Source of the DNA: a virus
Lineage: Duplodnaviria; Heunggongvirae; Uroviricota; Caudoviricetes
Virus record (IMG/VR): IMGVR_UViG_2703718828_000002
Location: 1 to 27,795 of that record
Direction: 5' to 3' (one strand)
Length of the DNA stretch: 27,795 bases
Shown here: one piece after another, positions 1 to 27,795 of the stretch
Numbering within the stretch: the stretch's first letter is position 1
Layout of the letters: each line of letters starts with the position of its first letter
Made by a program: the position numbers and the translations under genes
Notes under the pieces: generated by a model
What the model saw: the letters and a program-made list of their open reading frames with translations, nothing else
Told to the model about the DNA's origin: nothing
Databases searched by the model: none

Positions 1-120
1 ATAAGTTGGAGTCATTACCGCATAAATCAACTAATTGAAATTACTAGAAATTATTTAGAAGCAGTAATCAATGGTTTTGATGACTATTTAAATAGAACAT
101 TGTACAGGACCGTCGCTTAG
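1..120 (+). CDS. C-terminal 39 codons of an ORF entering from upstream of the window; unknown product; convergent neighbour of the first cytosine methyltransferase
   Basis: Frame is open from base 1 to TAG at 118-120 (ending ...NYLEAVINGFDDYLNRTLYRTVA*); AT-rich like the adjacent MTase; a hairpin plus T-tract follows 16 nt later. Absent from the ORF track only because it is under 60 aa in-window. Confidence 0.3.
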   Translation: MSWSHYRINQLIEITRNYLEAVINGFDDYLNRTLYRTVA

Positions 121-135
121 AAAATATACGATCCC

Positions 136-161
136 ATGGCGTGCAATTGCACGCCATTTTT
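136..161 (+). terminator. Rho-independent terminator between convergent genes
   Basis: Perfect 22-nt palindrome ATGGCGTGCAATTGCACGCCAT (136-157) followed by T-run 157-161; lies between the stop of the partial ORF (120) and the stop of the minus-strand MTase (160-162). Confidence 0.5.
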
Positions 162-1191
162 AATTTGAAAGGTGCTTGAGAATACTTTGCCCAATGATCT
201 CGCCTAACCTTACCGGCACTGCATTTCCTATCATTCTTGCTGTTGATGCAATGTCCAAACTAGATTCTTTATCGAAAAATAAATAATCTTTCGGAAAACT
301 TTGCAGTATCGCAGCTTCTCTTAAGGAGATTGCCCTGTTTTGTTCTGGATGACCAAAGCGTCCATTACCAAAACCATAGCATTGTGTGGTTATTGTTGGA
401 CTTGGTTCATTCCATGACATCCTGCCATAAACACTTTTATAAAATTTTCCAGACTCTTTTAAGTGACAAGGTGCTCTCAAGTGTATCGGCCAATCATGCC
501 AATCGCCTCCGGGCTTTGAAGCTTTAATACGCTCCATGTTCAAAGGGCTAAGAGTAGAACATTTATGAAGTGGATCGCGCTTGTCACATTCTCCAGCATT
601 TAATGATGGAAGGCCAAATATTGCATCCTTAACAGTTACGTAATTTTTTTTGTTATGAGTCGGATCAATTATAGAGATAGGACCTAATTTGGATGCTAAT
701 AATACTAAACGTTTACGAGTTTGCGGCATTCCATAATCTGGGCAAAAAACGATCTTATAATAAACATTATATCCATGGCCTTCAAGGTTGTTTATGAAAT
801 CTTTAAATATGTCTTGTGTCATCAAGCCTGGTACATTCTCCATCGTGACGATAGAGGGTTGCGTTTCATCAATTAACCGCGAAAAAGAATATAATAATGC
901 CCATTTGTCATCTTTTTTCTTGTTTTTAGTTCTTCCATATGTTGAAAACGGCTGACAAGGAGCGCATCCAGCTAAAATCGTTACATCTGAATCTTTAAAA
1001 TGACTGAGGATCTGTTCACCCTTCAAAACGGTTATGTCTTGATTGATAAAAACTGCATTATTATTAAATTCAAACGCAAAACGGCAGGTTTCTTCAATAT
1101 CATAACCTGCTACAACATCAATGCCTGATTGCTTTAACCCATGGGTTAGCCCCCCGGCTCCGCAAAATAAATCTACTGCTTTGATTTTCAA
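160..1191 (-). CDS. DNA cytosine-5 methyltransferase (Dcm-like m5C MTase), copy 1
   Basis: 343-aa translation carries m5C-MTase motifs: DLFCGAGG (motif I), GCAPCQPFS (catalytic PCQ, motif IV), ENV (motif VI), QTRKR (motif VIII), GNAVPV (motif X). Start codon is TTG (rc of 1189-1191). AT-rich relative to the integrase next to it. Confidence 0.9.
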   Translation of the reverse strand: MKIKAVDLFCGAGGLTHGLKQSGIDVVAGYDIEETCRFAFEFNNNAVFINQDITVLKGEQILSHFKDSDVTILAGCAPCQPFSTYGRTKNKKKDDKWALLYSFSRLIDETQPSIVTMENVPGLMTQDIFKDFINNLEGHGYNVYYKIVFCPDYGMPQTRKRLVLLASKLGPISIIDPTHNKKNYVTVKDAIFGLPSLNAGECDKRDPLHKCSTLSPLNMERIKASKPGGDWHDWPIHLRAPCHLKESGKFYKSVYGRMSWNEPSPTITTQCYGFGNGRFGHPEQNRAISLREAAILQSFPKDYLFFDKESSLDIASTARMIGNAVPVRLGEIIGQSILKHLSN

Positions 1192-1223
1192 AATAATTCT
1201 CTATCTATTTTCAATTTATGCCT

Positions 1224-1260
1224 ATTATAACAGCTTTCATAAGCAACATCGATGATTAGT
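1224..1260 (-). promoter_or_regulatory. Candidate extended -10 promoter for MTase copy 1
   Basis: Minus strand reads TGtTATAAT (rc of 1224-1232), a perfect -10 hexamer with TG extension; the -35 region is poor. Sits in the 72-nt gap between the integrase stop and the MTase start. Confidence 0.3.
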
Positions 1261-1263
1261 TAT

Positions 1264-2457
1264 TCACATCATTTCTTTGACTTTGCTTCCCCACCATTTC
1301 ATAACTACAGCACGTTGTTCAAGGTATGTGCTACGGTTGTAGGCTCTACGTACCTCATTTTTGTCTGAATGAGCTAAGCAAGCCTCAATAACATCTGCGT
1401 TAAAGCAAGCTTCATTCATCGCGGTACTTGCTATAGAACGTAAACCATGCGCAACGAGCTTTCCATTATACCCAATACGTTTCAGTGCAGCATTCGCCGT
1501 TTGGCTATTCATCGGTTGCTTAGGATCATTCCTACTAGGGAATACGTGTACACGATGGGCACTGATAGGTTTCATTACTTCAAGTACCTCAAGTGCTTGA
1601 GGTGACAAAGGAACAATGTGCTCGCGTTTTGCCTTCATCCGCTCTGCTGGAATTGTCCATAGCTTAGCCTCAAAATCTATCTCTGACCATTGAGTACCGG
1701 AAGCTTCTGAGGGCCGTACGATAGTCAGTAGTTGCCATTCAATCAGGCAGCGAGTCGGGACTGATAGGTTTGACATAACCAATGATCGCATTAACTTTGG
1801 CAGTTCTTCTGGCCGCAATGTCGGCATGTTTTGCTTTTTAGGTTTCTCAAATGCCATACCAACACCTGATGCTGGGTTGCCATCAATCAAGCCGGTGTTA
1901 ACCGCATAAATCATTATCTCGTTGATGCGCTGCACCAGTCGACGTACAGTCTCAAGCGCCCCACGAGCTTTGATTGGCTCAAGAGCTTCAACCAGTGTAC
2001 GGGCTTTGATTTGCTGAACGGGGATCTCACCGATGGCAGGGAATACATCTTTCTCCAGTGAGCGCCAAATGTCTTTTGCGTAATCAGGAGTAACGCTTTT
2101 GCTTTTGAGCTGGAACCAGTTAGCGGCTACTGTTGAAAAAATACTGTCCAGTGCGATTTGCTGCTGTTCCTCTGCAACTTCAGCTTGAATTTGTGGGTCG
2201 ATTCCGTTGGCTAATAAAGCAAGGTAATTCGCTCTTAACCCTCGGGCATCAGCAAGCGAAAGGGCGGGGAAAGCACCTAGCCCCATCATTGTCCGTTGTT
2301 TTGTCGCCGGACGTTGATAACGAAAGCGCCAGAGCTTTTTTCCACTGGTTTTCACTATCAGGAAAAGGCCATTGCCATCATGCAGCGTTAGATCCTTCTC
2401 TAACGCTTTAGCGCGAAGAACTTCGGTATTGGTCAGGGGGCGTGTTGTCCGTGCCAC
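1264..2457 (-). CDS. int: P4/CP4-57-type tyrosine integrase (ssrA-targeting IntA-like)
   Basis: 397-aa translation beginning MARTTRPLTNTEVLRAK...LWRFRYQRP resembles P4-family integrases as recalled; GTG start (rc of 2455-2457) preceded by AAGGAG 8 nt upstream; the ssrA 3-prime core lies about 185 nt upstream on the same strand. Confidence 0.85.
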   Translation of the reverse strand: MARTTRPLTNTEVLRAKALEKDLTLHDGNGLFLIVKTSGKKLWRFRYQRPATKQRTMMGLGAFPALSLADARGLRANYLALLANGIDPQIQAEVAEEQQQIALDSIFSTVAANWFQLKSKSVTPDYAKDIWRSLEKDVFPAIGEIPVQQIKARTLVEALEPIKARGALETVRRLVQRINEIMIYAVNTGLIDGNPASGVGMAFEKPKKQNMPTLRPEELPKLMRSLVMSNLSVPTRCLIEWQLLTIVRPSEASGTQWSEIDFEAKLWTIPAERMKAKREHIVPLSPQALEVLEVMKPISAHRVHVFPSRNDPKQPMNSQTANAALKRIGYNGKLVAHGLRSIASTAMNEACFNADVIEACLAHSDKNEVRRAYNRSTYLEQRAVVMKWWGSKVKEMM

Positions 2458-2480
2458 TATGGCCGCTCCTTCATGAATTG

Positions 2481-2526
2481 GTATACGCTTTTAGGTATAC
2501 ATCCTACCGTATACCTAAACGTATAC
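2481..2526. repeat. Four phased GTATAC-containing repeats upstream of the P4-type integrase
   Basis: GTATAC at 2481-2486, 2495-2500, 2509-2514 and 2521-2526 (spacing 14, 14, 12 nt), each in a GG/CG-TATAC-C context, 24-70 nt upstream of the int start. Confidence 0.4.
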
Positions 2527-2574
2527 CAATAATCACCGGATTTAGCCAGATATTCTCGGACAAGGACAGACACA

Positions 2575-2591
2575 AAAAAGCCCGTAGGGCT
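2575..2591 (-). terminator. Rho-independent terminator downstream of the ssrA 3-prime fragment
   Basis: Minus strand reads GCCCTACGGGC followed by TTTTTT (rc of 2575-2591); about 50 nt downstream of the CCA end of the ssrA fragment. Confidence 0.45.
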
Positions 2592-2641
2592 TGTGCCGTG
2601 CGGGCTTTCTGTACTTCACCGGACGTATCCGGATCATCATT

Positions 2642-2686
2642 TGGTGGAGCTGGCGGGAGTTGAACCCGCGTCCGAAATTCCTACAT
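2642..2686 (-). other. ssrA: Attachment-site core: terminal 45 nt of the tmRNA (ssrA) gene, not an intact gene
   Basis: Plus strand TGGTGGAGCTGGCGGGAGTTGAACCCGCGTCCGAAATTCCTACAT is the reverse complement of the recalled enterobacterial tmRNA 3-prime end (...AUGUAGGAAUUUCGGACGCGGGUUCAACUCCCGCCAGCUCCACCA). The match stops at 2686 and the flanking sequence is unrelated AT-rich DNA. Confidence 0.8.
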
Positions 2687-2818
2687 ACCATTTTTACTAT
2701 AACAAAAACATGAACTTATGTTTAAAATCAGTATGTTAGTATTATTTTGTGTTTGTCTGTTTTACGCATTTTTAATGCTCTGCCGCCAAAATGCCGCCAC
2801 TGGTTTTGCTTGGGAGAC

Positions 2819-4339
2819 TTATTCAGGCTTTAATTTATTGATAATAGAATCTACCATTTTAATGCCTGCCTCATTGACTATGACTGAATTGACTACTCTA
2901 TCAAAATAGTCTTCTATATGGTGGGAAAATAGGAAAGCAGCACTTGATGGTTTTTTGTTCTTTTCAACTGCAGATTGCAAGACTTCATGAGGCGGAATTT
3001 TAAACCTTTTGCATGATGCAATGAGATATTCAAACTCTTCAAATGATAGACAAAAAATATTCTCTGTAGGGATATGATAGTTATGTTTAAACTTGTCATA
3101 TATCTTATTCATCTCATCTTTAGCATAAGTATTAGCTAGGATACTACCATTGCCTAAGAAAAGGTTTTTATATGTAATGCAAATGATATATGAGTTAGCC
3201 CTGAATGGAGCTATTATTCGCTCATTAGAGTATATTTCTCGATTAACTTCGTGAGATTGTTCGATTGCTTTTAATACCGATTTCTTTATTTTTCCTGCAA
3301 TATCCTCAGGGCGTAATGTTACCATGCCTTTTTGGTGTATCTCAACGCCTTTAGCATCAATGAAAATATTTGCCTCAGTATGTGGAATGAAATAATCAAC
3401 TACTTTATTATCTTTAGGTAGTCGTTCTTTAAGGTATTTTTCGTTATGAAAATCAATTTCGCTTTCTTTTAGTATTAATTCCAGTGCATTTTCAAATACA
3501 TTTCCAAAGCTATCCATGAACTTCTCGGCATCAGTTCTTCTTAAAAGATCATATATGAACGTCTGTATGCTTGTTGAAGTCAGTTGTGTGTGTATCTGAA
3601 AATACTCTGAACCTTTTTTTATTAATGGTTTTTCAAGGAAAGGTGATGATGAGTAGTATTCAAGCAAAGGTTTATCATAGGTTTTTGATTTGCAAAATGT
3701 AGATAGTTCATTGTAATTTATTGATATTGCATCAAGAAATTTCTCAATGGTATTTCTAGGAATGATGTCAAATAATATAGTAAATGTATCTACATTCATT
3801 TTTCTCACGGGATGCTCTTCTGTTATGTGAGTTATTAATATGTAAGATAGCTTAAGAAAGTCTTCTATAGATACATTCGTGATAGTAAAAAAACTTGTCT
3901 TTATTTTATGGTTTTTTTCAAGTTCTGAAAATAGAAAGACTTGTCTGCTAATTGTGTTTAGAGCGTCAATTTTCTGGTAGATTCCTTGTTGGTATAGATT
4001 ATTTCTAATGAAGAAATGCATGCCATTCTTCCTCTCAAGACCGATAGGAATAATGTTCAAGGTTTCATAAGTTTTTTGGAAGAGTTTTATTGCTTGATTT
4101 TTATCGAGGATTTTGAATTTTTTATTCTTGCCAGTTACTGACGCAGACCACTTTAGACATAAATTAACAATCCAAGGCATGTGTCGTAACATGTGGATAT
4201 TATCTTCAAATTTTTGTAAGTTATATTGCATACAGAATTCGATAAATAAATCAGGGGAATAACCTTGGATTTCTGAACGAATAGCATCCATTCTTAACTT
4301 TGCAACCGCATCAGATTGAATATCTAATTTTTGAATCAC
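2819..4339 (-). CDS. Hypothetical 506-aa protein; AT-rich cargo gene between the att core and the prophage integrase
   Basis: Long uninterrupted ORF with markedly lower GC than int; GTG start (rc of 4337-4339) with GGAG 9 nt upstream overlapping the int stop; no family recognised by eye. A weak D...DxK pattern (VVDYFIPHTEANIFIDAKG) is the only motif-like element noted. Confidence 0.65.
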   Translation of the reverse strand: MIQKLDIQSDAVAKLRMDAIRSEIQGYSPDLFIEFCMQYNLQKFEDNIHMLRHMPWIVNLCLKWSASVTGKNKKFKILDKNQAIKLFQKTYETLNIIPIGLERKNGMHFFIRNNLYQQGIYQKIDALNTISRQVFLFSELEKNHKIKTSFFTITNVSIEDFLKLSYILITHITEEHPVRKMNVDTFTILFDIIPRNTIEKFLDAISINYNELSTFCKSKTYDKPLLEYYSSSPFLEKPLIKKGSEYFQIHTQLTSTSIQTFIYDLLRRTDAEKFMDSFGNVFENALELILKESEIDFHNEKYLKERLPKDNKVVDYFIPHTEANIFIDAKGVEIHQKGMVTLRPEDIAGKIKKSVLKAIEQSHEVNREIYSNERIIAPFRANSYIICITYKNLFLGNGSILANTYAKDEMNKIYDKFKHNYHIPTENIFCLSFEEFEYLIASCKRFKIPPHEVLQSAVEKNKKPSSAAFLFSHHIEDYFDRVVNSVIVNEAGIKMVDSIINKLKPE

Positions 4340-4351
4340 AATAGGTCTCCA

Positions 4352-5365
4352 CTACAAATTATAAAGAGGATTTTTAGTCACCGCGTCTTCAAGGTGATCG
4401 GGCGAAAAGTGGGCGTAAATCATGGTCATTTTTATATCGGCATGACCCAAAATATCACGCAGTACCAGTATGTTTCCGCCGTTCATCATAAAGTGACTGG
4501 CGAATGTATGGCGAAGCACGTGGGTGCATTGGCCCTCCGGTAGGTCAATACCGGCCCGCTTTACTGCCCGCTCAAAGGCTTTTCTGCATGGCGTGAATAA
4601 CTTTCCTCTGTTTTTGGGGAGTTCATCATACAGATCCTGAGATATCGGCACAGTACGGTTTTTCTTGCCTTTTGTTTTTGTATAAGTAATTCGGTATTTC
4701 GATATTTGATGGCCCTGCAGATTTTCGGCTTCACTCCACCGTGCGCCAGTAGCCAGGCATATTTTTGCAATCATTAGTAAGCTAGGGCTTTGAGATTCAG
4801 CACATGCCGCCAACAGGCGCTTGATTTCGTCCGTGGAAAGAAAAGCCAGCTCACCTTCGGCAATTTTGAAGGTCGGAAGTCCTGCCAGCGGGTTTGGTGC
4901 TGACCAGTGTCCTAGTTTTTTTAATGTACCGAACACAGATGATAGATTGCGCTGTTCAAGGTTTACCGTGCGGGGCTTAACGGGCGACATCAGCGTGCCA
5001 TCTTCATTTCGCACTTCACCTTTTAGCCGTGCTTCGCGGTATTTCGTAAAGTCACCGGCAGTCAGCTCTGAAGCGATGGGATCGCCCAGACCATTACAGA
5101 TAATTCCAAGTTTCGCCATGAGTCGCTTGGGGTCTGCGAGTGTTTGACCATACAGGGAATACCACAGCTCAATTAATTCTGATAGGTGTCGCCGATCTTC
5201 CTTTTCTCCCAGCCAAGGTTTCTTGTTTACCTCGTCCATGGTGAAATTCTCAAACGCAATGGCTTCGCCTTTCGTCGCAAATTGTTTGCGTACGCGTTTG
5301 CCATCTCGCCCGTTTGGGTAGCATTCACATAACCACTTTCCGTTCGGCTGTTTTCTGATGGTCAT
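4352..5365 (-). CDS. int: P2/186-family tyrosine integrase
   Basis: 337-aa translation with C-terminal tyrosine-recombinase signature region (...HVLRHTFASHFMMNGGNILVLRDILGHADIKMTMIYAHF) consistent with R..HxxR..Y catalytic residues; ATG at rc 5363-5365 one nt after the repressor stop. Confidence 0.9.
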   Translation of the reverse strand: MTIRKQPNGKWLCECYPNGRDGKRVRKQFATKGEAIAFENFTMDEVNKKPWLGEKEDRRHLSELIELWYSLYGQTLADPKRLMAKLGIICNGLGDPIASELTAGDFTKYREARLKGEVRNEDGTLMSPVKPRTVNLEQRNLSSVFGTLKKLGHWSAPNPLAGLPTFKIAEGELAFLSTDEIKRLLAACAESQSPSLLMIAKICLATGARWSEAENLQGHQISKYRITYTKTKGKKNRTVPISQDLYDELPKNRGKLFTPCRKAFERAVKRAGIDLPEGQCTHVLRHTFASHFMMNGGNILVLRDILGHADIKMTMIYAHFSPDHLEDAVTKNPLYNL

Positions 5366-5366
5366 A

Positions 5367-5999
5367 TCAAAGGCTCTTAATGATTTTCAGTGCGCGGCCT
5401 ATTACCTCAATGTCATCCAGTTCGCACTCAAACGATGAATCATCCTGATGCACTACTAATCTGTTTCCCGGGAGTCGTGTCAATTTTACAATGCTTTTTA
5501 TCCCGTCGATGTCCACTAACCACGTACCATTTACTGGTGGTGTTTGGTTGCGATCTATTAAATAAGAATCACCAGAAGTAGTCACCAGCAGCAGGTTGCT
5601 TGAGTCTGAGGGGAGTATGCTGCTATCAATGATTGCTTTTCCAGCATCGATCAGCAAACCTCCGTTGAGAGTTGCCTTGTCAATTTCAGGAGATACAAGC
5701 TCCGAAAGAGGTTTAACTTTGCTAGAGTTCACGGAATTGATATTTTTTTTAGGGTCAATGTTTGAACCTGGATCGCCCTGTCCGGTAGTTAGCCACAGTA
5801 AAGAAACTCCTGTTTCCAAAGCGCACTGAATCACCCATTCTGCAGGAAAACTATCTCTTAAGTATCTGTTTGCCATAGTGCTTTTTGATGCGCCCAAGTG
5901 ATCGCAAAGTTGCTGTCTGGACTTGAAATCATAGGCTGCCATTAGCCTATGGATAGCCTCTCTTCCCCCTGTATTCTCGCCAGCTTTTACTTGTATCAT
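5367..5999 (-). CDS. cI: CI-type immunity repressor (phage 186 CI-like)
   Basis: 210-aa protein on the int strand, divergent from the apl/cII operon; motifs CALETG..LLWL.TGQG and LWLVDIDG...LTRLPG...FECELDDI match the 186 CI layout as recalled. Confidence 0.75.
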   Translation of the reverse strand: MIQVKAGENTGGREAIHRLMAAYDFKSRQQLCDHLGASKSTMANRYLRDSFPAEWVIQCALETGVSLLWLTTGQGDPGSNIDPKKNINSVNSSKVKPLSELVSPEIDKATLNGGLLIDAGKAIIDSSILPSDSSNLLLVTTSGDSYLIDRNQTPPVNGTWLVDIDGIKSIVKLTRLPGNRLVVHQDDSSFECELDDIEVIGRALKIIKSL

Positions 6000-6004
6000 T
6001 TTTT

Positions 6005-6065
6005 AATCCTGTTGACGTATCAAATATTGGATCGTAGTATCTTGGTGTATCAAATATTGAATCAA
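6005..6065 (+). promoter_or_regulatory. Immunity switch region: candidate rightward promoter with duplicated operator-like 13-mers
   Basis: TTGACG (6012-6017), 17-nt spacer, TAGTAT (6035-6040); the 13-mer GTATCAAATATTG occurs twice (6017-6029 and 6047-6059) overlapping the promoter; lies between divergent cI and apl. Confidence 0.4.
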
Positions 6066-6118
6066 ATAAAACAAGATAAAACGACGTAAACCAAACCTTA
6101 ATCGAGAGATACTGCACT

Positions 6119-6367
6119 ATGAGCAACGACATTTCAATTCGTGTACCAAAAGTGATGGCGACACCAGCTGAGTTCGCGGAATGGGAAGGCCGCTCTCGCG
6201 GTTCGGTATATCAAATGATTCATAATGGTAAACTCGCTAAATTCTTGGAAAGAAAAGAAAAACCGAAAGACAGAGTATGTATACGTTACCTTGAGTACAA
6301 AAAGGAACAAGTCAGGAAAAACATGGGCCAATCCAATTTCAACTTTAATGTCATCGTTGGTGACTAA
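6119..6367 (+). CDS. apl: Apl/Cox-like small DNA-binding regulator/excisionase
   Basis: 82-aa first gene of the rightward early operon, divergent from cI. Assignment is by position and size in the 186-type layout. Confidence 0.55.
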   Translation: MSNDISIRVPKVMATPAEFAEWEGRSRGSVYQMIHNGKLAKFLERKEKPKDRVCIRYLEYKKEQVRKNMGQSNFNFNVIVGD

Positions 6368-6399
6368 GTTCAATTATGAGAACTTTCTAAGGGGGCAGC

Positions 6400-6909
6400 A
6401 TGTTTGATTACAAGATTTCCAAACATCCGCATTTTGATGAAGCCTGTAGAGCTTTTGCACTACGTCACAATATGGCAAAGCTGGCAGAACGTGCAGGAAT
6501 GAATGTTCAGACACTGCGAAACAAACTCAATCCAGAGCAACCGCATCAGCTCACCGCACCAGAAATCTGGTTGCTTACCGATCTGACTGAAGATTCAACG
6601 TTGGTAGACGGTTTTCTGGCACAGATTCATTGTCTGCCATGTGTTCCGATTAATGAGGTGGCAAAAGAGAAACTGCCGCATTACGTCATGAGTGCAACTG
6701 CAGAGATCGGGCGTGTTGCTGCAGGTGCGGTATCTGGCGATGTAAAAACCAGTGCAGGTCGTCGTGATGCTATCAGCAGCATTAACTCTGTAACACGACT
6801 GATGGCGCTGGCGGCTGTTTCATTGCAGGCCCGTTTACAGGCTAATCCTGCGATGGCAAGTGCAGTTGATACTGTAACTGGCCTCGGTGCGTCATTCGGT
6901 TTGCTGTGA
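6400..6909 (+). CDS. cII: CII-like lysogeny establishment regulator (186 CII-type)
   Basis: 169-aa protein following apl; N-terminal region ...ACRAFALRHNMAKLAERAGMNVQTLRNKLNP has helix-turn-helix character; size and position match 186 CII as recalled. Confidence 0.65.
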   Translation: MFDYKISKHPHFDEACRAFALRHNMAKLAERAGMNVQTLRNKLNPEQPHQLTAPEIWLLTDLTEDSTLVDGFLAQIHCLPCVPINEVAKEKLPHYVMSATAEIGRVAAGAVSGDVKTSAGRRDAISSINSVTRLMALAAVSLQARLQANPAMASAVDTVTGLGASFGLL

Positions 6910-6916
6910 GGTGCTT

Positions 6917-7117
6917 ATGCTGACGAAAGAACCATCATTTGCATCGCTGCTGGTAAAACAAAGCCCGGCAATGCACTACGGTCACGGCTGGATCATGGGG
7001 GAGGATGGTAAACGCTGGCATCCGTGCCGTTCACAAGATGAATTGCTGGCAGAACTATCTACGAAAAAACGGGGGAACAAATGGCTATTGAAGGCGCTGC
7101 GGCGACTGTTCCATTAA
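6917..7117 (+). CDS. Hypothetical early protein (186 fil position)
   Basis: ATG at 6917 preceded by GAGG (6908-6911) right after the cII stop; the track start at 6887 lacks an RBS. Function not recognisable from sequence. Confidence 0.4.
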   Translation: MLTKEPSFASLLVKQSPAMHYGHGWIMGEDGKRWHPCRSQDELLAELSTKKRGNKWLLKALRRLFH

Positions 7118-7422
7118 GCCCCGGTGAACGCCTGAATGGACTTAACCATATTGCGGAGTTAAGGGCGAAAGTATTTGGCCTGAATATTGAGTCAGAGCTT
7201 GAGCGGTTTATTAAAGATATGCGTGATCCACGGGATATCAATAACGAACAAAATAAACGGGCACTGGCTGCTATATTCTTTATGGCAAAAATTCCAGCTG
7301 AACGTCATAGCATCAGCATTAATGAGCTGACCACTGACGAAAAGCGGGAGTTGATTAAAGCAATGAATCATTTTCGTGCAGTGGTGAGCTTATTTCCCAG
7401 ACGGCTAACCATGCCGAATTAA
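7081..7422 (+). CDS. Hypothetical early protein
   Basis: 113-aa ORF with GGGGGAA RBS upstream of ATG 7081; overlaps the previous gene end; no motif recognised. Confidence 0.5.
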   Translation: MAIEGAAATVPLSPGERLNGLNHIAELRAKVFGLNIESELERFIKDMRDPRDINNEQNKRALAAIFFMAKIPAERHSISINELTTDEKRELIKAMNHFRAVVSLFPRRLTMPN

Positions 7423-7489
7423 CCAACTAATGAAATTAATGGCGTAAACCCGCCGGGTATCCCTTTATCTAAATTCAGGAGAATTGATT

Positions 7490-7723
7490 ATGCGTAATAT
7501 TGAAACCCTCACGACTAAAACCGGACCGGATGATGCAGGGCTTAATATTTTACTGACAGAGGCTCGTCTGGAAGAACGCCGGGCAAGGGCTGAAGCAATG
7601 GCAGCTCGCCTTGATAGCCTGGCGTGTCATATCACATCCCGCCAGCTAAACCACGTCGAAGCAGCAGAACTACTGCGTGTAACTGCTGAAGCAATCCAGA
7701 ACGAAGCGCAGGAGATCCACTAA
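7490..7723 (+). CDS. Hypothetical early protein
   Basis: ATG at 7490 with AGGAG 8 nt upstream; the track start at 7484 is TTG; its stop overlaps the next start (TAATG). Confidence 0.5.
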   Translation: MRNIETLTTKTGPDDAGLNILLTEARLEERRARAEAMAARLDSLACHITSRQLNHVEAAELLRVTAEAIQNEAQEIH

Positions 7724-7950
7724 TGGCTGATGCAATGGATCTTGTACAGCAGCGCGTTGAAGAAGAACGCCAGCGCCATATCCGTGCTGCCCGTGCCAAA
7801 ACGCCGGGCGTGTCCCGCGTGCTTTGCATTGAGTGTGAAGCGCCAATTCCGCCAGCACGCCGCCGCGCCATTCCAGGTGTGCAGCTTTGCATTACCTGTC
7901 AGGAAATCGCAGAACTGAAAGGCAAACATTACAACGGAGGTGCTGTATGA
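7723..7950 (+). CDS. DksA/TraR-type C4 zinc-finger protein
   Basis: 75 aa with CIECE...17 residues...CITCQ (Cys-x2-Cys...Cys-x2-Cys) at the C-terminus. Confidence 0.7.
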   Translation: MADAMDLVQQRVEEERQRHIRAARAKTPGVSRVLCIECEAPIPPARRRAIPGVQLCITCQEIAELKGKHYNGGAV

Positions 7951-8804
7951 GCACCATCCTGAAATGGGCGGGAAATAAAACCGCCATTATGTCCGAACTG
8001 AAAAAACACCTTCCTGCTGGCCCGCGACTGGTTGAACCTTTCGCGGGTTCCTGTGCTGTGATGATGGAGACGGATTACCCCAGCTATCTGGTTGCGGATA
8101 TTAATCCTGATTTAATCAACCTCTATAAAAAGGTTGCCGCTGATTGTGAATCGTTTATATCTCGCGCCAGAGTTTTATTTGAGATCGCAAACAGGGAGGT
8201 GGCTTATTACAACATAAGGCAGGAGTTTAATTACTCCACTGAAATTACTGATTTCATGAAAGCGGTATATTTCCTGTATCTCAATCGTCACGGTTACCGT
8301 GGTTTATGTCGCTATAACAAGAGCGGGCATTTCAACATTCCCTACGGTAATTATAAAAATCCGTATTTCCCTGAAAAAGAAATTCGCGCATTTGCAGAAA
8401 AAGCCCAGCGGGCAACGTTTATCTGCGCCAGCTTTGATGAAACGCTGGCGATGTTGAAGGCGGGGGATGTGGTGTATTGCGATCCGCCGTATGACGGCAC
8501 GTTTTCCGGTTATCACACTGACGGCTTCACTGAAGATGACCAGTATCACCTGGCATCCGTTCTTGAACATCGGTCATCAGAAGGACATCCGGTCATTGTT
8601 TCTAACAGTGACACATCCCTGATCCGTTCGCTGTATCGCAATTTTACTCACCACTACATCAAGGCAAAACGCAACATCGGTGTGGCAGCTGGCGAGGGTA
8701 AATCAGCAACAGAAATCATTGCTGTTTCCGGGCCGCGCTGCTGGGTGGGATTTGATTATTCGCGTGGCATGGACAGTTCTGCCGTGTACGGAGTACGTGC
8801 ATGA
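7947..8804 (+). CDS. dam: DNA adenine methyltransferase (Dam-like, N6-adenine)
   Basis: N-terminal LKWAGNK AdoMet-binding motif and catalytic DPPY (VYCDPPYDG). ATG 7947 with GGAGG 6 nt upstream, overlapping the previous stop (ATGA); the track start at 7887 has no RBS. Confidence 0.9.
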
Positions 8805-11215
8805 GTCATGCCGATATGAACAACTGCTGCGGCTTTAACGAGGCTACCGCAGCATTCTCATGGAACAGCCCGAAAAAGGCCATTAACCCTTATCTGGACC
8901 CGGCGGAAGTTGCGCCGGTTTCTGCGCTTTCAAACCTGATCACTCTGTACGCTGCCGATAACGAGCAGGAACAACTGCGCCGTGAGGCACTGAGTGATCA
9001 GGTCTGGGAGCGTTATTTCTTTAATGAATCCCGTGATCCTGTCCAGCGCGAAATGGAGCAGGATAAGCTAATTAGCCGGGCAAAGCTGGCGCATGAGCAG
9101 CAGCGTTTTAATCCAGACATGGTCATTCTGGCGGATGTCAACGCCCAGCCTTCCCATATCAGCAAGCCGCTGATGCAACGTATTAAATACTTCAGCAACC
9201 TGGGCAGGCCAAAGGCTTATTCCCGCTATTTGCGTGAGACGATTAAGCCATGCTTGGAACGACTGGAGCATGTACGCGACAGCCAGCTATCTGCATCTTT
9301 TCGTTTTATGGCAAGCCATGAAGGGCTGGACGGTCTGCTGATCCTGCCTGAAATGAGTCAGGATCAGGTGAAACGCCTGTCCACCCTTGTCGCTGCGCAT
9401 ATGAGCATGTGTCTTGATGCCGCTTGTGGTGATTTGTACGCCTCCGATGATGTTAAGCCGGAAGAAATCCGCAAGACATGGGAAAAGGTGGCAGCAGAAA
9501 CCCTGCGACTGGATGTCATACCGCCTGCGTTTGAGCAACTCCGCCGGAAAAGAAACCGCCGCAAACCTGTGCCCTATGAACTCATTCCGGGTTCGCTGGC
9601 GCGTATGCTGTGCGCCGACTGGTGGTATCGGAAATTATGGAAGATGCGTTGCGAATGGCGGGAAGAGCAGTTGCGTGCTGTCTGTCTGGTCAGCAAAAAA
9701 GCATCTCCCTATGTCAGCTATGAAGCCGTGATGCATAAACGTGAGCAGCGCCGTAAGTCGCTGGAGTTTTTCCGTTCTCATGAACTGGTGAACGAAGACG
9801 GCGACACGCTGGACATGGAGGATGTGGTAAACGCCAGCAGCAGCAACCCTGCGCATCGCCGCAATGAGATGATGGCCTGTGTTAAAGGCCTGGAGCTTAT
9901 CGCGGAAATGCGCGGTGACTGCGCCGTTTTCTACACCATCACCTGTCCGTCACGTTTCCATTCCACGCTAAATAACGGCAGGCCCAACCCGACCTGGACA
10001 AATGCGACGGTAAGACAAAGCAGTGATTATCTGGTTGGCATGTTTGCTGCATTTCGTAAGGCGATGCACAAAGCCGGATTGCGCTGGTATGGCGTGCGGG
10101 TGGCTGAGCCGCATCATGACGGTACAGTTCACTGGCACCTGTTGTGTTTTATGCGCAAAAAAGATCGCCGCGCCATTACTGCTTTGTTGCGTAAGTTTGC
10201 CATTCGTGAAGACCGCGAGGAGCTGGGGAATAACACGGGACCACGCTTTAAGTCTGAGTTGATTAACCCGCGCAAAGGAACGCCGACAAGCTACATCGCG
10301 AAATATATCAGTAAGAACATTGACGGGCGTGGTCTGGCTGGCGAGATCAGCAAGGAAACGGGTAAATCCCTGCGTGATAACGCTGAATACGTGAATGCCT
10401 GGGCGTCTCTGCATCGTGTTCAGCAATTCCGCTTCTTTGGCATTCCGGGGCGTCAGGCTTACCGTGAACTGCGATTGCTGGCTGGTCAGGCGGCAAGGCA
10501 ACAGGGTGACAAAAAAGCAGGTGCGCCGGTACTGGATAACCCGCGCCTTGATGCCATCCTGGCTGCTGCTGATGCTGGTTGTTTTGCCACCTACATCATG
10601 AAGCAGGGCGGCGTACTGGTTCCCCGCAAATATCACCTCATCAGAACCGCTTATGAAATCAACGAAGAGCCAACCGCCTATGGCGATCACGGTATTCGTA
10701 TTTATGGCATCTGGTCACCCATTGCAGAGGGCAAGATCTGCACTCATGCAGTGAAGTGGAAAATGGTTCGTAAGGCCGTTGACGTTCAGGAGGCGGCAGC
10801 CGACCAGGGCGCTTGCGCCCCTTGGACTCGTGGCAATAACTGTCCCCTTGCTGAAAATTTGTACCAACAAGGGAAAGACAAATCAGCTGATGGGGATACC
10901 AGAACGGATATTACCCGTATGGATGACAAGGAGTTGCACGATTACCTGCACAGTATGAACAAAAAAGAACGCCGGGAACTGGCTGCAAGATTACGCCTGG
11001 TGAAACCGAAACGGCGTAGAGACTACAAACAGCGAATTACAGACCATCAACGACAGCAGCTCGTCTATGAACTGAAGTCCAGAGGATTTGATGGCAGCGA
11101 GAAAGAGGTCGATTTACTCCTTCGCGGCGGCAGCATTCCGTCAGGAGCAGGCCTGCGTGTCTTCTATCGGAACCAGCGTTTGCAGGAAGATGATAAGTGG
11201 CGGAACCTGTATTAA
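8801..11215 (+). CDS. A: Replication initiation protein A (rolling-circle nickase, P2 gpA family)
   Basis: 804 aa with HUH-type motif [10 protein letters not shown] and paired tyrosines YIAKYISK; ATGA overlap with the dam stop; size and position match P2/186 gene A. Confidence 0.9.
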
Positions 11216-11307
11216 TTACGCGGGTTAACAATTCGTGCTCTTAATAATACCAGGCATATCAGGCTGATGAACGTAAAAAAACGTTTTACATCAGTAAGAT
11301 TATTGTA

Positions 11308-11327
11308 TACTGTAAATATAAACAGTG
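11308..11327 (+). promoter_or_regulatory. LexA (SOS) box
   Basis: TACTGTAAATATAAACAGTG contains a perfect CTGT-N8-ACAG with AT-rich spacer (core 11310-11325), about 40 nt upstream of the small ORF at 11369. Confidence 0.6.
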
Positions 11328-11368
11328 GTTATGCATACAGTATTGCGTGTGGTGTCATAGGAGGAAAG

Positions 11369-11557
11369 ATGCAGGACTATTTTTTGGAGTCTTTGAAGCT
11401 CCAGCGCATTGATTTTTTTCTTAAGCTTGTAGCGGCCAGTGAGTGTAGTGATGAAGAGAAGGGGCTGGCTCTGCAGTGGGTTTCTGAATTGACTGATGAA
11501 CTCATGGCAAAAATCAGAACCCACGAATACAACCGCTCAATGGATGTCATCAGTTGA
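11369..11557 (+). CDS. Small hypothetical protein, first gene of the LexA-boxed module
   Basis: ATG 11369 with AGGAGGA RBS (11359-11365); 62 aa; its TGA stop (11555-11557) is embedded in the RBS of the next gene. Confidence 0.5.
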   Translation: MQDYFLESLKLQRIDFFLKLVAASECSDEEKGLALQWVSELTDELMAKIRTHEYNRSMDVIS

Positions 11558-11567
11558 GGTGACTTTT

Positions 11568-11801
11568 ATGCGCATTGAAATAATGATCGATAAAGAGCAG
11601 AAGATTAGCCAGTCTACCCTGGACTCTCTTGAATCCGAGCTTTACCGCAATCTGAGCCCCCTGTATCCCAAAGCGGTAATTCGTATCCGTAAAGGTAGCG
11701 CCAATGGTGTTGAACTGAGCGGGTTAAAACTGGATGAAGACAAAAAGCGAGTGATAGAAATCATGCAGCAGGTCTGGGAGGACGATAGTTGGTTACATTA
11801 G
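11568..11801 (+). CDS. DinI-family protein (SOS-inducible, possible Tum-like antirepressor component)
   Basis: 77 aa MRIEIMIDKEQ...IRIRKGSANGVELSGLKLDEDKKRVIEIMQQVWEDDSWLH aligns by eye with E. coli DinI (MRIEVTIAK...ISEILQETWESADDWF); RBS GAGGTGA 11556-11562. Confidence 0.7.
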   Translation: MRIEIMIDKEQKISQSTLDSLESELYRNLSPLYPKAVIRIRKGSANGVELSGLKLDEDKKRVIEIMQQVWEDDSWLH

Positions 11802-11842
11802 CGAACAGAATTTAGCCAAGCGATAAGTCATTCATCCAAGGG

Positions 11843-11865
11843 GGCGGCGTTTGCCGCACTTTTAT
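11843..11865 (+). terminator. Candidate terminator after the DinI-like gene
   Basis: GGCGGCG-TTT-GCCGC hairpin followed by ACTTTTAT; marks the boundary between GC-rich phage DNA and the AT-rich cargo block. Confidence 0.35.
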
Positions 11866-11998
11866 GGATGTTAGAACTAGTATTTTAGATCTTTATTTTA
11901 TTTAACATTTTGATTGTTATGCATTTTATTTGTTTTTGTTACTTTTGTCTGTAAAAATTTTGTAGGGTAAAATCATCATCGAAGTCGAGTTAAAATGA

Positions 11999-12007
11999 TG
12001 CTACAAT
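11999..12007 (+). promoter_or_regulatory. Candidate extended -10 promoter for MTase copy 2
   Basis: TGcTACAAT at 11999-12007, about 27 nt upstream of the TTG start; RBS AGGGAGGA at 12021-12028. Confidence 0.3.
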
Positions 12008-12034
12008 CCTTCAAGTATAGAGGGAGGACTTATT

Positions 12035-13075
12035 TTGATTAAAGTTGTTGATCTTTTTTGCGGAGCAGGTGGCTTAACTCATGGTTTGCAACGAGCAGGG
12101 TTGAATGTGGTTGCAGGCTATGATATTGATGCTACATGTCGGTATGCTTATGAAAAAAATAACAATGCTTTATTTGTGCAAAAAAGCGTCACTGAACTTG
12201 ATGAAGGGGAAATAAGTAAGCATTTTAAGGATGCATCAATTAAAGTTTTAGCTGGATGCGCTCCATGCCAGCCATTTTCTAGTTATACAAATACTGATAA
12301 ATCAGTAAAAAAAATAAAAGACCATCGATGGTCTTTATTGTATAGCTTTGCTAAGCAAATTCAATTATGTGCTCCAGATATAGTCACAATGGAGAATGTT
12401 CCAAGAGTTATTAACCACAAAGTTTTTAAAGATTTTGTGAAGACTTTAAAGTCTGAAGGGTATTTCGTTTGGTATGATACTGTATTTTGTCCTGATTATG
12501 GAATGGCCCAAAGCCGATCTAGATTAGTGTTATTAGCGTCCAAGTTTGGCGAGATAAAACTAATCCCGCCAACACATGATAAAAATAACTATAACACTGT
12601 ACGTAGCGTTATTGGTGGATTGCCTCCTATTGATGCTGGATCGAGTGATGAGAAAGACAGACTTCATTATGCTGCATCTTTATCACCATTAAATATGGAG
12701 CGAATAAAACATTCTAAGCCAGGTGGAACATGGAAAGATTGGCCTGAGTACTTACGGGCGTCATGCCACACCAAAGAATCAGGATCTTCTTACACTGCAG
12801 TTTATGGAAGAATGAGCTGGGATAAACTTGGCTCTACAATTACAACACAATGTATAGGTTTTGGTAATGGTCGATTTGGTCATCCAGAACAAAATAGAGC
12901 TATTAGCCTAAGAGAGGCAGCTTTGCTTCAATCTTTTCCTCTAACTTATGAATTTTGGCCAGCTGAAGTAAAAGTTGAACTCAGGAATGTTGCACGACTG
13001 ATTGGTAATGCTGTGCCGGTGAGGCTCGGTGAAGTTGTTGGGCAAAGTATTATTGAACACCTTAAAAGAAAATAA
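12035..13075 (+). CDS. DNA cytosine-5 methyltransferase (Dcm-like m5C MTase), copy 2, paralogous to copy 1
   Basis: 346 aa with DLFCGAGG, GCAPCQPFS, ENV, QSRSR and GNAVPV motifs; collinear by eye with the 160..1191 protein along its whole length; TTG start with strong SD; AT-rich. Confidence 0.9.
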   Translation: MIKVVDLFCGAGGLTHGLQRAGLNVVAGYDIDATCRYAYEKNNNALFVQKSVTELDEGEISKHFKDASIKVLAGCAPCQPFSSYTNTDKSVKKIKDHRWSLLYSFAKQIQLCAPDIVTMENVPRVINHKVFKDFVKTLKSEGYFVWYDTVFCPDYGMAQSRSRLVLLASKFGEIKLIPPTHDKNNYNTVRSVIGGLPPIDAGSSDEKDRLHYAASLSPLNMERIKHSKPGGTWKDWPEYLRASCHTKESGSSYTAVYGRMSWDKLGSTITTQCIGFGNGRFGHPEQNRAISLREAALLQSFPLTYEFWPAEVKVELRNVARLIGNAVPVRLGEVVGQSIIEHLKRK

Positions 13076-13099
13076 AAAGGGCGAATCGCCCTTTTTTTT
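13074..13099. terminator. Bidirectional terminator shared by the convergent MTase and GHKL genes
   Basis: A-run, GGGCG-AAT-CGCCC hairpin, T8 run; overlaps both stop codons (13073-13075 and 13098-13100). Confidence 0.5.
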
Positions 13100-15056
13100 A
13101 GATACCATCAACAATTTTCATTATTCGTGCAGCATCATCTTTTTTGCTCTGATACTCAGAGTATGCTTGTTTGGATTGTATTATAAGATCGCTATATGTT
13201 AATACCTTTGCATTTATAGATTGTAGCTGTGAGCGAATATAATTATCTCCACTTCCGTCATAACCTTTGCCGACAAGAAAAACTACATCTATCGGTGGTA
13301 TTTTTCCGGCAGGGCAACTATTTGGGTTGTTTCTAAACCACTGCTCTGTGGCAACAACATATTTCCTTCCTTGACCTACTAATGCCAAAATATCAGGATA
13401 TACATTTGGTCTTTTCATTTCAATGATGACGTGTTTACCTGAAACGGTTTTGAAGGCTATATCAATTCTTGCACCACTTTCAGCGTCAGGGTTAACCTCT
13501 TTCAATTCCTTAGTCAGGGTTTGTTCCATAACTGTAGAACCAGTAACCCTCTCCCATGATGGGTCTAACAGCCATAAGTGGTCATAAAGATATTTTTGTA
13601 CAGCCTTCTCTAACTCATTGTCATCGGTGATTTTTTGAAATTTCTCAATAACTTTCAATCGCTGTGATGTAATCTCATAAAAAAGGCTTGCCTCAATATC
13701 ATTTACAGAAGCAAAAACCTCCCTAAAATGTTCTGAGTTTAAATCGCTAATTTTATCTAAAGCCTCAAGGTTATCTTTTATTCTTAATCTTTCAAAAGCA
13801 AGAACTGTATTTTTTAATACGGTTTTTTTTGCAATTTTCTGGTTTTCTTCATCTCCAGAAAATCTAAATGTGTTAATTTTGCCTAGTAATTTTTCGGCGC
13901 TGTTTCTTTCATGTTTTGACATGGAATCAAGCCAATCACTTACAGCAGGTGAAGTTTTTTTAACCTCGCTAAGACCTTTTGCTCTTCGCCATTCATCCCA
14001 TTCTTTATCTATTTTTTGTAATGTCCGTTCTAAGAAACCCTTAATCACAGGATAGCGTGGATCATTCTGCTGTAATTTCTGTCGGGATGAGGTTGCCATG
14101 TCAGGTTTTTCATTTTCATCTAAAAAATCTGCGACAAGTTCCCCTACTAAATAATTTGTAAAAACCTTTGCGCTTCCGAATTCAAGCAATATATCTTCTT
14201 CAAATACCCGCCCATTTGATATTACGGTTATCGTGTTGTTAGATATTTCAGGGTCTTTTTTAAGTTGAGATGGTTTCTCAACACTTCCTACATAACCAGT
14301 AATGAAATAATCTACGCCTTCAAAAGATAATTTGTTATCTAGAAGGCTTTTTTTAGAAAGATTTTTGCAAGATTTTACTCTTGCGGGATCTGAACTACCA
14401 AACTCCCATAAAAATTCAAGATCTGAAAGGAAGTCTCTATCTTCAGTAGTTATCTCAGTGTCATTGATTTTAACTATAAAATCATGACCAGGACCAATTA
14501 TGCTAAACCGTCTGGCAAGTCTTTTTCTTAGATAGGTCTGAGTTCTATCAATGGATTTTTTTAAATCCATAAGAACTATTGTCGTCCCTATACTAAAGTC
14601 TTTCGGAACATTAATAATATTTGCAACATATTGTTTACTGCTTTTTATACAGCGTTGCAATTCATCAACGTCAACTTCAAATCCCTGAGGCGTTTGGCCA
14701 ATTTTGTGAGAAAATACTTGGATTTTGTTAGCTAATGAAAACATTGCTAATTTACCAATGCCTTTTCTACCCATGACTTGTCGTTGTAATCCATCACTTT
14801 TATACCTTCCACTTTCTCTTCTGGCATATCCAACTTTTAGGAATTTATTAATGATGTCATCTTTTGACATTCCATGTCCATCATCTTTAATTATTACCTT
14901 TTCATTTTCAACATCTAGAGTGATGTCTACATTTTTAGCATCCGCATCCCAAGCATTTGAGATTATTTCAGTTAGAACAGCTGGTGTGTTAGAGTAAAGA
15001 CTCATACCTAAATGATTCAATACATTCAGGTCTATTTTAATTTCGAAATCGGACAT
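13098..15056 (-). CDS. GHKL-superfamily ATPase (MORC/MutL/Hsp90-like Bergerat fold) with C-terminal PD-(D/E)xK-like motif; candidate effector partner of MTase copy 2
   Basis: 652 aa. N-terminus carries N-box EIISNAWDADA, G1 box DDGHGM and G2 box GRKGIGKLAMFS; C-terminus carries RIDIAF...12 residues...IIEMKRP (D...ExK). ATG at rc 15054-15056 with AAGGA RBS; AT-rich. Confidence 0.8.
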   Translation of the reverse strand: MSDFEIKIDLNVLNHLGMSLYSNTPAVLTEIISNAWDADAKNVDITLDVENEKVIIKDDGHGMSKDDIINKFLKVGYARRESGRYKSDGLQRQVMGRKGIGKLAMFSLANKIQVFSHKIGQTPQGFEVDVDELQRCIKSSKQYVANIINVPKDFSIGTTIVLMDLKKSIDRTQTYLRKRLARRFSIIGPGHDFIVKINDTEITTEDRDFLSDLEFLWEFGSSDPARVKSCKNLSKKSLLDNKLSFEGVDYFITGYVGSVEKPSQLKKDPEISNNTITVISNGRVFEEDILLEFGSAKVFTNYLVGELVADFLDENEKPDMATSSRQKLQQNDPRYPVIKGFLERTLQKIDKEWDEWRRAKGLSEVKKTSPAVSDWLDSMSKHERNSAEKLLGKINTFRFSGDEENQKIAKKTVLKNTVLAFERLRIKDNLEALDKISDLNSEHFREVFASVNDIEASLFYEITSQRLKVIEKFQKITDDNELEKAVQKYLYDHLWLLDPSWERVTGSTVMEQTLTKELKEVNPDAESGARIDIAFKTVSGKHVIIEMKRPNVYPDILALVGQGRKYVVATEQWFRNNPNSCPAGKIPPIDVVFLVGKGYDGSGDNYIRSQLQSINAKVLTYSDLIIQSKQAYSEYQSKKDDAARIMKIVDGI

Positions 15057-15121
15057 ATCCTTTCCTTGCTGAAGCTTGTAGGCAGAGCTTAAGCCTACTC
15101 ATGTGAACAAAATCCCTCGAA

Positions 15122-15150
15122 ACTAAACATTGATTTTGACTAAATGTCAA
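15122..15150 (-). promoter_or_regulatory. Candidate promoter for the GHKL gene overlapping a 15-nt palindrome
   Basis: Minus strand TTGACA (rc 15145-15150), 17-nt spacer, TTTAGT (rc 15122-15127); TTGACTAAATGTCAA (15136-15150) is a perfect 5-5 inverted repeat that includes the -35. Confidence 0.35.
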
Positions 15151-15296
15151 ATGTAGATGTTGCCTTGTGTAATGCATATCTATGCTGCATGAATACGCAT
15201 GATCTCTTAAGGATCGCTTTTGTTGAAGCACGCCAGAATTGGCGGGCTTTTGCTTATGTCATGCATGTGCATGAAAACTACTACATGAAGCGGGCA

Positions 15297-15315
15297 GGCG
15301 TGGCGGGGATACGAG
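15297..15315. other. Candidate cos site (cohesive-end sequence of P2/186 type)
   Basis: GGCGTGGCGGGGATACGAG matches the first 13 nt of the 19-nt cohesive end recalled for P2/186 (GGCG[A/T]GGCGGGGAAAGCA...); located just beyond the portal gene end, as cos is in P2. Confidence 0.45.
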
Positions 15316-15403
15316 CGCGCGCAGCGGGGTAAAATGGCCAAAATCCGGCGCAGCCTCTGGCCCGCTGGCGGCCTCATTTTGCGTAGGGGGGATAAATGTC
15401 AGG

Positions 15404-15441
15404 ACAAAAAGAAACGCCCCGCAGAATGCTGCTGGGGCGTT
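15404..15441 (-). terminator. Rho-independent terminator after the portal gene
   Basis: Minus strand AACGCCCCAGCAG-CATT-CTGCGGGGCGTT followed by TCTTTTTGT; about 36 nt downstream of the Q stop. Confidence 0.5.
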
Positions 15442-15476
15442 GTGAGAATTGGTCAGTTATTGATGTTGTGAGTATG

Positions 15477-16526
15477 TCAGCCTCGTTTGCTCTTAAGTCC
15501 TAAGTCATAGGCTTCAAAACGGATCACCTCTTCACCCAGCCAGTTGTTAAGCTCCTGCAGTCGCTTTTGCAGTGGCATCAGTTCATTGCGGACGAAAACA
15601 CGGCTCGCCTTTTCCACATCACCGAAGCCACCAGTGTTGTTGGGAATGATACCCATCATTTGCGGCGGCACACGATGCGCCGCCATCATGTCGTCCCGGC
15701 TTACGTTCTTGATGTTCAGAAACTCATCCTTCGCCGCGACTTCTGATAACGGGATAATCTGAAGTCCGTCCTTTTTGCCGTTAGGAGAGTACATAAACAG
15801 ATTGCGGAAGTTACCTGGTCCTTTGGCGCTTTTCATTGCATTGCGGAGGTTGTTCACATCCTCCTGGTTTTGTGCGGCGTCGGTCATGTACATGATGAAG
15901 CCTGCATGACTGCCGTTGATGTAATACTTCCGGCGGAACAGCGTGGCGGACTCGTTGAGCAGGGCTGACGGAATGGCAGAAAGATAACCGGGCAGGCCGT
16001 AGATCTCCTGGTTGATGTCCGGTTCCATCAGATGAAAAATGCTGCCTTTCGCGAACTGATACGGCTGGGTTGTCATACCGTATTGCACAAACCAGTAGGT
16101 ATCCAGGTCTAACCCGCGTCGGGTGTATTTTGCCAGAGCAGGCTCTAGGGCGATAACTTCACCGAAGCGGTTCGTGCGTTTCTCCAGGTAGGCGTTACCA
16201 AATACCAGATAGTCCTGCACAAAACGTGAAAAAGCCTGCTGGCTGAGCAGCGGGTGAGGGATGTAGGTGCTGGTCAGAATGTTGCATTTCACCGCAATCG
16301 GTGAGCTGTGATGCACGGCGGCGCGGAAGGTTCGCGCCAGTCCGTCGAAACTCACAGGCGGCTCATACCAGCGATCCATCTGTACGCATTCCACATAGTC
16401 CAGCAGTTCACGGCGGTCCAGAACAGGAACGGGATCGCCGAAGCTGAATGCTTCGGCTGTAGTTTGACTTTTAAGCTGGATCTGTTTCGTCGCCGCAGCG
16501 CGGTTCTTCTTACTCTTTCCCATCAA
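15477..16526 (-). CDS. Q: Portal protein (P2 gpQ)
   Basis: 349 aa; extended collinearity with P2 Q as recalled (...AFSFGDPVPVLDRRELLDYVEC...WYEPPVSF...AVHHSSPI...). ATGA overlap with the terminase gene. Confidence 0.9.
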   Translation of the reverse strand: MMGKSKKNRAAATKQIQLKSQTTAEAFSFGDPVPVLDRRELLDYVECVQMDRWYEPPVSFDGLARTFRAAVHHSSPIAVKCNILTSTYIPHPLLSQQAFSRFVQDYLVFGNAYLEKRTNRFGEVIALEPALAKYTRRGLDLDTYWFVQYGMTTQPYQFAKGSIFHLMEPDINQEIYGLPGYLSAIPSALLNESATLFRRKYYINGSHAGFIMYMTDAAQNQEDVNNLRNAMKSAKGPGNFRNLFMYSPNGKKDGLQIIPLSEVAAKDEFLNIKNVSRDDMMAAHRVPPQMMGIIPNNTGGFGDVEKASRVFVRNELMPLQKRLQELNNWLGEEVIRFEAYDLGLKSKRG

Positions 16527-18289
16527 AAAATCTCCACAATATTGCTGGTATTGGCGGATTCGCCCTGCAGCGGTTCGTTAAACAGTGCGTGCATCGTTGC
16601 CCAGGCCAGATCCGCATGGCTGGCTTCTTCGCTGCGGCTGGCTTCATAGGTCGGGCGGTTGCCACTGGCGGTGGTGGAGCGACGGATTGCCATAAAGGAC
16701 TGCGCTATGTCGGTGTGTCCGGCGTCAAACTCCAGACGGCGGTGGCTGATAATGTCGTAGGCCTTGAGTACCAGGGCGTTTTTAACGTTGGGGTTGTAGA
16801 CAAACTCCCGGACGGCAGGAAAGAATGCTTTCACGTTCTCGTAAACCCCGTGGCCGACGCCAGTTGAGTCGATGCCGATGTATGTCACGTTGTACTGTTC
16901 GGTCAGTTTTTTGATGGCGTCAGCCTGGGCGCGGAAGTCCATCCCGCGCCACTGGTGACGCTCAAGAATGCGAAACTTACCGCCTGGCACGGCTGGCGGT
17001 GCCACCACCACGCATCCGGCGCTGTCGCCGTTCTGCGTACCTTTTGCCGGGTCATAACCGATCCACACTTCGCGCCAGCCAAACGGGCGCAGGGCCAGTG
17101 CATGAAAGTCGGTCCAGACTTCCCAGCTGTCCACCATGCACGCCTGCAATTCGCTGAGCGGGAACACAGATGCGAGATCGTCAACGAACTCGCACATCAG
17201 CAGGTTCTGGTATTCGTCCGGGCTGTACTCCATGCGCAACTGGTCGAGGTCGAACAGGTTACAGCCGCCGCGTACCGCATCTTCCACGGTGACTATCTGG
17301 CGGTATTGCCCGTCTGCGCACAGCAGGCCGGGGGCCAGATTGCTGTGGGACAGGTCGATGTCCACCTTATCGGCTTTGTTGCGCCCACGGTTGAACAGCG
17401 CACCGGACCAGAACGGATAAGCACTGTGTGTCAGGCTGGATGGCGTGGAAAAATAGGTCTGTCGCCATTTCTTGTGAATAGCCATACCGGAAGCCACTTT
17501 GCGCAGCTCCTGGAATTTCGGTATCCAGAAATATTCATCCAGATACAGGTTGCCGTGGTAACTCTGGGCCGTGCGGGCATTGGTGCCGAGGAAATACAGT
17601 GTGGCCCCGTTGGGAAGCACCATCGGATCGCCTTTCAGCTCCACCTCCACTTCTTTGGCGAAGTCGATGATGTACTGCTTAAAGACGTGGGCCTGTGCTT
17701 TACTGGCGGAAAGGAAAATCTGGTTACGTCCGGTAAGCAGGGCGTCAATCAGGGCTTCACGGGCAAAGTAAAAGGTCGCGCCGATCTGGCGTGACTTCAG
17801 CAGGTTACGGATGCGATTGGTTTTTCCGGCTTCCCACCAGTGGCGCTGGTAGTTGAACATGGAGGAATGGAAGATTTCTTCCAGCTTCTCAATCTGTTCA
17901 TCGGTGAAGACATTCTTTTCCGGCTGACGGCGCGGGCCTTTGTTGCGGTTGGCGACGTTAGGGTTTAAGTCGGCTTCGTTGCCGCCATTGTTAAACTTGC
18001 CGATCCGCGCGTGGCGCTCAGACTGGCGCGCCAGCAGGTCAATCTCTTTGAAATCTTTCCCTTCTTTGTGCTCCTTCATGATGAGCTGGCAGTAGCGTGC
18101 GGCGGTGGTGAGCTGCATCTGATCCAGCGGCCCATAGTCACCCCACTTGTCGCGTTTTTTCCAGCTGTGAACGGTTGCAACTTTCTCGCCCAGCATTTCA
18201 GCAATGCGGGCTACGCGGTATCCCTGAAAGTACAGCAGCATGGCCTGCCGACGGGGATCGAGATCTGCGGGTGTCAGTGTGGTGTTCAT
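16523..18289 (-). CDS. P: Terminase large (ATPase) subunit (P2 gpP)
   Basis: 588 aa; N-terminus ...RRQAMLLYFQGYRVARIAEMLG... and C-terminus ...YEASRSEEASHADLAWATMHAL... match P2 P as recalled. Confidence 0.9.
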   Translation of the reverse strand: MNTTLTPADLDPRRQAMLLYFQGYRVARIAEMLGEKVATVHSWKKRDKWGDYGPLDQMQLTTAARYCQLIMKEHKEGKDFKEIDLLARQSERHARIGKFNNGGNEADLNPNVANRNKGPRRQPEKNVFTDEQIEKLEEIFHSSMFNYQRHWWEAGKTNRIRNLLKSRQIGATFYFAREALIDALLTGRNQIFLSASKAQAHVFKQYIIDFAKEVEVELKGDPMVLPNGATLYFLGTNARTAQSYHGNLYLDEYFWIPKFQELRKVASGMAIHKKWRQTYFSTPSSLTHSAYPFWSGALFNRGRNKADKVDIDLSHSNLAPGLLCADGQYRQIVTVEDAVRGGCNLFDLDQLRMEYSPDEYQNLLMCEFVDDLASVFPLSELQACMVDSWEVWTDFHALALRPFGWREVWIGYDPAKGTQNGDSAGCVVVAPPAVPGGKFRILERHQWRGMDFRAQADAIKKLTEQYNVTYIGIDSTGVGHGVYENVKAFFPAVREFVYNPNVKNALVLKAYDIISHRRLEFDAGHTDIAQSFMAIRRSTTASGNRPTYEASRSEEASHADLAWATMHALFNEPLQGESANTSNIVEIF

Positions 18290-18335
18290 GGCACAAACCT
18301 ACAGCCTTGAATGAAGGCTTTCCCCGCCTGCGGTT

Positions 18336-18353
18336 TGTGTGGTTGTCGGTACA
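18336..18353 (+). promoter_or_regulatory. Candidate late-promoter activator site (TGT-N12-ACA) for the O operon
   Basis: TGTGTGGTTGTCGGTACA in the P-O divergent intergenic region, about 80 nt upstream of the O start; P2-type late promoters carry a TGT-N12-ACA element near -55. Confidence 0.4.
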
Positions 18354-18431
18354 AATACCGCGCATTGTTTCACTGCCCCCATCACCGCAACCATAAGGCT
18401 CCAGTAAGTTTTTTCTAACGGAGCACGGCTC

Positions 18432-19265
18432 ATGACAGTGAAAGCAAAGCGTTTTCGCATCGGGGTGGAAGGTGCCACCACCGACGGACGCGAAATCCAG
18501 CGTGAATGGCTGGAACAGATGGCAGCCAGCTACAACCCGGCGGTGTATACCGCGCTGATTAACCTTGAGCACATCAAGTCTTATCTGCCGGACAGCACCT
18601 TTAACCGCTACGGCAAGGTGACGGCGCTGTTTGCTGAAGAAATCACGGAAGGTCCGCTGGCGGGCAAGATGGCGCTGTATGCCGACGTTGAGCCAACGGA
18701 ATCCCTGGTGGAGCTGGTGAAAAAAGGCCAGAAATTATTCACCTCTATGGAAGTCAGCCCGAAGTTTGCTGATACGGGCAAAGCCTACCTGGTTGGCCTG
18801 GCCGCCACTGATGATCCAGCCAGTCTGGGTACGGAAATGCTGACATTCAGCGCCAGTGCAGCCCATAACCCGCTGGCAAACCGCAAGCAGAATCCCGCCA
18901 ATCTTTTTACCGCTGCAGAGGAAACGGTGATCGAACTGGAAGAAATCCAGGATGACAAACCGTCCCTGTTTTCCCGCGTCACGGCGCTGTTCACCAAAAA
19001 AGAGCAGTCCGATGACGCCCGGTTCTCTGATGTGCATAAGGCCGTGGAGCTGGTCGCCACTGAGCAGCAAAACCTGAGCGCGCGAACCGAAAAATCTCTG
19101 TCTGAGCAGGAAGAACGCCTGTCTGAACTGGAGTCTGCTCTGCAGAAGCAGCAAACCGCCTTTAATGAACTGGTGAATAAGCTGAGTCATGAAGACAGCC
19201 GCCAGGACTACCGCCAGCGTGCAACAGGCGGTAACGCCCCCGCTGACACTCTGACCAATTGCTGA
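18432..19265 (+). CDS. O: Capsid scaffolding protein (P2 gpO)
   Basis: 277 aa; position divergent from Q-P and preceding N; GGAG RBS; N-terminus matches P2 O as recalled. Confidence 0.85.
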   Translation: MTVKAKRFRIGVEGATTDGREIQREWLEQMAASYNPAVYTALINLEHIKSYLPDSTFNRYGKVTALFAEEITEGPLAGKMALYADVEPTESLVELVKKGQKLFTSMEVSPKFADTGKAYLVGLAATDDPASLGTEMLTFSASAAHNPLANRKQNPANLFTAAEETVIELEEIQDDKPSLFSRVTALFTKKEQSDDARFSDVHKAVELVATEQQNLSARTEKSLSEQEERLSELESALQKQQTAFNELVNKLSHEDSRQDYRQRATGGNAPADTLTNC

Positions 19266-19281
19266 TGGAGCACAAAACCCG

Positions 19282-20340
19282 ATGAAGAAGAATACCCGCT
19301 TTGCTTTTAACGCTTACCTGCAGCAGCTGGCGCGTCTGAACGGTGTGGCAGTTGAAGAACTGTCCAGCAAGTTCACTGTAGAGCCGTCTGTACAGCAGAC
19401 GCTGGAAGACCAGATCCAGCAGTCCGCCGCTTTCCTGACGCTGATTAACGTCACGCCAGTGACTGAGCAGTCTGGTCAGTTGCTGGGGCTGGGTGTTGGC
19501 AGCACCATTGCCGGAACCACTGACACCACCGCGAAAGAGCGTGAGCCTGTCGATCCGACGCTGATGGTTGATGTGGAATATAAATGCGAGCAGACCAACT
19601 TTGACACGGTGCTGACCTACGCGAAGCTGGACCTGTGGGCGAAGTTTCAGGATTTCCAGGTGCGCATCCGTGACGCCATCGTGAAACGTCAGGCACTGGA
19701 CCGCATCATGATCGGCTTTAACGGCGTGAAGCGTGCGAAAACCTCCAACCGTAGTGAAAACCCGCTGCTGCAGGATGTAAACAAAGGCTGGCTGCAGAAA
19801 ATCCGTGAGGATGCACCGGATCACGTCATGGGCAGCACCACCACGGGCGGTGAAACCACTCCGGGCGCGGTGAAAGTCGGGAAAGGTGGCGAATATGCCA
19901 ACCTGGACGCCGTAGTGATGGATGCCGTCAATGAGCTTATCGATGTGGTCTACCAGGACGATGACGATCTGGTGGTGATTTGCGGTCGTGAACTGCTGTC
20001 TGACAAGTATTTCCCGCTGGTCAACAAAGAGCAGGAAAACAGTGAAAAACTGGCTGCCGATATGATCATCAGTCAGAAACGCATGGGTGGCCTGCAGGCC
20101 GTGCGTGCGCCGTTCTTCCCGCCGAATGCGCTGCTGATCACCCGTCTGGATAACCTGTCCATCTACTGGCAGGAAGACACCCGCCGCCGTTCAGTTATCG
20201 ACAACCCGAAACGTGACCGGATTGAAAATTTTGAATCCGTTAACGAAGCCTATGTGGTTGAGGACTACCGCTGCGCCGCACTGGTGGAAAACATCCAGAT
20301 TGGCGATTTCAGCGCCGCTGCAGTAGAAGCCGGAGCGTAA
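19282..20340 (+). CDS. N: Major capsid protein (P2 gpN)
   Basis: 352 aa; ...TRFAFNAYLQQLARLNGV...KFTVEPSVQQTL... and ...GFNGVKRA.TSNRS.NPLLQDV... track the P2 N sequence as recalled. Confidence 0.9.
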   Translation: MKKNTRFAFNAYLQQLARLNGVAVEELSSKFTVEPSVQQTLEDQIQQSAAFLTLINVTPVTEQSGQLLGLGVGSTIAGTTDTTAKEREPVDPTLMVDVEYKCEQTNFDTVLTYAKLDLWAKFQDFQVRIRDAIVKRQALDRIMIGFNGVKRAKTSNRSENPLLQDVNKGWLQKIREDAPDHVMGSTTTGGETTPGAVKVGKGGEYANLDAVVMDAVNELIDVVYQDDDDLVVICGRELLSDKYFPLVNKEQENSEKLAADMIISQKRMGGLQAVRAPFFPPNALLITRLDNLSIYWQEDTRRRSVIDNPKRDRIENFESVNEAYVVEDYRCAALVENIQIGDFSAAAVEAGA

Positions 20341-20343
20341 CCC

Positions 20344-20994
20344 ATGAGCCTGAGTCCCGCACGGCAGCATCGCCTGCGCGTTCAGGCTGAACAGGCCGCC
20401 CGCGAGGGCGGCAGCGTTCGCCACGCGTCGGGCTATGACCTGATGCTGCTGCAACTGGCGGAAGACCGCCGCCGTCTCAAGGGCGTTCAGTCCACGGTGA
20501 AAAAAGCGGAAATCAAGGTGGAGCTGTTGCCGAAATATGCCGCCTGGGCGGAGGGCGTCCTTGCTGCCGGAGGCGCTCAACAGGATGACGTGCTGATGTA
20601 CGTGATGCTGTGGCGCATTGATGCCGGAGATTATGCCGGGGCGCTGGAGATCGGGCGTCATGCCCTGCGTCATGGCTGGGTGATGCCGCTGGGTAACCGC
20701 AACGTGCAGACCGTGCTGGCAGAGGAAATGGCAGACGCGGCGCAGAGCGCAATGCTTGCCGCCACCGGCTTTGATGCCGATCTGTTGCTGCAGACGCTGG
20801 AGCTGACAGACGGTCTGGATATGCCGGACCAGTCACGGGCGCGTCTGCATAAAGCGATTGGCGCTGTCCTGAGTGAAAGCAACCCGGCTTCCGCCCTTAA
20901 TCATCTCAACCATGCGTTACAGCTCGATCCCCGCTGTGGCGTGAAAAAAGACAAACAGCAGCTGGAGCGCAGACTGCGCAATGACAGCCGCTGA
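20344..20994 (+). CDS. M: Terminase small (endonuclease) subunit (P2 gpM)
   Basis: 216 aa; ...LMYVMLWRIDAGDYAGALEIGRHALRHG... matches the conserved gpM core; directly follows N. Confidence 0.85.
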   Translation: MSLSPARQHRLRVQAEQAAREGGSVRHASGYDLMLLQLAEDRRRLKGVQSTVKKAEIKVELLPKYAAWAEGVLAAGGAQQDDVLMYVMLWRIDAGDYAGALEIGRHALRHGWVMPLGNRNVQTVLAEEMADAAQSAMLAATGFDADLLLQTLELTDGLDMPDQSRARLHKAIGAVLSESNPASALNHLNHALQLDPRCGVKKDKQQLERRLRNDSR

Positions 20995-21089
20995 CAGAAC
21001 GTGCCCCCGCGCACGGGCGGCACGGGGTGGCGAAAGGCACTGCCACATCAAAACCCCGTCCACCGCCCTCTATTTCAGGAGAAAGCAGC

Positions 21090-21554
21090 ATGAAGTTTGT
21101 TGCGCCAGAACAGGCACCGGAACAGGCGGAAATCATCAGGAATACGCCGTTCTGGCCTGATGTGGACCTGTCGGAGTTTCGCAGCGTGATGCGCACTGAC
21201 GGCACGGTGACGCAGCCGCGTTTAAAGCAGGTTGCGCTGTCGGCAATTTCGGAGGTCAACGCAGAGCTGTATGAGTTTCGCAGACGCCAGCAGATGCTGG
21301 GGTATGCCTCGCTGGCAGAGGTTCCGGCGGAACAGCTGGACGGCAAAAGTGAGCGCATTCAGCACTATTTCAACGCGGTTTACTGCTGGGCACGCGCCAT
21401 GCTCAACGAACGTTACCAGGACTATGACGCCACGGCGTCCGGTGTGAAGCGGGGCGAGGAACTGGCGGAAGCAAGCGGTGATTTGTGGCGTGACGCACGC
21501 TGGGCCATCAGCCGGGTGCAGGATGCGCCGCACTGCACAGTGGAGCTTATCTGA
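21090..21554 (+). CDS. L: Head completion/stabilisation protein (P2 gpL)
   Basis: ATG 21090 with AGGAGA RBS; the track start at 21027 is an upstream extension without RBS; ...NAELYEFRRRQQ... and ...LWRDARWAISRVQ... match gpL. Confidence 0.85.
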   Translation: MKFVAPEQAPEQAEIIRNTPFWPDVDLSEFRSVMRTDGTVTQPRLKQVALSAISEVNAELYEFRRRQQMLGYASLAEVPAEQLDGKSERIQHYFNAVYCWARAMLNERYQDYDATASGVKRGEELAEASGDLWRDARWAISRVQDAPHCTVELI

Positions 21555-21757
21555 TGAAAGTGCGTGCGCATCAGTATGACACGGTGGACGCGCTTTGCTG
21601 GCGTCATTACGGGCGCACGCAGGGTGTCACGGAGCAGGTACTGAAGGCAAATCCGGGGCTTGCCGAATACGGCCCCTTTTTACCTCACGGGCTGCAGGTG
21701 GAGCTGCCGGACATTCCGACCACCACCACCGTGCAGACCGTCCAGCTATGGGACTGA
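21554..21757 (+). CDS. X: Tail protein X (P2 gpX)
   Basis: 67 aa; ...DTVDALCWRHYGRTQGV.E.VL.ANPGLAE.G..LPHG..VELPD... collinear with P2 X; TGATG overlap with L. Confidence 0.8.
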   Translation: MKVRAHQYDTVDALCWRHYGRTQGVTEQVLKANPGLAEYGPFLPHGLQVELPDIPTTTTVQTVQLWD

Positions 21758-21760
21758 ATT

Positions 21761-21976
21761 ATGACGCTTGAGCGAATCAGCGCCTTTATCACGTATTGCA
21801 TCGCCGTCGTGCTGGCCTGGCTGGGCGATTTGTCCATCAAGGATGCCTCAACGCTGGGCGGCCTGATGATTGGTGTGCTGATGCTGGCTATCAACTGGTA
21901 CTACAAACACAAAGCCTACCAGCTTCTGCGCGACGGGCAGATCTCGCGGGAGGACTATGAATCCATCAATCGTTAA
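21761..21976 (+). CDS. Putative holin
   Basis: 71 aa with a central hydrophobic segment and charged C-terminus, immediately upstream of and overlapping the endolysin gene. Confidence 0.55.
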   Translation: MTLERISAFITYCIAVVLAWLGDLSIKDASTLGGLMIGVLMLAINWYYKHKAYQLLRDGQISREDYESINR

Positions 21977-22469
21977 ACGCTGCCTTGTCGGGACCGTGCT
22001 GGCTATTGCTGCCACGCTGCCGGGTTTTCAGCAGCTTCACACCTCCGTGGAGGGGCTGAAACTGATTGCCGATTACGAAGGCTGTCGTCTGCAGCCGTAT
22101 CAGTGCAGCGCGGGTGTCTGGACCGACGGCATTGGTAATACATCGGGCGTCATTCCCGGCAAAACCATTACGGAGCGACAGGCAGCGGAAGGGCTGATCT
22201 CCAACGTGCTGCGTGTGGAGCGGGCGCTGGAAAGGTGTGTGAAGCAACAGCCGCCGCAGAAGGTGTATGACGCGGTGGTGTCGTTTGCCTTCAACGTGGG
22301 AACGGGCAATGCCTGCAGTTCCACGCTGGTGAAATTACTCAACCAGCGGCGCTGGGCGGATGCGTGCCGACAGTTGCCGCGCTGGGTTTATGTGAAAGGT
22401 GTTTTTAATCAGGGGCTGGATAACCGCCGTGCGCGGGAGATGGCCTGGTGCTTACAGGGAGCAAACTGA
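21957..22469 (+). CDS. Endolysin, T4-lysozyme-like (GH24) with N-terminal signal-anchor-release segment
   Basis: 170 aa; Gly/Ala-rich weakly hydrophobic N-terminus (CLVGTVLAIAATLPG), then EGLKLIADYEGCRLQPYQCSAGVWTDGIGNT carrying the E...D...T catalytic pattern. Confidence 0.85.
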   Translation: MNPSIVKRCLVGTVLAIAATLPGFQQLHTSVEGLKLIADYEGCRLQPYQCSAGVWTDGIGNTSGVIPGKTITERQAAEGLISNVLRVERALERCVKQQPPQKVYDAVVSFAFNVGTGNACSSTLVKLLNQRRWADACRQLPRWVYVKGVFNQGLDNRRAREMAWCLQGAN

Positions 22470-22470
22470 A

Positions 22471-22848
22471 ATGAAAAAGAAATTAATCAGCGGGCTGTTT
22501 CTGATGTTATGGATGGGGCTGTTGATCGCAACAATGATGTATCCACAGGGGATTTTTCCGGTACTGGCAGCATCTGGTGTCTGGGTAGCCTGTCTGCTGA
22601 CATGGGCAGTAATTCCGGTAGCACTGGCTGCGTTAATTAAGAACGGTCCGCTCTGGCAGGAGTTGAGGGCATCTTTGCTGAAGAGCATTACCCGAAAAGA
22701 AAACGTATTTATCAGCTGGGTGATGCGATTGCTGATTGTCGTCAGTCTCGCCTGGACGGGGTGGGCCATTACCCTGGTCTTTTATCTGCTGACCGTTATT
22801 GCCTTCTGGATCACCCGTAATCAGATGGCGCAACAGGTAGCAGCATGA
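22471..22848 (+). CDS. Lysis-cassette membrane protein (LysA-like position)
   Basis: ATG 22471 with AGGGA RBS; about 125 aa with several hydrophobic helices; ATGA overlap with the next gene. Confidence 0.5.
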   Translation: MKKKLISGLFLMLWMGLLIATMMYPQGIFPVLAASGVWVACLLTWAVIPVALAALIKNGPLWQELRASLLKSITRKENVFISWVMRLLIVVSLAWTGWAITLVFYLLTVIAFWITRNQMAQQVAA

Positions 22849-23273
22849 ACCGGTTGCTGCTGGTTGTGCTGACGTTATTACTGGCGGCGCTGGGCTGGCA
22901 GACGTGGCGGCTGGCTGATGCCAGCCAGACCATCAGCACGCAGGCAGACGAGCTGCAGAGCAAAAGCCAGGCACTGGCAAAGAGCAATAGCCAGCTTATC
23001 AGCCTGTCCATTCTGACTGAAACCAATAACCGGGAGCAGGCGCGGCTCTATGCCGAAGCAGAACAGACCATTGCACTGCTGAGACAACGACAACACCGGA
23101 TCGAGGAACTGAAACGTGAGAACGAGGATTTACGCCGCTGGGCTGATACTCCTTTGCCTGCTGACATTATCCGGCTGCGGAAACGTCCGGCACTCACCGG
23201 AGGTATGGCTTACCGTCAGTGGTTGTCCGCGAGTGACGCCGTGTCGGCTGGATCAGGCAGCGCCGCGCATTAA
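22845..23273 (+). CDS. lysB: Rz-like inner-membrane spanin (P2 LysB)
   Basis: 142 aa; N-terminal TM segment, coiled-coil middle, and ...ENEDLRRWADTPLPADIIRLRKRPALTGG resembling P2 LysB as recalled. Confidence 0.75.
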   Translation: MNRLLLVVLTLLLAALGWQTWRLADASQTISTQADELQSKSQALAKSNSQLISLSILTETNNREQARLYAEAEQTIALLRQRQHRIEELKRENEDLRRWADTPLPADIIRLRKRPALTGGMAYRQWLSASDAVSAGSGSAAH

Positions 23274-23403
23274 CGGTGATCTGAACGCGTTGCTGGATGA
23301 AACGGAAGCAGCCTGGGCGGCCTGTGCAGACAAAGTGGACATGATTATTGCGTGTCAGGAGCGAAACAGTGAACAAACCACAATCCCTGCGCCACGCCCT
23401 TAA
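23116..23403 (+). CDS. lysC: Rz1-like outer-membrane lipoprotein spanin (P2 LysC), out of frame within the 3-prime part of lysB
   Basis: 95 aa; signal peptide with lipobox LTLSGC; starts inside lysB in a different frame. Confidence 0.6.
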   Translation: MRTRIYAAGLILLCLLTLSGCGNVRHSPEVWLTVSGCPRVTPCRLDQAAPRINGDLNALLDETEAAWAACADKVDMIIACQERNSEQTTIPAPRP

Positions 23404-23800
23404 TAAAGCAGTGCCTTATGTCCGTAATAACCCGGACAAACTGCATCTGTTTGTGGATAACGGTTCGCTGGTTGCCACGGGGGCCAGCTCCATGTCATGG
23501 GAGTACCGCTACACCCTGAACGTGGTGATTGAGGATTTCAGCGGCGACCAGAATCTGCTGATGGCCCCGGTTTTGCTGTGGCTTCGGGATAACCAGCCCG
23601 ATGCCATCAATAACCCGGCGTTACGGGAAAAGCTATTCACCTTTGAGGTGGATATTTTGCGCAACGATGTCTGTGATATCAGCCTTAACCTGCAACTGAC
23701 GGAACGTGTGCTGGTCAGTACTGACGGCAGTGTGTCGAGCGTTGAAGCTGTAGCAGAACCCGATGAACCTGAAGAAATGTGGACGGTGAAACGTGGCTGA
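23348..23800 (+). CDS. R: Tail completion protein (P2 gpR)
   Basis: ...LHLFVDNGSLVATGAS.S.EYRYTLNVVIEDFSGD..LLMAPVLLWLRDNQPD... collinear with P2 R; true start may be the GTG at 23369. Confidence 0.8.
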   Translation: MRVRSETVNKPQSLRHALNKAVPYVRNNPDKLHLFVDNGSLVATGASSMSWEYRYTLNVVIEDFSGDQNLLMAPVLLWLRDNQPDAINNPALREKLFTFEVDILRNDVCDISLNLQLTERVLVSTDGSVSSVEAVAEPDEPEEMWTVKRG

Positions 23801-24239
23801 ACTGCAGAAGGTGGACGACTGGCTGAGTGCCTTGCTGGCGAATCTGGAACCAGCCACGAGAAGCCGCATGATGCGCCAGCTGGCGCAGGAACTGCGCCGG
23901 ACACAGCAGCAGAATATCAGGATGCAGCGCAATCCAGATGGCAGCAGTTATGAACCGCGCAGGGTAACAGCACGCAGCAAGAAGGGGCGCATCAAACGTC
24001 AGATGTTTGCAAAGCTGCGCACCACAAAATACCTGAAAACTGCCGCCAGCGCCGACTCTGCCAGCGTACAGTTTGAAGGCAAGGTGCAGCGCATTGCCCG
24101 CGTTCACCATTACGGCCTGCGTGATCGCGTCAGTCGCAAAGGACCTGAGGTCCGTTACGCAGAGCGTCGCCTTCTGGGTGTAAATGATGATGTTGAGGCA
24201 ATGACCCGCGACATGATTCTGCAATGGCTGGCGGGGTGA
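23793..24239 (+). CDS. S: Tail completion protein (P2 gpS)
   Basis: ...RQLAQELRRTQQQNIRMQRNPDGSSYEPR...GRIKRQMFAKLRTTKYLK...IARVHHYGLRDRVSRKGPEVRYAERRLLG... matches P2 S. Confidence 0.85.
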   Translation: MAELQKVDDWLSALLANLEPATRSRMMRQLAQELRRTQQQNIRMQRNPDGSSYEPRRVTARSKKGRIKRQMFAKLRTTKYLKTAASADSASVQFEGKVQRIARVHHYGLRDRVSRKGPEVRYAERRLLGVNDDVEAMTRDMILQWLAG

Positions 24240-24243
24240 TTTT

Positions 24244-24261
24244 TGTATCAGCACTGATACA
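24244..24261 (+). promoter_or_regulatory. Candidate late-promoter activator site (TGT-N12-ACA) for the V operon
   Basis: TGTATCAGCACTGATACA is a perfect 8-8 inverted repeat in TGT-N12-ACA format, 47 nt upstream of the V start. Confidence 0.5.
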
Positions 24262-24307
24262 AGTTGCAGCACTGCCGCCTTTCTTCCTCTGATGGCAACC
24301 TTTCCCT

Positions 24308-24886
24308 ATGAACGCACAATTAACCGAAATCATGCGCCTTATCACCAACCTGATCCGCACTGGTGTAGTCACCGAAGTGGACAGGACAAACTGGCTGTGT
24401 CGGGTGAAAACGGGCGACCTTGAAACTAACTGGATTAACTGGCTGACGCTGCGCGCGGGTAATGCCCGCACATGGTGGAAACCATCAGAAGGTGAGCAGG
24501 TGGTGCTGCTGAGTCTGGGCGGCAATCTGGAGACTGCCTTTGCGCTGCCCGCTGTCTATTCGAATCAGTTCGCACCACCGTCGACGTCGGCGGACGCCTG
24601 CGTGACAGAACATCCTGACGGTGGCTGGTTTGAATACGAACCCGCCACCGGGCGCTGGTATGTCAGGGGCATCAAATCAATGGTCATTGAGGCCGCTGAC
24701 AACATCACCATGAAAACCAGTGAGTTTGTACTGGAGGCTGACCGCACGCGCATTAACAGCGAAGTGGTGATCAATGGTGGCGTTACCCAGGGCGGCGGAG
24801 CGATGAGTTCTAACGGGATCGTGGTTGATGCGCATCAGCATACTGGCGTCCTGAAAGGCGGCGATACAACCGGAGGCCCGGTATGA
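24308..24886 (+). CDS. V: Baseplate spike protein (P2 gpV)
   Basis: 192 aa; ...LIRTGVVTEVD...WLTLRAGNARTWWKPSEGEQVVLL..GG.LETAF.LP..YS... collinear with P2 V. Confidence 0.9.
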   Translation: MNAQLTEIMRLITNLIRTGVVTEVDRTNWLCRVKTGDLETNWINWLTLRAGNARTWWKPSEGEQVVLLSLGGNLETAFALPAVYSNQFAPPSTSADACVTEHPDGGWFEYEPATGRWYVRGIKSMVIEAADNITMKTSEFVLEADRTRINSEVVINGGVTQGGGAMSSNGIVVDAHQHTGVLKGGDTTGGPV

Positions 24887-25242
24887 CGCTGTATATCGGC
24901 ATGAGTCAGAGCAACGGAAAAGCTATTACAGACACGGACCATCTGCGCCAGTCGGTGCGGGACATTTTGCTGACGCCACAGGGTAGCCGCATTGCCCGTC
25001 GGGAATATGGTTCCCTGCTGTCGGCGCTGATAGACCAGCCACAAAATCCGGCATTGCGCCTGCAGGTCATGTCGGCAGTGTATGTGGCGCTGAGTCGCTG
25101 GGAGCCACGGCTGACGCTGGATTCCATCACCATCAACAGCAACTTTGACGGTTCTATGGTGGTGGAGCTGACCGGGCGGCGGAATAACGGTGTACCTGTG
25201 TCCCTTTCCGTATCAACAGGAGCAGAGAATGGCAGTGATTGA
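24883..25242 (+). CDS. W: Baseplate wedge protein (P2 gpW, gp25-like)
   Basis: 119 aa; ATGA overlap with V; size and position match P2 W. Confidence 0.85.
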   Translation: MTLYIGMSQSNGKAITDTDHLRQSVRDILLTPQGSRIARREYGSLLSALIDQPQNPALRLQVMSAVYVALSRWEPRLTLDSITINSNFDGSMVVELTGRRNNGVPVSLSVSTGAENGSD

Positions 25243-26137
25243 CCCTTCGCAGTTGCCTGCACCGCAGATTGTGGATGTGCCGGACTTTGAGACGCTGCTT
25301 GCCGAACGCAAGGCAGAATTTGTGGCGCTTCATCCGAAAGATGAGCGGGAAGCAGTGATCCGCACGCTGGAACTGGAATCTGAACCCGCCACTAAATTGT
25401 TGCAGGAGAACGCTTACCGTGAGTTGCTTCTGCGCCAGCGCATTAACGAAGCCGCGCAGGCGGTGATGGTGGCTTACGCGATGGGCGGCGATCTTGACCA
25501 GCTCGCTGCCAACTACAACGTGACACGCCTGACGGTGACGCCTGCTGATAATGATGCTGTGCCGCCCGTTGCAGCTGTGATGGAAAGCGATGAAGCGTTG
25601 CGCCTGCGTGTGCCTGCAGCCTTTGAAGGGCTTTCTGTTGCGGGGCCAACTGCAGCTTATGAATTTCATGCCCGAAGCGCCGACGGTCGGGTGGCGGATG
25701 CCAGTGCAACCAGCCCGGCACCTGCAGAGGTGGTGCTGACTGTCCTTAGCCGCGAAGGCGATGGAACTGCAGAAAAAGACTTGCTGGACGTGGTGGAAAA
25801 AGCTCTGAACAGTGAGAACGTCCGCCCGGTGGCTGACCGTCTTACGGTTCGCAGCGCAGAAATCATCCCGTATCGCGTGGAAGCCACCATTTTTCTCTAT
25901 CCGGGACCGGAAGCAGAGCCGGTAATGGCAGCGGCAAAAGCCAGTCTGCAGAAGTACATTGCCAGCCAGACGAGGCTTGGTCGGGATATTCGCCGTAGCG
26001 CCATCTTTGCTGCTCTGCATGTTGAGGGTGTTCAACGTGTGGAACTGGCTTCTCCGCTGGCGGATGTGGTCCTGAACAAAACACAGGCGGCATCATGTAC
26101 GCAGTGGAGCGTAACCAACGGAGGAACGGATGAATAG
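25229..26137 (+). CDS. J: Baseplate assembly protein (P2 gpJ)
   Basis: ATG 25229 with AGGAGCAGAGA RBS; the track start at 25190 is an upstream extension; MAVIDPSQLPAP...ESEP..KLLQENAYRELL.RQR.NEAA.AVM.A.A.G.DLD... matches P2 J. Confidence 0.9.
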   Translation: MAVIDPSQLPAPQIVDVPDFETLLAERKAEFVALHPKDEREAVIRTLELESEPATKLLQENAYRELLLRQRINEAAQAVMVAYAMGGDLDQLAANYNVTRLTVTPADNDAVPPVAAVMESDEALRLRVPAAFEGLSVAGPTAAYEFHARSADGRVADASATSPAPAEVVLTVLSREGDGTAEKDLLDVVEKALNSENVRPVADRLTVRSAEIIPYRVEATIFLYPGPEAEPVMAAAKASLQKYIASQTRLGRDIRRSAIFAALHVEGVQRVELASPLADVVLNKTQAASCTQWSVTNGGTDE

Positions 26138-26735
26138 TCTGCTGCCACCGGGTTCAACTTCACTGGAGCGCCGACTGGCGCAAACCTGTAGCGGGATTTC
26201 TGATCTGCAGGTGCCGCTGCGTGACTTGTGGAATCCGGCTACCTGTCCGGTCAGCTTCCTGCCTTATCTCGCCTGGGCGTTCTCTGTGGATCGCTGGGAC
26301 GAGGGTTGGACAGAAAGCGTCAAACGCCAGGTAGTGAAGGATGCTTTTTATATTCATCAGCATAAAGGAACCACCAGTGCCGTGCGGCGGGTGGTGGAAC
26401 CGTTCGGATTCCTGATCCGCATTATTGAGTGGTGGCAGACCGGAGAAACACCGGGCACGTTTCGCCTGGATATCGGCGTGCAGGACCAGGGCATCACTGA
26501 AGATACCTATCTGGAACTTGAGCGACTGATAAGCGATGCCAAACCATGTAGCCGCCACATGATCGGCATGTCCATCAATCTGCAGACCAGCGGCCCGCAT
26601 TGGGTGGGAGCCGCCAGCTATCTTGGCGAAGAAATCACGATCTATCCGTATATCAACGAAACGATTATTTCCGGTGGCACCGCGCATGAAGGCGGGGCGG
26701 TCCATGTTATTGACACAATGAGAGTGAATCCATGA
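26130..26735 (+). CDS. I: Baseplate protein (P2 gpI)
   Basis: ...LWNPATCP...LP.LAWAFSVDRWDE.W.E..KR.V..DA..IH.HKGT..A.RRVVEP.G.LI...EWW......PGTFRLDIGV... matches P2 I. Confidence 0.9.
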   Translation: MNSLLPPGSTSLERRLAQTCSGISDLQVPLRDLWNPATCPVSFLPYLAWAFSVDRWDEGWTESVKRQVVKDAFYIHQHKGTTSAVRRVVEPFGFLIRIIEWWQTGETPGTFRLDIGVQDQGITEDTYLELERLISDAKPCSRHMIGMSINLQTSGPHWVGAASYLGEEITIYPYINETIISGGTAHEGGAVHVIDTMRVNP

Positions 26736-27795
26736 GCACAAAATTTTATACCCTGCTGACGGATATTGGCGCGGCGAAACTTGCCAGCGCCGCCGCGCTC
26801 GGTGTGCCGCTAAAAATTACCCATATGGCGGTGGGCGATGGCGGTGGAGTATTGCCAACGCCGGACGCAAAGCAGACGGCACTGGTAAATGAGAAACGCC
26901 GGGCTGCGCTGAATATGCTTTATATCGACCCGCAGAACAGCAGCCAGATTATTGCCGAACAGGTGATCCCTGAAAACGAGGGCGGTTGGTGGATACGTGA
27001 AGTGGGCCTGTTTGATGAGTCCGGGGCATTGATTGCCGTGGGCAACTGCCCGGAAAGCTATAAGCCGCAACTGGCTGAAGGTAGCGGGCGCACTCAGACC
27101 GTGCGCATGGTGCTGATTACCAGCAGTACGGACAATATCACCCTGAAAATCGACCCTGCTGTAGTGCTGGCAACCCGCAAGTATGTGGATGACAAGGCAC
27201 TGGAGCTGAAGGTGTACGCGGATGATCAGATGGCAAAACATCTTGCCGCACCGGACCCGCATTCACAGTACGCGCCAAAAGCCAACCCGACATTTACCGG
27301 AACCCCCAAAGCGCCAACGCCAGCGGCGGGGAATAATACCACGCAGGTTGCGACCACTGCGTTTGTACAGGCGGCACTGACGGCCCTTATTAATGGTGCG
27401 CCAGCCACGCTGGACACGCTGAAAGAAATAGCCGCAGCCATTAACAATGATCCGAATTTCAGTACCACCATTAACAATGCGCTGGCACTGAAAGCGCCGT
27501 TGTCGAGTCCGGCACTCACCGGAACGCCAACAGCACCTACTGCGGCACAGTCGGTCAACAATACACAGATTGCCACTACAGCTTTTGTGAAATCAGCGAT
27601 TGCGGCAATGGTGGGTTCTGCACCTGCTGCACTGGATACACTGAACGAACTGGCGGCGGCGCTGGGGAATGACCCGAACTTTGCCACGACAATGTTGAAT
27701 GCGCTGTCAGGCAAACAACCGCTGGACAATACGCTGACTAATTTGAGTGGAAAGGATGTTGCTGGTCTTCTCGCATACCTTGGTTTGGGAGAAGC
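26732..27795 (+). CDS. H: Tail fibre protein (P2 gpH), N-terminal part only; continues past the window end
   Basis: ATG 26732 in ATGA overlap with the I stop; reading frame open to the window edge; the conserved N-terminal domain (MS.KF.T..T..GAAKLA.A.A.G....I..MAVGDGGG.LP.PDA.QT.L..E..R.ALN...) matches P2 H. Confidence 0.9.
   Translation, partial: MSTKFYTLLTDIGAAKLASAAALGVPLKITHMAVGDGGGVLPTPDAKQTALVNEKRRAALNMLYIDPQNSSQIIAEQVIPENEGGWWIREVGLFDESGALIAVGNCPESYKPQLAEGSGRTQTVRMVLITSSTDNITLKIDPAVVLATRKYVDDKALELKVYADDQMAKHLAAPDPHSQYAPKANPTFTGTPKAPTPAAGNNTTQVATTAFVQAALTALINGAPATLDTLKEIAAAINNDPNFSTTINNALALKAPLSSPALTGTPTAPTAAQSVNNTQIATTAFVKSAIAAMVGSAPAALDTLNELAAALGNDPNFATTMLNALSGKQPLDNTLTNLSGKDVAGLLAYLGLGE
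27330..27740 (+). repeat. Tandem duplicated ~60-codon module inside the tail fibre gene
   Basis: Protein repeats NTTQVATTAFV...LDTLKEIAAAINNDPNFSTTINNAL and NNTQIATTAFV...LDTLNELAAALGNDPNFATTMLNAL; the corresponding nucleotide segments (from about 27332 and 27557) are recognisably similar. Confidence 0.5.

Follow-up and report, generated by a model that had tools for sequence, protein, structure and literature searches.

A cytosine-5 methyltransferase in a P4-like satellite, probably orphaned by IS1 from a DUF262–HEPN cassette

The restriction enzymes HgiDII and BbrUII are isoschizomers of SalI, with GTCGAC as the recognition site and 5-methylcytosine (m5C) as the modification. M.HgiDII and M.BbrUII are m5C methyltransferases (MTases) for this sequence (PMC5867850), and an enterobacterial MTase has been assigned GTCGAC by REBASE-based annotation, with an adjacent 'REase' of 244 aa, the size of the HEPN protein considered here (PMC5005818). 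A different arrangement, in which a HEPN nuclease gene of the MAE_28990 type lies between an upstream DUF262/ParB-like gene and an adjacent methylase, was described computationally by Anantharaman, Makarova, Burroughs, Koonin and Aravind (2013, Biol Direct 8:15, Table 1; PMC3710099) and listed, without testing, among P2-hotspot loci by Rousset et al. (2022); our literature search found no experimental test of this triad. Among characterized DUF262 enzymes, GmrSD and BrxU act against modified DNA (PMC12707154). PD-T4-2, a two-gene DUF262 and HEPN anti-T4 system from ECOR65 (Vassallo et al. 2022), works without a methylase and is non-toxic in K-12.

Here we describe a further member of the triad already known from the 2013 and 2022 studies, in this case borne by a satellite and damaged by an insertion sequence. 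The window, meaning the whole 27,795-nucleotide stretch of viral DNA that was analyzed, holds two MTase genes, MT1 and MT2, among the following features:

1..19, no strand assigned: terminal 19 nt of IS1; the body of this IS1 copy lies upstream of the window, and its end marks the break in the partner gene
20..120, plus strand: 3' remnant of a HEPN_MAE_28990 nuclease gene (part of codon 210, codons 211–242 and the stop)
136..157, no strand assigned: hairpin and T-run between the convergent HEPN and MTase genes (9-bp stem, 4-nt loop; terminator scan)
160..1191, minus strand: MT1, an intact DNA cytosine-5 (C5) MTase of 343 aa (PF00145, TIGR00675)
1264..2457, minus strand: P4-type tyrosine integrase, 397 aa (Arm-DNA-bind_3, Phage_int_M and Phage_integrase domains)
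2642..2686, minus strand: last 45 nt of ssrA (tmRNA), an attachment-site copy that aligns to the annotated ssrA 3' end of a related locus, L001
12035..13075, plus strand: MT2, a C5-MTase of 346 aa and paralogue of MT1 (PF00145 at 5e-57)
13074..13096, no strand assigned: hairpin common to the convergent MT2 and GHKL genes (10-bp stem and T-run; terminator scan)
13098..15056, minus strand: GHKL-ATPase restriction enzyme of the BbrUII/HgiDII family, 652 aa, cognate partner of MT2 (NF050001)

The MT1 reading frame opens with a TTG start codon, and its product matches PF00145 (E=1e-61, 209 bits against a cut-off of 22) and TIGR00675 (141 bits against 100.65). Motifs I, IV, VI, VIII, IX and X of the C5-MTases are all found (DLFCGAGG, APCQPFS, MENVP, QTRKR, REAAILQSFP and IGNAVP), with the target-recognition domain (TRD) between VIII and IX. 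Seven complete E. coli genomes encode a 100% identical protein, WP_000692716.1, and MTase DNA related to MT1 can be detected in 173 of the 5426 complete genomes of this species. BLASTP aligns 342 residues of MT1 and MT2 (5e-168) at 62% identity and 77% similarity, with a single gap of 3 residues, and the two are collinear through FCGAGG, PCQPFS, ENVP, QxRxR, RE..QSFP and GNAVP; judged by this alignment the two are paralogues, and the collinearity claimed in a first-pass annotation of the sequence holds at every motif. So does the AT-richness ascribed there to both genes, with G+C of 0.379 for MT1 and 0.378 for MT2 against 0.488 for the window and about 0.53 for phage core genes. A homologue search with MT1 returned generic names only, and no REBASE-type name giving specificity; a PDB sequence search with the MTase found only DNMT1, M.HaeIII and M.HhaI, which are uninformative on that point. 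DrmMII of DISARM was the top PADLOC match of the MTase, but the defining components of that system are absent, and DISARM was rejected as the identity of the cassette.

The gene convergent with MT1 is broken. Window bases 1–19 match the annotated end of IS1A in E. coli K-12 (L012, 197–215) at 19/19 nt with 0 mismatches, where the chance expectation is 0, and similarity to intact cassettes begins at base 20, not earlier. From that base to 120 the window is 100% identical to positions 15001–15101 of L001, the end of a CDS annotated there as 'MAE_28990/MAE_18760 family HEPN-like nuclease', with the stop codon at 118–120 on the plus strand. The intact L001 allele encodes a 242-aa HEPN protein (PF18737 at E=5e-18) with the motif R189-N-K-L-A-H194-G, invariant in 18 homologues; the break in codon 210 falls past this RNxxAH motif at 189–194, and merely 32 codons remain in the window. 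Because bases 1–19 are an exact IS1 end, we read the HEPN gene as interrupted by an IS1 insertion within codon 210, with MT1 intact. The sequence upstream of the IS1 end lies outside the window, and a deletion or rearrangement may have taken place instead of a simple insertion; the exact IS1/HEPN junction had no match in genome contigs or viral contigs. The transposase genes of the element and an 8–9 bp target duplication would likewise fall outside the window. Contigs encoding the neighbouring 506-aa protein included many P2-like prophages at ssrA, none of them with the combination seen in the window. Insertion-sequence damage occurs a second time in another genome (L009), with an IS at the 5' end of its DUF262 gene. 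Disruption of the restriction side with retention of the MTase fits R-M (restriction-modification) logic, and since the partner gene is broken by IS1, the locus in the window is properly annotated as an orphaned methylase rather than an active second defence system.

These results revise the first-pass annotation, which had called the partner unknown and found its last 39 residues unlike the GHKL protein. The dissimilarity stands, but six of those codons are read from IS1 and only codons 211–242 (plus part of 210) belong to the partner, which in every related genome is an annotated HEPN nuclease accompanied by a DUF262 protein, and is disrupted here. The suggestion that the effector may differ from the GHKL protein was borne out, the counterpart in related genomes being a HEPN_MAE_28990 nuclease. 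Between the partner's stop and that of MT1, positions 136–157 form a perfect palindrome, ATGGCGTGCAATTGCACGCCAT, which is probably a terminator; together with the hairpin at 13074–13096, it agrees with the earlier observation that each MTase shares a hairpin with a convergent gene.

The placement of MT1 beside a P4-family integrase is confirmed by the domain architecture of the 1264..2457 product. In related genomes, which have a complete P4-like satellite here, the cassette comes after the integrase, and delta, psu, sid and alpha lie beyond it. The exact MT1 protein has 10 distinct public contexts, every one of which runs int, MTase, HEPN (242 aa, PF18737) and GmrSD_N/DUF262 (352 aa), and continues with Ogr_Delta, Psu, Psu(sid) and primase; RefSeq annotation, Pfam and PADLOC scans agree on the cassette genes. 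The P4 satellite gene set is represented in the window by the integrase, with psu, sid, delta, alpA/ash and the alpha primase-helicase gene in every homologous locus, and the remaining satellite genes of the source genome would lie past the IS1 end, outside the window. The ssrA copy separates this P4-like element from a P2-like prophage: past 2686 the window matches the prophage end, as in L013, where MT2 is found between a DinI-like gene and the portal gene. MT1 is placed in the hotspot that a P4-like satellite has between int and psu/delta, and MT2 in the one that a P2-like prophage has between gpA/DinI and the portal gene, which supports the proposal that both MTases occupy canonical defence-cargo slots of tandem elements at ssrA.

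The intact cassette consists of a DUF262/ParB-like gene (352 aa) followed by the HEPN_MAE_28990 gene (242 aa), convergent on the m5C MTase gene. Among 80 metagenomic loci found with a 7-sequence HEPN alignment, DUF262 lies directly upstream of HEPN in 79 and a C5-MTase of the same family (45–76% identical) adjoins HEPN in 73; the seven without the MTase are truncated contigs, and all three genes are present in 28 of the 28 HEPN loci with enough flank. The operons are tight, often with overlapping genes, and across them identity to the E. coli proteins is 50–58% for DUF262 and 34–42% for HEPN. When loci were instead centred on the MTase, using 59 family members from species-representative genomes, 30 adjoin a GHKL homologue, 19 a DUF262→HEPN pair (DUF262 directly upstream in 19/19) and 10 other neighbours. 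Further effectors coupled to the MTase family include Z1-domain proteins and others. The partner types are interspersed on the MTase tree, and the family is found in all major bacterial phyla and in archaea. Besides satellites, lambdoid prophages and P2 hotspots harbour the triad, as does an island at tRNA-Thr, and the cassette is also carried on plasmids. DUF262, HEPN and MTase are thus an obligate unit across bacteria, and the MTase family alternatively pairs with GHKL-type restriction enzymes.

The partner of MT2 is of the latter kind: it matches the NCBIfam equivalog NF050001 ('BbrUII/HgiDII family restriction enzyme') over its full length with 752 bits against a cut-off of 550, matches PADLOC REase_II with 303 bits and carries a HATPase_c_3 domain. 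A PDB sequence search with this protein returned only Hsp90/HtpG N-domains, uninformative on its nuclease domain; WonAB and VcSduA (PMC12137116), considered as GHKL relatives, were set aside as irrelevant. Because many GHKL partners across the family match the HgiDII model over the N-terminal ~370–400 residues only, partner and specificity may vary within the MTase family. No part of the MTase is better conserved than the TRD (residues 206–285), where 29 of 80 columns reach 90% conservation or more, and no TRD column separates GHKL- from DUF262/HEPN-partnered MTases; for these reasons MT1 and MT2 likely share their specificity. The first-pass annotation had recommended aligning the two proteins over this domain, and the 63–93% identity found there points the same way. 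The prediction of GTCGAC for MT1 draws on family TRD conservation, on the partner of MT2 and on REBASE-based predictions in the literature rather than on direct comparison with M.HgiDII or a methylome. Avoidance of GTCGAC in the window is not significant (2 sites against 3.8±2.0 expected).

Against defence libraries, the DUF262 protein of the cassette has its best match to NsnA (175 bits). Menshen was rejected as an identity despite this match: the next genes encode a HEPN protein and an MTase, and there is no ATPase. The protein also matches PD-T4-2_A over its full length (117 bits); with the 242-aa HEPN protein unmatched to PD-T4-2_B at E<=0.01 and a methylase as obligate neighbour, PD-T4-2 was likewise dismissed as the identity, as was GmrSD, whose defining components are absent. 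The DUF262 protein has no DUF1524/HNH and no recognizable nuclease domain past the ParB-like fold.

We consider it likely that MT1 is the modification subunit of a three-gene R-M-like cassette, carried as satellite defence cargo at ssrA and orphaned by IS1. In the mechanism we propose, MT1 would methylate the same site as MT2 or a very similar one, probably GTCGAC, marking self DNA. The DUF262 protein, in which, like NsnA and SspE, a ParB-like NTPase would be joined to a C-terminal half that binds DNA, would sense unmethylated sites and then license the HEPN nuclease (R-N-x-x-A-H-G) to attack the invader or the RNA transcribed from it. Now that the nuclease gene is broken, MT1 would act as an orphan methylase redundant with MT2, and could incidentally shield satellite and host DNA from the prophage's HgiDII-type enzyme. 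DNA 'restriction' by the HEPN protein is a hypothetical role, since to our knowledge the HEPN domains characterized to date are RNases. The DUF262–HEPN pair need not depend on methylation, given that PD-T4-2 works without a methylase.

Two other accounts assign the cassette proteins differently. In the PrrC-like layered defence of Anantharaman et al., put forward for HEPN genes within R-M operons (PMC3710099), DUF262 would be the DNA-cleaving subunit matched to the MTase and HEPN a latent suicide RNase. Under that scheme the R-M proteins hold HEPN inactive and blocked restriction releases it; it departs from our preferred explanation only in which protein cuts what. That DUF262 is more conserved than HEPN over the triad loci, and that HEPN domains are typically RNases, speak for it. 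However, the lack of a nuclease domain in DUF262 and its best matches to sensors of the NsnA and PD-T4-2_A types argue the other way, the literature yielded no experiment on it, and we judge it unlikely. It is also conceivable, though very improbable, that DUF262–HEPN is a Type IV-like modification-dependent system in the manner of GmrSD, or a methylation-independent one like PD-T4-2, with the MTase an orphan that merely lies nearby, for example an anti-restriction methylase guarding the satellite from the HgiDII-type enzyme of the helper. GmrSD and BrxU do attack modified DNA (PMC12707154), PD-T4-2 needs no MTase, and MT1 is truly orphaned in the source genome, where it coexists with an HgiDII-family R-M module. 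Yet an MTase of one family in 28/28 well-flanked loci, in tight operons, is unexpected for a chance neighbour, a nuclease dependent on m5C would turn against its own host if encoded beside an m5C MTase, and a role for MT1 in guarding against an HgiDII-type enzyme fits poorly with the absence of an HgiDII-type module from most cassette genomes.

The first-pass annotation had offered another explanation for the presence of two modules, namely that MTase modules had been exchanged by helper (P2-like) and satellite (P4-like) or that two specificities served for mutual protection. The location of the paralogues, 11 kb apart in cargo slots of a tandem helper-type prophage and satellite-type element, invites this idea, and within the sampled set the nearest relatives of MT2 are DUF262/HEPN-linked gammaproteobacterial MTases, MT1 included. 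Against exchange, nucleotide identity between the genes is 63%, falling to 42% at third codon positions, and MT1 has far closer relatives among the MTases of other Enterobacterales and Acinetobacter (97–72% identical), a set to which MT2 does not belong. Seven complete E. coli genomes carry module 1 and two carry module 2, with zero overlap. The breadth of the MTase family over the major phyla and of the triad over other integration sites also weighs against it, and a 2026 survey found only one P2–P4 defence-gene exchange at >85% identity (PMC13586616). The second part of the proposal is disfavoured by a TRD that is the most conserved region and lacks partner-class-specific positions. Taken as a whole, we regard this explanation as having scarcely any likelihood.

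The preferred reading of MT1 as an orphaned modification subunit bears on a cassette that is common, riding satellites, P2-like and lambdoid prophages and plasmids. A single MTase family, its recognition domain highly conserved, has obligate partners that are interchangeable (GHKL, DUF262 with HEPN, Z1 and others). This raises the directly testable question of how a nuclease of the HEPN fold can provide restriction where self and non-self are told apart by methylation. As a speculation that we hold doubtful, DUF262 and HEPN might serve a GTCGAC-type m5C MTase as a second kind of restriction arm with a normally RNA-cleaving nuclease as its output, a methylation-gated, RNA-targeting or abortive form of 'R-M' swappable with GHKL/MORC-like enzymes, and IS1-orphaned MT1 might pre-protect satellite DNA against the prophage's isospecific HgiDII-type enzyme.

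Compared with known systems, MT2 and its GHKL protein form a full-length member of the HgiDII/BbrUII Type II R-M group. MT1 belongs to the same MTase family and has the conserved TRD, but its neighbours are HEPN and DUF262, not GHKL, and its specificity is predicted. The features of the 2013 MAE_28990 operon, a PF18737 HEPN protein with an Rx4-6H motif (there Rx4H), an upstream DUF262/ParB-like protein and an adjacent methylase, are all found in intact alleles and related loci, the window itself holding HEPN codons 211–242 only and the DUF262 gene lying past the IS1 end, outside it. Whereas that operon is known from comparative genomics alone, the present one sits in a P4-like hotspot and is IS1-inactivated. 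As in the P4-like satellite hotspot (Rousset et al. 2022; Moura de Sousa et al. 2026), the cargo occupies the int–psu/delta slot next to cos, is AT-rich and differs between otherwise similar elements; an IS1-broken defence gene is, however, an uncommon state, the surveys giving defence pseudogenes as rare in P4 (<1% of pseudogenes). PD-T4-2 resembles the cassette in its A protein and in having a HEPN effector, but includes no methyltransferase and has a short HEPN gene (the whole system is 1540 nt). NsnA of Menshen (NsnABC), a proposed DNA sensor with ParB-DUF262 and DNA-binding domains, is like the DUF262 protein described here, although the cassette lacks the NsnB ATPase and NsnC. SspABCD-SspE differs in using phosphorothioate rather than m5C and a DUF1524/HNH rather than a HEPN effector, and SspE sets a precedent in which a DUF262 protein supplies the restriction that goes with a DNA modification.

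MT1 and MT2, the two cytosine-5 methyltransferases (C5-MTases) of the window, belong to a single family but are coupled to different genes: MT2 to a 652-aa GHKL protein (13098..15056, minus strand; together module 2), and MT1, as read from intact loci, to a HEPN nuclease and a DUF262 protein (module 1). The features needed here are as follows.

136-157: hairpin with a 9-bp stem and T-run, between the convergent stop codons of MT1 and its partner
160..1191, minus strand: MT1 ORF, 343 aa, matching PF00145 end to end (E=1e-61) and TIGR00675
1264..2457, minus strand: integrase ORF, with the P4-type architecture Arm-DNA-bind_3 + Phage_int_M + Phage_integrase
2642-2686: last 45 nt of ssrA
12035..13075, plus strand: MT2 ORF, 346 aa, in module 2, aligned with MT1
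13074-13096: similar hairpin, in module 2

The two proteins share 62% identity and 77% similarity over 342 residues with one 3-residue gap (BLASTP 5e-168), and each contains the full set of C5-MTase catalytic motifs. Both genes have a G+C of about 0.38; the window as a whole has 0.49, and phage core genes about 0.53. A paralogous, AT-rich C5-MTase beside a P4-type integrase, sharing a hairpin with a convergent gene, had been described in the first-pass annotation, and each of these features is confirmed on the window. Among solved structures, the best sequence matches of MT1 are to the eukaryotic DNMT1 catalytic domain, ahead of M.HaeIII and M.HhaI, and take in the TRD-proximal half (query 209-338; TRD, target-recognition domain); this match deserves notice in light of a proposal that eukaryotic MORCs descend from GHKL/MORC-type partners of methylases of this kind (PMC2292703).

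Window bases 20-2686 are present as a 100% identical stretch in 7 of 5426 complete E. coli genomes. In L001, an E. coli genome with intact module 1, the annotated order begins with ssrA, integrase and DNA cytosine methyltransferase; convergent on the last are a 'MAE_28990/MAE_18760 family HEPN-like nuclease' (242 aa) and a 'DUF262 domain-containing protein' (352 aa), followed by ogr/Delta, a polarity suppression protein, a sid-like capsid assembly protein, regulators and a primase-helicase. This element is a complete P4-like satellite whose known cargo hotspot, int–psu/delta, holds the cassette. MT1, as an exact protein match, occurs in 1405 blocks of the public collection, and the arrangement int–MTase–HEPN–DUF262–delta–psu–sid–alpha is found in all 10 distinct MT1 contexts among the matches listed.

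The first 19 bases of the window are identical (19/19) to the annotated IS1A terminus of E. coli K-12 and do not match the intact cassette, homology to which starts at base 20, the second base of HEPN codon 210. Therefore, of the 39 partner residues originally read, only the last 32 are HEPN protein, preceded by six IS1-derived codons and one hybrid codon (R in place of S210). The view that this partner differs from the GHKL protein was right; its description as unknown gives way, from intact loci, to a HEPN nuclease with DUF262. The product of the interrupted gene would lack its last 32 residues, the invariant motif R189-N-x-L-A-H194-G lying just upstream of the break. Because the IS1/HEPN junction was not found in species-representative genomes or IMG/VR, and the sequence 5' of the break lies outside the window, the break may reflect either a simple IS1 insertion or an IS1-mediated deletion. 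Neither MT1 nor the integrase gene is disrupted, and MT1 does not differ from the alleles in complete elements. Defence pseudogenes are reported to be rare in a survey of P4 elements (Moura de Sousa et al. 2026), making the IS1 disruption an uncommon state. A second independent IS strike on the nuclease side occurs in the same cassette of another E. coli genome (L009, 11803-13846; GCA_031118935.1), where a DDE_Tnp_1 insertion sequence lies at the 5' end of the DUF262 gene, whose product is 343 aa versus 352 aa; neither the HEPN gene nor the MTase gene is affected. Strikes that spare the MTase would be expected if the nuclease side were freely lost and the methylase were not.

Past position 2686, the window tracks the left end of a P2-like prophage as found in strain PEC1011, in the order repressor, cox-side genes, Dam-like methylase, gpA, DinI-like, MT2 and GHKL protein, portal, terminase and capsid. 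This places module 2 in the classical P2 hotspot, with replication genes on one side and the portal gene on the other, and the comparison with L001 and PEC1011 bears out the earlier reading of a satellite and prophage in tandem, with MTase modules in their cargo hotspots. The DinI-to-portal slot (window 11267..15400) is hypervariable among P2-like prophages (L088-L097) whose genes from the integrase to gpA agree in order and almost agree in size; its cargo includes a Cap4-type nuclease with a 552-aa partner, AIPR, DUF4145 or GmrSD, and in the window the HgiDII-type R-M system. A third defence-cargo slot is flanked by the ssrA-fragment att site on one side and the P2-like integrase on the other; its 506-aa ORF (2819..4339, minus strand), without a Pfam match, is a GapS1-family antiphage protein (NCBIfam NF047931, 428 bits versus a cut-off of 320); the identical protein occurs in 2163 collection blocks, beside the same integrase in 10 of 10 contexts among the matches listed. 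The prophage early operon encodes a Dam-type adenine methylase (7887..8804, plus strand; MethyltransfD12 in homologous loci), so that three DNA methyltransferases are encoded in the window. Other ssrA islands beside this prophage (L013 1-2234, in a genome with the matching prophage, and L093 13620-17088) are adjoined by a HEF_HK/HATPase_c and Response_reg_2 gene pair, a two-component-like pair whose association with R-M systems and paraMORC ATPases has been reported (PMC8011034).

An MTase-centred scan of one genome per species gave 72 loci, 59 of them with full-length family members (47-97% identity) from Proteobacteria, Bacteroidota, Firmicutes, Actinobacteria, Planctomycetes, CPR bacteria and a nanohaloarchaeon. 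In 30 of the 59, the MTase adjoins a gene for a protein homologous to the window's GHKL protein; in 19, it adjoins a DUF262 gene then a HEPN gene, the two being invariably together and in this order; in the other 10, the neighbours are Z1-domain proteins (loci L060, L078), an SNF2 helicase with an MmeI/Eco57I-like enzyme (L031, L070), or a NERD-UvrD helicase (L028). When metagenomes were scanned with the HEPN protein, 79 of 80 loci had DUF262 directly upstream and 73 had an MTase of the same family (45-76% identity to MT1), the seven without one being truncated contigs; all three genes were present in each of the 28 loci with enough flanking sequence. Spacing is tight, with frequent gene overlaps, and the MTase may be first, last or, in Enterobacterales, convergent. 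Elsewhere in E. coli, lambdoid prophages carry the triad behind their Q antiterminator and an island at tRNA-Thr carries it too, always with the same convergence. By both of these independent neighbourhood analyses, the methylase belongs with DUF262 and HEPN in a single system.

In a neighbour-joining tree of the 59 members with MT1 and MT2, partner types are intermixed: MT2, though GHKL-linked, groups with gammaproteobacterial DUF262/HEPN-linked MTases including MT1, and each of the six members nearest to it in the set is of that type. No alignment column separates GHKL-linked from DUF262/HEPN-linked MTases, and the TRD (residues 206-285) is the most conserved region of the family (29 of 80 columns at least 90% conserved), which argues for one recognition specificity whatever the partner. 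The window's GHKL protein matches the NCBIfam equivalog 'BbrUII/HgiDII family restriction enzyme' over its full length (752 bits, cut-off 550). Experiments have characterised M.HgiDII as an m5C methylase that acts on GTCGAC, with M.BbrUII its Bifidobacterium counterpart (PMC5867850); by its match, module 2 can therefore be placed in a known Type II R-M family of SalI isoschizomers. In the enterobacterium Chania, REBASE-based annotation assigned GTCGAC to an MTase 44% identical to M.BbrUII, and the putative 'REase' next to it has 735 nt, matching the HEPN protein in size (PMC5005818). MT1 most likely shares the GTCGAC specificity of module 2. One caveat is that the window shows no significant depletion of GTCGAC, with 2 sites versus 3.8±2.0 expected.

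A second caveat is that most GHKL partners (L026, L032, L039, L056 and L065) resemble the BbrUII/HgiDII model in no more than their N-terminal ~370-400 residues, their C-terminal regions being unrelated; only the window's protein and that of L069 match it at full length. In these enzymes, the presumed nuclease/recognition part may itself be a modular unit. A conserved block 5' of the MTase-GHKL pair in Firmicutes (L025, L029, L030, L032, L042, L043, L050-L054) encodes a second C5-MTase, a DUF4928 protein (317 aa) and a Vsr mismatch endonuclease (136-145 aa), which suggests a larger five-gene unit with built-in m5C-deamination repair.

The earlier proposal of module exchange between helper and satellite, if taken as recent exchange, finds no support here: MT1 and MT2 genes are 63% identical in nucleotides and 42% at third codon positions, MT1 relatives at 97-72% identity are found in Atlantibacter, Acinetobacter, Yersinia, Buttiauxella and Pectobacterium, and the seven complete E. 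coli genomes with module 1 do not overlap with the two with module 2. The TRD, over which MT1 and MT2 are 63-93% identical from one stretch to the next, makes it unlikely that the modules carry two mutually protective specificities; the same specificity is likely, and the two methylases are redundant, if anything. With its HEPN gene broken, MT1 is a de facto orphan, and cross-protection by it against the prophage's HgiDII-type enzyme is speculation.

The cassette type was already known, having been described computationally in 2013 (Anantharaman et al.), annotated in RefSeq, and catalogued in phage hotspots in 2022 (Rousset et al.), where the combination appears, untested, in the P2-hotspot list along with DNA_methylase + HATPase_c_3 loci; module 2 likewise falls in a characterised restriction-enzyme family, and the window holds nothing mechanistically surprising. 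What is added is the identity of MT1's partner, the IS1 disruption of its gene, and quantitative evidence for one TRD-conserved methylase family obligately coupled to alternative effectors. More generally, these comparisons show one methylase family recurring beside different effectors across mobile elements of many kinds, and the DUF262–HEPN–methylase triad is a good experimental target.

The DUF262 protein has the conserved ParB/DUF262 NTPase motifs DYQR and DGxQR, it scores highest in the defence library against NsnA of Menshen (175 bits) and PD-T4-2_A (117 bits), and profile search found no DUF1524/HNH domain in it; the Rx4H motif of the HEPN protein is invariant. We propose that the methylase would mark self DNA, the DUF262 protein would be an NTP-dependent DNA sensor of unmethylated sites, and the HEPN protein would be the effector acting after it. 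The HEPN domains characterised to date all cut RNA; this effector may do the same or may cut DNA. In an alternative, layered model, DUF262 would be the DNase and HEPN a latent suicide RNase (Anantharaman et al.). DUF262-HEPN might instead act independently of methylation or depend on modification, as PD-T4-2 or GmrSD do, but such a reading is at odds with the finding that an MTase of this single family invariably accompanies the pair. For the sensor role of the DUF262 protein, there is precedent in SspE, a DUF262 protein that serves as the restriction arm of phosphorothioate modification, and in NsnA, which has been modelled as a sensor.

Follow-up and report, generated by a model that had tools for sequence, protein, structure and literature searches.

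The stretch of DNA analysed here (the window, 27,795 nt in full) carries on its minus strand the gene of a P4-type tyrosine integrase, int, with a type II-like C-5 cytosine methyltransferase gene directly downstream of it (Table 1). The integrase (Int) consists of an N-terminal arm-DNA-binding domain (PF13356, residues 8-92, E = 9e-22), a central domain and a catalytic domain. The first of these has homologues of solved structure in the arm-binding domains of the HAI7 and HPI integrases (PDB 3JU0, 6e-17, and 3JTZ), so that the satellite Int possesses the separate N-terminal arm-DNA-binding domain expected of a heterobivalent tyrosine integrase. Upstream of the GTG start lie a ribosome-binding site, an array of short repeats that is the subject of this work, a conserved leader block, a terminator-like hairpin and a copy of the 3' end of ssrA, the tmRNA gene. 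The hairpin follows the ssrA end in all related elements, and its columns are near-invariant among 77 distinct relatives.

Element and neighbouring prophage

A locus in E. coli WP4-S18-ESBL-07 (L001) is 100% identical to that of the window. At L001 a complete ssrA precedes int, the first gene behind it, and next come cargo genes for a cytosine methyltransferase, a HEPN-like nuclease and a DUF262 protein; downstream of this cargo lie the P4 hallmarks ogr/delta, psu, a sid-like capsid assembly gene, a vis-like HTH gene, icd and the alpha primase-helicase. From the position of int after a complete ssrA, and from these hallmark genes, we identify the element as a P4-like satellite phage with ssrA as its insertion site. 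The variable region that follows int holds the methyltransferase gene in the window and, additionally, the HEPN-like nuclease and DUF262 genes in L001 (13496-16356). Cargo at the same position differs in related satellites, one of which (L002) carries ABC-three-component genes.

The remainder of the window, from 2687 to 27795, belongs to a P2/186-like prophage that is inserted in ssrA and separates the satellite from the real tmRNA gene; the complete ssrA lies outside the window, beyond that prophage. This explains why the window contains only an ssrA fragment and no tmRNA call: neither ARAGORN nor Rfam called a tmRNA or tRNA gene beside int in the window, and a full tmRNA or tRNA gene adjoining int was rejected, as just the 45-nt 3' fragment is found there. 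The fragment is identical to the ssrA 3' end in L001.

A helper-type phage and its satellite type are in this way found in tandem at one attB, with the 45-nt ssrA fragment alone between them. Between the att end of the prophage and the prophage integrase we noticed a 506-aa open reading frame (2819-4339, minus strand) whose sole match was PHROG 14259 (unknown function), with no match in Pfam or PADLOC; at the att-int position of a P2-like prophage it is possibly a moron or defence cargo gene. Two further reading frames lie between the replication and packaging modules of the prophage, one DNA methyltransferase-like (PHROG 116, 12035-13075, plus strand) and the other of 652 aa (PHROG 6203, unknown function, 13098-15056, minus strand).

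Table 1. Features of the satellite int region and of the adjoining prophage, in window coordinates
Feature	Position	Strand	Remarks
Type II-like C-5 cytosine methyltransferase	160-1191	-	directly downstream of int
P4-type tyrosine integrase, 397 aa, GTG start	1264-2457	-	Pfam PF13356, PF22022, PF00589
Ribosome-binding site GAAGGAG	2466-2472	-	8 nt before int GTG, read directly
Arm repeat copy 4, CGTATACCAAT	2477-2487	-	inverted copy of ATTGGTATACG; in expected 5' untranslated region
Arm repeat copy 3, GTATACCTAAA	2490-2500	-	inverted copy of TTTAGGTATAC; overlaps expected transcription start
Putative -10 of int promoter, TAGGAT	2501-2506	-	consensus and conservation
Arm repeat copy 2, TTAGGTATACGG	2507-2518	-	direct; in 17-nt promoter spacer; P4 homologue 3953-3942 by position
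Arm repeat copy 1, ATTGGTATACGT	2519-2530	-	direct; putative -35 TTGGTA (2529-2524) inside; P4 homologue 3965-3954 by position
Leader block, TCCGAGAATATCTGGCTAAATCCGGTGATT	2531-2560	-	TCYG every 10 nt (2560, 2550, 2540)
G+C-rich hairpin and T-run, AAAGCCCGCACGGCACAAGCCCTACGGGCTTTTTT	2578-2608	-	inverted repeat I5, terminator-like match
ssrA (tmRNA) 3'-end copy, 45 nt	2642-2686	-	CCA end at 2642; att core (…ACTCCCGCCAGCTCCACCA) inside
P2-type integrase	4352-5365		P2/186-like prophage
CI repressor	5367-5999		P2/186-like prophage
Replication protein A	8801-11215		P2/186-like prophage
Portal	15477-16526		P2/186-like prophage
Terminase	16523-18289		P2/186-like prophage
Capsid	19282-20340		P2/186-like prophage

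The repeat array and its unit

The first-pass annotation had noted four copies of the hexamer GTATAC, spaced 12-14 nt apart and lying 24-70 nt upstream of the int GTG start, and the exact coordinates confirm this description: the copies occupy 2481-2486, 2495-2500, 2509-2514 and 2521-2526, with start-to-start distances of 14, 14 and 12 nt, which places them 24-69 nt upstream of the start codon. Beyond the array, GTATAC is found just three times in the window. When we made 2000 dinucleotide-preserving shuffles of the window and counted GTATAC per 50-nt span, two copies were reached in 17 of the 2000 shuffles and more than two in none of them, which rules out chance clustering of the hexamer.

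Closer alignment of the copies showed that the true repeat unit is longer than GTATAC, namely an asymmetric sequence of about 12 nt made of (A)TTGG or TTAGG followed by TATACG, with GGTATACR inside it. Read in the direction of int, copies 1 and 2 stand in tandem with a 12-nt period, and copies 3 and 4 follow in inverted orientation, an arrangement that accounts for the nested dyad reported by the repeat finder (I3, I6). The first-pass argument that the phasing suggests binding on one DNA face takes no account of the two inverted copies. The palindromy of GTATAC itself is incidental, since many relatives have the non-palindromic GGTACACG at the same positions.

Conservation and concerted change of the repeats

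In a scan of one genome per species we obtained 79 loci from across the Enterobacterales, their Int identities ranging from 71 to 96%; where an ssrA 3' end was found, it lay 180-257 nt (mostly 183-196) upstream of int. The region is widespread within one species as well, the int-arm region being present in 394 of 5426 complete E. coli genomes. In an alignment of 77 sequences, copies 1, 2 and 4 keep near-invariant cores, and the variation lies in the spacers and in copy 3. Copy 3 is the least conserved of the four (GTATGCC, ATATACC, GTGGTCC or GTGGGCC in relatives), and with such poor conservation it may be non-functional in many of them. Comparison with the int-proximal att arms of related islands had been proposed as a check in the first-pass annotation, and across the 79 loci the repeats proved to be either conserved or changing in concert.

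The concerted change is of a simple kind. About 30 loci carry GGTACACG in place of GGTATACG (hereafter class B and class A), and the switch involves copies 1, 2 and 4 together: copy 4, near-invariant otherwise, becomes CGTGTACC, and it reads CGTGTACCAAT wherever copies 1 and 2 read GGTACACG. A third class, GGCCCA, is represented by L067 and by CP4-57 of E. coli K-12. Arrays of mixed class are rare: there are two, L012, which has a truncated int open reading frame, and L033.

The far att arm is outside the window, so that we examined it in related loci. The far end of L001 carries ATTGGTATACACTTAGGTATAC, a tandem pair of the same motif at 23167-23190, about 58 nt before the element-borne copy of the core; the near-arm array begins about 110 nt after the ssrA end. 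The motif is unrelated to the core and is present on both core sides of the reconstructed attP in L001 and 15 further loci. Among the 16 loci whose far arm fell inside the fetched flank, the far-arm class equalled the near-arm class in 15 (nine A/A and six B/B). The exception, L055 (17471-17700), combines a near arm of class B with a far arm of class A; a truncated third leader/element comes next, and the locus is probably a short deletion hybrid. The occurrence of the same substitution at five separate sites suggests that one factor reads all of the copies.

The element-borne core copy TTCAGACTCCGCCAGCCCACCAA, seen in L001 (23244-23266) and in the far arms of 15 other loci, is kept among elements and has two mismatches to the ssrA 3' end ACTCCCGCCAGCTCCACCA. 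A core copy that differs at two positions and is conserved in that form among the elements suggests that strand exchange takes place at or after the final CCACCA.

Satellites also stand in tandem at ssrA. In L007 (20331-20640) a class-B element comes after one of class A; in L071 (Yersinia pestis, 20061-20340) two class-A satellites are in tandem, the second without one tandem repeat copy. L007 would fit a rule that satellites in tandem never share an arm class, and L071, where both elements are of class A, led us to reject it.

Repeat class follows the integrase N-terminal domain

Two proteins come into question as the factor that reads the repeats, and the first-pass annotation had named both: the integrase, with the repeats as its arm-type binding sites, and an AlpA-like regulator of excision, for which the Vis/AlpA-like protein of these elements was examined. 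Alignment of 43 class-A with 28 class-B integrases revealed seven columns that separate the classes completely (T4/MILV, T11/N, V13/I, position 19, L23/F, M57/N and A76/D), and all seven fall within residues 4-76. Between the classes, Int identity is 0.66 over residues 1-95 and 0.80-0.81 over residues 96-397, the latter being the within-class level. The same comparison for Vis over 46 loci gave no column at all that separates the GGTATAC from the GGTACAC class; the 55-aa Vis cores are identical in five cross-class pairs, and L002 has a Vis with 98.9% identity to that of P4 even though the arm repeats of the two elements are entirely different (GGTATAC vs GGGGGCA). Since columns of the Int N-terminal domain separate the classes and Vis columns do not, the sequences indicate that repeat class tracks the N-terminal domain of Int, not Vis.

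Part of this co-variation could come from linkage within one recombination block rather than from co-adaptation, because the region encoding the Int N-terminus adjoins the repeats and, in the circular form, the far arm too. Linkage does not, at the same time, explain why all copies change in concert.

That the repeats are sites of a Vis/AlpA-like excisionase-regulator, controlling int expression or the directionality of excision, would be in keeping with several precedents: AlpA-family proteins regulate P4-type integrases, the alpA of E. coli K-12 is annotated as a transcriptional activator and is located near intA at the same ssrA site, P4 Vis regulates int negatively according to PMC2951348, and excisionase sites are typically phased direct repeats in the int-proximal arm. 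Nonetheless, the motif recurs on the far arm in a layout like that of the P4 Int arm repeats, and the element offers Vis a better-fitting region elsewhere, the leader block at 2531-2560. This block is kept in all repeat classes and can be aligned with the attP-int leader of phage P4; since it is common to P4 and to every repeat class, and Vis is likewise conserved across classes, it is a better Vis candidate than the repeats. We regard it as a candidate region for a Vis/AlpA-like excisionase and/or IHF, and note that a search for the strict IHF consensus WATCARNNNNTTR within 2440-2700 found none. Vis/AlpA as the repeat-binding protein was rejected for its lack of co-variation with repeat class, and we consider this reading improbable.

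The arm-type reading, on the other hand, draws together the positional homology with P4 (see below), the far-arm tandem pair, the concerted change of the copies and their co-variation with the arm-binding domain of Int. We therefore assign a probability of roughly 80% to the interpretation that the repeats serve Int as int-proximal (P'-type) arm sites in the attachment region of a P4-like satellite at ssrA.

A putative int promoter within the array

The array also contains a conserved promoter-like pair. The pattern TTGGTA-17 nt-TAnnnT is present in 73 of 81 loci, always with a spacer of 17 nt, and in all but one of the 73 the -10 element ends 40-43 nt before the start codon; most of the loci without the pattern are decayed or carry a disrupted int gene. 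The -10 candidates of the relatives read TAAGAT, TATACT, TATAAT, TAAAAT or TAGAAT, and that of the window TAGGAT. The TTGGTA/TAGGAT pair of the window is weak: it scores 8/12, below the threshold of a simple consensus promoter scan, which did not call it. The earlier description of the array as a promoter region is in this respect plausible, resting on a conserved -35/-10-like pair, with the qualification that the version in the window is a sub-threshold one. On the strength of conservation and position we think that the pair is probably Pint, the int promoter, and that it would be subject to autorepression by Int.

Such an arrangement has precedents. For P4, repression of int by both Int and Vis is reported, with Int binding to DNA close to where int begins (PMC2951348); in KplE1 the arm-type sites of IntS overlap the PintS promoter (PMC2951348); and the integrase of PAI I536 represses its own promoter (PMC7286903).

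Taken together, the observations can be accommodated in the following model. The N-terminal domain of Int would bind each 12-mer or so, reading a constant TTGG/TAGG part and the specificity hexamer TATACG, and the catalytic domain would bind the core inside the ssrA 3' end, about 110 nt away; the near-arm array and the far-arm tandem pair would then build the intasome for integration and excision. A sigma-70-like promoter would be embedded in the array, with its -35 in copy 1, copy 2 in the spacer and the -10 between copies 2 and 3, which would place the expected transcription start in copy 3 and leave copies 3 and 4 at and after the start. Because the array encloses the promoter, bound Int should repress its own gene: with copies 1 and 2 occupied by Int, the -35 and the spacer would be blocked, leading to autorepression of int as in P4 and KplE1.

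Structure and methylation as alternative explanations

The nested inverted repeat might instead act as a structure, either a DNA cruciform or a hairpin in the int-leader RNA, or serve an unrelated dimeric repressor as its operator. Folded in single-stranded form, the 61-nt segment reaches -17.7 kcal/mol (z = -7.8), and its outer stem, formed by a direct copy with copy 4, still pairs through the T/C to A/G class switch. Among the relatives, however, support extends to only eight pairs, and the one column that looks 'compensatory' goes back to a single split between the classes, not to recurrent changes. Copy 3, which would pair in the inner stem, is not conserved, the tandem pair on the far arm lacks an inverted counterpart, and copies 1 and 2 would be absent from the RNA if transcription starts after the conserved -10; moreover, the P4 homologues are annotated as att arm repeats. 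With one stem kept, and with its lone co-varying column a single class split, a conserved hairpin or cruciform was rejected, and we judge this explanation to be very improbable.

Weaker still, to the point of being hardly credible, is the proposal that GTATAC is the target of the adjacent C-5 methyltransferase and couples int expression to methylation: the enzyme is encoded directly downstream of int and GTATAC is palindromic like the targets of such enzymes, yet the repeats are kept in relatives that lack this methylase (such as L002, with its ABC-three-component genes), about 30 loci carry the non-palindromic GGTACAC of class B, and GTATAC is not depleted in the window, so that a cluster of methylase targets was rejected.

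Implications

The analysis provides a concrete and testable attachment and regulatory map, covering the core, the candidate excisionase block, the arm sites and the putative int promoter, for the widespread ssrA-targeting P4-like satellites that carry anti-phage defence cargo. No new mechanism is revealed. What is specific to the present case is the recognition sequence TTGG + TATACG for an ssrA-targeting branch of P4-type integrases, and the comparative evidence for discrete switches of arm specificity that go along with the N-terminal domain of Int. A literature search for the motif strings returned only papers that, judged by their titles and abstracts, were unrelated.

We raise, as a tentative suggestion that may well prove wrong, that ssrA-targeting satellites and islands are split into discrete orthogonal Int-arm classes set by Int positions 4, 11, 13, 19, 23, 57 and 76, the sites consisting of a constant TTGG/TAGG followed by a TATACG, TACACG or CCCA-type hexamer (GGGCAT in P4). 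If this were true, a one-base T-to-C switch at all five sites would re-programme which integrase assembles where, and satellites that share one site in tandem, such as the class-A and class-B elements of L007, could excise independently of each other. For studies of how P4-type integrases recognise their arm sites, or for engineering that recognition, the natural specificity-swap series GGTATACG, GGTACACG, GGCCCA and GGGGGCA could be put to use along with the few N-domain residues listed above.

Comparison with known systems

The general design (arm repeats flanking the core, an int promoter in the arm, autorepression by Int) is already known and is annotated in the P4 record. Knowledge of it goes back to the sequencing of the P4 att site, and the P4 attP arm repeats and Pint are reportedly treated in work by Pierson and Kahn from 1987 and by Piazzolla et al. 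from 2006.

The heterobivalent logic of integrases, in which arm sites and core sites are bound by one protein, is established and is summarised in PMC2951348. It is common to the satellite Int and to lambda Int (P1, P2, P'1-P'3), but the arrangement of the arm sites and the accessory factors differ. The arm-binding domains of the HPI and HAI7 integrases (3JTZ, 3JU0) are homologous to the N-domain of the satellite Int, although identity is modest and the DNA sites are different.

A closer parallel in regulation is IntS/TorI of KplE1 (CPS-53) in E. coli, where the int promoter is in attL, is overlapped by arm-type sites and is under negative autoregulation by Int (PMC2951348). KplE1 is a defective prophage at argW, its arm motif and its excisionase (TorI) differ from those of the satellite (Panis et al. 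2010, PMC2951348), and its binding sites and transcription starts were mapped experimentally (PMC2951348), whereas those proposed for the satellite are predicted from sequence. CP4-57 of E. coli K-12 shares the attB (ssrA) and has a homologous leader, in which the tandem units TAGGCCCATTGA and TAGGCCCAACGA with a 12-nt period and an inverted TGGGCCTA just before the intA ATG are found (L083 3678-3732); its repeat core is GGCCCA instead of GGTATAC, and it is a cryptic prophage remnant, not a P4-like satellite.

The closest system is P4 itself, which is of the same element type and has an integrase of the same family. The two nevertheless differ in several respects. P4 integrates at a leucine tRNA gene, as stated in PMC7286903, and not at ssrA; its Int has 440 aa compared with 397 aa here; and the recognition sequence TTGGGGGCAT is not shared beyond TTGG, the hexamer being TATACG here and GGGCAT in P4. 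P4 has one annotated inverted copy, over the int ATG, compared with two here, the last of which ends 19 nt before the GTG. Negative autoregulation of int by DNA-bound Int is described for P4 in PMC2951348.

The organisation, at the same time, is very similar. The P4 record (NC_001609) annotates as 'attP arm sequence repeats' the tandem 12-mers ATTGGGGGCATA and ATTGGGGGCATC at 112 nt from a 20-nt core, and two more tandem 12-mers 53 nt beyond the core; the corresponding distances for the satellite are about 110 nt on the near side and about 58 nt on the far side. The core-to-int leader of P4 aligns with that of the window, the repeats share columns in this alignment, and both begin with ATTGG. 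The att layout of the window and L001 thus agrees with that of P4 attP almost to the nucleotide.

Follow-up and report, generated by a model that had tools for sequence, protein, structure and literature searches.

A 45-nt copy of the 3' end of the tmRNA gene ssrA, at positions 2642-2686 of the window (the whole stretch of DNA analysed, 27,795 nt), very probably marks where the two members of a tandem array at the tmRNA gene meet. These 45 nt are predicted to be the attR core of a P2-like prophage and, simultaneously, the attL core of a P4-like satellite. The fragment sets limits that are exact to the base, since the prophage runs from 2687, the satellite runs to 2641 and 2642-2686 are common to both. 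The window holds the integrase (int) end of the satellite and the prophage as far as its tail-fibre genes, within which it leaves the window (Table 1).

Table 1. Features of the satellite, the junction and the prophage, in window coordinates
Feature	Position	Strand	Evidence or remarks
IS1, terminal 19 nt	1-19		Exact match to K-12 IS1A end (L009 197-215)
HEPN-like nuclease gene, 3' end, truncated by IS1	20-120	plus	MAE_28990/MAE_18760 family; 100% identical to L001 4001-4101
C5 DNA cytosine methyltransferase, satellite cargo	160-1191	minus	PF00145, E = 1e-61; TIGR00675
P4-type tyrosine integrase	1264-2457	minus	Arm-DNA-bind_3, Phage_int_M and Phage_integrase; NF007246, 576 bits
Four GGTATAC/GTATACC heptamers	2480, 2494, 2509, 2521 (2480-2527)		Two in each orientation
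Rho-independent terminator, ssrA-sense	2574-2608	minus	Hairpin and T-run
Satellite arm directly 3' of CCA	2609-2641	minus	Identical in satellite-only strains
ssrA 3' end, 45 nt	2642-2686	minus	T-arm, 3' acceptor strand and CCA
Int-proximal arm of P2-like attP	2687-2818		Start ACCATTTTTAC common to SEN8, MLG42 and 22 E. coli junctions
gapS1, GapS1-family anti-phage protein (506 aa)	2819-4339	minus	NF047931, 428 bits; annotated gapS1 in relatives
P2-family integrase	4352-5365	minus	Int_N and Phage_integrase; phrog_1, phrog_11531
CI repressor, lysogeny switch	5367-5999	minus	Phage_CI_repr and Phage_CI_C
Cox/Apl-like excisionase, lysogeny switch	6119-6367	plus	phrog_575
Remaining P2-like prophage	6400-27795		CII, gpA, R-M hotspot, portal, terminase, scaffold, capsid, lysis and baseplate genes
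gpA	8801-11215		
C5 methyltransferase, gpA-portal R-M hotspot	12035-13075	plus	
BbrUII/HgiDII-family restriction endonuclease, gpA-portal R-M hotspot	13098-15056		

The ssrA fragment

The 45-mer TGGTGGAGCTGGCGGGAGTTGAACCCGCGTCCGAAATTCCTACAT is an exact match at 2642-2686 and its sense strand is the minus strand, on which it reads ATGTAGGAATTTCGGACGCGGGTTCAACTCCCGCCAGCTCCACCA, the last 45 nt of E. coli ssrA. In E. coli strains WP4-S18-ESBL-07, TOK-001, MFDS1019527 and K-12, the annotated ssrA of 363 nt ends in the same 45 nt. The 45-mer occurs a single time in the window with up to three mismatches permitted, and it had no match in any of 100 dinucleotide-preserving shuffles. Shorter or diverged copies of the core, searched for across the window with a 25-mer and a 17-mer, were not found.

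Over the whole window, ARAGORN detected neither tmRNA nor tRNA and Rfam gave no matches at the gathering score. In a permissive Rfam search, RF00023 aligned with the fragment at the 3' tRNA-like end only (30.5 bits against a gathering score of 47, E = 2e-10), which falls short of the full-length RF00023 match at or above the gathering score that defines a tmRNA gene. By these comparisons 2642-2686 is judged to be an ssrA fragment, not a tmRNA gene. A transcript of the fragment together with the terminator that follows it has an ordinary secondary structure (z = -1.3).

In an alignment to intact ssrA, identity stops at 2686, where the window reads on as ACCATTTTTAC and ssrA as CCTCGGTAC. GC content is 28-35% over 2701-4200 compared with about 49% over 1801-2700. 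An earlier note, made from the letters of this DNA, had claimed that the 45 nt on the minus strand are the 3' end of tmRNA, that the remainder of ssrA is absent and that the match ends abruptly at 2686 with AT-rich DNA after it. All three claims stand, given the exact match to four annotated E. coli genes, the lack of a tmRNA gene in the window by ARAGORN and by Rfam at the gathering score, and the alignment break at 2686/2687 next to DNA of 28-35% GC.

A fragment of this kind is expected where islands or prophages integrate into tDNA, as defined for Islander (PMC4383910). Islander-type elements encode a tyrosine integrase of their own and end in a 3' fragment of the tDNA that points the same way as the intact gene. 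In TOK-001 the fragment has the same orientation as intact ssrA, and in the window an integrase gene lies on each side of 2642-2686.

The prophage edge

The same 45 nt are present in two circular phage records, those of Salmonella phage SEN8 (Felsduovirus) and Yersinia phage vB_YpM_MLG42. On one side of the 45 nt both phages read ...AAAAATGGT, the complement of window 2687-2695. On the other side they read AATAAA.CAAGGGGTTACGTG...CCCCTTTTT, a terminator that also follows intact ssrA in TOK-001, exactly. Because the attP of the free phages matches in this way, 2686 is the edge of the block of identity between phage and host and 2687 is the first base of the prophage. Both the core and the int-side arm of the window match the free-phage attP exactly, and the int/CI region has 81-84% nucleotide identity to SEN8 and MLG42.

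Repeat detection revealed a direct repeat, TGCCGCCA, present twice in the int-side arm (2781-2788 and 2792-2799). In relatives the ogr-side arm has the same repeat, in the form GTGGCGGCAAAATGGCGACAG (L002, L005, L006 and L008), and there it recurs as TGGCGGCA...TGGCGACA. The TGCCGCCA pair at 2781-2799 may therefore be regarded as a pair of candidate arm-type sites.

Pfam and PHROG matches identified int, CI/Cox, gpA and the portal, terminase, scaffold and capsid genes in P2 order, as is characteristic of a P2-like prophage. PHROG matches in the lysogeny switch region (5367-6367) were to phrog_6912 and phrog_575 (excisionase). Prophages in E. coli genomes and deposited Peduoviridae records match the region at 96-97.5% identity. 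The AT-rich gapS1 (28-35% GC) is cargo lying between attP and int. The slot between att and int is about 118 nt long in SEN8 and MLG42, whereas here it is occupied by this 1.5-kb gene. The att-int interval has been described as a minor P2 defence hotspot (PMC13586616). In other tandem strains the same slot encodes a dCTP deaminase (E47) or hypothetical proteins (F95, D3 and HS4).

The satellite arm

Window positions 20-2686 are 100% identical to at least six complete E. coli genomes, in which the same DNA enters intact ssrA directly. In one of these, WP4-S18-ESBL-07, the element is a complete P4-like satellite of about 11 kb. Its order from ssrA is int, C5 methylase, HEPN-like nuclease, DUF262, delta, psu, sid, HTH, icd-like and alpha primase-helicase, and it is followed by ypjA. 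The genes psu, delta, sid and that for the alpha primase-helicase lie outside the window, which is cut by IS1 at 19/20, and are present in the 100%-identical WP4-S18-ESBL-07 element.

Identity to the satellite starts abruptly at window 20, inside the gene for the HEPN-like nuclease (annotated at 3373-4101 in the relative record L001). The satellite here is evidently interrupted by IS1 at 19/20, with disruption of the nuclease gene of its defence hotspot, and the start of the window is probably a contig break in IS1. Given this interruption, the satellite may be a truncated remnant rather than a mobile element. The methyltransferase gene next to the nuclease sits in the int-psu defence hotspot of the satellite and its product is annotated as a DNA cytosine methyltransferase in L001. 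The satellite integrase has the N-terminal arm-binding domain of a P4-type integrase and is transcribed away from the ssrA fragment.

A rho-independent terminator is located between CCA and the int promoter, upstream of int, and in satellite-only strains it stands immediately 3' of intact ssrA. It is kept across the junction variants, though both arms of its stem vary. Because it is on the ssrA-sense strand and directly follows ssrA in satellite-only strains, it is identified as a replacement ssrA terminator brought by the satellite and orphaned here behind the 45-nt fragment. Between the CCA end and the terminator lies a palindrome, CCGGACGTATCCGG (2619-2632), which is invariant in seven of eight variants while its flanks vary; it could be a tmRNA 3' processing signal or a protein-binding site.

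Five GGTATAC/GTATACC heptamers were found in the 27.8-kb window, four of them clustered at 2480-2527, where they overlap the int promoter region. Across the eight junction variants the first three do not vary, and the fourth has a single substitution, in GDAR2. Another pair of heptamers, with 12-bp spacing, is present in the distal arm of three satellites, and the corresponding position of CP4-57, a cryptic prophage of E. coli K-12, has equally spaced copies of another motif, TAGGCCC. The clustering, the invariance, the distal pair and the counterpart in CP4-57 all favour a role as arm sites, making the heptamers candidate arm-type binding sites of the satellite integrase.

The earlier note had placed a P4-family integrase 'with its terminator and GTATAC repeats' on one side of the fragment and a P2-family prophage, with int at 4352-5365, on the other. 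The two integrases were confirmed, the former by Arm-DNA-bind_3, Phage_int_M and Phage_integrase matches and the latter by Int_N and Phage_integrase matches together with P2-type genes. The repeats are likewise present at 2480-2527, but the terminator is that of ssrA and does not serve the integrase.

Array states in related genomes

Three of the four possible states of the site were seen in complete genomes: satellite alone, prophage alone and both in tandem. With window 2470-2799 as a junction probe, counted at ≥ 80% coverage, the tandem type of junction was found in 22 of 5,426 complete E. coli genomes. The exact junction had no match among these 5,426 genomes (best identity 93.6%), and a scan of species-representative genomes for the exact junction gave none.

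The order in TOK-001 is smpB, intact ssrA, prophage (ogr to CI, int and gapS1), 45-nt copy and P4-type int. The P2-like prophage of this strain is 34 kb long and has an exact 45-nt copy at each end, intact ssrA adjoining its ogr end; the element downstream comprises no more than int, one ORF and an IS5-family element. In MFDS1019527 the prophage is alone; intact ssrA is again at the ogr end, and at the int end the chromosomal flank ATCATGATTG comes after a perfect core. In F95, D3 and HS4 a complete satellite adjoins a P2-like prophage with other cargo. Four further strains (E308, FJ_Ec_21, WEC and 873.10) have the prophage, the 45-nt copy and, of the satellite arm, the terminator region alone (its first 75-90 nt), beyond which the sequences diverge. 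These look like deletion scars of former tandem arrays.

The present window has two integrases and a shared internal fragment. It contains one copy of the core and ends about 9-10 kb before the expected ssrA. From the map of TOK-001, intact ssrA would lie about 10 kb to the right of window position 27795.

At its distal end the satellite has a degenerate 18-22-nt remnant of the 'psaA' type, CGCCAGC-CCACCA or CGCCAGC-----CA. The distal repeat of WP4-S18-ESBL-07 is TTCAGACTCCGCCAGCCCACCA, identical to K-12 'psaA', and that of F95 and D3 is TTCAGACTCCGCCAGCCA; in all three strains the chromosomal flank ATCATGATTG follows. These deletion variants have been tabulated for P4-integrase elements at ssrA, and the P2-integrase elements SopE-phi and Fels-2 keep CGCCAGCTCCACCA (PMC10107115, Table 1). 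The distal remnant starts with TTCAGACTCCGCCAGC in four elements (L003 9981-10002; L007 22965-22986; L010; L011), and the sequence just inside it varies by element. The prophage-only strain has a perfect core at the chromosomal position of the satellite distal remnant. The remnant may be borne by the element or may be a decayed host copy.

These comparisons bear on the larger proposal of the earlier note, that both elements use the ssrA 3' end and are arranged in tandem, with which the free-phage attP, the satellite-only genomes and TOK-001 agree. Its suggestion that empty sites be checked was taken up by genome comparison, and satellite-only, prophage-only and tandem states all exist. The placement of intact ssrA beyond the right end of the prophage holds for TOK-001, at the ogr end, and for this window is extrapolated from relatives. 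A second 45-nt copy delimiting each element was found for the prophage (two exact copies in TOK-001) but not for the satellite, which has the degenerate 18-22-nt remnant in its place.

Formation of the array

In the sense of ssrA, the array would run smpB, intact ssrA, P2-like prophage (ogr to int and gapS1), 45-nt copy, satellite, degenerate remnant and chromosome (ypjA side). The P2-like attP, of Fels-2/SopE-phi type, carries the last 45 nt of ssrA and a terminator of its own, and the P2-type tyrosine integrase would recombine inside the 45-bp block of identity. Recombination there would regenerate a complete ssrA at the ogr end and displace the 45-nt copy to the int end. The P4-type integrase presumably uses the extreme 3' end of ssrA, with the satellite bringing the gene end, a terminator and its arm sites (the GTATACC repeats). 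As the displaced 45-nt copy still holds the satellite target, and the satellite arm is next to it, it would constitute a fully formed satellite attL. The satellite attP junction is predicted to consist of the alpha-side arm, the core and then AATGATGATCCGG. Since the cores are identical, satellite-first and prophage-first integration would give the same product, which leaves the order undecidable. The core, both arms and both types of integrase were identified, and all three occupied states are present in relatives.

The satellite half of this scheme might be dead. If so, the 45 nt would be the attR of the prophage only, the DNA to their left would be a decayed and immobile ssrA island, and the array would be a single mobile element beside a remnant, with no functional helper-satellite pair. 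In favour of such decay, IS1 ends at window 19 inside the satellite nuclease gene, in TOK-001 the downstream element consists of just int, one ORF and an IS5-family element, and E308, FJ_Ec_21, WEC and 873.10 retain only the satellite arm or terminator beside the prophage. However, intact satellites match window 20-2686 at 100% identity, neither the int nor the methylase ORF is shortened, sid, psu, delta and alpha could survive an IS1 insertion in a cargo gene, and complete satellites occur in this tandem position. It is unlikely, though well short of negligible, that a dead remnant is all that adjoins the prophage.

The junction itself could have arisen in other ways. That just one copy is visible, with no tmRNA gene in the window, would also fit a pseudogene left when a copy of ssrA was deleted or rearranged by illegitimate recombination, rather than an att site made by an integrase. 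However, the breakpoint at 2686/2687 is, to the base, the edge of the attP identity block in free phages, the same breakpoint occurs at the junction in 22 independent genomes, and the 3' side passes precisely at CCA into the satellite arm, just as it does in satellite-only strains. The pseudogene explanation is already effectively refuted and its probability is close to nil. It is also extremely improbable that an assembly chimera joined prophage and island contigs via their shared 45-nt repeat. Despite the fact that the window resembles a draft contig, with a start in IS1 and an end in tail-fibre genes, and that a 45-nt repeat can mislead short-read assemblers, the same join is found in 22 closed genomes with several variants of satellite and prophage. 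In addition, with intact ssrA at the other end, this join is the only biologically consistent path through the assembly graph. An internal junction of two ssrA-integrated elements is the explanation retained below.

Comparison with known elements

The tandem arrangement is real, ordinary and already known; it involves no new mechanism and no departure from earlier descriptions. Integration of P2-type phages and of P4-integrase islands at ssrA, element-borne 3' ends and terminators, and tandem arrays at tDNA are established. Going by the part of the literature consulted, tandem arrays at ssrA have been described since 2003. In Salmonella Typhimurium LT2, ssrA is occupied by Fels-2 (P2 integrase) and Stm27X (P4 integrase), according to Williams 2003 as tabulated in PMC10107115, Table 1. 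As here, the P2-family prophage of the LT2 array has a perfectly duplicated ssrA 3' end, and it shares the tmRNA gene with an island that encodes a P4-type integrase and ends distally in a deletion variant of the repeat. The host differs (the relatives found here are all E. coli), as do the cargo genes, and the downstream element here is, in identical relatives, a bona fide P4-like satellite.

The integration site of SopE-phi and Fels-2 is ssrA (PMC3448106). These two phages, together with SEN8 and MLG42, have in common with the window an identical 45-nt ssrA core, the first bases of the int-side arm and the phage-borne ssrA terminator. They also have TGGCGGCA-type repeats on the ogr-side arm, as do the relatives found here. 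In contrast to SEN8 and MLG42, the prophage of the window adds gapS1 (between attP and int) and an R-M module of BbrUII/HgiDII type (in the gpA-portal hotspot).

CP4-57 of K-12 (intA, psaA) provides a parallel to the satellite. It has a P4-type integrase immediately downstream of ssrA, supplies the ssrA terminator and has paired repeats with 12-bp spacing before int. At its distal end it has the remnant ...TTCAGACTCCGCCAGCCCACCA|ATCATGATTG, the same sequence as the satellite attR in WP4-S18-ESBL-07. However, IntA is 60% identical to the satellite integrase, the repeat is TAGGCCC instead of GTATACC, and CP4-57 is a 22-kb element in which sid, psu, delta and alpha are not annotated.

P4 itself integrates in a tRNA-Leu gene. 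The gene order of P4 and P4-like satellites (int, defence hotspot, delta/psu/sid and alpha primase; Moura de Sousa & Rocha 2021; Rousset et al. 2022) is that of the identical relatives of the satellite, and the hotspot here is in the position described for P4-like satellites. The difference is that the window shows the int end only, cut by IS1.

Satellites embedded in a helper are known among PICIs and, in the part of PMC10111431 consulted, satellite and helper prophage are contiguous in the chromosome, as here. Those PICIs are described there as integrating inside a late gene of the helper, whereas in the present array contiguity comes from the shared attB only and no helper gene is interrupted. 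P4-like elements adjoining large prophages have been noted previously in the literature.

Possible consequences of the arrangement

Excision of CP4-57 has been reported to write a deletion into ssrA, switching off trans-translation (PMC10107115). With a prophage in between, excision of the satellite would recombine the orphan 45-nt copy, so that the deletion would land there and not in ssrA. It is possible, though somewhat doubtful, that the P2-like prophage in this array insulates the working tmRNA gene from the satellite. If it does, the satellite could cycle in and out without the tmRNA-inactivating 'rescue switch', and a lesion would reach ssrA only upon later excision of the prophage with a crossover 5' of position 357. 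In the same geometry, read-through from int and gapS1 of the prophage would end at the terminator supplied by the satellite.

Phages of the P2-like helper type and P4-like satellites can compete for, and co-occupy, one attB. Co-occupation leaves two defence-gene hotspots only a few kilobases apart.

Fragments such as that at 2642-2686 should not be annotated as a tmRNA gene. In E. coli PSS-08-2 (NZ_AP027679.1; L015 1673-1849), the corresponding prophage/satellite junction bears a RefSeq annotation of 177 nt, 'ssrA transfer-messenger RNA', which overlaps a cargo gene of the prophage. The PGAP call is read here as a mis-called fragment, not a gene.

Methylases and a match to IsrM

The methyltransferases of the satellite and the prophage share 62% identity from end to end, the variable region included, and that of the prophage is paired with the BbrUII/HgiDII-family restriction endonuclease. 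According to a 2026 survey, P2 and P4 almost never have closely related defence genes in common. A role of the satellite methylase in shielding the satellite from the restriction endonuclease of the helper was considered; it is weakened by HS4, whose satellite lacks a methylase and lies beside the same prophage R-M system. GTCGAC sites occur about as often as expected (2 observed, 2.1 expected). The pairing of satellite and prophage methylases may be coincidental.

The Salmonella sRNA IsrM (RF02763) gave a weak Rfam match at 2574-2651 on the minus strand (34.6 bits, E = 7e-8). IsrM is 329 nt long with a threshold of 376 bits, and the match was rejected, as the aligned parts comprise the terminator and 8 nt at the 5' end, with 273 model positions missing. 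In LT2, IsrM lies between STM2762 and STM2763. The match suggests that the 3' end of IsrM may be homologous to the ssrA terminator brought by P4-integrase islands.

Follow-up and report, generated by a model that had tools for sequence, protein, structure and literature searches.

The closest described counterpart of the locus analysed here is GAPS1, which was defined as a single-protein defence system encoded in a Gamma-Mobile-Trio (GMT) island of Vibrio parahaemolyticus (Mahata et al., bioRxiv 10.1101/2023.03.28.534373). The founder protein possesses a C-terminal PD-(D/E)xK phosphodiesterase domain in which the substitutions D313A and K328A abolish defence. T7 mutations that escape the founder map to capsid gene 10, and its product, the capsid protein gp10, is by itself sufficient to elicit growth arrest, with viability kept, in cells that carry founder GAPS1. 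In the same study three cloned Escherichia coli homologs, including EJP5250929.1, were found to protect against coliphages, a clinical E. coli isolate was shown to need its native homolog for protection, and the native E. coli homolog was observed to cause growth arrest, not lysis, at high multiplicity of infection (MOI). The Vibrio founder and the E. coli homologs share only 24-29% identity, and approximately 78% of the identified homologs occur in Klebsiella pneumoniae; the authors allow that phage elimination is possible (bioRxiv 10.1101/2023.03.28.534373). According to a conference abstract, GAPS1 of K. pneumoniae is reported to be protective against many phages. A search for later mechanistic literature on GAPS1 returned the original preprint, genome surveys and this one abstract, and nothing further.

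The second point of reference is provided by the P2-like phages, for which the classical hotspots described in 2022 correspond to the gpA-gpQ locus with old/tin (Rousset et al. 2022, PMC9122126). According to the main text of the P2 hotspot surveys (NAR 2026, PMC13586616; Rousset et al. 2022, PMC9122126), the region between int and att represents a minor hotspot which accounts for about 3% of P2 defence systems; GAPS1 is not named in that text. The int gene of phage 186 follows cI, and leftward transcription in this phage is monitored with an int::lacZ fusion. The phages Fels-2 and SopE-phi integrate in ssrA.

In the current study, a single gene at one end of a P2/186-like prophage was analysed within a stretch of 27,795 nucleotides, hereafter termed the window. 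Based on the findings presented below, we consider it highly probable (approximately 0.88) that this gene is gapS1, that it encodes a capsid-triggered single-gene defence, and that it is carried as a cassette in an ssrA prophage, where it would be the last gene of the cI-int operon. The features concerned are as follows:

2578..2592, minus strand: ssrA terminator, a hairpin followed by a T-run (consensus scan)
2642..2686, minus strand: att core, the 3'-terminal approximately 45 nt of ssrA (tmRNA) with the CCA end (Rfam, exact match)
2687..2799, minus strand: conserved attP arm, about 113 nt (six-sequence alignment A2)
2800..2818, minus strand: cassette trailer, 19 nt, from the gapS1 stop to the attP arm (alignment A2)
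2819..4339, minus strand: gapS1 coding sequence, 506 aa, GTG start and TAA stop (ORF listing, NCBIfam NF047931, RefSeq gapS1)
3347..3403, minus strand: codons of the predicted PD-(D/E)xK motif, residues 313-331, VVDYFIPHTEANIFIDAKG (47-sequence alignment and model)
3395-3397, 3356-3358 and 3350-3352, minus strand: predicted catalytic codons of D315, D328 and K330, respectively
4340..4351, minus strand: int-gapS1 spacer, 12 nt, with the Shine-Dalgarno sequence GGAG at 4347-4350 (direct reading)
4352..5365, minus strand: P2/186-type tyrosine integrase, 337 aa (Pfam Int_N 1.3e-28, Phage_integrase 2.4e-24)
5367..5999, minus strand: 186-type CI repressor, 210 aa (Pfam Phage_CI_repr 6e-31, Phage_CI_C 4.8e-28)

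The repressor gene is the first, upstream member of a leftward cI-int-gapS1 gene order, and the counterparts of 4352..5365 in related phages carry an integrase annotation. No partner gene is located between int and att, so that gapS1 displays the layout of a single-protein system. The first-pass annotation had described, in the interval 2687-4351, a long ORF of much lower GC content than its neighbours, positioned between int and the att core, and this description is accurate: gapS1 has a GC content of 31.4% (27.6% at third codon positions), the corresponding values being 47.9% in int and 49.5% across the prophage portion of the window. The open frame extends over 510 codons, whereas the longest among 1000 shuffles of the interval reached 153, and a frame of this length would arise by chance with a probability of about 1e-18 given the AT-rich base composition of the gene itself. 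The maintenance of such an intact frame in 31%-GC DNA, together with the retention of all catalytic and near-invariant residues (see below) and a 90%-identity protein cluster whose 285 members come from Klebsiella, E. coli and Enterobacter, renders it scarcely credible that gapS1 represents a decaying, non-functional relic; nothing specific speaks for such decay, and the partial copies present in the clusters are mostly situated on short contigs and labelled as partial.

Family membership was assessed by profile and homology searches. The ORF matches the NCBIfam model NF047931 (antiphage_GapS1) with an E-value of 3.1e-128 and 428.5 bits, where 320 bits is the curated cut-off. Residues 20-474 are aligned with positions 1-455 of the 455 in the model, i.e. 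over its full length. The cluster of 100%-identical proteins is named 'GapS1 family protein' by UniRef and NCBI, and a 99.9% identical E. coli copy is annotated as gapS1 in RefSeq/PGAP (WP_000615103.1). An alignment over 504 aa with the experimentally tested homolog EJP5250929.1 (P0063, cluster 3) revealed 58% identity and 75% positives; this is the nearest tested relative of the ORF, whose function is predicted by homology. An exhaustive HMMER scan retrieved 1542 representatives of 50%-identity clusters at E-values of 1e-3 or below, and the best 150 of these 1542 are mostly about 500 aa in length (490-530) and collinear from end to end, approximately over positions 5-504. At the nucleotide level, 15 complete E. 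coli genomes cover 80% or more of a query that ran from int through gapS1 to att, and 12 of them, among the matches listed, show 99.8-100% identity to it. Twelve Klebsiella phage records in the databases, Kp4845-2 among them, show 99.9% identity and have their precise end at position 2687; these near-identical Klebsiella phage records contain gapS1.

Other resources, which are older or broader in scope, were silent. Pfam returned no GapS1-family match, and its one candidate, TPD, was dismissed as noise at 14.6 bits against a threshold of 27. Searches of PADLOC-DB v2.0.0 (2023) yielded zero families at E-values up to 1, the 2023 library evidently containing no GapS1 model. PHROGs returned families of 'unknown function' only (phrog_14259 and phrog_34771), and no meaningful match was obtained among PDB sequences (E-values above 0.6); there is no solved GapS1 structure. 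The orphan-like appearance of gapS1 is explained by the silence of Pfam, PADLOC-DB 2023, PHROGs and PDB sequences, and, since this is the case for Pfam, PADLOC-DB and the PDB, membership rests on one curated HMM, on homology and on a conserved motif. A profile search with one of our alignments (A1) against a database of 5.8 billion proteins did not reach the Vibrio founder and added one weak match. Judged by these sequence relationships, the ORF belongs to the GapS1/GAPS1 anti-phage defence family. The designation of the gene as an orphan without a family is consequently overturned by the model score, the RefSeq name and the similarity to a tested homolog, and the relatives identified are GapS1 proteins, not structural or integration accessory proteins of phages.

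The same annotation had pointed to a D...DxK peptide, which is indeed present (VVDYFIPHTEANIFIDAKG), yet had considered the pattern weak, whereas the alignment of 47 family members, extending down to 22% identity, identifies it as the catalytic signature of the family. Position 315 is Asp and position 330 is Lys in 47 of 47 sequences, and position 328 is Asp in 35 and Glu in 12; E283, E300 and Q361 are likewise invariant or nearly so. D315, D328 and K330 are hence the predicted catalytic residues of a PD-(D/E)xK nuclease domain. The distance from D to K amounts to 15 residues in the ORF, as it does between D313 and K328 of the founder, and the founder residues were mapped onto D315 and K330 by this spacing only, as the profile search had missed the Vibrio protein. 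The likeness to the founder thus comprises a single protein of approximately 500 aa, a C-terminal PD-(D/E)xK domain and a D-x12-(D/E)-x-K spacing; the founder is encoded in a Gamma-Mobile-Trio island while the ORF is located in a prophage, and prophages are never mentioned by Mahata et al. (bioRxiv 10.1101/2023.03.28.534373).

An AlphaFold2 model built from 24 homologs was confident (pLDDT 87.9, pTM 0.88). In this model D315 is positioned just ahead of strand 316-318 and both D328 and K330 lie within strand 325-330, the active-site strands being flanked by helices 271-293 and 344-371. A fold search revealed restriction and nicking endonucleases and the defence nuclease Upx as the top structural matches, these including N.BspD6I, the small subunit of R.BspD6I, HindIII, NucS and Bse634I; the Avs3 nuclease, Can2 and McrC were among the lower-ranked matches. 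According to the model, the C-terminal domain is of the restriction-endonuclease-like fold. Upx (PDB 9wuf) is, like GapS1, a stand-alone, single-polypeptide anti-phage nuclease, but it is a protein of 1212 aa with two PD-(D/E)xK nuclease domains where GapS1 has 506 aa and one, and it recognises the phage terminase, as the title of its paper indicates, where the founder GAPS1 is triggered by the capsid. With 10-11% identity between Upx and GapS1, the resemblance is one of fold and not of family membership, and Upx is a functional analogue at this level only. N.BspD6I, the small subunit of R.BspD6I, HindIII and Bse634I share with GapS1 the restriction-endonuclease-like alpha/beta core and a D...(D/E)xK site, yet the type IIS and nicking enzymes are remote (8-15% identity), GapS1 lacks a cognate methyltransferase, and restriction enzymes are constitutive whereas GapS1, on the founder data, is activated by a phage protein.

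The structural matches also bear on a different mode of action, in which GapS1 would act directly as a restriction-like or abortive nuclease that cuts phage DNA or kills the cell, or in which its trigger would be something other than the capsid. The best matches are enzymes that cut DNA, Upx offers the example of a defence nuclease that, going by the title of its paper, recognises the terminase, the ORF is distant in sequence from the founder, and Mahata et al. allow for phage elimination by GAPS1. We nevertheless regard this mode of action as quite unlikely: gp10 alone is enough for the founder to arrest growth while the cells stay viable, growth arrest and not lysis is what the native E. coli homolog causes at high MOI, and neither a methyltransferase partner nor a DNA-recognition module is evident beside gapS1. 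Capsid-triggered growth arrest accordingly remains the preferred interpretation, with the proviso that trigger specificity may differ between GapS1 clades.

Comparison with related phages established the boundaries of the gene as a mobile unit. These phages keep cI, int and the attP arm, while the content between int and the arm varies. In Fels-2, attP follows about 118 bp after int and the slot is empty; in SEN8 it is likewise empty but for a hypothetical ORF of 147 bp, so that relatives lacking gapS1 have int adjoining att. Cartapus contains at this position a 402-aa RES-domain gene that starts 10 nt past int. It is comparable to gapS1 in position, strand, close spacing after the int stop and the attP arm that follows, but it encodes an unrelated protein ('putative RES protein, NAD+ binding domain') and illustrates the exchangeability of the slot, and only that. 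The Klebsiella phage ST437-OXA245phi4.1 harbours a 516-aa gene whose start overlaps int (ATGA) and which is likened to the P0022 GapS1 clade by its length and host only. Relatives from E. coli, Salmonella and Klebsiella also show cI, int and GapS1 in this order: a 78%-identical E. coli/Salmonella clade exhibits a 12-nt gap and the same TGGAG...GTG design, while in a 50%-identical Salmonella clade the gap measures 25 nt, with GGGAG and TTG as the start signals. A 31%-identical homolog from Photobacterium is located in a non-phage island beside AAA_15/AAA_21 ATPase genes.

In an alignment of the six regions downstream of the cargo (A2), homology begins at 2799 and runs into the ssrA core, and the cassette therefore spans 4351..2800, comprising gapS1 with 12 nt of leader and 19 nt of trailer. 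The attP arm is common to Fels-2, SEN8, Cartapus, the E. coli GapS1 prophage and ST437-OXA245phi4.1, whatever the cargo. It starts at 2799 with the direct repeat TGGCGGCA-TTT-TGGCGGCA, which is probably an arm-type site for Int. Since the conserved flanks enclose GapS1, RES or nothing, gapS1 is exchangeable cargo: it is a low-GC cargo cassette of the int-att slot of P2/186-like phages (Peduoviridae), in agreement with the earlier suggestion of a horizontally acquired anti-phage moron at the prophage end. P2-like hotspots have in common that cargo of low GC content and variable identity is flanked by phage genes that are conserved; where the window differs from the published surveys is that the bounds of the cassette are resolved to the base, at the int stop codon and at the arm repeat at 2799. 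The gpA-gpQ hotspot of the window is also filled.

These comparisons further address the suggestion that gapS1 might serve the life cycle of the phage, either as an accessory to integration or excision or as a nuclease in recombination or replication. Its position next to int and attP and its nuclease fold would suit such a role, but Fels-2 and SEN8, whose int and attP arm are the same, are functional phages without the gene, and in Cartapus the unrelated RES-domain protein takes its place; homologs are found outside prophages, in the Photobacterium island and in Vibrio GMT islands, and the base composition of the gene sets it apart from the phage backbone. We consider a life-cycle function to be highly improbable.

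The position of the prophage was deduced from the att core. The Rfam tmRNA match is confident over the 3' end only, where GGTTCAACTCCCGCCAGCTCCACCA represents a single exact match, and ARAGORN detected no complete tmRNA in the window, which contains the ssrA 3' fragment only; this att copy therefore marks the end, on the int side, of a prophage that has ssrA as its integration site. A match to the Rfam IsrM model at 2574..2651 was rejected, as it attained 34.6 bits against a gathering threshold of 376 and covered only the two ends of the model; in the window these coincide with the ssrA end and the ssrA terminator hairpin.

At the junction of int and gapS1 the minus strand reads TAG-T-GGAG-ACCTATT-GTG, the int stop occupying 4354-4352, GGAG 4350-4347 and the GTG start 4339-4337, with a 7-nt spacer between GGAG and GTG that leaves the Shine-Dalgarno sequence well placed. 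The GTG start with its upstream GGAG had thus been correctly recognised in the first-pass annotation, but GGAG does not overlap the int stop codon, from which it is separated by one T, and to call the gene translationally coupled is to overstate the case given the 12-nt gap and a Shine-Dalgarno sequence of its own. With a ribosome-binding site of its own, gapS1 may be translated with or without dependence on int. The E. coli homolog has a junction of the same design (TAA-TGGAG-7 nt-GTG), and a stop/start overlap (ATGA) occurs only in ST437-OXA245phi4.1, whose gene would belong to a different GapS1 clade. An int-gapS1 fusion generated by read-through of the stop (in frame, TAG plus four codons) was also contemplated and discarded, as the 25-nt gap of the Salmonella clade is out of frame; the in-frame arrangement in the window is a by-product of the 12-nt gap.

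With regard to transcription, a consensus scan found no terminator-like site on the minus strand between cI-int-gapS1 and the ssrA terminator, which is the first such site downstream of these genes. Co-transcription of cI, int and gapS1 is plausible because the genes lie on the same strand, the gap is 12 nt, no terminator intervenes and the order is conserved across clades; the arrangement of cI and int in phage 186 and the use of int::lacZ there are in keeping with it. A promoter scan of the region yielded 13 matches compared to 11.3 +/- 3.3 in shuffled sequences, i.e. no excess, and, the matches being at chance frequency, the scan is evidence neither for nor against an internal promoter. Two promoter-like sites placed face to face, at 6023..5995 (minus strand) and 6012..6040 (plus strand), recall the pL/pR geometry of 186, and these matches too are at chance frequency.

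Horizontally moved cassettes often carry their own expression signals, and it is conceivable that gapS1 is transcribed independently of cI-int from a promoter of its own, in the int 3' end or in the cassette, its proximity to int then being an effect of the insertion site. Both GGAG and GTG belong to gapS1 itself, which does not overlap int, a weak sigma-70-like match is present inside int (4514..4485, minus strand), and in the Salmonella clade the leader is a different one and the gap measures 25 nt. We deem an independent promoter unlikely, since a 12-nt leader is too short for a promoter within the cassette, the promoter-like matches (9/12) occur at chance frequency, and three independent GapS1 clades as well as the RES cargo begin 0-25 nt past the int stop on the same strand, an arrangement that fits dependence on read-through from int.

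Under the interpretation that we favour, namely that of a capsid-triggered defence expressed from the cI-int operon, the cassette would occupy precisely the interval from the int stop to the attP arm in a 186/Fels-2-like prophage located in ssrA. The lysogen would most likely transcribe gapS1 as the final gene of the leftward operon, and the protein would be translated from its own GGAG/GTG signals, 12 nt past the int stop. The helical N-terminal half of the protein is presumed to act as the sensor of a phage protein, and the C-terminal PD-(D/E)xK phosphodiesterase/nuclease domain with D315, D328 and K330 as the putative effector. By analogy with the tested members of the family, GapS1 would be idle at first and would be activated on sensing the major capsid protein of a phage that superinfects the cell. 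The nuclease domain would then halt the growth of the cell, leading to dormancy and not lysis, and this arrest would abort the infection.

Two further readings may be considered jointly, and together they appear to us possible but on balance doubtful. Firstly, GapS1 might be produced only under prophage repression and be switched off on induction, with the consequence that the capsid of the prophage itself would not trigger it. Secondly, the junctions at the int stop and the arm repeat might constitute a precise exchange site for unrelated defence genes (GapS1 clades and RES), through which cassettes would pass from one 186/Fels-2-like phage to another, across E. coli, Salmonella and Klebsiella. 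Descriptions of this regulatory logic or of such an exchange mechanism for GapS1 were not found in the literature examined.

The literature already covers the gapS1 family, its function in defence and its mechanism in outline, how abundant it is in Klebsiella, and the hotspot between int and att in P2-like phages, and as RefSeq already names the gene gapS1 the discovery value of the assignment is small. Besides GapS1 the prophage supplies a type II restriction-modification system, which brings the defences that its host gains to at least two, and the locus is of relevance to annotation, to phage therapy and to the phage susceptibility of Klebsiella and E. coli strains. The definition of the cassette bounds at base level, combined with the recurrent cI-int-cargo layout, offers a clean natural system for the study of how prophage defences are regulated, and the same layout is useful for asking how a capsid-sensing nuclease avoids the capsid of its own prophage.

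Concerning defence functions elsewhere in the prophage, a second cargo block of low GC content (34–39%) was found at window positions 11250–15400, in the classical P2 gpA–gpQ defence hotspot, where the following genes were identified:

11496..11801 (+), DinI-like gene
12035..13075 (+), C5 cytosine methyltransferase
13098..15056 (-), restriction enzyme of the BbrUII/HgiDII family (652 aa, NF050001) that includes a GHKL ATPase domain

The restriction enzyme scored 752 bits against NF050001, for which the cut-off is 550. Since this block combines a methyltransferase with a BbrUII/HgiDII-family restriction enzyme, the prophage carries a type II restriction-modification (RM) system in addition to the anti-phage gene gapS1. 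A near-identical cI-int-gapS1 prophage without the RM block is present in E. coli 873.10.

At the int end, gapS1 was found to be in frame with int, from which it is separated (window 4337–4354) by only the TAG stop and four sense codons; in a 78%-identical E. coli clade the two genes are likewise in frame, separated by TAA and four codons. An Int-GapS1 fusion generated by stop-codon read-through was considered and rejected, as the corresponding gap in the Salmonella clade is 25 nt and the shared frame was therefore judged to be a by-product of the 12-nt gap. The exact downstream edge of the cargo slot is marked by a direct repeat, TGGCGGCA-TTT-TGGCGGCA, at window positions 2780–2799, and in the related phages SEN8 and Cartapus similar TGGCGGCA/TGGCGACA repeats occur across the att core, on its other side. 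In this group of phages, the repeats are probably the arm-type sites to which Int binds.

Between cI and an apl-like gene, two promoter-like sites lie face to face at window positions 5995–6040:

6023..5995 (-), promoter-like site TTGATA-17-AATGAT
6012..6040 (+), promoter-like site TTGACG-17-TAGTAT
6119..6367 (+), apl-like gene

This arrangement resembles the pL/pR switch of phage 186, which is likewise convergent, although it differs in that the two matches overlap in the window.

A match to the Rfam IsrM sRNA at window positions 2574–2651 (34.6 bits versus a gathering score of 376) was rejected as a genuine IsrM gene, the match being confined to the model's two ends, which are located here on the ssrA end and the ssrA terminator hairpin. 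Directly past the ssrA att fragment and outside the prophage, window positions 160–2457 contain, in order:

1264..2457 (-), P4/CP4-57-type integrase
160..1191 (-), C5 DNA methyltransferase (PADLOC DrmMII/type II MTase models, E ~1e-101)

This region is a second integrative island arranged in tandem at ssrA, of which the window covers one part while the rest extends beyond it, and it is possibly another defence island. In E. coli GCA_011468455.1 (locus L005, positions 7885–11838), a P4-like satellite (integrase, Psu, Ogr/Delta) follows the GapS1-carrying prophage at ssrA, and its hotspot encodes, in this one genome, a 913-aa Mrr_cat-nSTAND1 protein. The ssrA locus of this strain is a further case of tandem defence-carrying elements.

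Follow-up and report, generated by a model that had tools for sequence, protein, structure and literature searches.

Predicted CI operators at the immunity switch of a P2/186-like Klebsiella prophage: two near-identical 17-bp dyads spaced 30 bp apart

Between the divergently oriented genes cI and apl of a P2/186-like prophage, the 13-mer GTATCAAATATTG occurs in two exact copies on the plus strand (6017–6029 and 6047–6059), 30 nt apart from start to start, which raises the question of which protein, if any, is served by this repeat. No further copy with zero or one mismatch is present in the window, i.e. the complete analysed stretch of 27.8 kb, and the pair is the sole exact direct repeat of at least 13 nt within 100 nt in this window. 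A repeat of this kind was found in 20 out of 500 dinucleotide-preserving shuffles of the window and in none of 500 random 131-mers of local composition (31% GC). The similarity between the copies extends to 22 nt, with 19 of 22 positions identical (TTGACGTATCAAATATTGGATC, 6012–6033, versus TTGGTGTATCAAATATTGAATC, 6042–6063). An earlier note on this DNA had placed the two copies over a TTGACG-N17-TAGTAT promoter and proposed that they are CI operator sites; the exact positions and the promoter were recovered here. As judged from sequence comparison, the probability is about 80% that both copies represent 17-bp dyad operators (O1 and O2), which are bound by the helix-turn-helix domain of the adjacent 186-family repressor CI.

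The prophage is inserted at ssrA, and its attachment site is marked by the 3' end of ssrA together with Int arm-type repeats at 2640–2803. This junction consists of TGGTGGAGCTGGCGGGAGTTGAACCCGCGTCCGAAATTCC, which is the 3' end of ssrA (tmRNA) in reverse complement, and of GCCGCCA Int arm-type repeats behind it; a complete tmRNA was not detected in the window by ARAGORN. Integration at ssrA has been reported for Fels-2 and SopEPhi (PMC3448106). The switch region is identical to that of Klebsiella phage Kp4845-2 and eleven sibling records, shows 80–83% identity to Salmonella phages SEN8 and SopEPhi and to Yersinia phage MLG42, and 73% identity to Fels-2. The gene order corresponds to the annotation of phage 186, with int (4352–5365, minus strand) and cI (5367–5999, minus strand) reading leftward and the apl/cox-like gene (6119–6367, plus strand), cII (6400–6909, plus strand; PF06892, E=1.8e-44) and fil (Fil, PF10893) reading rightward, followed by DUF5347, DUF2732, a DksA-type zinc finger gene, dam and replication gene A. 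In related records, CI, Apl and CII are the usual annotations of the switch genes. The apl/cox-like gene encodes an excisionase-repressor of 82 amino acids, which matches phrog_575 ('Cox-like excisionase and repressor', E=4.5e-24) and phrog_6912 (E=4.5e-32) and has no match in Pfam.

The predominant candidate for a protein acting on the repeats is encoded directly beside them. CI comprises 210 amino acids and consists of an N-terminal helix-turn-helix domain, a linker and a C-terminal oligomerisation domain. Both Pfam domains that define the CI family of phage 186 are present (PF07022, E=6e-31; PF16452, E=4.8e-28), and the protein matches the 186 CI structures PDB 2FJR (E=3.4e-25) and 2FKD (E=6.6e-12). 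Identity to 186 CI is 31%, and an alignment gap indicates a linker that is about 16–18 residues longer, a feature already noted for SopEPhi and Fels-2 (PMC3448106). A peptidase S24 or self-cleavage domain was not found in CI by the Pfam search.

Each copy of the repeat is built around the core TCAAATATTGA, which the earlier note had called near-palindromic. This description is apt: the right copy contains a perfect TCAA-N3-TTGA dyad, and the left copy reads TTGG in its right arm. The same note had regarded the sites as directly repeated rather than inverted, a distinction that is not supported, since each copy is itself an inverted repeat and the arrangement is that of two dyads sharing one orientation. 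Both can be written as 17-bp units of the form GWWTCAA-N3-TTGRWWC. O1 (GTATCAAATATTGGATC, 6017–6033) has its dyad centre at 6025, and O2 (GTATCAAATATTGAATC, 6047–6063) at 6055; the two 17-mers differ at a single base (G6030 versus A6060). The centres of the half-sites are about 10 bp apart, which would fit binding by a helix-turn-helix dimer. An alternative, even-centred dyad (ATCAAAT|ATTGGAT) matches at 12 of 14 positions in O1 but fails in the variants of O2 and in the distal site described below, whereas the odd-centred form suits all of them.

The shared orientation could also be read in another way, namely that the 13-mers are asymmetric half-sites in direct repeat, as recognised by the C repressors of P2, P2 Hy dis and WPhi, with one unit per repeat and with the direct orientation being essential. 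In these phages two copies in the same orientation likewise flank the −10 element of the early promoter, the promoters are face to face and the copies lie 22–34 bp apart (spacings of 22, 26 and 34 bp; PMC1904268); moreover, the similarity of the two copies in the window extends asymmetrically over 22 nt. However, the P2-type repressors form a family of proteins of about 100 amino acids, their half-sites are asymmetric and devoid of dyads, and no distal site has been described (PMC1904268). The repressor in the window is a 186-type CI of 210 amino acids, each copy contains an internal dyad, the arms of which are kept symmetrically among relatives (TTCAA-ATG-TTGAA at O2 of locus L007), and a third copy within cI shares the dyad core only, without the asymmetric flanks. 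Binding of this kind is thus very unlikely, and the dyad operators of CI are the preferred reading.

The position of both dyads relative to the promoters is consistent with a function as operators. The early lytic promoter pR (6012–6040, plus strand) was identified by a consensus scan and consists of a −35 element TTGACG (6012–6017), a spacer of 17 nt and a −10 element TAGTAT (6035–6040). The copies flank this −10 element on both sides: O1 fills the spacer, and O2 spans about +1 to +17, with transcription expected from the sequence to start near 6047, where the second copy begins. The −35 and −10 positions are conserved in relatives belonging to several immunity groups, and the offset of pR from the cI start equals that of 186 pR. 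The putative lysogenic promoter pL (6109–6137, minus strand) has a −35 element TTGAAA (6137–6132), a spacer of 17 nt and a −10 element CAGTAT (6114–6109). It scores below the threshold of the consensus scan and was identified by reading of the sequence and by comparison of offsets. These offsets from the apl ATG match the annotated pL of 186, with the −10 element ending 4 nt upstream and the −35 element at +13 to +18, and the pL sequence is conserved across immunity groups. Since pL sits on the minus strand at the offsets of 186 pL, the two predicted promoters are convergent, with their starts about 55 bp apart. This value falls into the range of 40–60 bp that is typical for the face-to-face starts of P2-like phages (PMC7498355). 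The divergent arrangement proposed in the earlier note therefore applies to the genes, cI on the minus and apl on the plus strand, but not to the promoters, as pL faces pR.

In order to follow the motif across relatives, 89 loci were compared in which the N-terminal domain of CI shares 93% identity or more with that of the window; they comprise four phage records, five bacterial genomes and 80 viral contigs. The contigs derive from a search that revealed 446 relatives of the CI protein, 80 of which were retrieved; all 80 belong to this immunity class. O1 is nearly invariant in the 89 loci: 66 carry the sequence of the window, 16 have A for T in the central triplet, and the remainder are singletons or a pair. 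The 24-nt region of O2 displays 18 variants with 11 distinct 17-mers. All of these keep TCAA (occasionally TCCA or CCAA) and TTGA(AT), while the left flank and the central three bases (ATA, TTA, CTT, ATG, TAA or CTA) vary, and at locus L007 O2 has become the perfect palindrome given above. Column entropies follow the same pattern, with conserved arms and a variable centre, and the spacing between O1 and O2 is 30 bp throughout the relatives. Part of this conservation could reflect promoter or mRNA function, as O1 lies inside the promoter and O2 in the 5' leader.

A pattern of conserved arms around a drifting centre bears on the possibility that the repeats are sites of a host factor such as IHF, or simply the product of a promoter duplication to which no dedicated protein binds. 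The IHF consensus is WATCAANNNNTTR, to which TATCAA-N4-TTR shows resemblance, and TATCAAatatTgG differs from the IHF core by one mismatch. The region is AT-rich (31% GC), and the 22-nt similarity includes the −35-like starts TTGAC and TTGGT. However, IHF is the same in all of the hosts, which are Enterobacteriaceae, and heteroimmune relatives nevertheless have unrelated sequences at these positions. Conservation is symmetric in the repeats, whereas the IHF consensus is asymmetric, and in the distal site in cI (GGGTCAA...) both dyad arms are kept but the WA of the IHF core is missing. A functionless copy, in turn, would not hold its arms in 89 loci while the centre drifts. Neither a host factor nor a bare duplication is at all probable as an explanation.

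The occurrence of the motif follows the DNA-binding domain of CI. It is absent where this domain differs, as in Fels-2-like loci (77–81% identity) and at locus L017 (77%). Apl of the window, by contrast, is about 70–74% identical to the Apl proteins of relatives irrespective of whether the motif is present or absent; because Apl is equally diverged in both sets, the motif tracks the CI N-terminal domain and not Apl. Even relatives with a 100% identical CI N-terminal domain possess an Apl that is only about 70–74% identical, and the immunity region is therefore mosaic between cI with its operators on the one side and apl on the other.

This also concerns the proposal that Apl/Cox, the excisionase-repressor encoded by the first gene behind pR, binds to both repeats or at any rate to O2. 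The direct repeats bound by 186 Apl begin shortly behind the −10 element of pR and occupy the interval between pR and pL, which is where O2 is located. Such sites, however, are about 6 bp in size and are spaced at 10–11 bp, not at 30 bp (PMC7498355). In addition to the co-variation with CI, no TCAANNNTTGA is present near the attachment site (about 2640–2810), and a better array exists. Situated between O2/pR and pL are three direct repeats of the form RTAAAMC (6066–6092, plus strand; ATAAAAC, ATAAAAC and GTAAACC), which start at 6066, 6076 and 6086 and thus have a spacing of 10 bp. The region is conserved across immunity groups. Since 186 Apl binds direct repeats 10–11 bp apart between pR and pL (PMC7498355), these three elements are, by analogy, good candidates for Apl sites. 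Assignment of the 13-mers to Apl has very little in its favour, and CI is retained as their likely ligand. Near the attachment site, at about 2740–2765 on the minus strand, A-rich elements (GTAAAAC, CAAACAC and ATAATAC) recur every 10 bp and may be a matching excisionase array.

Comparison with coliphage 186 (Eganvirus) revealed that the proposed operator O1 occupies an established position. Like the mapped central operator of 186, it lies in the spacer of pR, and convergent pR and pL, the CII site and the −10 element of pE are found at the same offsets. The dyad in the pR spacer of 186 (TCTCTCAATTGGGAGA) is located inside the annotated CI-binding region. In other immunity groups, class-specific dyads fill the same spacer, ATCTTGAATCAAGAT in Cartapus and CACTTAAAGTG at locus L017. 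Positional equivalence of O1 with the footprinted central operator of 186 is the strongest single argument for O1 being a CI operator. The operator sequences themselves are unrelated to those of 186. In the latter, the distal sites FL and FR read ATTCAC-N5-GTGAAT (FL: CTTCAC...). 186 CI recognises two distinct operator types.

Within the closer relatives, SopEPhi, SEN8 and MLG42 probably share this immunity class, because their CI N-terminal domains are 99–100% identical to that of the window and the layout of O1, O2 and the FL-like distal site is the same. Fels-2, with an N-terminal domain of 77% identity, has an O2-like site only and a different pR spacer. CIs of the Fels-2 type carry a recognition helix (SKSTMANRYLRD) that is identical to that of the window CI. 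The corresponding loci (L004 and L011–L016) nevertheless contain a single TCAW-N3-TTGA site within +20 to +60 from the cI start, at the position of O2, while their pR spacer reads GTATAKAAAAWGYGATC, unlike that of the window, and an equivalent of FL was not found in them. As the same helix is combined with different sites, specificity must depend on other residues as well, or these repressors recognise two operator types. A literature search yielded neither a mapped operator in the Fels-2/SopEPhi group (Felsduovirus) nor mapped operators or binding data for the immunity class of the window, and a full-text search with the operator sequence retrieved unrelated papers only.

In 186, FL is located about 300 bp from pR. 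A candidate for an equivalent site is found in the window at 5752–5768 (GGGTCAATGTTTGAACC, core TCAATGTTTGA at 5755–5765), inside cI codons 78–83. The core covers codons 79–82 (Ser-Asn-Ile-Asp) in the variable linker, corresponding to the linker codons that harbor the distal operator in 186, and is positioned 265 and 295 bp to the left of O1 and O2, respectively. The 27.8 kb contain two exact matches to TCAANNNTTGA and no more, one in O2 and the other at 5755–5765. With a weight matrix trained solely on variants of O1 and O2, 5752–5768 ranks fourth among about 27,800 positions of the window, and the site is the top match inside cI in all of 48 distinct relatives. At wobble positions, entropy in the arms is 0.25 and 0.0, compared with 1.33 in the centre, which ranks with the most variable sites, and a mean of 0.66 over the cI gene. 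These values have to be weighed against conservation to the same degree at about 30% of all wobble sites and against the phylogenetic relatedness of the sequences. The motif also outlasts changes of the encoded residues: locus L010 encodes E-S-I-I-E and reads TCAATTATTGA, and an exchange of Ser to Pro at the site yields TTGG, the arm found in O1. Each of these lines is modest alone; all taken together, they suggest that the FL-like site is probably a real CI operator. Co-occurrence of the motif with one type of CI N-terminal domain in 89 loci, its absence where the domain differs and this third copy at the place of FL support the original assignment of the repeats to CI.

Further candidates were considered and rejected. 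Two other matches inside cI, at −368 and −566 (7 of 8 positions), are accounted for by amino-acid conservation; some relatives have lost them, and their matrix scores are low. A third operator at pR with a phasing of 21 or 30 bp (centres at about 5995, 6004, 6046, 6085 and 6115) was not found. The segment 5993–6009 offers a left half only, which is set by the Met-Ile-Gln codons of cI, and its right half never reads TTGA in relatives.

On the opposite side of the switch, a palindrome (AGTTCAATTATGAGAACT, 6367–6384) is situated at the apl-cII junction, where 186 has FR and pE. It matches the operator with its left arm only, has a matrix score of 7.6–7.8 and is identical in heteroimmune groups. 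Due to this conservation in all immunity groups it is not linked to CI specificity and is not counted here as a specific CI operator (FR), being at best a weak or half site; it probably represents the −10 element of a CII-dependent pE (CATAAT, minus strand). To the right of pR, no strong operator match above about 8 was detected, with the exception of a G variant of this palindrome in seven loci. In contrast to 186, the window thus has no convincing FR, and recognisable weak sites over pL were not found either. The CII site (6400–6426; ATGTTTG-N13-CAAACAT) is conserved at the start of cII and matches the annotated CII site of 186.

In conclusion, the locus is most likely an ordinary immunity switch of the 186/Fels-2 type in a Klebsiella prophage, with the two 13-mers as the main CI sites. 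CI dimers would bind to O1 in the pR spacer and to O2 at the start site and thereby keep RNA polymerase off pR, silencing apl, cII and the early operon. If the analogy with 186 holds, silencing of pR would relieve transcriptional interference on the weak pL and sustain expression of cI. In 186 this relief has been shown, and 186 CI is known as a cooperative binder of multiple operators with distal FL and FR sites (PMC3675496). Cooperative binding, which the earlier note had deduced from the direct orientation and three-turn spacing of the repeats, is plausible here, yet the orientation is no argument for it. Binding is probably cooperative because the C-terminal domain of CI is the oligomerisation domain of 186, which forms a wheel of seven dimers in that phage. 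Neighbouring dimers of one oligomer might occupy O1 and O2 jointly, since 30 bp correspond to about three helical turns (2.9) and would place both sites roughly on one face of the DNA. The FL-like site (5752–5768) could loop over about 270–300 bp to the same oligomer.

Release of CI may be brought about by a LexA-controlled antirepressor of the Tum type, as in 186, which is predicted here from a LexA box and open reading frames. The module (11310–11801, plus strand) starts with the LexA box CTGTAAATATAAACAG at 11310–11325, the only exact LexA-box match in the window, followed by a 62-aa open reading frame (11369–11557) and a DinI-like open reading frame (11568–11801; DinI PF06183, E=2e-22). 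A split tum has been described for Fels-2 and PSP3 (PMC3121763). The 62-aa/DinI module is likely a split tum-type antirepressor and the inducer of the switch, with the antirepressor role being deduced from position; SOS induction of the antirepressor (11310–11557) would then release CI from its operators.

The elements proposed here also resemble the OR and OL regions of phage lambda, where 17-bp quasi-palindromic operators over the lytic promoter are occupied cooperatively and long-range looping takes place. Lambda CI, however, has a LexA-like, self-cleaving C-terminal domain and its cooperativity is pairwise, whereas the C-terminal domain in the window is PF16452 and induction is predicted to depend on an antirepressor.

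The geometry of the sites differs from that of 186. Three operators of unlike sequence with a spacing of two helical turns are present at 186 pR (PMC3675496), in contrast to two near-identical dyads 30 bp apart in the window. Neither the spacing nor the number of sites agrees with the wheel model of 186, whose register comprises three operators at two-turn intervals. It is conceivable, albeit rather unlikely, that this CI lineage (SopEPhi, SEN8 and the Klebsiella Kp48xx type) uses a wrapping register unlike that of 186 and, in addition, that CI binding or firing of pR is tuned by Dam. If so, two dyads three turns apart and a single FL would be served by the linker, which is 18 residues longer, and the CI-DNA assembly would be wider than the two-turn, 147-bp wheel or differently phased. 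By simple geometric extrapolation, an assembly that takes up 30 bp per dimer would call for a DNA path exceeding the 147-bp wrap modelled for 186 by about 40%, which the longer linker might allow. The methylation state set by Dam, either of the host or encoded in the pR operon, could then modulate how CI binds or how pR fires once the DNA has been replicated.

A GATC sequence, the target of Dam, is located at 6030–6033; it belongs to the right arm of O1 and immediately precedes the −10 element of pR. G6030, the sole difference between the 17-mers of O1 and O2, falls into this GATC. The sequence is kept in 87 of the 89 loci of this class (group A) and is present in all other immunity groups examined (Fels-2-like, L017–L023, Cartapus and PSP3) despite their differing operators, with loci L004, L011–L023, L104 and L105 having GATC at the same position; in 186 no GATC is found at pR. 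A correlation of the pR GATC with a phage-encoded dam gene fails, as the GATC of PSP3 is not accompanied by an annotated dam. Methylation of this site may possibly control pR or O1. Two methyltransferases are encoded in the prophage, a C-5 cytosine enzyme (PF00145; 12035–13075, plus strand) and a Dam-type N6-adenine enzyme (PF02086; 7887–8804, plus strand), and the dam gene sits within the pR operon.

Immunity classes of CI have been little studied (PMC3448106). The arrangement described here does not reveal a new kind of regulation but is a modest geometric twist on a known switch. It provides a predicted operator map (O1, O2, FL, pR and pL) for a widespread P2/186-like immunity class found in Klebsiella, Salmonella (including the SopE-converting phage SopEPhi), Citrobacter, Enterobacter and Yersinia, from which homoimmune prophages can be predicted. 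Moreover, with its two sites at 30 bp, where 186 has three at 21 bp, it is a variant provided by nature on which the tolerance of the 186 CI wheel model towards other operator geometries could be examined.

Located between the attachment site and int is an open reading frame of 506 amino acids (2819–4339, minus strand), which matches phrog_14259 (function unknown), has no match in Pfam or PADLOC and takes a cargo position of P2-like prophages. The third-best match to the operator matrix in the window, TATCTAATTTTTGAATC at 4321–4337, lies at the 5' end of this open reading frame.

Follow-up and report, generated by a model that had tools for sequence, protein, structure and literature searches.

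The genes that lead up to the replication initiator gene A in this prophage very probably belong to a Fels-2/186-related early operon of the P2 family, in which overlapping stop and start codons are the default packing and the Dam enzyme is an orphan methylase that would protect phage DNA at GATC sites. The window, i.e. the whole stretch of 27,795 nucleotides that was analysed, carries a module of zinc-finger gene, dam and A that is already known, ordinary and part of the annotation of reference phage genomes; that 186-related prophages can carry a Dam gene has been on record since the 1990 work on retron Ec67. Three points of a preliminary description of this DNA, made from the sequence alone, are corrected here: such overlaps are a general trait of the operon and not specific to Dam, the prophage owns only two of the three methyltransferases in the window, and one of its two enzymes comes from a rare cargo, a restriction-modification system of which it is half. 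A survey of related loci also provided a modest lead, namely that DNA-modifying enzymes often occupy the gene slot before A.

The prophage is Fels-2/186-related, belongs to the P2 family (Peduoviridae) and is integrated at ssrA in Escherichia coli. Among named phages its closest relative is Escherichia phage Cartapus (NC_070909, genus Elveevirus; 97% nucleotide identity), whose gp40 to gp43 are the same four genes (DUF2732, zinc finger, Dam, A) in the same order, annotated with overlaps of 1, 4 and 4 nt. Gene order and overlaps are annotated identically in Klebsiella phage KP12 and in the prophage of E. coli PEC1011, and SopEPhi has the same order with an overlap of 4 nt between the zinc-finger gene and Dam and of 10 nt between Dam and A. 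Compared with Cartapus-type relatives only the cargo differs: here gapS1 adjoins int, and a C5 methyltransferase and a restriction enzyme adjoin Q. Phage P2 (orf80-orf81-orf82-orf83-A, with overlaps of 1, 1, 4 and 11 nt) also has a DUF2732 gene and a DksA-like zinc-finger gene before A, and the nick motif of its origin lies inside A, as here, but the slot before A is filled by a DUF5405 gene (orf83) and not by a methyltransferase. The module is present in 1232 of 5426 complete E. coli genomes (about 23%) and in 60 phage records.

All features of the early operon lie on the plus strand. A pR-like early promoter candidate (TTGACG-17-TAGTAT, 6012..6040), called by consensus scan only, is located upstream of apl, and its position matches that of phage 186 pR. 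From the repressor gene to position 11945 the same scan of the plus strand returned no other promoter-like site; dam sits in the CI-repressed early operon without a promoter-like site of its own. The first of the four genes is a DUF2732 gene homologous to P2 orf80 (7490..7723; PF10809 at 3e-29), whose start codon, the ATG at 7490, follows an AGGAG and whose relatives are annotated with the same length of 234 nt and the same 1-nt overlap. It is followed by a C4 zinc-finger gene (7723..7950), the homologue of P2 orf82 and of the DksA-like gene that comes after DUF2732 in phage 186. Its assignment to the TraR/DksA family rests on PF01258 (3e-11; 43.5 bits, cut-off 24.9), TIGR02419 (65.8 bits, cut-off 59.7) and phrog_54 (1e-30), together with the CxxC...CxxC cysteines C35, C38, C56 and C59 (VLCIECE...QLCITCQ). 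Next come an orphan Dam-family N6-adenine DNA methyltransferase of the retron-Ec67/Fels-2 type (7947..8804; PF02086, TIGR00571) and gpA, a rolling-circle replication initiator of the HUH endonuclease type (8801..11215; PF05840 at 1.9e-127). For these last three genes, profile matches agree with the identities proposed at the outset.

The four genes are packed end to end through TAATG, ATGA and ATGA. As the preliminary description had reported, the TGA stop of the 75-residue zinc-finger ORF (7723-7950) overlaps the ATG start of the 285-residue Dam ORF (7947-8804) in the ATGA at 7947-7950, and the TGA of dam is shared in the same way with the ATG of the 804-residue A ORF (8801-11215) at 8801-8804. 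Each downstream gene has a Shine-Dalgarno sequence within the ORF before it (GGAGG 7 nt 5' of the dam ATG, GGAG 7 nt 5' of the A ATG), and both start codons are backed by these sequences and by identical coordinates annotated in relatives. Both gene pairs therefore have the geometry of translational coupling, in which a stop and a start overlap and the Shine-Dalgarno sequence of the second ORF lies inside the first, and the sequences at both junctions are kept in 81 of 81 close relatives. A third junction, which the preliminary description had not listed, is the TAATG at 7723, where the DUF2732 stop and the zinc-finger start have one base in common.

Overlaps of this kind are commonplace in the prophage. 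The window contains five ATGA junctions (at 7947, 8801, 22845, 24883 and 26732), and in the PEC1011 prophage, which is of the same type and has an identical restriction-modification cargo, 17 of 35 same-strand junctions overlap, 5 of the 17 by 4 nt (our count from the RefSeq annotation made with PGAP). The overlaps at 7947 and 8801 are no more than the local background of this prophage type.

We propose that such overlaps are the P2 family's default mode of packing and expressing the early operon. Ribosomes that finish an upstream ORF would probably re-initiate at the next start, and re-initiation into A would occur whichever gene fills the preceding slot. For the prophage this is inferred from the overlap geometry and from the record of phage 186, which notes that translation of A appears to need 'translation to end of orf84'. 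In 186, orf84 and A are joined directly 5' of A by an ATGA stop/start overlap of the same kind as that between dam and A, but the gene before A there is PAPS-reductase-like and not Dam. The earlier proposal that the overlaps imply translational coupling into A thus has a precedent, and coupling in this prophage is a plausible extension of it.

A rather less probable reading is that the overlaps reflect genome compaction only, each gene using its own Shine-Dalgarno sequence for independent translation without meaningful coupling. Independent initiation is possible, since every gene has such a sequence, including the GGAGG and GGAG that lie 7 nt 5' of the dam and A start codons, and about half of the junctions in the prophage overlap in any case. 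RNA structure at the dam/A junction is not significant (z = -0.3), and the terminator tM1 that phage 186 has early in A (-21.8 kcal/mol, z = -3.3) is without a convincing counterpart in the prophage: the candidate, a hairpin at about 8896-8918 (-13.8 kcal/mol, z = -0.7), is no better than shuffled sequence. Both observations fit compaction. Against it stand the 186 record, with its requirement that orf84 be translated to the end, and a predicted hairpin at the junction of the zinc-finger gene and dam (7937..7963, plus strand), in which the dam Shine-Dalgarno sequence (GGAGGUGCU) pairs with dam codons 2-5, with the dam AUG and the stop codon of the zinc-finger gene both in the loop. This structure would sequester the dam ribosome-binding site and start codon, and a ribosome terminating on the zinc-finger ORF would open it. 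The fold of 7925-7975 has a free energy of -16.2 kcal/mol (z = -2.9), and 2 of 200 shuffles were equally good. Close relatives retain the hairpin, and in SopEPhi one disruptive change weakens it; changes among the relatives, which are too similar for a covariation signal, include wobble-compatible ones only and no compensatory ones. By this folding model the hairpin is a possible element of coupled zinc-finger/dam translation, and it hints that dam depends on translation of the zinc-finger gene more specifically than plain packing would require. Between the DUF5347 and DUF2732 genes, at the place of the 186 terminator tR1, no significant structure was found (z = 0.1).

Within the proposed default expression mode, the Dam enzyme is transcribed only together with the early lytic genes. 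Its family membership is clear from PF02086 (1.2e-76; 258 bits, cut-off 22) and TIGR00571 (320.9 bits, cut-off 114.85), and its best PADLOC match is 'orphan methyltransferase'. The enzyme shares 47% identity with E. coli Dam (EcoDam; PDB 2G1P) and scores 286.2 bits against NF008152, the NCBIfam equivalog of host Dam, below the cut-off of 441; on this sequence comparison it represents a phage lineage and not the host orthologue. It contains the motifs DPPY (VVYCDPPY) and EPFAGS; its catalytic DPPY and its AdoMet-binding motif of the FxGxG type align with those of EcoDam, and it has in common with EcoDam, T4 Dam and P1 Dmt the D12 fold family, DPPY and conserved GATC-contact residues. GATC recognition by EcoDam involves K9, Y119, N120, L122, R124, P134 and Y138 (PMC4417163). 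Six of these seven residues (K9, Y119, L122, R124, P134 and Y138) are kept in the phage enzyme and N120 is replaced by Arg. GATC is thus the predicted target, and it is given here as a prediction in view of the N120 replacement and of the score under the host-Dam equivalog cut-off.

That the specificity of the phage enzyme is instead relaxed or different from that of host Dam, so that phage DNA would receive a protective methylation pattern of a new kind, seems improbable. The idea draws on the same shortfall (286 against 441 bits), on the Arg in place of N120 and on a C-terminal tail of 22 residues that EcoDam lacks; it is opposed by the conservation of all but one of the seven DNA-contact residues of EcoDam that were compared, R124, L122 and P134 among those kept, and by the company that the protein keeps. 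Its 90% cluster has 4038 members, one of which is labelled 'retron EC67 DNA adenine methylase', and the retron Ec67 name is also given to the Dam of SopEPhi (orf8). The prophage that constitutes the Ec67 element is related to 186 and has a Dam methylase gene (PMC7826664, which cites Hsu et al., 1990 and Dodd and Egan, 1996); the title of Hsu et al. (1990) itself assigns Dam methylase function to the element. There, as here, dam is an early-region gene of a prophage related to 186; the likeness between the two Dam proteins is indirect, by name.

A GATC methylase of this kind has a likely, inferred job in a repressed lytic operon, in contrast to EcoDam, which is expressed constitutively. It would fully methylate the GATC sites of rapidly made rolling-circle DNA, which would protect progeny DNA from restriction enzymes that cut at GATC and would keep it from being handled as hemi- or unmethylated.

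The overlaps had also been taken to tie adenine methylation specifically to replication initiation, and this part of the preliminary description did not hold when other P2-family loci were compared. A first scan of viral contigs with gpA reached only relatives at least 97% identical, so the gpA proteins of 186, P2 and SW3 were then used as queries. In the resulting survey of 287 partly redundant loci (the best 80 per query, with A starts assigned by a custom script), the start of A overlaps the upstream ORF in 234 (82%), by 1-14 nt and mostly by 4-11. Among these best 80 loci per query, the genes that overlap A encode Dam, Dcm, a DpdA-like transglycosylase, a PAPS-reductase-like protein, DUF5405, DUF3850 or the zinc-finger protein. 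Judged from these sequences, the gene before A is interchangeable across the P2 family. Dam is found there in several Peduoviridae genera; no dam gene is present in the annotated early-operon segments of P2 and 186, and in Kp4845-1, a relative that does carry Dam, a gap of 37 nt separates dam from A.

The origin region points the same way. gpA scores 425 bits against PF05840 and has HWH at 444-446 and YIAKY at 498-502, whose paired tyrosines we take to be catalytic by analogy with P2 work. An ori-like nick-site motif (GCGCCCCTTGGACTCGTGGCAATAACTGTC; 10813..10846, plus strand), recognized because it resembles the nick site annotated in P2 and the ori of 186, lies inside the gene. Profile, HUH motif, paired tyrosines and internal ori-like motif together identify gpA as a P2-family rolling-circle initiator; it is 98% identical to the gpA of Cartapus and about 31% identical to that of P2. 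GATC is absent from the ori-like motif at 10813-10846, from about 75 nt upstream and from 700 nt downstream, the nearest sites being at 10735 and 11585. The window as a whole contains 98 GATC sites against 108-123 expected, with no enrichment, avoidance or clustering near ori, near pR or elsewhere; every 200-nt stretch has fewer than four sites. A specific link between methylation and replication is therefore unsupported, given a motif without GATC and an ordinary GATC density.

We accordingly regard as very improbable the suggestion that the overlaps fix the proportion of Dam to gpA for the sake of a functional tie between adenine methylation and initiation, e.g. in origin use or timing: the ATGA overlap in 81 of 81 close relatives, the recurrence of Dam before A in several genera and the example of Dam, SeqA and oriC in E. 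coli, where methylation can gate initiation (PMC10073500), speak for it, but the slot occupant changes while the A overlap persists, the P2 and 186 segments do without dam, Kp4845-1 separates the two genes, the ori-like motif lacks GATC, the window shows no GATC cluster and the expected GATC density, and the host already supplies Dam. Control of gpA or of the origin by Dam is unlikely.

The same survey tentatively suggests, as a possibility that we would not favour at present, that the position 5' of A is a distinct, translationally coupled cargo slot which P2-family phages have repeatedly filled with DNA-modification enzymes. Candidate modification occupants are two Dam lineages (m6A), Dcm (m5C), the DpdA/TGT-like transglycosylase, possibly leading to a 7-deazaguanine modification, and the PAPS-reductase-like protein. 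If such a slot exists, protective modification would be made simultaneously and in step with the replication initiator, and the slot would be to anti-restriction what the two known hotspots of P2-like phages are to defence.

Profile searches confirmed that the window encodes three DNA methyltransferases, dam and two PF00145 C5 enzymes. One C5 enzyme (12035..13075, plus strand; PF00145 at 4.7e-57, TIGR00675) is the modification half of a prophage Type II restriction-modification system. The gene is convergent with, and 22 nt from, that of a BbrUII/HgiDII-family restriction endonuclease with a GHKL ATPase domain (13098..15056, minus strand; NF050001 at 752 bits, cut-off 550; PADLOC REase_II at 9e-91), and this pairing identifies the system as Type II. 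The cargo is rare, being found in 2 of 5426 complete E. coli genomes. Counts of GTCGAC, possibly the target motif of the system, in the prophage part (1 site against 1.6 expected under a Markov model) were uninformative as a clue to its specificity. The other C5 enzyme (160..1191, minus strand; PF00145 at 1.1e-61) is 62% identical to the first and, by its sequence context, belongs to a P4-like satellite and not to the prophage. The two elements meet at an att junction formed by the last 45 nt of ssrA (tmRNA; 2642..2686, minus strand), satellite to the left and P2-family prophage to the right; when the entire window was scanned for Rfam families and tRNAs there was no match at the gathering score, the ssrA fragment being too short to call. 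Positions 20-2686 are 100% identical to stretches of E. coli chromosomes in which the order is capsid assembly, polarity suppression, ogr/Delta-like, a short hypothetical ORF, DUF262, HEPN-like nuclease, Dcm, integrase and ssrA, and the P4-type integrase at ssrA together with the sid/psu/delta-like genes mark the element in these chromosomes as a P4-like satellite.

The composite methylation pattern that had been foreseen for lysogen and virion DNA thus has to be amended. Three methyltransferase genes are indeed present and the enzyme at 12035-13075 does reside in the prophage, as half of a restriction-modification system, but that at 160-1191 lies outside it and Dam would add no new motif, since its predicted GATC mark is the one that host Dam already makes in a dam+ lysogen. 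The distinctive mark of the lysogen would come from the rare restriction-modification system and not from Dam. Downstream of the early operon, an intrinsic-terminator-like hairpin after a DinI/Tum-like gene (11843..11865, plus strand; -21.7 kcal/mol, z = -1.9) forms the left edge of the cargo hotspot. In a 186-related prophage, retron Ec67 has been assigned to the interval that separates cos from a terminator (PMC7826664, citing Dodd and Egan, 1996); the hotspot that houses the retron there houses the restriction-modification system here.

The plus strand of the prophage carries, immediately after the DUF2732 gene (7490-7723), a zinc-finger ORF (7723-7950, 75 aa), dam (7947-8804, 285 aa) and the replication initiator gene A (8801-11215, 804 aa). 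Profile searches confirmed the proposed identities of the last three: the first product is a TraR/DksA C4 zinc finger (PF01258, TIGR02419), the second a D12/Dam methyltransferase (PF02086, 1.2e-76; TIGR00571, 321 bits) and the third a P2-type gpA (PF05840, 1.9e-127) with an HUH motif, HWH, at residues 444-446 and YIAKY at 498-502. The two ATGA overlaps named in the preliminary description can be read directly from the sequence, the TGA stop of the zinc-finger gene overlapping the dam start at 7947-7950 and that of dam overlapping the A start at 8801-8804. A further overlap occurs upstream, where the final base of the DUF2732 gene is the first of the zinc-finger ATG (TAATG). Shine-Dalgarno-like sequences are located 7 nt 5' of the ATG of both dam (GGAGG) and A (GGAG).

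This arrangement was known before and is very widespread. Of 5426 complete E. coli genomes, 1232 carry the zinc finger-dam-A stretch with 80% or more of the query covered. Over positions 7400-9000 the identity is 99.5% with a group of Klebsiella prophage records and 97% with Escherichia phage Cartapus (Peduoviridae, Elveevirus), whose annotation gives the four genes identical overlaps of 1, 4 and 4 nt. The annotated overlaps of KP12 and of the E. coli PEC1011 prophage are likewise identical, whereas SopEPhi shares the gene order with annotated overlaps of 4 nt (zinc finger/Dam) and 10 nt (Dam/A). The Dam protein exactly matches KXP43512.1 (E. coli) and falls in a 90%-identity cluster of 4038 members, one of them called 'retron EC67 DNA adenine methylase', the enzyme to which the SopEPhi record also compares orf8. 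A 34-kb 186-related prophage with retron Ec67 encodes a Dam methylase, according to PMC7826664 (citing Hsu et al., 1990; Dodd and Egan, 1996).

The overlaps around dam are not above chance when set against the other junctions of the window, which holds five ATGA junctions, and against those of the near-identical PEC1011 prophage, where 17 of 35 same-strand neighbour junctions overlap, 5 of them by 4 nt (our count, PGAP annotation). The ORF ending nearest the A start was then surveyed at loci around gpA of four clades (the window's, 186, P2 and SW3). With redundant loci (the best 80 per query) and script-assigned A starts, A overlaps the upstream ORF in 234 of 287 loci (82%): 82/82 in the window's clade, 79/80 in the P2 clade, 32/43 in the SW3 clade and 41/81 in the 186 clade, where another 28 lie 1-2 nt apart; the singleton P88 locus has a 6-nt gap (0/1). 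The gene in this slot may be the window's type of Dam, a second D12 Dam lineage, a C5 methyltransferase, the PAPS-reductase-like orf84 of 186, DUF5405 (P2 orf83), DUF3850/ASCH, the zinc-finger gene itself or a DpdA-like protein matching phrog_887 'queuine tRNA-ribosyltransferase' (8e-95). Since the upstream gene varies while the overlap persists, the overlap reflects the placement of A after any gene and not a link to Dam.

That the slot before A often holds DNA-modifying enzymes is the one mildly new lead. The DpdA/TGT-like protein (276 aa, without a Pfam match) is encoded at 2674-3504 of L111, a 186-clade survey locus, and at other loci of that clade, with an ATGA overlap with A. No deazaguanine biosynthesis genes were found among the ORFs upstream of it at these loci; the protein may modify DNA guanine using host precursors. 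In Yersinia phage vB_YenM_42.18 (NC_070913; survey locus L086, 2965-3804), an intact, unannotated Dam ORF of 279 aa, 53% identical to the window's Dam, ends 8 nt within a plausible A start. The RefSeq record annotates two short hypothetical ORFs within it, and its A start appears to be placed too far upstream. In Klebsiella phage Kp4845-1 a Dam gene also stands in front of A, but 37 nt separate the two.

Translational coupling across these overlaps, as originally proposed, is plausible, but it is generic and not specific to Dam. The precedent is phage 186, whose orf84/A junction is also an ATGA and whose record states that 'translation to end of orf84 appears necessary for translation of A protein'; the record also annotates a terminator early in A, tM1, that would act if A were untranslated. 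A hairpin predicted at the zinc-finger/dam junction may be a further element of coupling: in it, dam codons 2-5 pair with the Shine-Dalgarno sequence of dam, and the loop holds both the start and the stop codon (-16.2 kcal/mol, z = -2.9, 2/200 shuffles equally good). It is kept in close relatives and weaker in SopEPhi; no compensatory changes occur among the relatives compared, and it therefore stays a hint. Neither the dam/A junction nor the region equivalent to tM1 folds better than shuffled sequence.

The suggestion that adenine methylation is thereby tied to replication initiation found no support. An ori-like motif at ~10813-10846 (…GGACTCGTGGCAATAACTGTC…), recognised from its resemblance to the nick site annotated in P2 and to the 186 ori, has no GATC within it; the closest lie at 10735 and 11585. 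GATC density in the window is ordinary: base composition predicts 108 sites and a Markov model 123, and 98 are present. Nowhere do 4 or more sites fall within 200 nt, and the early-operon segments annotated in P2 and 186 contain no dam gene.

The enzyme shares 47% identity with E. coli Dam (2G1P) and has both the DPPY and the AdoMet motif. Among the E. coli residues involved in intercalation or base-pair recognition at GATC (PMC4417163), K9, Y119, L122, R124, P134 and Y138 are retained and N120 is replaced by Arg. Its score of 286 bits lies below the 441-bit cut-off of the host-Dam equivalog, and its top PADLOC match is 'orphan methyltransferase'. No plus-strand promoter-like sites were found between a pR-like candidate (6012-6040) and 11945, so Dam should be made only in lytic growth. 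A GATC at 6030-6033 lies in the spacer of that candidate, directly 5' of the -10 hexamer. By analogy with the roles of Dam, SeqA and MutH (PMC10073500) and with other phage orphan methylases, this Dam would probably keep rolling-circle products fully GATC-methylated and shielded from GATC-cutting enzymes.

The window does encode three methyltransferases, as first counted, but not all belong to the prophage, for the C5 gene at 160-1191 lies in a P4-like satellite. The satellite end comprises the tail of a HEPN-like nuclease gene, this methyltransferase and a P4-type integrase (1264-2457). Positions 20-2686 are 100% identical to E. coli chromosomes with the annotated order capsid-assembly, polarity-suppression, ogr/delta-like, short hypothetical ORF, DUF262, HEPN-like nuclease, Dcm, integrase and ssrA. 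The P2-family prophage begins with gapS1, int and cI, followed by the early genes apl, cII, fil, DUF5347, DUF2732, zinc finger, dam and A, and then by a small ORF, a DinI/Tum-like gene and a terminator; Q, P and late genes occupy the rightmost part of the window. The GapS1-family anti-phage gene (2819-4339; NF047931, 428 bits) separates the att junction from int. In PEC1011 and KP12 other genes fill this position, and in Cartapus a RES-domain protein.

Between the DinI/Tum terminator and Q lies a convergent Type II restriction-modification pair (12035-15056), consisting of the second C5 methyltransferase (12035-13075) and a 652-aa BbrUII/HgiDII-family restriction enzyme with a GHKL ATPase domain (13098-15056; 752 bits, equivalog cut-off 550). 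Just 2 of the 5426 complete E. coli genomes have this cargo, and its position is that of retron Ec67 in its own prophage, where the retron substitutes for DNA between cos and a terminator (PMC7826664). In the prophage part (2687-27795), five GC-rich 6-bp palindromes have no sites, namely GGCGCC (Markov expected 13.5), TCCGGA (9.7), CCGCGG (8.4), AGCGCT (7.9) and GCCGGC (6.6), which could reflect restriction-site avoidance or general E. coli bias. The lysogen probably carries extra m5C marks; the phage Dam, with predicted GATC specificity, would not be expected to add a new motif in a dam+ cell. The two C5 methyltransferases are 62% identical over their full length and, if they have the same specificity, the satellite would be immune to the prophage restriction enzyme. 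Satellite (1-2686) and prophage (2687 onward) stand in tandem with only the last 45 nt of ssrA (2642-2686) between them, so that one attachment site serves both the satellite and a potential helper phage.

Follow-up and report, generated by a model that had tools for sequence, protein, structure and literature searches.

A split tumA/tumB operon as the highly probable SOS induction module of a Fels-2/186-like Escherichia coli prophage

The 27,795-base stretch of DNA analysed here in full, hereafter the window, is an E. coli prophage of the P2/186 group (Fels-2/186-like, Peduoviridae). We regard it as highly probable that the segment at 11285-11801 is the SOS induction module of this prophage in its split tumA/tumB form. 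Such an arrangement is already known in kind and in split form, with genetic proof in an orthologue that is identical at 61 of 62 residues. Our analysis adds small refinements to this picture: a double operator, a discordance between the divergence of TumA and that of the CI repressor, and a mosaic tumB gene beside a restriction-modification cargo.

Results

Genomic context and the CI repressor

Two complete E. coli chromosomes match the region over its full length at 99.9%; strains PEC1011 and HS4 carry the prophage at this identity. The genes of a 186-type switch are present (int, CI, Apl/Cox, CII, Fil, DksA-like, Dam and A; Table 1), and the module lies directly downstream of gene A on the same strand, an order that is shared by 186, PSP3, Fels-2 and HS. 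The sequence-only reading had described this position as equivalent to that of 186 Tum, and the slot directly after gene A indeed matches the annotated p95-tum locus. Of 5426 complete E. coli genomes, 1125 contain the module, and it also occurs in many Klebsiella, Salmonella and Yersinia phage records.

The immunity repressor of the window matches the 186 CI structure (PDB 2FJR, E 3e-25; also 2FKD). In the Pfam scan at E ≤ 0.001, only Phage_CI_repr and Phage_CI_C were reported for it, with no Peptidase_S24. The repressor is thus a 186-type CI without the LexA-like self-cleavage domain; it is not a lambda-type self-cleaving repressor, and the gene at 5367-5999 has Phage_CI_C instead.

Downstream of tumB, a low-GC (33-40%) gene pair replaces the orf97-like gene of the Fels-2 type. 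The pair encodes an m5C methyltransferase (PADLOC MTase_II, 3e-87) and a GHKL-ATPase-type restriction enzyme (REase_II, 9e-91), and from these matches the cargo beside tumB is predicted to be a swapped-in type II restriction-modification pair. When tumB is compared with its Fels-2 counterpart, the first 105 nt are 97% identical and the last 126 nt 82%, a pattern that points to tumB being a recombination mosaic. The gene appears to form the left recombination arm of a variable cargo slot between tumB and the portal gene.

Table 1. Coordinates of the module and of the switch genes around it (positions of the whole window)
Feature	Position	Strand	Basis or remark
Integrase	4352-5365	-	Upstream of the module
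186-type CI immunity repressor, presumed target of TumA	5367..5999	-	Phage_CI_repr 6e-31, Phage_CI_C 5e-28
Apl/Cox-like excisionase, CII, Fil, DksA-like zinc-finger protein, Dam methylase			Beyond CI, in this order
Replication endonuclease A, P2-type, 804 aa	8801-11215		
Putative -35 hexamer TTTACA of the SOS promoter (186 p95 counterpart)	11285..11290	+	Kept in HS, Fels-2, MLG42, ST512phi13.6
Putative -10 hexamer TACTGT	11308..11313	+	Inside LexA box 1; analogy with the annotated 186 p95 -10
LexA (SOS) box 1, TACTGTAAATATAAACAGTG	11308..11327	.	Core CTGT-N8-ACAG 11310-11325; unique in the window
LexA (SOS) box 2, GTGGTTATGCATACAG	11325..11340	.	G11325 common to both boxes; composite pattern
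Shine-Dalgarno AGGAGG of tumA	11359..11364	+	4 nt before ATG 11369; conserved
tumA-like gene; antirepressor of 62 aa, homologue of the 186 Tum N-terminal half	11369..11557	+	PHROG profiles, conservation
Shine-Dalgarno GAGGTGA of tumB	11556..11562	+	Overlaps tumA TGA stop 11555-11557; invariant in HS, Fels-2
tumB-like gene; DinI-family protein of 77 aa, homologue of the 186 Tum C-terminal half	11568..11801	+	Pfam DinI, BLASTP
Terminator-like GC hairpin followed by a T-run	11843..11857	+	Positional counterpart of 186 t95a; consensus match only

Promoter and double LexA operator

The promoter of the module was assigned by comparison with 186. The window reads TTTACA-17 nt-TACTGT and the annotated 186 p95 reads TTCACA-18 nt-TACTGT, where the -10 TACTGT corresponds to the first six bases of the 186 LexA box. 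TACTGT agrees with TATAAT at only three of six positions; an alternative -10, TATACT at 11306-11311 with a 15-nt spacer, matches better. A generic sigma-70 promoter scan did not call the SOS promoter of the module, hence the assignment rests on homology and conservation. At the level of sequence, a near-consensus LexA box lies over the putative -10. In 11000-12100, an Rfam scan gave nothing but one sub-threshold, implausible match.

The sequence-only reading had proposed a near-consensus LexA box of the form CTGT-N8-ACAG some 40 nt upstream of a small ORF. A pattern search found this form once in the 27,795 bases, at 11310-11325. Taken alone, the bare 16-mer is only mildly unlikely (chance expectation 0.26; at least one match in 20 of 100 shuffles). 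The 20-mer TACTGTAAATATAAACAGTG at 11308-11327 is far more specific: it agrees with the E. coli LexA consensus TACTGTATATATATACAGTA at 17 of 20 positions and is the sole site in the window with at most three mismatches to that consensus, while none of 100 shuffles gave one. The box ends 41 nt before the tumA ATG at 11369, so that the proposed site and its spacing both hold.

A second SOS box overlaps the first, and this one is absent from the earlier reading. The clue to it was that MAFFT placed the single LexA box of 186 and PSP3 on sequence just 3' of box 1; on inspection, box 2 was seen to read GTGG-TTATGCAT-ACAG at 11325-11340 and to overlap box 1 at G11325. The composite CTGT-N8-MCAGTGG-N8-ACAG occurs once in the window (11310-11340) and not at all in the shuffles; the two 16-bp sites have one base pair in common, in the arrangement CTGT-N8-(A/C)CAG/GTGG-N8-ACAG.

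We found the composite double box upstream of tumA in all Fels-2-type loci fetched (HS, Fels-2, 500465-1, MLG42, ST512-KPC3phi13.6, ST13-OXA48phi12.1 and PEC1011), and the sequence flanking it has diverged among these loci. Box 1 is identical in HS, Fels-2 and 500465-1. A LexA box stands at the same position before tumA in 8/8 other phage or prophage lineages having an exact CTGT-N8-ACAG. With one exception, tumA is preceded by a LexA box in all lineages examined, distant ones included; the exception is ST13phi12.1, where box 1 is degenerate (CCAG). Single LexA boxes are found in 186, PSP3 and Yersinia vB_YenM_06.16-2.

A blastn search of 11300-11349 against plasmids matched small Col plasmids (84-86% identity over about 43 nt), in which the matched stretch immediately precedes cna (colicin N) and cra (colicin R). 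Like the window, these promoters carry CTGT-N8-(A/C)CAGTGG-N8-ACAG, that is, two collinear 16-mers with one common base. They differ in that box 1 of the colicin promoters ends in CCAG, whereas that of the window is a perfect CTGT-N8-ACAG, and in that the colicin promoters drive a toxin gene, whereas the operator of the window drives an antirepressor operon. The colicin double SOS box is bound by two LexA dimers, which results in very tight repression and expression in a small fraction of cells (PMC2994835). By its pattern, the operator at 11310-11340 is identified as a putative colicin-type double overlapping SOS box, and LexA is predicted to occupy both of its boxes. Because the colicin-type double operator represses very tightly, we infer by analogy that tumA is probably a tightly locked SOS gene in the Fels-2-type lineage. 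Such a lock would suit a switch that kills the cell when it fires.

TumA and the start of the operon

The first gene of the module encodes a 62-aa product that is matched by the profiles phrog_698 (3.6e-38), phrog_8554 (2.4e-8) and phrog_1993 (2e-3). The same profiles match residues 1-61 of 186 Tum (2.7e-5, 1.4e-11 and 1.4e-22, respectively), which makes the product a homologue, at the profile level, of the N-terminal (antirepressor) half of Tum. The homology depends on these profile links, as BLASTP did not align ORF1 with full-length 186 Tum; in a direct alignment the two proteins have residues in common around the invariant Cys26 and Ala34-Leu35. All four PHROG families of the Tum N-terminal half have profiles of 61-66 residues, which means that free-standing TumA proteins are common. 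ORF1 falls into no Pfam family in the Pfam scan, and a PDB sequence search gave no match. The AlphaFold model of TumA is a two-helix hairpin (helices 2-23 and 28-61, mean pLDDT 90). Foldseek of this model against the PDB returned only generic helical hairpins, none at E ≤ 0.001, and the fold therefore offers no functional clue. The gene is under purifying selection (dN/dS 0.06-0.12 against orthologues).

The reading frame of tumA is open from an ATG at 11267, and many database entries are 84-106 aa long, as would be expected if the first gene were a 96-aa ORF and CTGT-N8-ACAG merely part of its coding sequence. We consider this very improbable. The extension starts upstream of the -35 hexamer; there is no ribosome-binding site before 11267, but there is an AGGAGG before 11369; and the PHROG profile spans residues 1-62 of the short form from end to end. 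The 62-aa form is the one given in RefSeq, colicin promoters, which are non-coding, have the operator too, and a deletion from ATG 11369 to the TGA suffices for the loss-of-induction phenotype described below. We therefore keep the 62-aa form as tumA.

TumB and the tumA/tumB junction

The second product had been read as a DinI-family protein, and the match is clear: ORF2 scores 80.6 bits against Pfam DinI PF06183 (cut-off 24.2; E 1e-22) and covers profile positions 1-63 of 63. It is also homologous to the C-terminal half of Tum (39% identity to residues 71-145 of 186 Tum, E 6e-23), matches residues 1-77 of E. coli DinI (PDB 1GHH, E 6e-8) and contains the conserved acidic C-terminal motif VWEDDSW. 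DinI-family proteins bind RecA filaments and modulate co-protease activity. Its identity to PSP3 TumB is 84%.

The two short ORFs are of the sizes previously given (62 aa at 11369-11557 and 77 aa at 11568-11801), and, as had been noticed, the stop codon of the first is embedded in the ribosome-binding site of the second: the TGA at 11555-11557 overlaps GAGGTGA and lies within TTGAGGTGA, the ribosome-binding site for the tumB ATG at 11568. The gap from the tumA stop to the tumB start is 10 nt. A hairpin, GTCATC/GGTGAC, was flagged near this site by a terminator scan and was considered as a mask or attenuator of the tumB ribosome-binding site. It is no more stable than shuffled sequence (z -0.30), and a structural coupling of tumA and tumB is therefore not claimed.

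The sequence-only reading held that the split into two ORFs deserves attention and asked whether together they correspond to a single Tum. They do match both halves of the 146-aa protein. The split is real, but it is already documented, both in the annotation of PSP3 and by Lemire 2011. In 186 one 146-aa protein spans both parts and the split point coincides with a domain boundary, which could suggest that the two ORFs are a broken, decaying tum pseudogene created by a nonsense mutation. The data speak strongly against decay. Each ORF has its own strong ribosome-binding site, both are under strong purifying selection (dN/dS 0.04-0.18 against orthologues), and over 1000 E. coli genomes and numerous phages have the split form. 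Moreover, there are several separate PHROG families of small proteins of 61-66 aa, the split form is functional in DuoHS, and 186 too makes a free DinI-like product, from an internal GTG start. Given the purifying selection and the wide distribution, a decaying, broken tum is for practical purposes ruled out. Three arrangements (the internal GTG of 186, the 3-nt gap of PSP3 and the 10-nt gap of the window with its strong ribosome-binding site overlapping the stop) each yield a free DinI-like protein.

Genetic evidence from near-identical orthologues

In the E. coli HS prophage DuoHS, induction by mitomycin C is lost both in the delta-tum mutant and in lexA(Ind-) (PMC12055606). The junction of the DuoHS tum deletion is given in a primer table as ...ATAGGAGGAAAGATG joined to TGAGGTGACTTTTATGCGCATTG, with the ATG fused to the TGA (PMC11195241). 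Each flank of this junction has an exact copy in the window (11349-11371 and 11555-11577). What the deletion takes out is the 62-aa ORF and nothing else; the dinI-like gene and the ribosome-binding site before it are untouched. The orthologue that was deleted is identical to TumA of the window at 61 of 62 residues, so the refuting condition named earlier, a deletion of the module that leaves SOS induction unchanged, has in effect been put to the test on an orthologue, with an outcome in favour of the proposed mechanism. Experiments on near-identical orthologues have shown that induction follows DNA damage and needs both tumA and a LexA that can be cleaved; by analogy, this would apply here.

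Data on Fels-2 point the same way. In a table of the LexA regulon, STM2727 shows 5.5- to 14.8-fold induction with the mutagen MX, and STM2726-STM2728 are given as a co-regulated operon (PMC2225428). From the gene order we take STM2727 to be the Fels-2 dinI-like gene, an identification that PMC2225428 itself does not make. Lethality of the lexA-null state has also been reported for Fels-2.

These results bear on whether the module is mainly a host-directed modulator of the SOS response, in which the small ORF would be a leader or an accessory and the dinI copy would tune RecA. TumB is a clear DinI homologue, the short products of 186 are recorded as ones that 'modulate SOS induction', and Gifsy prophages carry LexA-regulated dinI genes too. 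TumB is also far more conserved than TumA between the window and PSP3 (84% versus 20% identity), a difference in keeping with TumB acting on a conserved host target (RecA) and TumA on one specific to the phage. As an account of the whole module, a host-directed role is nevertheless improbable: in DuoHS, deletion of the small ORF alone abolishes induction while the dinI-like gene is intact, the upstream gene of PSP3 carries antirepressor activity (personal communication cited by Lemire 2011), and phages with the tumA-like gene alone exist. In ESSI2_ev040 and Yersinia vB_YenM_06.16-2 the tumA-like gene has no annotated adjoining dinI-like gene, which fits TumA as the essential part. The host-directed role is probably true of TumB alone, not of the whole module. 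We conclude that TumB is an accessory modulator and not the antirepressor; most likely it acts on RecA filaments and tunes the strength or duration of the SOS signal.

TumA identity is discordant with CI identity

An antirepressor could be expected to track its repressor. However, the identity of TumA correlated better with that of the adjoining A gene (Spearman 0.73) than with that of CI (0.59), and several pairs are strongly discordant. Between the window and Fels-2, TumA is 98% identical and CI 59% (69% in the N-terminal domain, 53% in the C-terminal domain); between the window and ST13-OXA48phi12.1, TumA is 89% identical and CI 39%. Nearly invariant TumA proteins (82-98% identity) are thus paired with CI repressors that are 39-62% identical. 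This discordance counts against a strictly specific antirepressor that co-varies with CI. Either TumA recognises a conserved surface of CI, or it is promiscuous in the manner of the Gifsy antirepressors.

In a search for CI positions that do not vary within the phrog_698-type group but differ outside it, only A53, W55 and S189 emerged. The search covered nine sequences, too few to separate such positions from phylogeny, and we treat its outcome as a lead and not as evidence. Two of the three, A53 and W55, belong to an FPA(D/E)W motif in the DNA-binding domain and may be candidate contacts for TumA.

Neither this discordance nor the double operator was mentioned in the literature searched, a set without Bunny 2002 and Christie & Calendar 2016.

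Discussion

Comparison with known systems

The closest relatives of the module are those of Fels-2 (STM2728/STM2726.1, Salmonella LT2) and of DuoHS 'tum' in E. coli HS (ECHS_RS04495/ECHS_RS04500). The module DNA of Fels-2 is 93.7% identical to that of the window, and in both relatives TumA is identical at 61 of 62 residues; the -35, the -10, the double operator and the ribosome-binding sites are identical, and both have the split two-gene form in the slot after gene A. There are also differences: identity to the Fels-2/DuoHS type falls to about 80% in the 3' half of tumB, the CI of Fels-2 is only 59% identical to that of the window, and an orf97-like gene stands downstream where the window has the low-GC type II restriction-modification pair. 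The Fels-2 record refers to PSP3 TumB.

PSP3 has the same split, with genes named tumA and tumB that follow gene A and have one promoter, which carries a LexA box. In its record, tumA bears the note 'similar to 5' end 186 tum; UV induction of prophage', and the note on tumB reads 'similar to dinI and 3' end of 186 tum'. It differs from the window in that TumA is only about 20% identical despite 84% for TumB, in its LexA box, which is single (19/20) whereas that of the window is double, and in the 3 nt between the tumA stop and the tumB start, which come without a strong ribosome-binding site. Lemire 2011 (PMC3121763) describes tum of Fels-2 and PSP3 as split by a stop codon, and attributes the antirepressor activity of the upstream PSP3 gene to a personal communication by Christie cited in Bunny 2002.

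The same genomic slot in 186 holds a LexA box over a TACTGT -10, and the 186-type CI target and a free DinI-like product are shared as well. The 186 record annotates promoter p95 with a LexA site over the TACTGT -10, notes of tum 'expression repressed by LexA; inhibits CI DNA binding', and names the internal GTG product 'truncated Tum - modulates SOS induction'. The N-terminal half of Tum is homologous to TumA and the C-terminal half to TumB, but in 186 the halves are fused in one 146-aa protein, with the DinI-like part also made from the internal GTG, whereas in the window they are split; 186 has one LexA box and the window a double one. Identity to the window is about 19% for TumA and 39% for TumB. 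According to Lemire 2011 (PMC3121763), Tum binds CI and prevents it from binding DNA, for which Shearwin 1998 is cited, and it resembles an antirepressor fused to DinI.

A more distant parallel is offered by Gifsy and Fels-1, whose antirepressors GfoA, GftA and FsoA are linked to dinI and can act on more than one repressor (PMC3121763). As in the window, a LexA-repressed operon encodes a small antirepressor and a DinI homologue, and antirepression replaces self-cleavage. These are lambdoid phages, however, with dinI first (the reverse of the order in the window) and an unrelated repressor family.

Proposed mechanism

The 186-like layout of the locus, the 186-type CI, the homology to Tum and the genetics of DuoHS support what had been proposed from the sequence, namely a LexA-repressed antirepressor unit and not a self-cleaving repressor. 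In an undamaged cell, host LexA on the double operator, over the -10 and the promoter start, would keep the two-gene operon silent. DNA damage would activate RecA, LexA would cleave itself, and tumA and tumB would be transcribed. TumA, a 62-aa helical hairpin, would then bind the 186-type CI of this phage and stop it from binding its operators, so that the lytic promoter would fire and the prophage would excise and replicate. TumB, the 77-aa DinI-like protein, would be an accessory that most likely acts on RecA filaments to tune the SOS response.

A further and tentative suggestion, which we hold to be less likely than not to apply in full, is that the switch is both tuned and promiscuous: the double operator would lock tumA until damage is sustained, and TumA may recognise a conserved CI surface. 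If true, TumA could, like the Gifsy antirepressors, cross-induce other Fels-2-like prophages that reside in the same cell but differ in immunity.

Implications

The mechanism is already established for 186, has been inferred for PSP3 and Fels-2, and is confirmed genetically in the near-identical prophage of E. coli HS. The module of the window shows how DNA damage is sensed by prophages of a class that is very common in E. coli, Salmonella and Klebsiella; it is present in about a fifth of complete E. coli genomes. Annotation can profit from the assignment, since the 62-aa gene still goes under 'hypothetical protein' or 'levan regulatory protein', or is miscalled as a 96-aa ORF. It also helps to predict which P2-like prophages are inducible by antibiotics that trigger the SOS response.

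The tumA operator and start site

LexA control of tumA, the gene of the 62-aa antirepressor, was examined at the level of its operator. We found in the window sequence that this operator is a double overlapping SOS box of the colicin type, with a second LexA site (box 2) that overlaps the first. The upstream operators of colicins N and R are 84–86% identical to it across ~43 nt. The double box is retained in every Fels-2-type tumA promoter that we retrieved; phages 186 and PSP3 and a Yersinia phage, unlike these, lack it.

Many database entries give the tumA-like gene a length of 84–106 aa by placing its start at an ATG that precedes both promoter and LexA box, and some of these long entries carry the label 'levan regulatory protein'. 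The long calls probably reflect a wrong start site and the label a wrong name, both passed on from one annotation to the next. Two P2-like phages, ESSI2_ev040 and vB_YenM_06.16-2, have a tumA-like gene with no annotated adjoining dinI-like gene. Because the LexA box of ESSI2_ev040 falls within its annotated 86-aa ORF, an internal Met is probably the true start of that gene.

Mosaic tumB and neighboring genes

The DinI-like gene tumB is a recombination mosaic with a breakpoint near position 11672: identity to Fels-2 and the E. coli HS prophage is 97% over the first 105 nt of the gene and ~80% over the last 126 nt. The C-terminal half of PSP3 TumB is almost identical to that of TumB in the window. 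At the tumA/tumB junction, a hairpin followed by TTTTAT has stems unchanged in HS and Fels-2 and a variable loop; its predicted stability was not above that of shuffled sequence (z –0.3).

Between tumB and the portal gene, where 186, Fels-2 and HS have an orf97-like gene, the window carries instead a low-GC (33–40%) cargo island with an m5C DNA methyltransferase and a 652-aa GHKL-ATPase protein. Cargo in this slot varies among relatives, examples being an ATP-binding protein with RloB, a TIR-domain protein and a Cas2-like protein. On the left flank, a second m5C methyltransferase and a second tyrosine integrase suggest another integrated element adjoining the prophage. A 506-aa ORF next to the prophage integrase had no match in Pfam or PADLOC; Klebsiella phage ST512-KPC3phi13.6 has a hypothetical gene of ~516 aa at the corresponding place.

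Features of the window and of two related phages
Feature	Source	Coordinates	Strand	Remark
m5C methyltransferase (second)	window	160-1191	minus	PADLOC MTase_II, 7e-99; left of prophage integrase
Tyrosine integrase (second)	window	1264-2457	minus	left of prophage integrase
506-aa ORF	window	2819-4339	minus	immediately past prophage integrase
CI	window	5367-5999	minus	immunity repressor
Longer tumA call	window	11267-11557		compare entries P0005, P0007, P0008 and others
Double operator	window	11310-11340		
Box 2	window	11325-11340		GTGG-N8-ACAG
tumA	window	11369-11557		
Hairpin	window	11546-11563		GTCATC-AGTTGA-GGTGAC; covers tumA stop codon and tumB ribosome-binding site
tumB	window	11568-11801		
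Cargo island	window	12035-15056		
m5C DNA methyltransferase	window	12035-13075	plus	cargo island
GHKL-ATPase protein, 652 aa	window	13098-15056	minus	PADLOC type II restriction enzyme models, 9e-91
tumA-like gene	ESSI2_ev040 (L008)	7953-8213		P2-like phage; behind LexA box
tumA-like gene	vB_YenM_06.16-2 (L009)	6950-7132		P2-like Yersinia phage; behind LexA box

Divergence of TumA and CI

We compared TumA and CI, the presumed target of TumA, across the window and four related loci (L005, L010, L011 and L012). TumA is 82–98% identical where the partner CI is only 39–62% identical, and its identity follows that of the adjacent replication gene A more closely than that of CI. As judged from sequence, this mismatch suggests that CI may keep a conserved contact surface, or that TumA may be a promiscuous antirepressor.

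Follow-up and report, generated by a model that had tools for sequence, protein, structure and literature searches.

Gene content and borders of the insert

The window analysed here, 27,795 nucleotides of a virus record, contains a P2-like prophage in which an AT-rich cargo insert of about 3.4 kb (11801-15167) lies between a DinI-like gene and the cos/portal region. The insert and its surroundings comprise the following features:

11568..11801, plus strand: DinI-like gene, backbone, left flank of the insert (Pfam DinI 2.1e-22; RefSeq 'DinI-like family protein' in PEC1011)
11801..15167, no strand: AT-rich cargo insert with the restriction-modification (R-M) cassette, in the gpA-to-cos hotspot (GC content; Kp4845-2 breakpoints)
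15297..15315, plus strand: P2-like cohesive-end (cos) sequence, right flank of the insert (likeness to P2 cosR)
15477..16526, minus strand: portal gene

The GC content of the insert is 0.34-0.41 (11501-15000) compared to 0.52-0.60 in the phage backbone. Its boundaries at 11801 and 15167 were set by comparison with Klebsiella phage Kp4845-2, where homology stops at 11800, at the end of the DinI-like gene, and where just 76 bp separate the two boundary points. These positions lie near the limits of the AT-rich block of about 3.4 kb (11870-15240) that had been delineated from the sequence alone between the DinI-like gene and cos/portal, and the existence of that block is thereby borne out. At the right flank, the cos sequence GGCGTGGCGGGGATACGAG is identical to P2 cosR GGCGAGGCGGGGAAAGCAC in 14 of 19 positions, and GAAGCGGGC precedes it in both. 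The gpA-gpQ locus of P2 is a defence hotspot of 3.2 kb on average (Rousset et al. 2022, PMC9122126), occupied in P2 itself by old and tin, which together with cos and portal agrees with the proposed location in the P2 gpA-to-cos accessory slot. The block 11870-15240, which makes up most of the insert, is present at 100% identity in only two of 5426 complete E. coli genomes and was not found among 50,697 phage records. At 78-91% identity the cassette also occurs between gpA and the portal gene in E. coli and Serratia P2-family prophages.

Two convergent genes with a common terminator

The insert carries two genes together with putative expression signals:

11945..11973, plus strand: promoter-like site upstream of the methyltransferase gene, TTGTCT-17-TAAAAT (consensus scan, 9/12 matches)
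12035..13075, plus strand: C5-cytosine DNA methyltransferase (MTase), M.HgiDII clade, 346 aa (Pfam, TIGR00675, PADLOC)
13074..13099, no strand: bidirectional intrinsic terminator common to the convergent genes (AAAAAGGGCGAATCGCCCTTTTTTTT; hairpin fold statistics)
13098..15056, minus strand: BbrUII/HgiDII-family Type II restriction endonuclease (REase), 652 aa (NCBIfam, PADLOC, named homologs)
15122..15150, minus strand: promoter-like site for the REase gene, TTGACA-17-TTTAGT (direct sequence reading)

The open reading frames converge across a gap of 22 bp and, as anticipated, share one bidirectional terminator, a 10-bp stem (13074-13096) between a run of A and a run of T, with a dG of -12.7 kcal/mol and a z-score of -3.27, for which none of 200 shuffles folded equally well. 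The MTase gene begins with a TTG codon preceded by a GGAGGA ribosome-binding site, the RefSeq start being at 12032. The -35 element of the REase promoter-like site overlaps the palindrome TTGAC-ATTTA-GTCAA, and the ribosome-binding site AAGGAAAGGA lies ahead of the ATG. The consensus scan missed this site because it demands that the second base of the -10 hexamer be A. As the scan returned 10 promoter-like sites against 12.7 expected from shuffles, which is no enrichment, the promoter assignments are tentative.

The 652-aa protein matches a named restriction enzyme family

The larger gene product aligns end to end (aa 4-651 with positions 1-658 of 659) with the NCBIfam equivalog NF050001.1, 'BbrUII/HgiDII family restriction enzyme', scoring 752 bits against a cutoff of 550, and over its whole length with the PADLOC model REase_II (PDLC03419, 9.4e-91). 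Membership of the HgiDII/BbrUII family is assigned through the NCBIfam model. Many close homologs in Serratia, Pantoea, Vibrio, Aeromonas and others bear the family name. The original prediction had recognised no Type II endonuclease at this locus, which is incorrect, the 652-aa protein itself being one from a named family. RefSeq labels it merely 'ATP-binding protein' in both E. coli genomes with the block, so that annotation understates the defence content of these prophages.

Three regions can be distinguished in the protein:

14487..15056, minus strand: aa 1-190, GHKL (Bergerat-fold) ATPase domain (Pfam, invariant residues, Foldseek)
13632..14486, minus strand: aa 191-475, beta-rich middle (transducer-like) module and long helical linker (AF2, Foldseek)
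13101..13631, minus strand: aa 476-652, predicted PD-(D/E)xK nuclease domain of Shedu (SduA_C) type

All the motifs quoted in support of a GHKL-nuclease fusion are present (EIISNAWDADA at aa 30, DDGHGM at 58, GRKGIGK at 96, RIDIAF at 530 and IIEMKRP at 544), and both of its proposed ends were confirmed. The N-terminus matches Pfam HATPase_c_3 (2.1e-23, aa 26-133) and contains the superfamily's N-box (ExxxNxxD), G1 (DxGxG) and G2 (GxxGxG) motifs, with E30, N34, D37, D58, G60, G62 and G96-K102 invariant in 42 homologs; Foldseek matches this domain to Hsp90, GRP94 and TRAP1 with an E-value of 1e-14. Assignment to the MORC family proper was rejected, since a regular-expression search of the 652-aa protein did not find the GhXhhpXXRhl motif of the S5 domain. 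The middle region has no Pfam match, and its AF2 model is well defined (pLDDT 80-94 for aa 200-430), with Foldseek alignments extending over the N and M domains of Hsp90 for about 390-450 columns. We regard aa 191-475 as the candidate region for DNA binding and sequence recognition.

Searching the PDB by sequence with the whole REase produced just weak Hsp90/HtpG GHKL matches, and a C-terminal domain profile produced nothing meaningful, so that a comparison of folds was needed. The best Foldseek match of the C-terminal domain is SduA, and the domain fits the alpha-beta-beta-beta-alpha-beta core with D...(D/E)xK residues; E483, D532, E546 and K548 (E-D-ExK) are invariant among homologs, and the domain is conserved and C-terminal in proteins of about 640-690 aa. 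Two structure-comparison methods and the residue invariance support its prediction as a PD-(D/E)xK nuclease closest to Shedu SduA. An earlier study of R.HgiDII had recognised its GHKL domain and explicitly assigned no fold to the C-terminal domain (Orlowski & Bujnicki 2008, PMC2441816); the HgiDII-type C-terminal domain can now be read as a nuclease of this kind.

The methyltransferase is a conserved partner of the restriction enzyme

The smaller gene encodes a complete m5C methyltransferase, as had been proposed, matching Pfam DNA_methylase over its whole length (4.7e-57), TIGR00675 dcm (118.8 bits) and PADLOC MTase_II (PDLC03378, 2.8e-87), and carrying motifs I, IV, VI, VIII and X. The best 120 MTase homologs have generic names throughout and none is named M.HgiDII.

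In 60 of 80 REase loci from diverse bacteria and archaea, an MTase with 46-59% identity lies within 500 bp, confirming the expected conservation of the gene neighbourhood, and four further loci have a more distant m5C MTase adjacent. Of the 76 evaluable loci, 64 have an m5C MTase immediately next to the REase, usually on the same strand and 8-90 bp upstream of it, and linkage this tight is what marks a cognate pair. PADLOC likewise places REase_II and MTase_II side by side in agreement with its definition of a Type II R-M system. Very probably, then, the insert is a two-gene Type II R-M system from the HgiDII/BbrUII family, which a P2-like prophage carries in its hotspot as lysogenic-conversion cargo. 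The original reading of the pair as an R-M module, with the MTase as predicted protector of self DNA, holds, but its description as unclassified and outside the standard R-M types does not: this kind of system is already known and named by NCBIfam and PADLOC, and what is unusual is the build of the REase, which combines an ATPase with a nuclease. A Type IV (methylation-dependent) reading was rejected, as Type IV enzymes show the opposite of tight linkage to a cognate MTase with a conserved target recognition domain (TRD).

A tandem P4-like satellite in the same window carries a 62%-identical MTase beside a different nuclease pair (DUF262 and HEPN), a hint that this MTase clade may be a swappable self-marking module used with several effector types.

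Relationship to Shedu nucleases

VcSduA, a Shedu type I-D (paraMORC3) protein of the Vibrio cholerae WASA lineage, shares the domain order of the REase: a GHKL ATPase, a clamp-like middle and a C-terminal PD-(D/E)xK domain of DUF4263/SduA_C type. The catalytic glutamate (E30 in the REase, E27 in VcSduA) and the ExK lysine (K548 and K557, respectively) occupy similar positions, so that the likeness is one of architecture and residue position. Both the ATPase glutamate and the nuclease lysine of VcSduA are required for defence, and the protein defends alone, having been expressed in E. coli without any MTase (PMC12137116). The V. cholerae homolog P0045 was considered as VcSduA and rejected, its catalytic glutamate lying near residue 45 and its locus being a P2-like prophage, not VSP-II.

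The 652-aa protein might likewise be a stand-alone, ATP-dependent Shedu type I-D nuclease that senses some other feature of phage DNA, next to an independent or accessory MTase. Apart from the architecture common to a protein that acts without an MTase and the Foldseek match to SduA, such a reading could appeal to the Pfam SduA_C matches in 11 of 42 REase family members (best 1.8e-6) and to the seven of 80 REase loci in which tblastn, at the threshold used, shows no related MTase close by. We consider it very unlikely, however. When five of those seven loci were scanned, one contained a different m5C MTase and two a Vsr upstream, and the family takes its name from two sequence-specific Type II enzymes that have been characterised. 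Tests of Shedu membership failed, with the REase domain scoring 17.9 bits against the SduA_C cutoff of 27, no match of the PADLOC Shedu models to the REase, and an MTase partner adjacent. A nuclease-domain profile recovers just 711 representatives, nearly all with the REase architecture, indicating a separate compact branch. VcSduA and the HgiDII-family REases thus differ in that the former has no methyltransferase whereas the latter are tightly linked to one for m5C.

Within the Type II R-M reading, a tentative extension, which we hold to be possible though on balance doubtful, is that HgiDII-family REases are methylation-gated relatives of Shedu type I-D, in which an ATP-driven GHKL clamp would license a Shedu-type nuclease and the cognate m5C MTase, rather than sensing of DNA ends or other features, would set the distinction between self and non-self. 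If true, these 'Type II' enzymes would form a class that depends on ATP and would connect R-M systems with Shedu in evolution.

Predicted recognition sequence

Most likely the pair recognises GTCGAC, the sequence read by both family members that have been characterised. The m5C MTase M.HgiDII acts on GTCGAC (PMC5867850, citing Dusterhoft & Kroger 1991); the modification made by M.BbrUII, m5C or m6A, is disputed between two papers. Across 59 partner MTases, the TRD region (aa 181-280) shows a per-column identity of 0.41-0.61, like the catalytic core, and just 31 of 377 alignment columns are inserts, a degree of conservation that fits a shared specificity. A genuine HgiDII-family R-M system whose enterobacterial clade reads a sequence other than GTCGAC appears rather improbable to us. 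Type II specificities may shift inside families, the REase is just 35-44% identical to the 80 sampled relatives in other phyla, and the window shows no depletion of GTCGAC (2 sites compared to 3.8 expected, a result that carries no information in either direction). Against this, the NCBIfam equivalog was matched well above its cutoff, and the TRDs of m5C MTases with differing specificities are normally unalignable.

Proposed mechanism and role

On the basis of the gene content, we propose that the m5C MTase would mark the recognition sequence in the DNA of host and prophage and that the 652-aa endonuclease would cut incoming DNA without the mark, so that the lysogen would be shielded from other phages. 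In the predicted build of the endonuclease, a GHKL ATPase with an Hsp90/MutL-like middle module is connected by a helical linker to the C-terminal PD-(D/E)xK domain, and ATP-driven dimerisation of the GHKL domains may clamp the DNA and join two nuclease domains for double-strand cleavage. Gating of cleavage by ATP is suggested by analogy with VcSduA and its need for both active sites. HgiDII was studied in the usual restriction buffers, which are not known to have contained ATP; if they did not, ATP would not be strictly required for cleavage in vitro, and the gating model would have to be revised. As the whole architecture is common to the REase family and to VcSduA, whose ATPase is required, the job of the ATPase in a sequence-specific Type II enzyme becomes a testable question.

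Type II R-M systems are established selfish, addictive elements, and the cassette might have been selected mainly as an addiction module that stabilises itself or the prophage by post-segregational killing, with phage defence as a by-product. It is compact, AT-rich, clearly horizontally acquired and, as its frequency in E. coli genomes indicates, rare, and it moves among different P2-family backbones. Addiction is compatible with defence, and the sequence offers no means of telling the two roles apart. In P2, the genes resident at this documented anti-phage hotspot, old and tin, exclude other phages. We judge addiction unlikely as the main function.

Comparison with known systems

Compared to old, tin and other cargo of the P2 hotspot, the insert shares the position, from the replication gene region to cos/portal, a similar size (3.4 kb against the 3.2-kb average) and a similar logic of lysogenic conversion and defence. 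The proteins and mechanism of old and tin are unrelated, OLD being an ATPase-TOPRIM nuclease and Tin acting on T-even phages, and unlike these the cassette would tell self from non-self by methylation.

GHKL/paraMORC proteins in R-M operons were described by Iyer, Abhiman & Aravind 2008 (PMC2292703). With these operons the insert shares the GHKL and middle modules, a cytosine methylase and a restriction-fold nuclease with E-D-ExK residues. Unlike them, it contains no superfamily II helicase, no Vsr and no separate nuclease gene, the last because the nuclease is fused to the GHKL protein.

The closest Type II R-M systems are HgiDII of Herpetosiphon and BbrUII/BbrII of Bifidobacterium breve UCC2003. 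As in the 652-aa REase, the N-terminal GHKL domain of R.HgiDII is followed by a distinct C-terminal domain, and both enzymes have an m5C MTase as partner. Here, however, the system is found in Enterobacterales, in the hotspot of a P2-like prophage, and its two genes are convergent with a common terminator, whereas the usual family layout is MTase then REase on one strand, as found in 56 of the 60 paired loci.

The insert encodes a predicted HgiDII-type restriction-modification pair

The AT-rich two-gene block of the original prediction (11870-15240) was confirmed. It comprises two convergent open reading frames with a shared terminator, and GC content is 0.34-0.41 over 11501-15000 as against 0.52-0.60 in the neighbouring phage genes.

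12035-13075, plus strand: methyltransferase (MTase), 346 aa
13098-15056, minus strand: restriction enzyme (REase), 652 aa (15229-17187 of comparison locus L001)

The 22-bp gap between the two frames is filled by a hairpin (AAAAAGGGCGAATCGCCCTTTTTTTT, 13074-13099) whose 10-bp stem is preceded by an A-run and followed by a T-run. Its folding energy is -12.7 kcal/mol (z -3.3) and 0 of 200 shuffles folded equally well, so that it can terminate transcription in either direction. In RefSeq the MTase begins one codon earlier than the TTG at 12035, with ATT at 12032.

The 346-aa protein matches Pfam DNA_methylase over its full length (4.7e-57) as well as TIGR00675 (118.8 bits), carries motifs I, IV, VI, VIII and X, and is by sequence a complete C5-cytosine methyltransferase. 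The 652-aa protein scores 752 bits (cutoff 550) against the NCBIfam equivalog model NF050001.1, "BbrUII/HgiDII family restriction enzyme", with residues 4-651 covering profile positions 1-658 of 659. PADLOC assigns the two proteins to REase_II (PDLC03419, 9.4e-91, full length) and MTase_II (PDLC03378, 2.8e-87), and the family name is borne by close homologs in Serratia, Pantoea, Vibrio, Aeromonas, Shewanella and others. These assignments indicate that the pair is a named Type II restriction-modification (R-M) system; the domains and R-M logic originally proposed therefore stand, whereas the label "unclassified" does not. In both complete E. coli genomes with the cassette (including NZ_CP142035.1), RefSeq calls the REase only an 'ATP-binding protein' despite the 752-bit match.

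HgiDII is an isoschizomer of SalI, and BbrII of B. breve UCC2003 is reportedly a SalI neoschizomer. R.HgiDII was described as a two-domain enzyme by Orlowski & Bujnicki 2008 (PMC2441816), and in the summary that PMC5867850 gives of Dusterhoft & Kroger 1991, M.HgiDII has been characterised by experiment as an m5C methyltransferase with the target GTCGAC. For M.BbrUII the literature conflicts, as it is an N6-adenine methylase in PMC5829577 but a characterised 5mC MTase and M.HgiDII homolog in PMC5867850. GHKL ATPases of the MORC/paraMORC type have been tied to R-M operons that also encode cytosine methylases and nucleases of the restriction fold (Iyer, Abhiman & Aravind 2008, PMC2292703).

The REase model combines a GHKL ATPase with a Shedu-like nuclease domain

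The motifs from which a GHKL ATPase N-terminus and a D...ExK nuclease C-terminus had been read all lie in the 652-aa protein where the original prediction placed them. Pfam HATPase_c_3 covers residues 26-133 (2.1e-23), and across 42 aligned homologs with identities as low as 43%, the N-box (E30, N34, D37), the G1 box (D58, G60, G62) and the G2 box (G96 to K102) are invariant. The AlphaFold2 model of the REase (mean pLDDT 78.9) matches the N-terminal and middle domains of Hsp90, GRP94 and TRAP1 over some 390-450 columns, with E-values down to 1.7e-14. Together these results bear out the GHKL assignment, and the structural matches indicate that the ATPase is accompanied, like those of Hsp90 and MutL, by a middle module that is transducer-like. 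A MORC-specific motif was not found in the 652-aa protein.

At the other end of the protein, E483, D498, E511, D532, E546 and K548 are invariant in the same alignment. Residues 462-652 were modelled alone (pLDDT 82.5, pTM 0.78) and the model was searched against solved structures with two methods; the top Foldseek match was E. coli SduA, the Shedu nuclease (8ps5_A, E 5.1e-7, probability 1.00). The invariant residues and the fold match argue that the D...ExK reading was correct, and on the basis of the model this C-terminal domain, which had no assignment in 2008, can now be grouped with the PD-(D/E)xK superfamily, closest to the Shedu nuclease. Of the 42 family members, 11 match Pfam SduA_C (PF14082), the best at 1.8e-6, and the nuclease domain of the window's REase matches it at 0.0037, short of the Pfam cutoff. 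Its nearest structural relatives include the cleavage modules of FokI and BspD6I, which do not themselves read sequence. Searching 1.84 billion representative proteins with a profile of the nuclease domain gave only 711 matches at E <= 1e-3; nearly all full-length matches measure 640-690 aa and have the domain at the extreme C-terminus. The HgiDII-type REases form a compact family of fixed architecture. The residual value of these comparisons lies in a fold for the HgiDII C-terminal domain and an architectural tie to Shedu type I-D, and they raise the question of what role a strictly conserved ATPase plays in a Type II restriction enzyme.

REase and MTase genes are linked across phyla

Gene-neighbourhood conservation, proposed as a check on the pairing, was examined in 80 loci with REase relatives (35-44% identity), drawn from archaea as well as a wide range of bacterial phyla.

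MTase genes near the REase gene in 80 loci
MTase sharing 46-59% identity with the window's and no more than 500 bp from the REase: 60 of 80
Within these 60, MTase 8-93 bp upstream in the same orientation: 56
Within these 60, convergent like the window pair: 3
Within these 60, MTase downstream in the same orientation: 1
Adjacent, more distant m5C MTase: 4 of 80
Close homolog at up to 2.5 kb: 2 of 80
MTase match that is weak or more remote, at a distance of 1.9-5 kb: 3 of 80
Locus truncated by a contig end: 4 of 80
No tblastn match to the MTase: 7 of 80

Of the seven loci without a match, five were scanned, revealing a different m5C MTase in one and Vsr genes upstream in two. At some loci with no usual MTase partner (L042 5277-5960, L078 5314-5844 and L033 7982-9226), the REase homolog is adjoined by genes for Vsr mismatch endonucleases, GmrSD_N, a PLD-type nuclease or an HNH nuclease; these contexts are defence islands with other m5C-related functions. 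The 3.17-Mb 'uncultured Cenarchaeum sp.' MAG (contig OY282369.1) holds at least five REase-family copies (L028, L037, L040, L048, L072), mostly with no close MTase homolog nearby. Such a copy number is unusual among restriction enzymes and possibly reflects solitary or diversified use of the REase.

In 59 partner MTases, per-column identity to the window's enzyme is 0.41-0.61 in the target-recognition region (about residues 181-280) as against 0.44-0.64 in the catalytic core. A recognition region conserved like the core would be expected of a common specificity and is indirect evidence for one.

The cassette is recurrent cargo of P2-family phages

The P2 accessory slot proposed for the pair proved to be the right one: the insert lies between the DinI-like gene and the portal gene, in the interval that carries old and tin in phage P2, close to the following site.

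15297-15315: P2-like cohesive-end sequence (cos), 14 of 19 positions identical to P2 cosR; the preceding GAAGCGGGC is common to both

Rousset et al. 2022 (PMC9122126) described this interval as a hotspot for anti-phage systems and recorded 1,650 gene arrangements for it in E. coli. E. coli PEC1011 carries the 11870-15240 block at 100% identity in a P2-like prophage, with the DinI-like gene on one side and the portal gene on the other. The flanks are 94-96% identical in Klebsiella phage Kp4845-2, where homology ends at window position 11800 and restarts at 15168, with 76 bp between in the phage; these breakpoints delimit the cargo to 11801-15167. The related Klebsiella P2-like phages do not carry the R-M cassette but have a different insert of about 2.9 kb between cos and portal (2732-5653 of L082, the Kp4845-2 locus), the window equivalent being 15322-15565 (about 240 bp). 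As that insert sits on the opposite side of cos, cargo occupies two sub-sites flanking it.

The block is rare: only 2 of the 5,426 complete E. coli genomes searched carry it, and none of the 50,697 deposited phage records does. The same convergent cassette occupies the gpA-portal interval of an E. coli P2/Cox-type prophage (REase 78% identical) and of CI-type P2-family prophages in sequencing-run assemblies (REase 91% identical, a protein also annotated in Serratia marcescens), and a V. cholerae P2-like prophage has a 62%-identical REase beside its CI gene. From these occurrences, the cassette is recurrent cargo in P2-family phages.

A palindrome (TTGAC-ATTTA-GTCAA, 15136-15150, minus strand) overlaps the -35 element TTGACA of a putative REase promoter and could be an operator timing REase expression. 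The cassette contains no controller (C) protein gene.

A satellite and further defence genes share the window

The left end of the window (1-2457) is a P4-like satellite in tandem with the P2-like prophage.

1-117, plus strand: C-terminus of a 'MAE_28990/MAE_18760 family HEPN-like nuclease', convergent with the satellite MTase
About 133-158: hairpin terminator shared by these two genes
160-1191, minus strand: second m5C MTase, 343 aa, in the satellite's cos-proximal hotspot; full-length identity to the cargo MTase 62%, target-recognition region included
1264-2457, minus strand: P4-type integrase
2819-4339, minus strand: GapS1 family anti-phage protein, AT-rich 506-aa frame (NF047931.1, 428.5 bits, cutoff 320)
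4352-5365: P2-type integrase, adjoining the GapS1 frame
7947-8804, plus strand: Dam-type N6-adenine methyltransferase of the prophage, just upstream of gpA (Pfam MethyltransfD12, 1.2e-76)

Among the 5,426 E. coli genomes, 7 match, and in these a DUF262 protein precedes the HEPN-like nuclease and the satellite genes Sid, Psu, Delta and primase follow. This MTase clade thus also occurs with other nuclease partners, and satellite and helper prophage each have an M.HgiDII-clade MTase with a different nuclease partner; should both MTases target the same site, cross-protection would follow. The GapS1 frame, which has no Pfam or PADLOC v2 match, is a further defence cargo of the P2-like prophage, sited at its integrase end. 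The 27.8-kb window holds three DNA methyltransferase genes.

Proposed mechanism and relation to Shedu

A Type II R-M system works by having its MTase mark the cell's own DNA and its REase cut incoming DNA that bears no mark. Building on the family membership, two domain folds, invariant ATPase and nuclease residues, conserved M-R linkage and hotspot position established here, we propose that the MTase would mark host and prophage DNA, probably at GTCGAC as judged from homology, and that the REase would cut incoming DNA lacking the mark. Sequence recognition might reside in REase residues 191-475, since the relatives of the nuclease domain include the FokI and BspD6I cleavage modules, which are not themselves readers of sequence. 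By analogy with VcSduA, the Shedu type I-D (paraMORC3) protein of Vibrio cholerae, from whose shared architecture this step is borrowed, ATP binding would dimerise the GHKL domains, closing a clamp on DNA and pairing the two nuclease domains. HgiDII was reportedly first characterised in ordinary restriction buffers, so ATP may be dispensable for its cleavage in vitro.

The REase falls outside the current definition of Shedu, given that the PADLOC Shedu models do not match it, its SduA_C score is under the cutoff and it has an obligate-looking MTase partner, whereas VcSduA acts alone. Compared at the level of architecture, VcSduA nevertheless has the same build as the HgiDII-type REases, and either E27A (ATPase) or K557A (nuclease) abolishes its defence (PMC12137116).

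Follow-up and report, generated by a model that had tools for sequence, protein, structure and literature searches.

In restriction-modification (R-M) systems of the HgiDII/BbrUII family, the nuclease R.HgiDII carries an N-terminal GHKL domain (PMC2441816), and M.HgiDII and M.BbrUII have been experimentally characterised as m5C enzymes with the recognition sequence GTCGAC (PMC5867850, PMC5005818). The association of a ParB (DUF262/GmrSD_N) protein with a HEPN (MAE_28990) protein and a DNA methylase has been listed by Anantharaman et al. (2013, PMC3710099). In another R-M system, overproduction of the methyltransferase (MTase) lowers protection, and cells with a high M:R ratio become entry points for phages (PMC9757035). 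Defence hotspots have been placed between int and psu-delta-sid in P4 and between gpA and gpQ in P2 (relevant passages of Rousset et al. 2022 and of NAR 2026 gkag898, PMC13586616). Here, we compare with these systems a locus with two paralogous MTase genes, contained in a window (the whole stretch of DNA that was analysed) of 27,795 nt.

Genetic environment of the two methyltransferase genes

The genes for MTase copy 1 (160-1191, minus strand, 343 aa) and copy 2 (12035-13075, plus strand, 346 aa) encode proteins with 62% amino acid identity that match PF00145 (1.1e-61 and 4.7e-57, respectively) over residues 2-340 in both cases and reach 141 and 119 bits with TIGR00675 (dcm), the cutoff being 100.65. 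Motif I (FxGxG), the catalytic PCQ and ENV are invariant in the MTase alignment, which identifies both proteins as C5 cytosine methyltransferases.

Copy 2 is convergent with, and 22 nt apart from, the gene for a restriction enzyme with an N-terminal GHKL ATPase domain (13098-15056, minus strand, 652 aa), which has an ATG start behind an AAGGAA Shine-Dalgarno (SD) sequence. The enzyme matches NF050001 over residues 4-651 with 752 bits (cutoff 550), is also recognised by PF13589 and by the PADLOC model REase_II, and together with the gene arrangement this assigns the pair to the BbrUII/HgiDII family. Copy 2 is thus presumed, from sequence, to be specific for GTCGAC, a sequence that occurs twice in the window (1938 and 24580), neither time near the MTase promoters. 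A bidirectional hairpin terminator with a 10-bp stem (AAAAAGGGCG/CGCCCTTTTT) and T runs on both strands separates the two genes (13074-13096).

Copy 1 has a different partner. The last 32 codons of a MAE_28990-family HEPN nuclease gene (22-117, plus strand; 100% identity by tblastn) are convergent with it, a palindromic hairpin (136-157) lying between them, while the remainder of the HEPN gene and a DUF262/GmrSD_N gene lie beyond the left edge of the window (context from the related contig L001). Genes for PF03235 and PF18737 proteins adjoin the methylase in L001 and L105-L109, which corresponds to the ParB/DUF262 plus HEPN_MAE_28990 module; PADLOC models match the DUF262 protein only (NsnA, PD-T4-2_A), not the HEPN protein. 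All partner effector genes start with ATG. Upstream of the restriction enzyme and DUF262 genes, little is conserved except the AAGGAA SD and the ATG, and the box described below for the MTase genes was not found upstream of the effector genes.

The two modules reside on separate mobile elements, a point that a preceding sequence-only reading of this DNA had overlooked. Copy 2 and its restriction enzyme occupy the gpA-DinI/portal hotspot of an E. coli P2-like prophage (the P2 gpA-portal position), and copy 1 with the DUF262/HEPN pair sits in the int/psu hotspot of a P4-like satellite at ssrA (the P4 int to psu-delta position). Satellite and prophage are integrated in tandem at ssrA; a 3' fragment of ssrA, the duplicated attachment site, was located between them by coordinate mapping (2642-2686, minus strand), and the window contains no intact tmRNA. 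The satellite's P4-type tyrosine integrase, identified by a Pfam match (1264-2457, minus strand), has its stop codon 9 nt ahead of the box of copy 1. No terminator was found in the 72 nt between the integrase gene and copy 1, so read-through may add to the activity of copy 1's own promoter. For copy 2, a terminator-like hairpin 3' of a DinI-like gene (11844-11857, plus strand) suggests an isolated transcription unit.

Start codons and promoters of the two paralogues

It had been proposed from the sequence alone that both paralogues use TTG start codons and extended -10 promoters, and our analysis bears this out. In both genes TTG is the only possible start. For copy 1 (TTG at 1189-1191, minus strand, identical to the PGAP start), an in-frame TAG lies at 1203-1201 and motif I begins six codons past the TTG. 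For copy 2 (TTG at 12035-12037, plus strand, aligned with TTG or GTG in all relatives), an in-frame TGA lies at 11996-11998, motif I (DLFCGAGG) begins five codons past the TTG, and no other ATG, GTG or TTG is present ahead of motif I. In the translations, the next in-frame methionine of either copy is found at about residue 117-119; as it follows motif I and the catalytic PCQ, initiation at a downstream ATG would yield a dead enzyme. RefSeq/PGAP places the start of copy 2 one codon 5' of the TTG, at ATT 12032 (strain PEC1011). The matching prophage has 46 annotated genes; 41 of them begin with ATG and none begins with TTG. Only copy 2, for which PGAP chose the neighbouring ATT, has a TTG available at its start. 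For comparison, UUG is the start codon in 3% of E. coli genes (bioRxiv 10.1101/063800).

Upstream of copy 1, the extended -10 element reads TGtTATAAT (TGTTATAAT, 1224-1232, minus strand), and the -35 position is taken by a perfect 8-bp palindrome (CATCGATG, 1247-1254, minus strand); this copy has a weak SD (AGAGAA). The corresponding elements of copy 2 are the extended -10 TGcTACAAT (TGCTACAAT, 11999-12007, plus strand), a box at the -35 position (CATCGAAG, 11977-11984, plus strand), 14 nt 5' of the TG, and an SD (AGGGAGGA, 12021-12028, plus strand) 6 nt 5' of the TTG. In the alignment, the copy 2 subclade that is linked to the restriction enzyme retains GGAGG/GGGAGG at an unchanged spacing; this strong SD may partially offset the weak start codon. 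The pattern TGNTANAAT has exactly two matches on both strands of the window, 27 and 32 nt 5' of the two TTGs. Its expected total is 4.2, which means that the count is not enriched, and it is the placement that is improbable: by rough arithmetic, P is about 1e-5 that both matches would lie in the right orientation within some 50 nt 5' of two paralogues. From box to -10, the upstream regions of both copies are homologous and align without gaps. The sequence-only reading had missed both this inheritance, with the shared features of the two copies inherited rather than convergent, and the near-palindromic box at -35 as a third conserved promoter element.

An extended -10 sigma-70 promoter has TG at -15/-14, one base 5' of a good -10 hexamer, and a poor -35 is typical of such promoters. 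Both predicted MTase promoters have this TG-plus-hexamer arrangement. Neither was listed by a scan for two-hexamer promoters, because their -35 hexamers match the consensus in only three of six positions.

Conservation of the control region in relatives

Close relatives were gathered from viral, metagenome and encoding-contig sequences. Both copies belong to one monophyletic clade (57-100% identity) that extends over Enterobacterales, Vibrio, Aeromonas and Acinetobacter; the main alignment comprised 16 clade sequences, or about 19 with metagenome lineages, out of roughly 8000 existing homologues. A common layout is kept in this clade, consisting of C-n-TCGA-n-G, 14 nt, TGnTAYAAT, a short leader and a non-ATG start. 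The box columns of the 16 sequences read C 16, a 13, T 16, C 16, G 15, A 16, t 13 and G 16 (consensus C-a-TCGA-t-G), and the extended -10 has TG in 16/16 and TA.AAT in 15-16/16. TTG is the start codon in 13 of the 16, GTG in two and one is ambiguous, the first base being T in 13, G in three and A in none. Three further metagenome lineages have TTG as well, one of them (L170) together with an in-frame ATG five codons 5' of it. The Providencia sequence L103 combines a degenerate -10 (TGTTAAGCT) with an upstream in-frame ATG, which was chosen by the gene caller, and Yersinia aldovae L005, which has no box, could start at GTG or ATG.

In 10 lineages, comparison of N-termini with DNA shows that independent gene callers had settled on the TTG/GTG starts assigned here. 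In blind scans anchored on the motif, this MTase family was the only one to exceed chance, and each of its members found in this way had TTG at the aligned start position. Exact matches to the promoter motif in viral contigs numbered 48; the 37 that lack this MTase downstream are about the chance number for a 15-base pattern, given a rough estimate of the size of the collection.

Outside the non-ATG clade the picture changes. Its sister lineages mostly have ATG starts, and distant homologues, among the matches listed, comprise about 64 with ATG, 14 with GTG and three to six with a credible TTG. TTG as a family-wide trait can be dismissed, since ATG prevails in 80 species-level loci (52-62% identity) among the matches listed. 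An origin from low-GC donors was likewise rejected, because the homologues from Firmicutes and Bacteroidota among the matches listed use ATG.

Known modes of regulation

Several established modes of control were looked for. No significant RNA structure that would hide the SD or the start was detected in the leaders (z-scores 0.07 and 0.80), and a hairpin flagged at 12007-12025 lies mostly 5' of the likely transcription start of copy 2. The gap upstream of the MTase gene contains no ORF of at least 25 aa that could encode a C protein, and that upstream of the restriction enzyme gene only overlapping ORFs of 26-64 aa without family support. Neither a controller ORF nor a conserved box 5' of the restriction enzyme gene being present, the locus does not belong to the C-protein-controlled R-M systems. 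The methylases have no N-terminal extension, as motif I begins at residue 6-7 and the reading frame is closed by a stop 4-13 codons 5' of the start; with no DNA-binding domain at this end, they do not fall into the SsoII-like class of HTH-methylase autorepressors. Control via the cognate site as in CfrBI and LlaDII was also discarded: assuming GTCGAC as the target, neither MTase promoter contains it, and the TCGA of the box is set between non-cognate bases.

Alternative explanations

Shared descent might account for TTG and promoter elements without any selection. Given the homology of the upstream regions and the monophyly of the non-ATG clade, a single ancestral TTG would explain the shared state without convergence. 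This reading is already disfavoured, and we consider it very unlikely, because neutral change has reached saturation: at 4-fold degenerate sites the pairwise identity is 27-38%, none of 56 is invariant and the largest majority of a single base is 11/16. The 14-nt promoter spacer is random, whereas the blocks flanking it are conserved in 13-16 of the 16 sequences. At the 4-fold sites, 33% of the bases are A and all but one of the 56 sites contain it, yet none of the aligned start codons begins with A. It is hardly credible, either, that the start was mis-assigned, with translation beginning at an ATT/ATC just 5' or at another codon and TTG merely encoding an internal leucine. The PGAP call for copy 2 in PEC1011 would fit, and ATT or ATC does precede the TTG in many clade members, but this preceding codon varies (AAG in Pectobacterium, AGT in Aeromonas, TAC in Providencia, AAA/ACA in Vibrio), while the aligned TTG/GTG is conserved throughout. 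Moreover, the ATT of copy 2 is only 3 nt away from the SD, where the TTG has 6 nt; initiation at AUU reaches 1-2% of the AUG level as opposed to 10-100% at GUG and UUG (bioRxiv 10.1101/063800); and PGAP itself takes TTG for copy 1. The ATT call appears to be an annotation issue; even an ATT start would leave copy 2 with a weak non-ATG initiation codon. Taken together, the retained layout, the saturated 4-fold sites, the random spacer, the mostly ATG starts of sisters and distant homologues and the ATG starts of the nucleases provide good support for the start codon being held by selection in this MTase clade.

The main control may instead be transcriptional feedback at the -35 box, with the methylase, or methylation of a TCGA core that is near-cognate to GTCGAC, modulating the MTase promoter by analogy with CfrBI/LlaDII and TTG playing a secondary part. 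The two-fold-symmetric box is found in 16/16 sequences at a fixed distance of 17 bp from the -10, persists in ATG-start sister lineages without the TG extension, is invariant at non-consensus positions although it matches the sigma-70 -35 consensus in only 3/6, and shares TCGA with the presumed target GTCGAC; methylation-sensitive promoters of MTase genes are a known class (PMC3874152). On the other hand, the box never forms a full GTCGAC and the two such sites of the window are elsewhere, copy 2 (CATCGAAG), Atlantibacter (CATCAATG) and V. parahaemolyticus (CTTCGACG) deviate from a perfect palindrome, the methylase lacks a DNA-binding extension and the effector genes lack an upstream box. All in all we regard control chiefly by feedback as unlikely; it is compatible with the explanation that we prefer, not exclusive of it. 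A non-ATG start could also serve conditional control, through IF3- or growth-state-dependent discrimination of UUG and GUG, and not a lower mean; methylase synthesis would then track physiology, or be delayed or boosted on entering a new host. It is established that non-AUG starts are subject to discrimination by IF3. Toleration of TTG and GTG but not of ATG is what selection for 'non-AUG' would produce, and infC and pcnB are mentioned in bioRxiv 10.1101/063800. T in 13/16 nevertheless suggests a preference for TTG itself over any non-AUG codon, and we rate conditional control as quite improbable.

A model for methylase dosage

The explanation that we prefer, an inherited control region with a selected weak start that yields a steady but limited supply of methylase, has in our estimate a probability of about 0.6 as a whole. 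Each MTase gene would supply the modification, i.e., protective, function of a restriction-type defence module that forms the cargo of a mobile-element hotspot, and both genes would derive from one ancestor whose control region was retained. This region would comprise a stand-alone sigma-70 promoter with a near-consensus TG-extended -10 (TGnTAYAAT), the C-n-TCGA-n-G box in place of a -35, an unstructured leader of about 20-25 nt and the TTG. Steady, factor-independent transcription would be combined with throttled translation, few proteins being made per mRNA, such that the methylase level would be reliable from cell to cell and yet capped. The methylase would suffice for protection of the chromosome but be too scarce to modify the DNA of an invading phage ahead of nuclease attack, and over-methylation of the host would be avoided as well.

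The sequence-only reading had taken the rare initiation codon of the diverged paralogues as a sign of selection for a fixed, limited translation level, as expected if the ratio of MTase to effector matters. Its claim of selection is strengthened by the conserved non-ATG codon amid saturated 4-fold sites; with regard to purpose, we infer that the weak start caps or steadies the methylase relative to the nuclease. A ratio that matters is a plausible reason for limited translation, as it would fit the R-M system mentioned above in which MTase overproduction lowers protection (PMC9757035). The low-noise part of the rationale is drawn from general theory, not from this system. Rather improbable, in our view, is a further possibility, namely that the box acts as a near-cognate 'star' site which excess GTCGAC methylase binds or methylates, thereby throttling its own promoter and, together with the TTG, forming a controller-free dosage governor. 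If so, the methylase gene would carry this governor of box and TTG along with it and could thereby be plugged into unrelated nuclease modules (GHKL or ParB-HEPN) of phages and satellites.

Comparison with known systems

Like HgiDII and BbrUII, copy 2 combines a PF00145 C5 methylase with a nuclease that has an N-terminal GHKL domain and a 752-bit equivalog match; the system described here differs in being prophage cargo in the P2 gpA-portal hotspot. We found no description of a conserved promoter plus TTG module in the literature searched on the HgiDII/BbrUII family, and start-codon choice is not mentioned in the standard review of R-M regulation. Copy 1 resembles the module of Anantharaman et al. 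in that it is convergent with the same gene pair in E. coli, Pectobacterium, Yersinia, Acinetobacter, Atlantibacter and Aeromonas, and the same trio is encoded in about 30 distant loci among the matches listed; compared with their operons, our window holds only the last 32 HEPN codons. The locations of both modules match exactly the P2 and P4 hotspots as given in the pertinent passages of Rousset et al. (2022) and gkag898. These papers catalogue systems; in their pertinent passages, conserved cis-regulation of the cargo is not a topic, and in NAR 2026 gkag898 the term 'start codon' has no occurrence.

CfrBI and LlaDII are C-protein-free systems in which the MTase promoter itself carries the regulatory information (PMC3874152), and the conserved CpG-containing promoter box is reminiscent of this. 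Their promoters contain the cognate site, whereas GTCGAC is absent in and near both promoters studied here. In SsoII, Ecl18kI, EcoRII and MspI, too, the gene of a C5 methylase is driven from a promoter of its own that is overlapped by a near-palindrome, but these enzymes possess a DNA-binding N-terminus (residues 1-71 in M.SsoII), and in our proteins motif I already begins at residue 6-7. As in E. coli extended -10 promoters, TG stands one base 5' of a -10 hexamer matching in 5-6 of 6 positions and the -35 matches in 3 of 6; here, this poor -35 is invariant across genera, unlike a dispensable one.

The balance between methylase and nuclease decides on self-damage and on the frequency of phage escape. 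A cis-regulatory cassette of box, TG-extended -10 and non-ATG start that is preserved across genera and through a swap of the nuclease partner suggests a portable and simple, controller-free way to set methylase dosage. Measured against the systems compared above, it is a modest regulatory variation on ordinary R-M systems, an incremental and not a field-changing addition.

Genomic context and nuclease partners of the two methyltransferases

In this DNA, whose host is E. coli, copy 1 (160-1191, minus strand, 343 aa) and copy 2 (12035-13075, plus strand, 346 aa) are both full-length C5 DNA methyltransferases (PF00145), 62% identical to each other. Copy 2 belongs to a P2/Fels-2-like prophage (integrase, CI, Dam, gpA, DinI, portal, terminase and capsid genes) and is convergent with a gene for a 652-aa restriction enzyme of the BbrUII/HgiDII family (NF050001, 752 bits against a cutoff of 550), the N-terminal GHKL ATPase of which agrees with the layout published for R.HgiDII (PMC2441816). 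Because M.HgiDII and M.BbrUII have been characterised as m5C enzymes acting on GTCGAC, this sequence is the presumed specificity of copy 2. The pair sits between gpA/DinI and the portal gene, in the known P2 defence hotspot (PMC13586616). The prophage has a second defence cargo locus, a GapS1-family antiphage gene (506 aa, 2819-4339, minus strand; NF047931, 428 bits) that follows the P2-like integrase gene at a distance of 12 nt; in strain PEC1011, another gene occupies this place.

Copy 1 follows immediately on a P4-type integrase gene (1264-2457), and at the left edge of the window are the final 32 codons of a HEPN gene (22-117). In seven complete E. coli genomes with an identical segment, the region leftward of copy 1 encodes a HEPN nuclease of the MAE_28990 family and a DUF262/GmrSD_N protein, followed by delta, psu, a capsid-assembly gene (sid-like by position), an Icd-like gene and primase. 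The copy 1 element is a P4-like satellite integrated at ssrA, with the methyltransferase in the P4 hotspot; a 45-nt ssrA 3' fragment (2642-2686) separates it from the prophage. An association of ParB, HEPN (MAE_28990) and methylase was noted computationally in 2013 (PMC3710099). Satellite (1-2686) and helper prophage (2819-27795) stand in tandem at ssrA, each with a paralogue of one methylase and a different nuclease partner. Among the complete E. coli genomes collected, seven contain the copy 1 segment, two the copy 2 segment and none both, so the tandem arrangement is unusual, and it is no evidence of a functional linkage between the copies.

The family pairs with two unrelated nuclease modules: of 101 sequences (the window and 100 fetched loci), about 40 have a GHKL restriction enzyme as partner and about 30 DUF262 plus HEPN_MAE_28990, and some loci (within L003-L100 of the fetched set) have neither. 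As judged from these neighbourhoods, this implies repeated partner swapping around a single modification gene. Family members in L003-L100, 52-62% identical, occur in Proteobacteria, Cyanobacteria, Firmicutes, Bacteroidota, Actinobacteria and Chloroflexota. Identity between copies 1 and 2 is no lower in the target-recognition region (65%) than in the catalytic parts (60%), which suggests that they share one specificity; if so, both modules would form one 'incompatibility group' (a concept set out in PMC3874152) and would cross-protect. A REBASE-based annotation of Chania multitudinisentens lists a 'Type IIP REase, GTCGAC' of about 245 aa with a 3-bp overlap with a homologous m5C methylase (PMC5005818). 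Its size and arrangement suggest a HEPN_MAE_28990 protein (compare 8373-9101 in locus L001), so a record of the HEPN partner as a putative restriction enzyme may already exist.

Control regions and start codons of the two copies

The reading frame of copy 2 is opened by an in-frame TGA (11996-11998, plus strand), and TTG 12035-12037 is its sole ATG, GTG or TTG ahead of AdoMet-binding motif I (DLFCGAGG). This TTG is preceded by a Shine-Dalgarno (SD) sequence, AGGGAGGA (12021-12028), at 6 nt, by the extended -10 element TGCTACAAT (11999-12007) at 27 nt and, across a 17-bp spacer at the -35 position, by a box, CATCGAAG (11977-11984), all on the plus strand. One terminator lies upstream (11844-11857), and a bidirectional one separates methylase and restriction genes (13074-13096). 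In copy 1 (minus strand), AGA ATT ATT separates an in-frame TAG (1203-1201) from TTG 1191-1189, and motif I begins six codons after this TTG; the SD is weak (AGAGAA), the extended -10 is TGTTATAAT (1232-1224) and the box, again with a 17-bp spacer, is CATCGATG (1254-1247). Inspection of stops, start codons and motif I therefore bears out the TTG starts and extended -10 elements that the sequence-only reading had assigned to both copies. A start at a downstream ATG, which that reading had named as counter-evidence, would yield an inactive enzyme, since the next methionine (about residue 117-119 in either protein) lies past motif I and the catalytic PCQ.

The total count of TGNTANAAT in the window is not enriched (2 observed, 4.2 expected); both occurrences are at the two methyltransferase upstream sites, and the chance of both falling just upstream of the paralogues in the correct orientation is about 1e-5. 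A generic two-hexamer promoter scan picked up neither promoter because the -35 region matches the consensus at 3/6 positions. The upstream regions of the two copies align without gaps from the CATCGA(T/A)G block through the -10, and by this alignment the two control regions are homologous.

PGAP/RefSeq places the start of copy 2 at ATT 12032-12034, one codon 5' of the conserved TTG. The codon preceding TTG varies in the clade (AAG, AGT, TAC, AAA, ACA), SD spacing is 3 nt for ATT versus 6 nt for TTG, initiation relative to AUG is 1-2% for AUU and 10-100% for UUG (bioRxiv 10.1101/063800), and PGAP itself starts copy 1 at its TTG. On these grounds TTG is the more likely start, and the ATT call is likely an annotation inconsistency; with either codon, the start of copy 2 is weak and non-ATG. 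In the matching RefSeq prophage, ATG starts 41 of 46 genes and TTG none, and among them only the copy 2 gene (ATT in PGAP) has a TTG that could serve as its start. The longest open reading frame of the P2-like Dam gene (D12-class, 7887-8804, overlapping the start of gpA, 8801-11215, by 4 nt) also begins with TTG, which is probably not the real start, as the RefSeq product is shorter (285 aa) and starts with ATG.

Conservation of promoter and start codon in related loci

Viral contigs, contigs that encode particular homologues and a metagenome scan supplied the DNA of relatives. Sixteen sequences (57-100% pairwise amino acid identity; hosts E. coli, Enterobacter-like, Pantoea, Rosenbergiella, Serratia, Providencia, two Vibrio, Atlantibacter, Acinetobacter, Yersinia, Pectobacterium and Aeromonas) all have, in this order, the box C-n-TCGA-n-G, exactly 14 nt and TGnTA(C/T)AAT, the lone degenerate -10 being that of Providencia (TGTTAAGCT). 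Column counts out of 16 are C16, a13, T16, C16, G15, A16, t13 and G16 for the box, 16 for both bases of the TG, and 16, 16, 15, 15 and 16 for T-A-.-A-A-T outside its variable third position. The distance from the -10 to the start codon is 27-41 nt.

At the aligned start position, TTG is found in 13/16 sequences and GTG in two Vibrio and in Providencia. The Providencia start was counted as ambiguous because of the degenerate -10 and an in-frame upstream ATG, within the former box, that the gene caller uses (locus L103, about 2930-3010); here, promoter decay and start remodelling may have gone together (n = 1). This locus is also the sole clade member in which the methyltransferase directly abuts gpA and the DinI-like gene is absent. 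In Y. aldovae (L005), which falls inside the clade, TGTTATAAT is present without a box, and the start is GTG or an ATG four codons upstream. Comparison of N-termini with the DNA showed that gene callers had independently chosen TTG or GTG in ten lineages. The metagenome scan, in which box, -10 and motif I were fixed but no start codon was specified, yielded 11 contigs, three new lineages included; 11/11 have the methyltransferase and 11/11 TTG at the aligned position, and in one new lineage (L170) there is, in addition, an in-frame ATG five codons upstream that lacks a preceding SD. When viral contigs were scanned for the motif alone, 48 matches were obtained, with the methyltransferase next in 11, all starting with TTG. 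For some 80 more distant loci among the matches listed, the best-supported starts are roughly 64 ATG, 14 GTG and 3-6 credible TTG.

For the effector genes (restriction enzyme, DUF262), the start is always ATG, preceded by a modest AAGGAA-type SD, which in all restriction genes (L084-L111 and the window) is a conserved cAGCAAGGAA; no conserved promoter box was found upstream of them. In the window, the restriction gene is preceded (15057-15150, minus strand) by a TTGACA that fits the consensus and, 17 nt further on, by a -10 that fits it poorly (TTTAGT). The methylase promoter shows the reverse, a poor -35 with a consensus -10; the TTGACA arrangement is not kept across the clade.

Selection versus relatedness

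As a neutral control, we used four-fold degenerate sites at invariant-amino-acid columns of these 16 sequences. They show 27-38% pairwise identity, none of 56 sites is identical throughout (largest majority 11/16), and A makes up 33% of the bases, being wholly absent at one site only. The first base of the start codon (T13/G3/A0) lies outside this distribution, as do thirteen promoter columns conserved in at least 15/16. The 14 spacer columns between the conserved blocks are essentially random, and selection is therefore supported from within the promoter too. In a neighbour-joining tree, all non-ATG sequences form one clade with two subclades, one linked to DUF262/HEPN (copy 1) and one to the GHKL restriction enzyme (copy 2); ATG-start sister lineages are found in Halomonas, Halovibrio, Acinetobacter (L023/L024), Alkalimonas, Rheinheimera, Kluyvera and Neptuniibacter. 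Several of these have TCGATG 17 bp before a -10 that lacks the TG extension, so the geometry of box and -10 is older than this extension; on this tree, both the TG extension and the non-ATG start are derived traits that the clade has since kept.

The sequence-only reading had proposed selection for a limited translation level. Its interpretation is partly supported: selection on the rare start codon is demonstrated on comparative grounds for the methyltransferase clade, and a dosage rationale is plausible.

Proposed mode of control and comparison with known systems

The box matches TTGACA at 3/6 positions (window; L084-L111) and may be a deliberately weak -35 element. Its conservation pattern has two-fold symmetry, it is invariant at positions off the sigma-70 -35 consensus, and its TCGA core is common to the presumed GTCGAC target, a full GTCGAC never being formed by the box in the clade sequences; alternatively, it may serve as an operator or near-cognate site for feedback control.

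The cassette would set methylase dosage constitutively: the near-consensus, TG-extended -10 would drive factor-independent transcription, and the TTG start would yield fewer proteins per transcript. According to general theory, expression at a given mean varies least from cell to cell if transcription is frequent and translation low. For Esp1396I, experiments have shown that surplus methylase weakens protection against phage, which enters through cells with a high M:R ratio (PMC9757035), and modelling ties noise in R-M enzymes to self-restriction and phage escape (PMC6629147). The dosage mechanism as a whole, including the reasoning on noise and M:R ratio, is what we infer from these elements.

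Standard R-M regulation comprises C proteins, autorepression by HTH-methylases, cognate-site methylation and antisense RNA, and start-codon choice goes unmentioned in the review concerned (PMC3874152). Established control devices are absent from the methyltransferase cassette: we found no C-protein gene or structured leader RNA in it, no N-terminal HTH on the methylase and no cognate GTCGAC in either methyltransferase promoter. The restriction systems described here are ordinary representatives of kinds already known; a modest novelty within R-M regulation is their portable, conserved control cassette.
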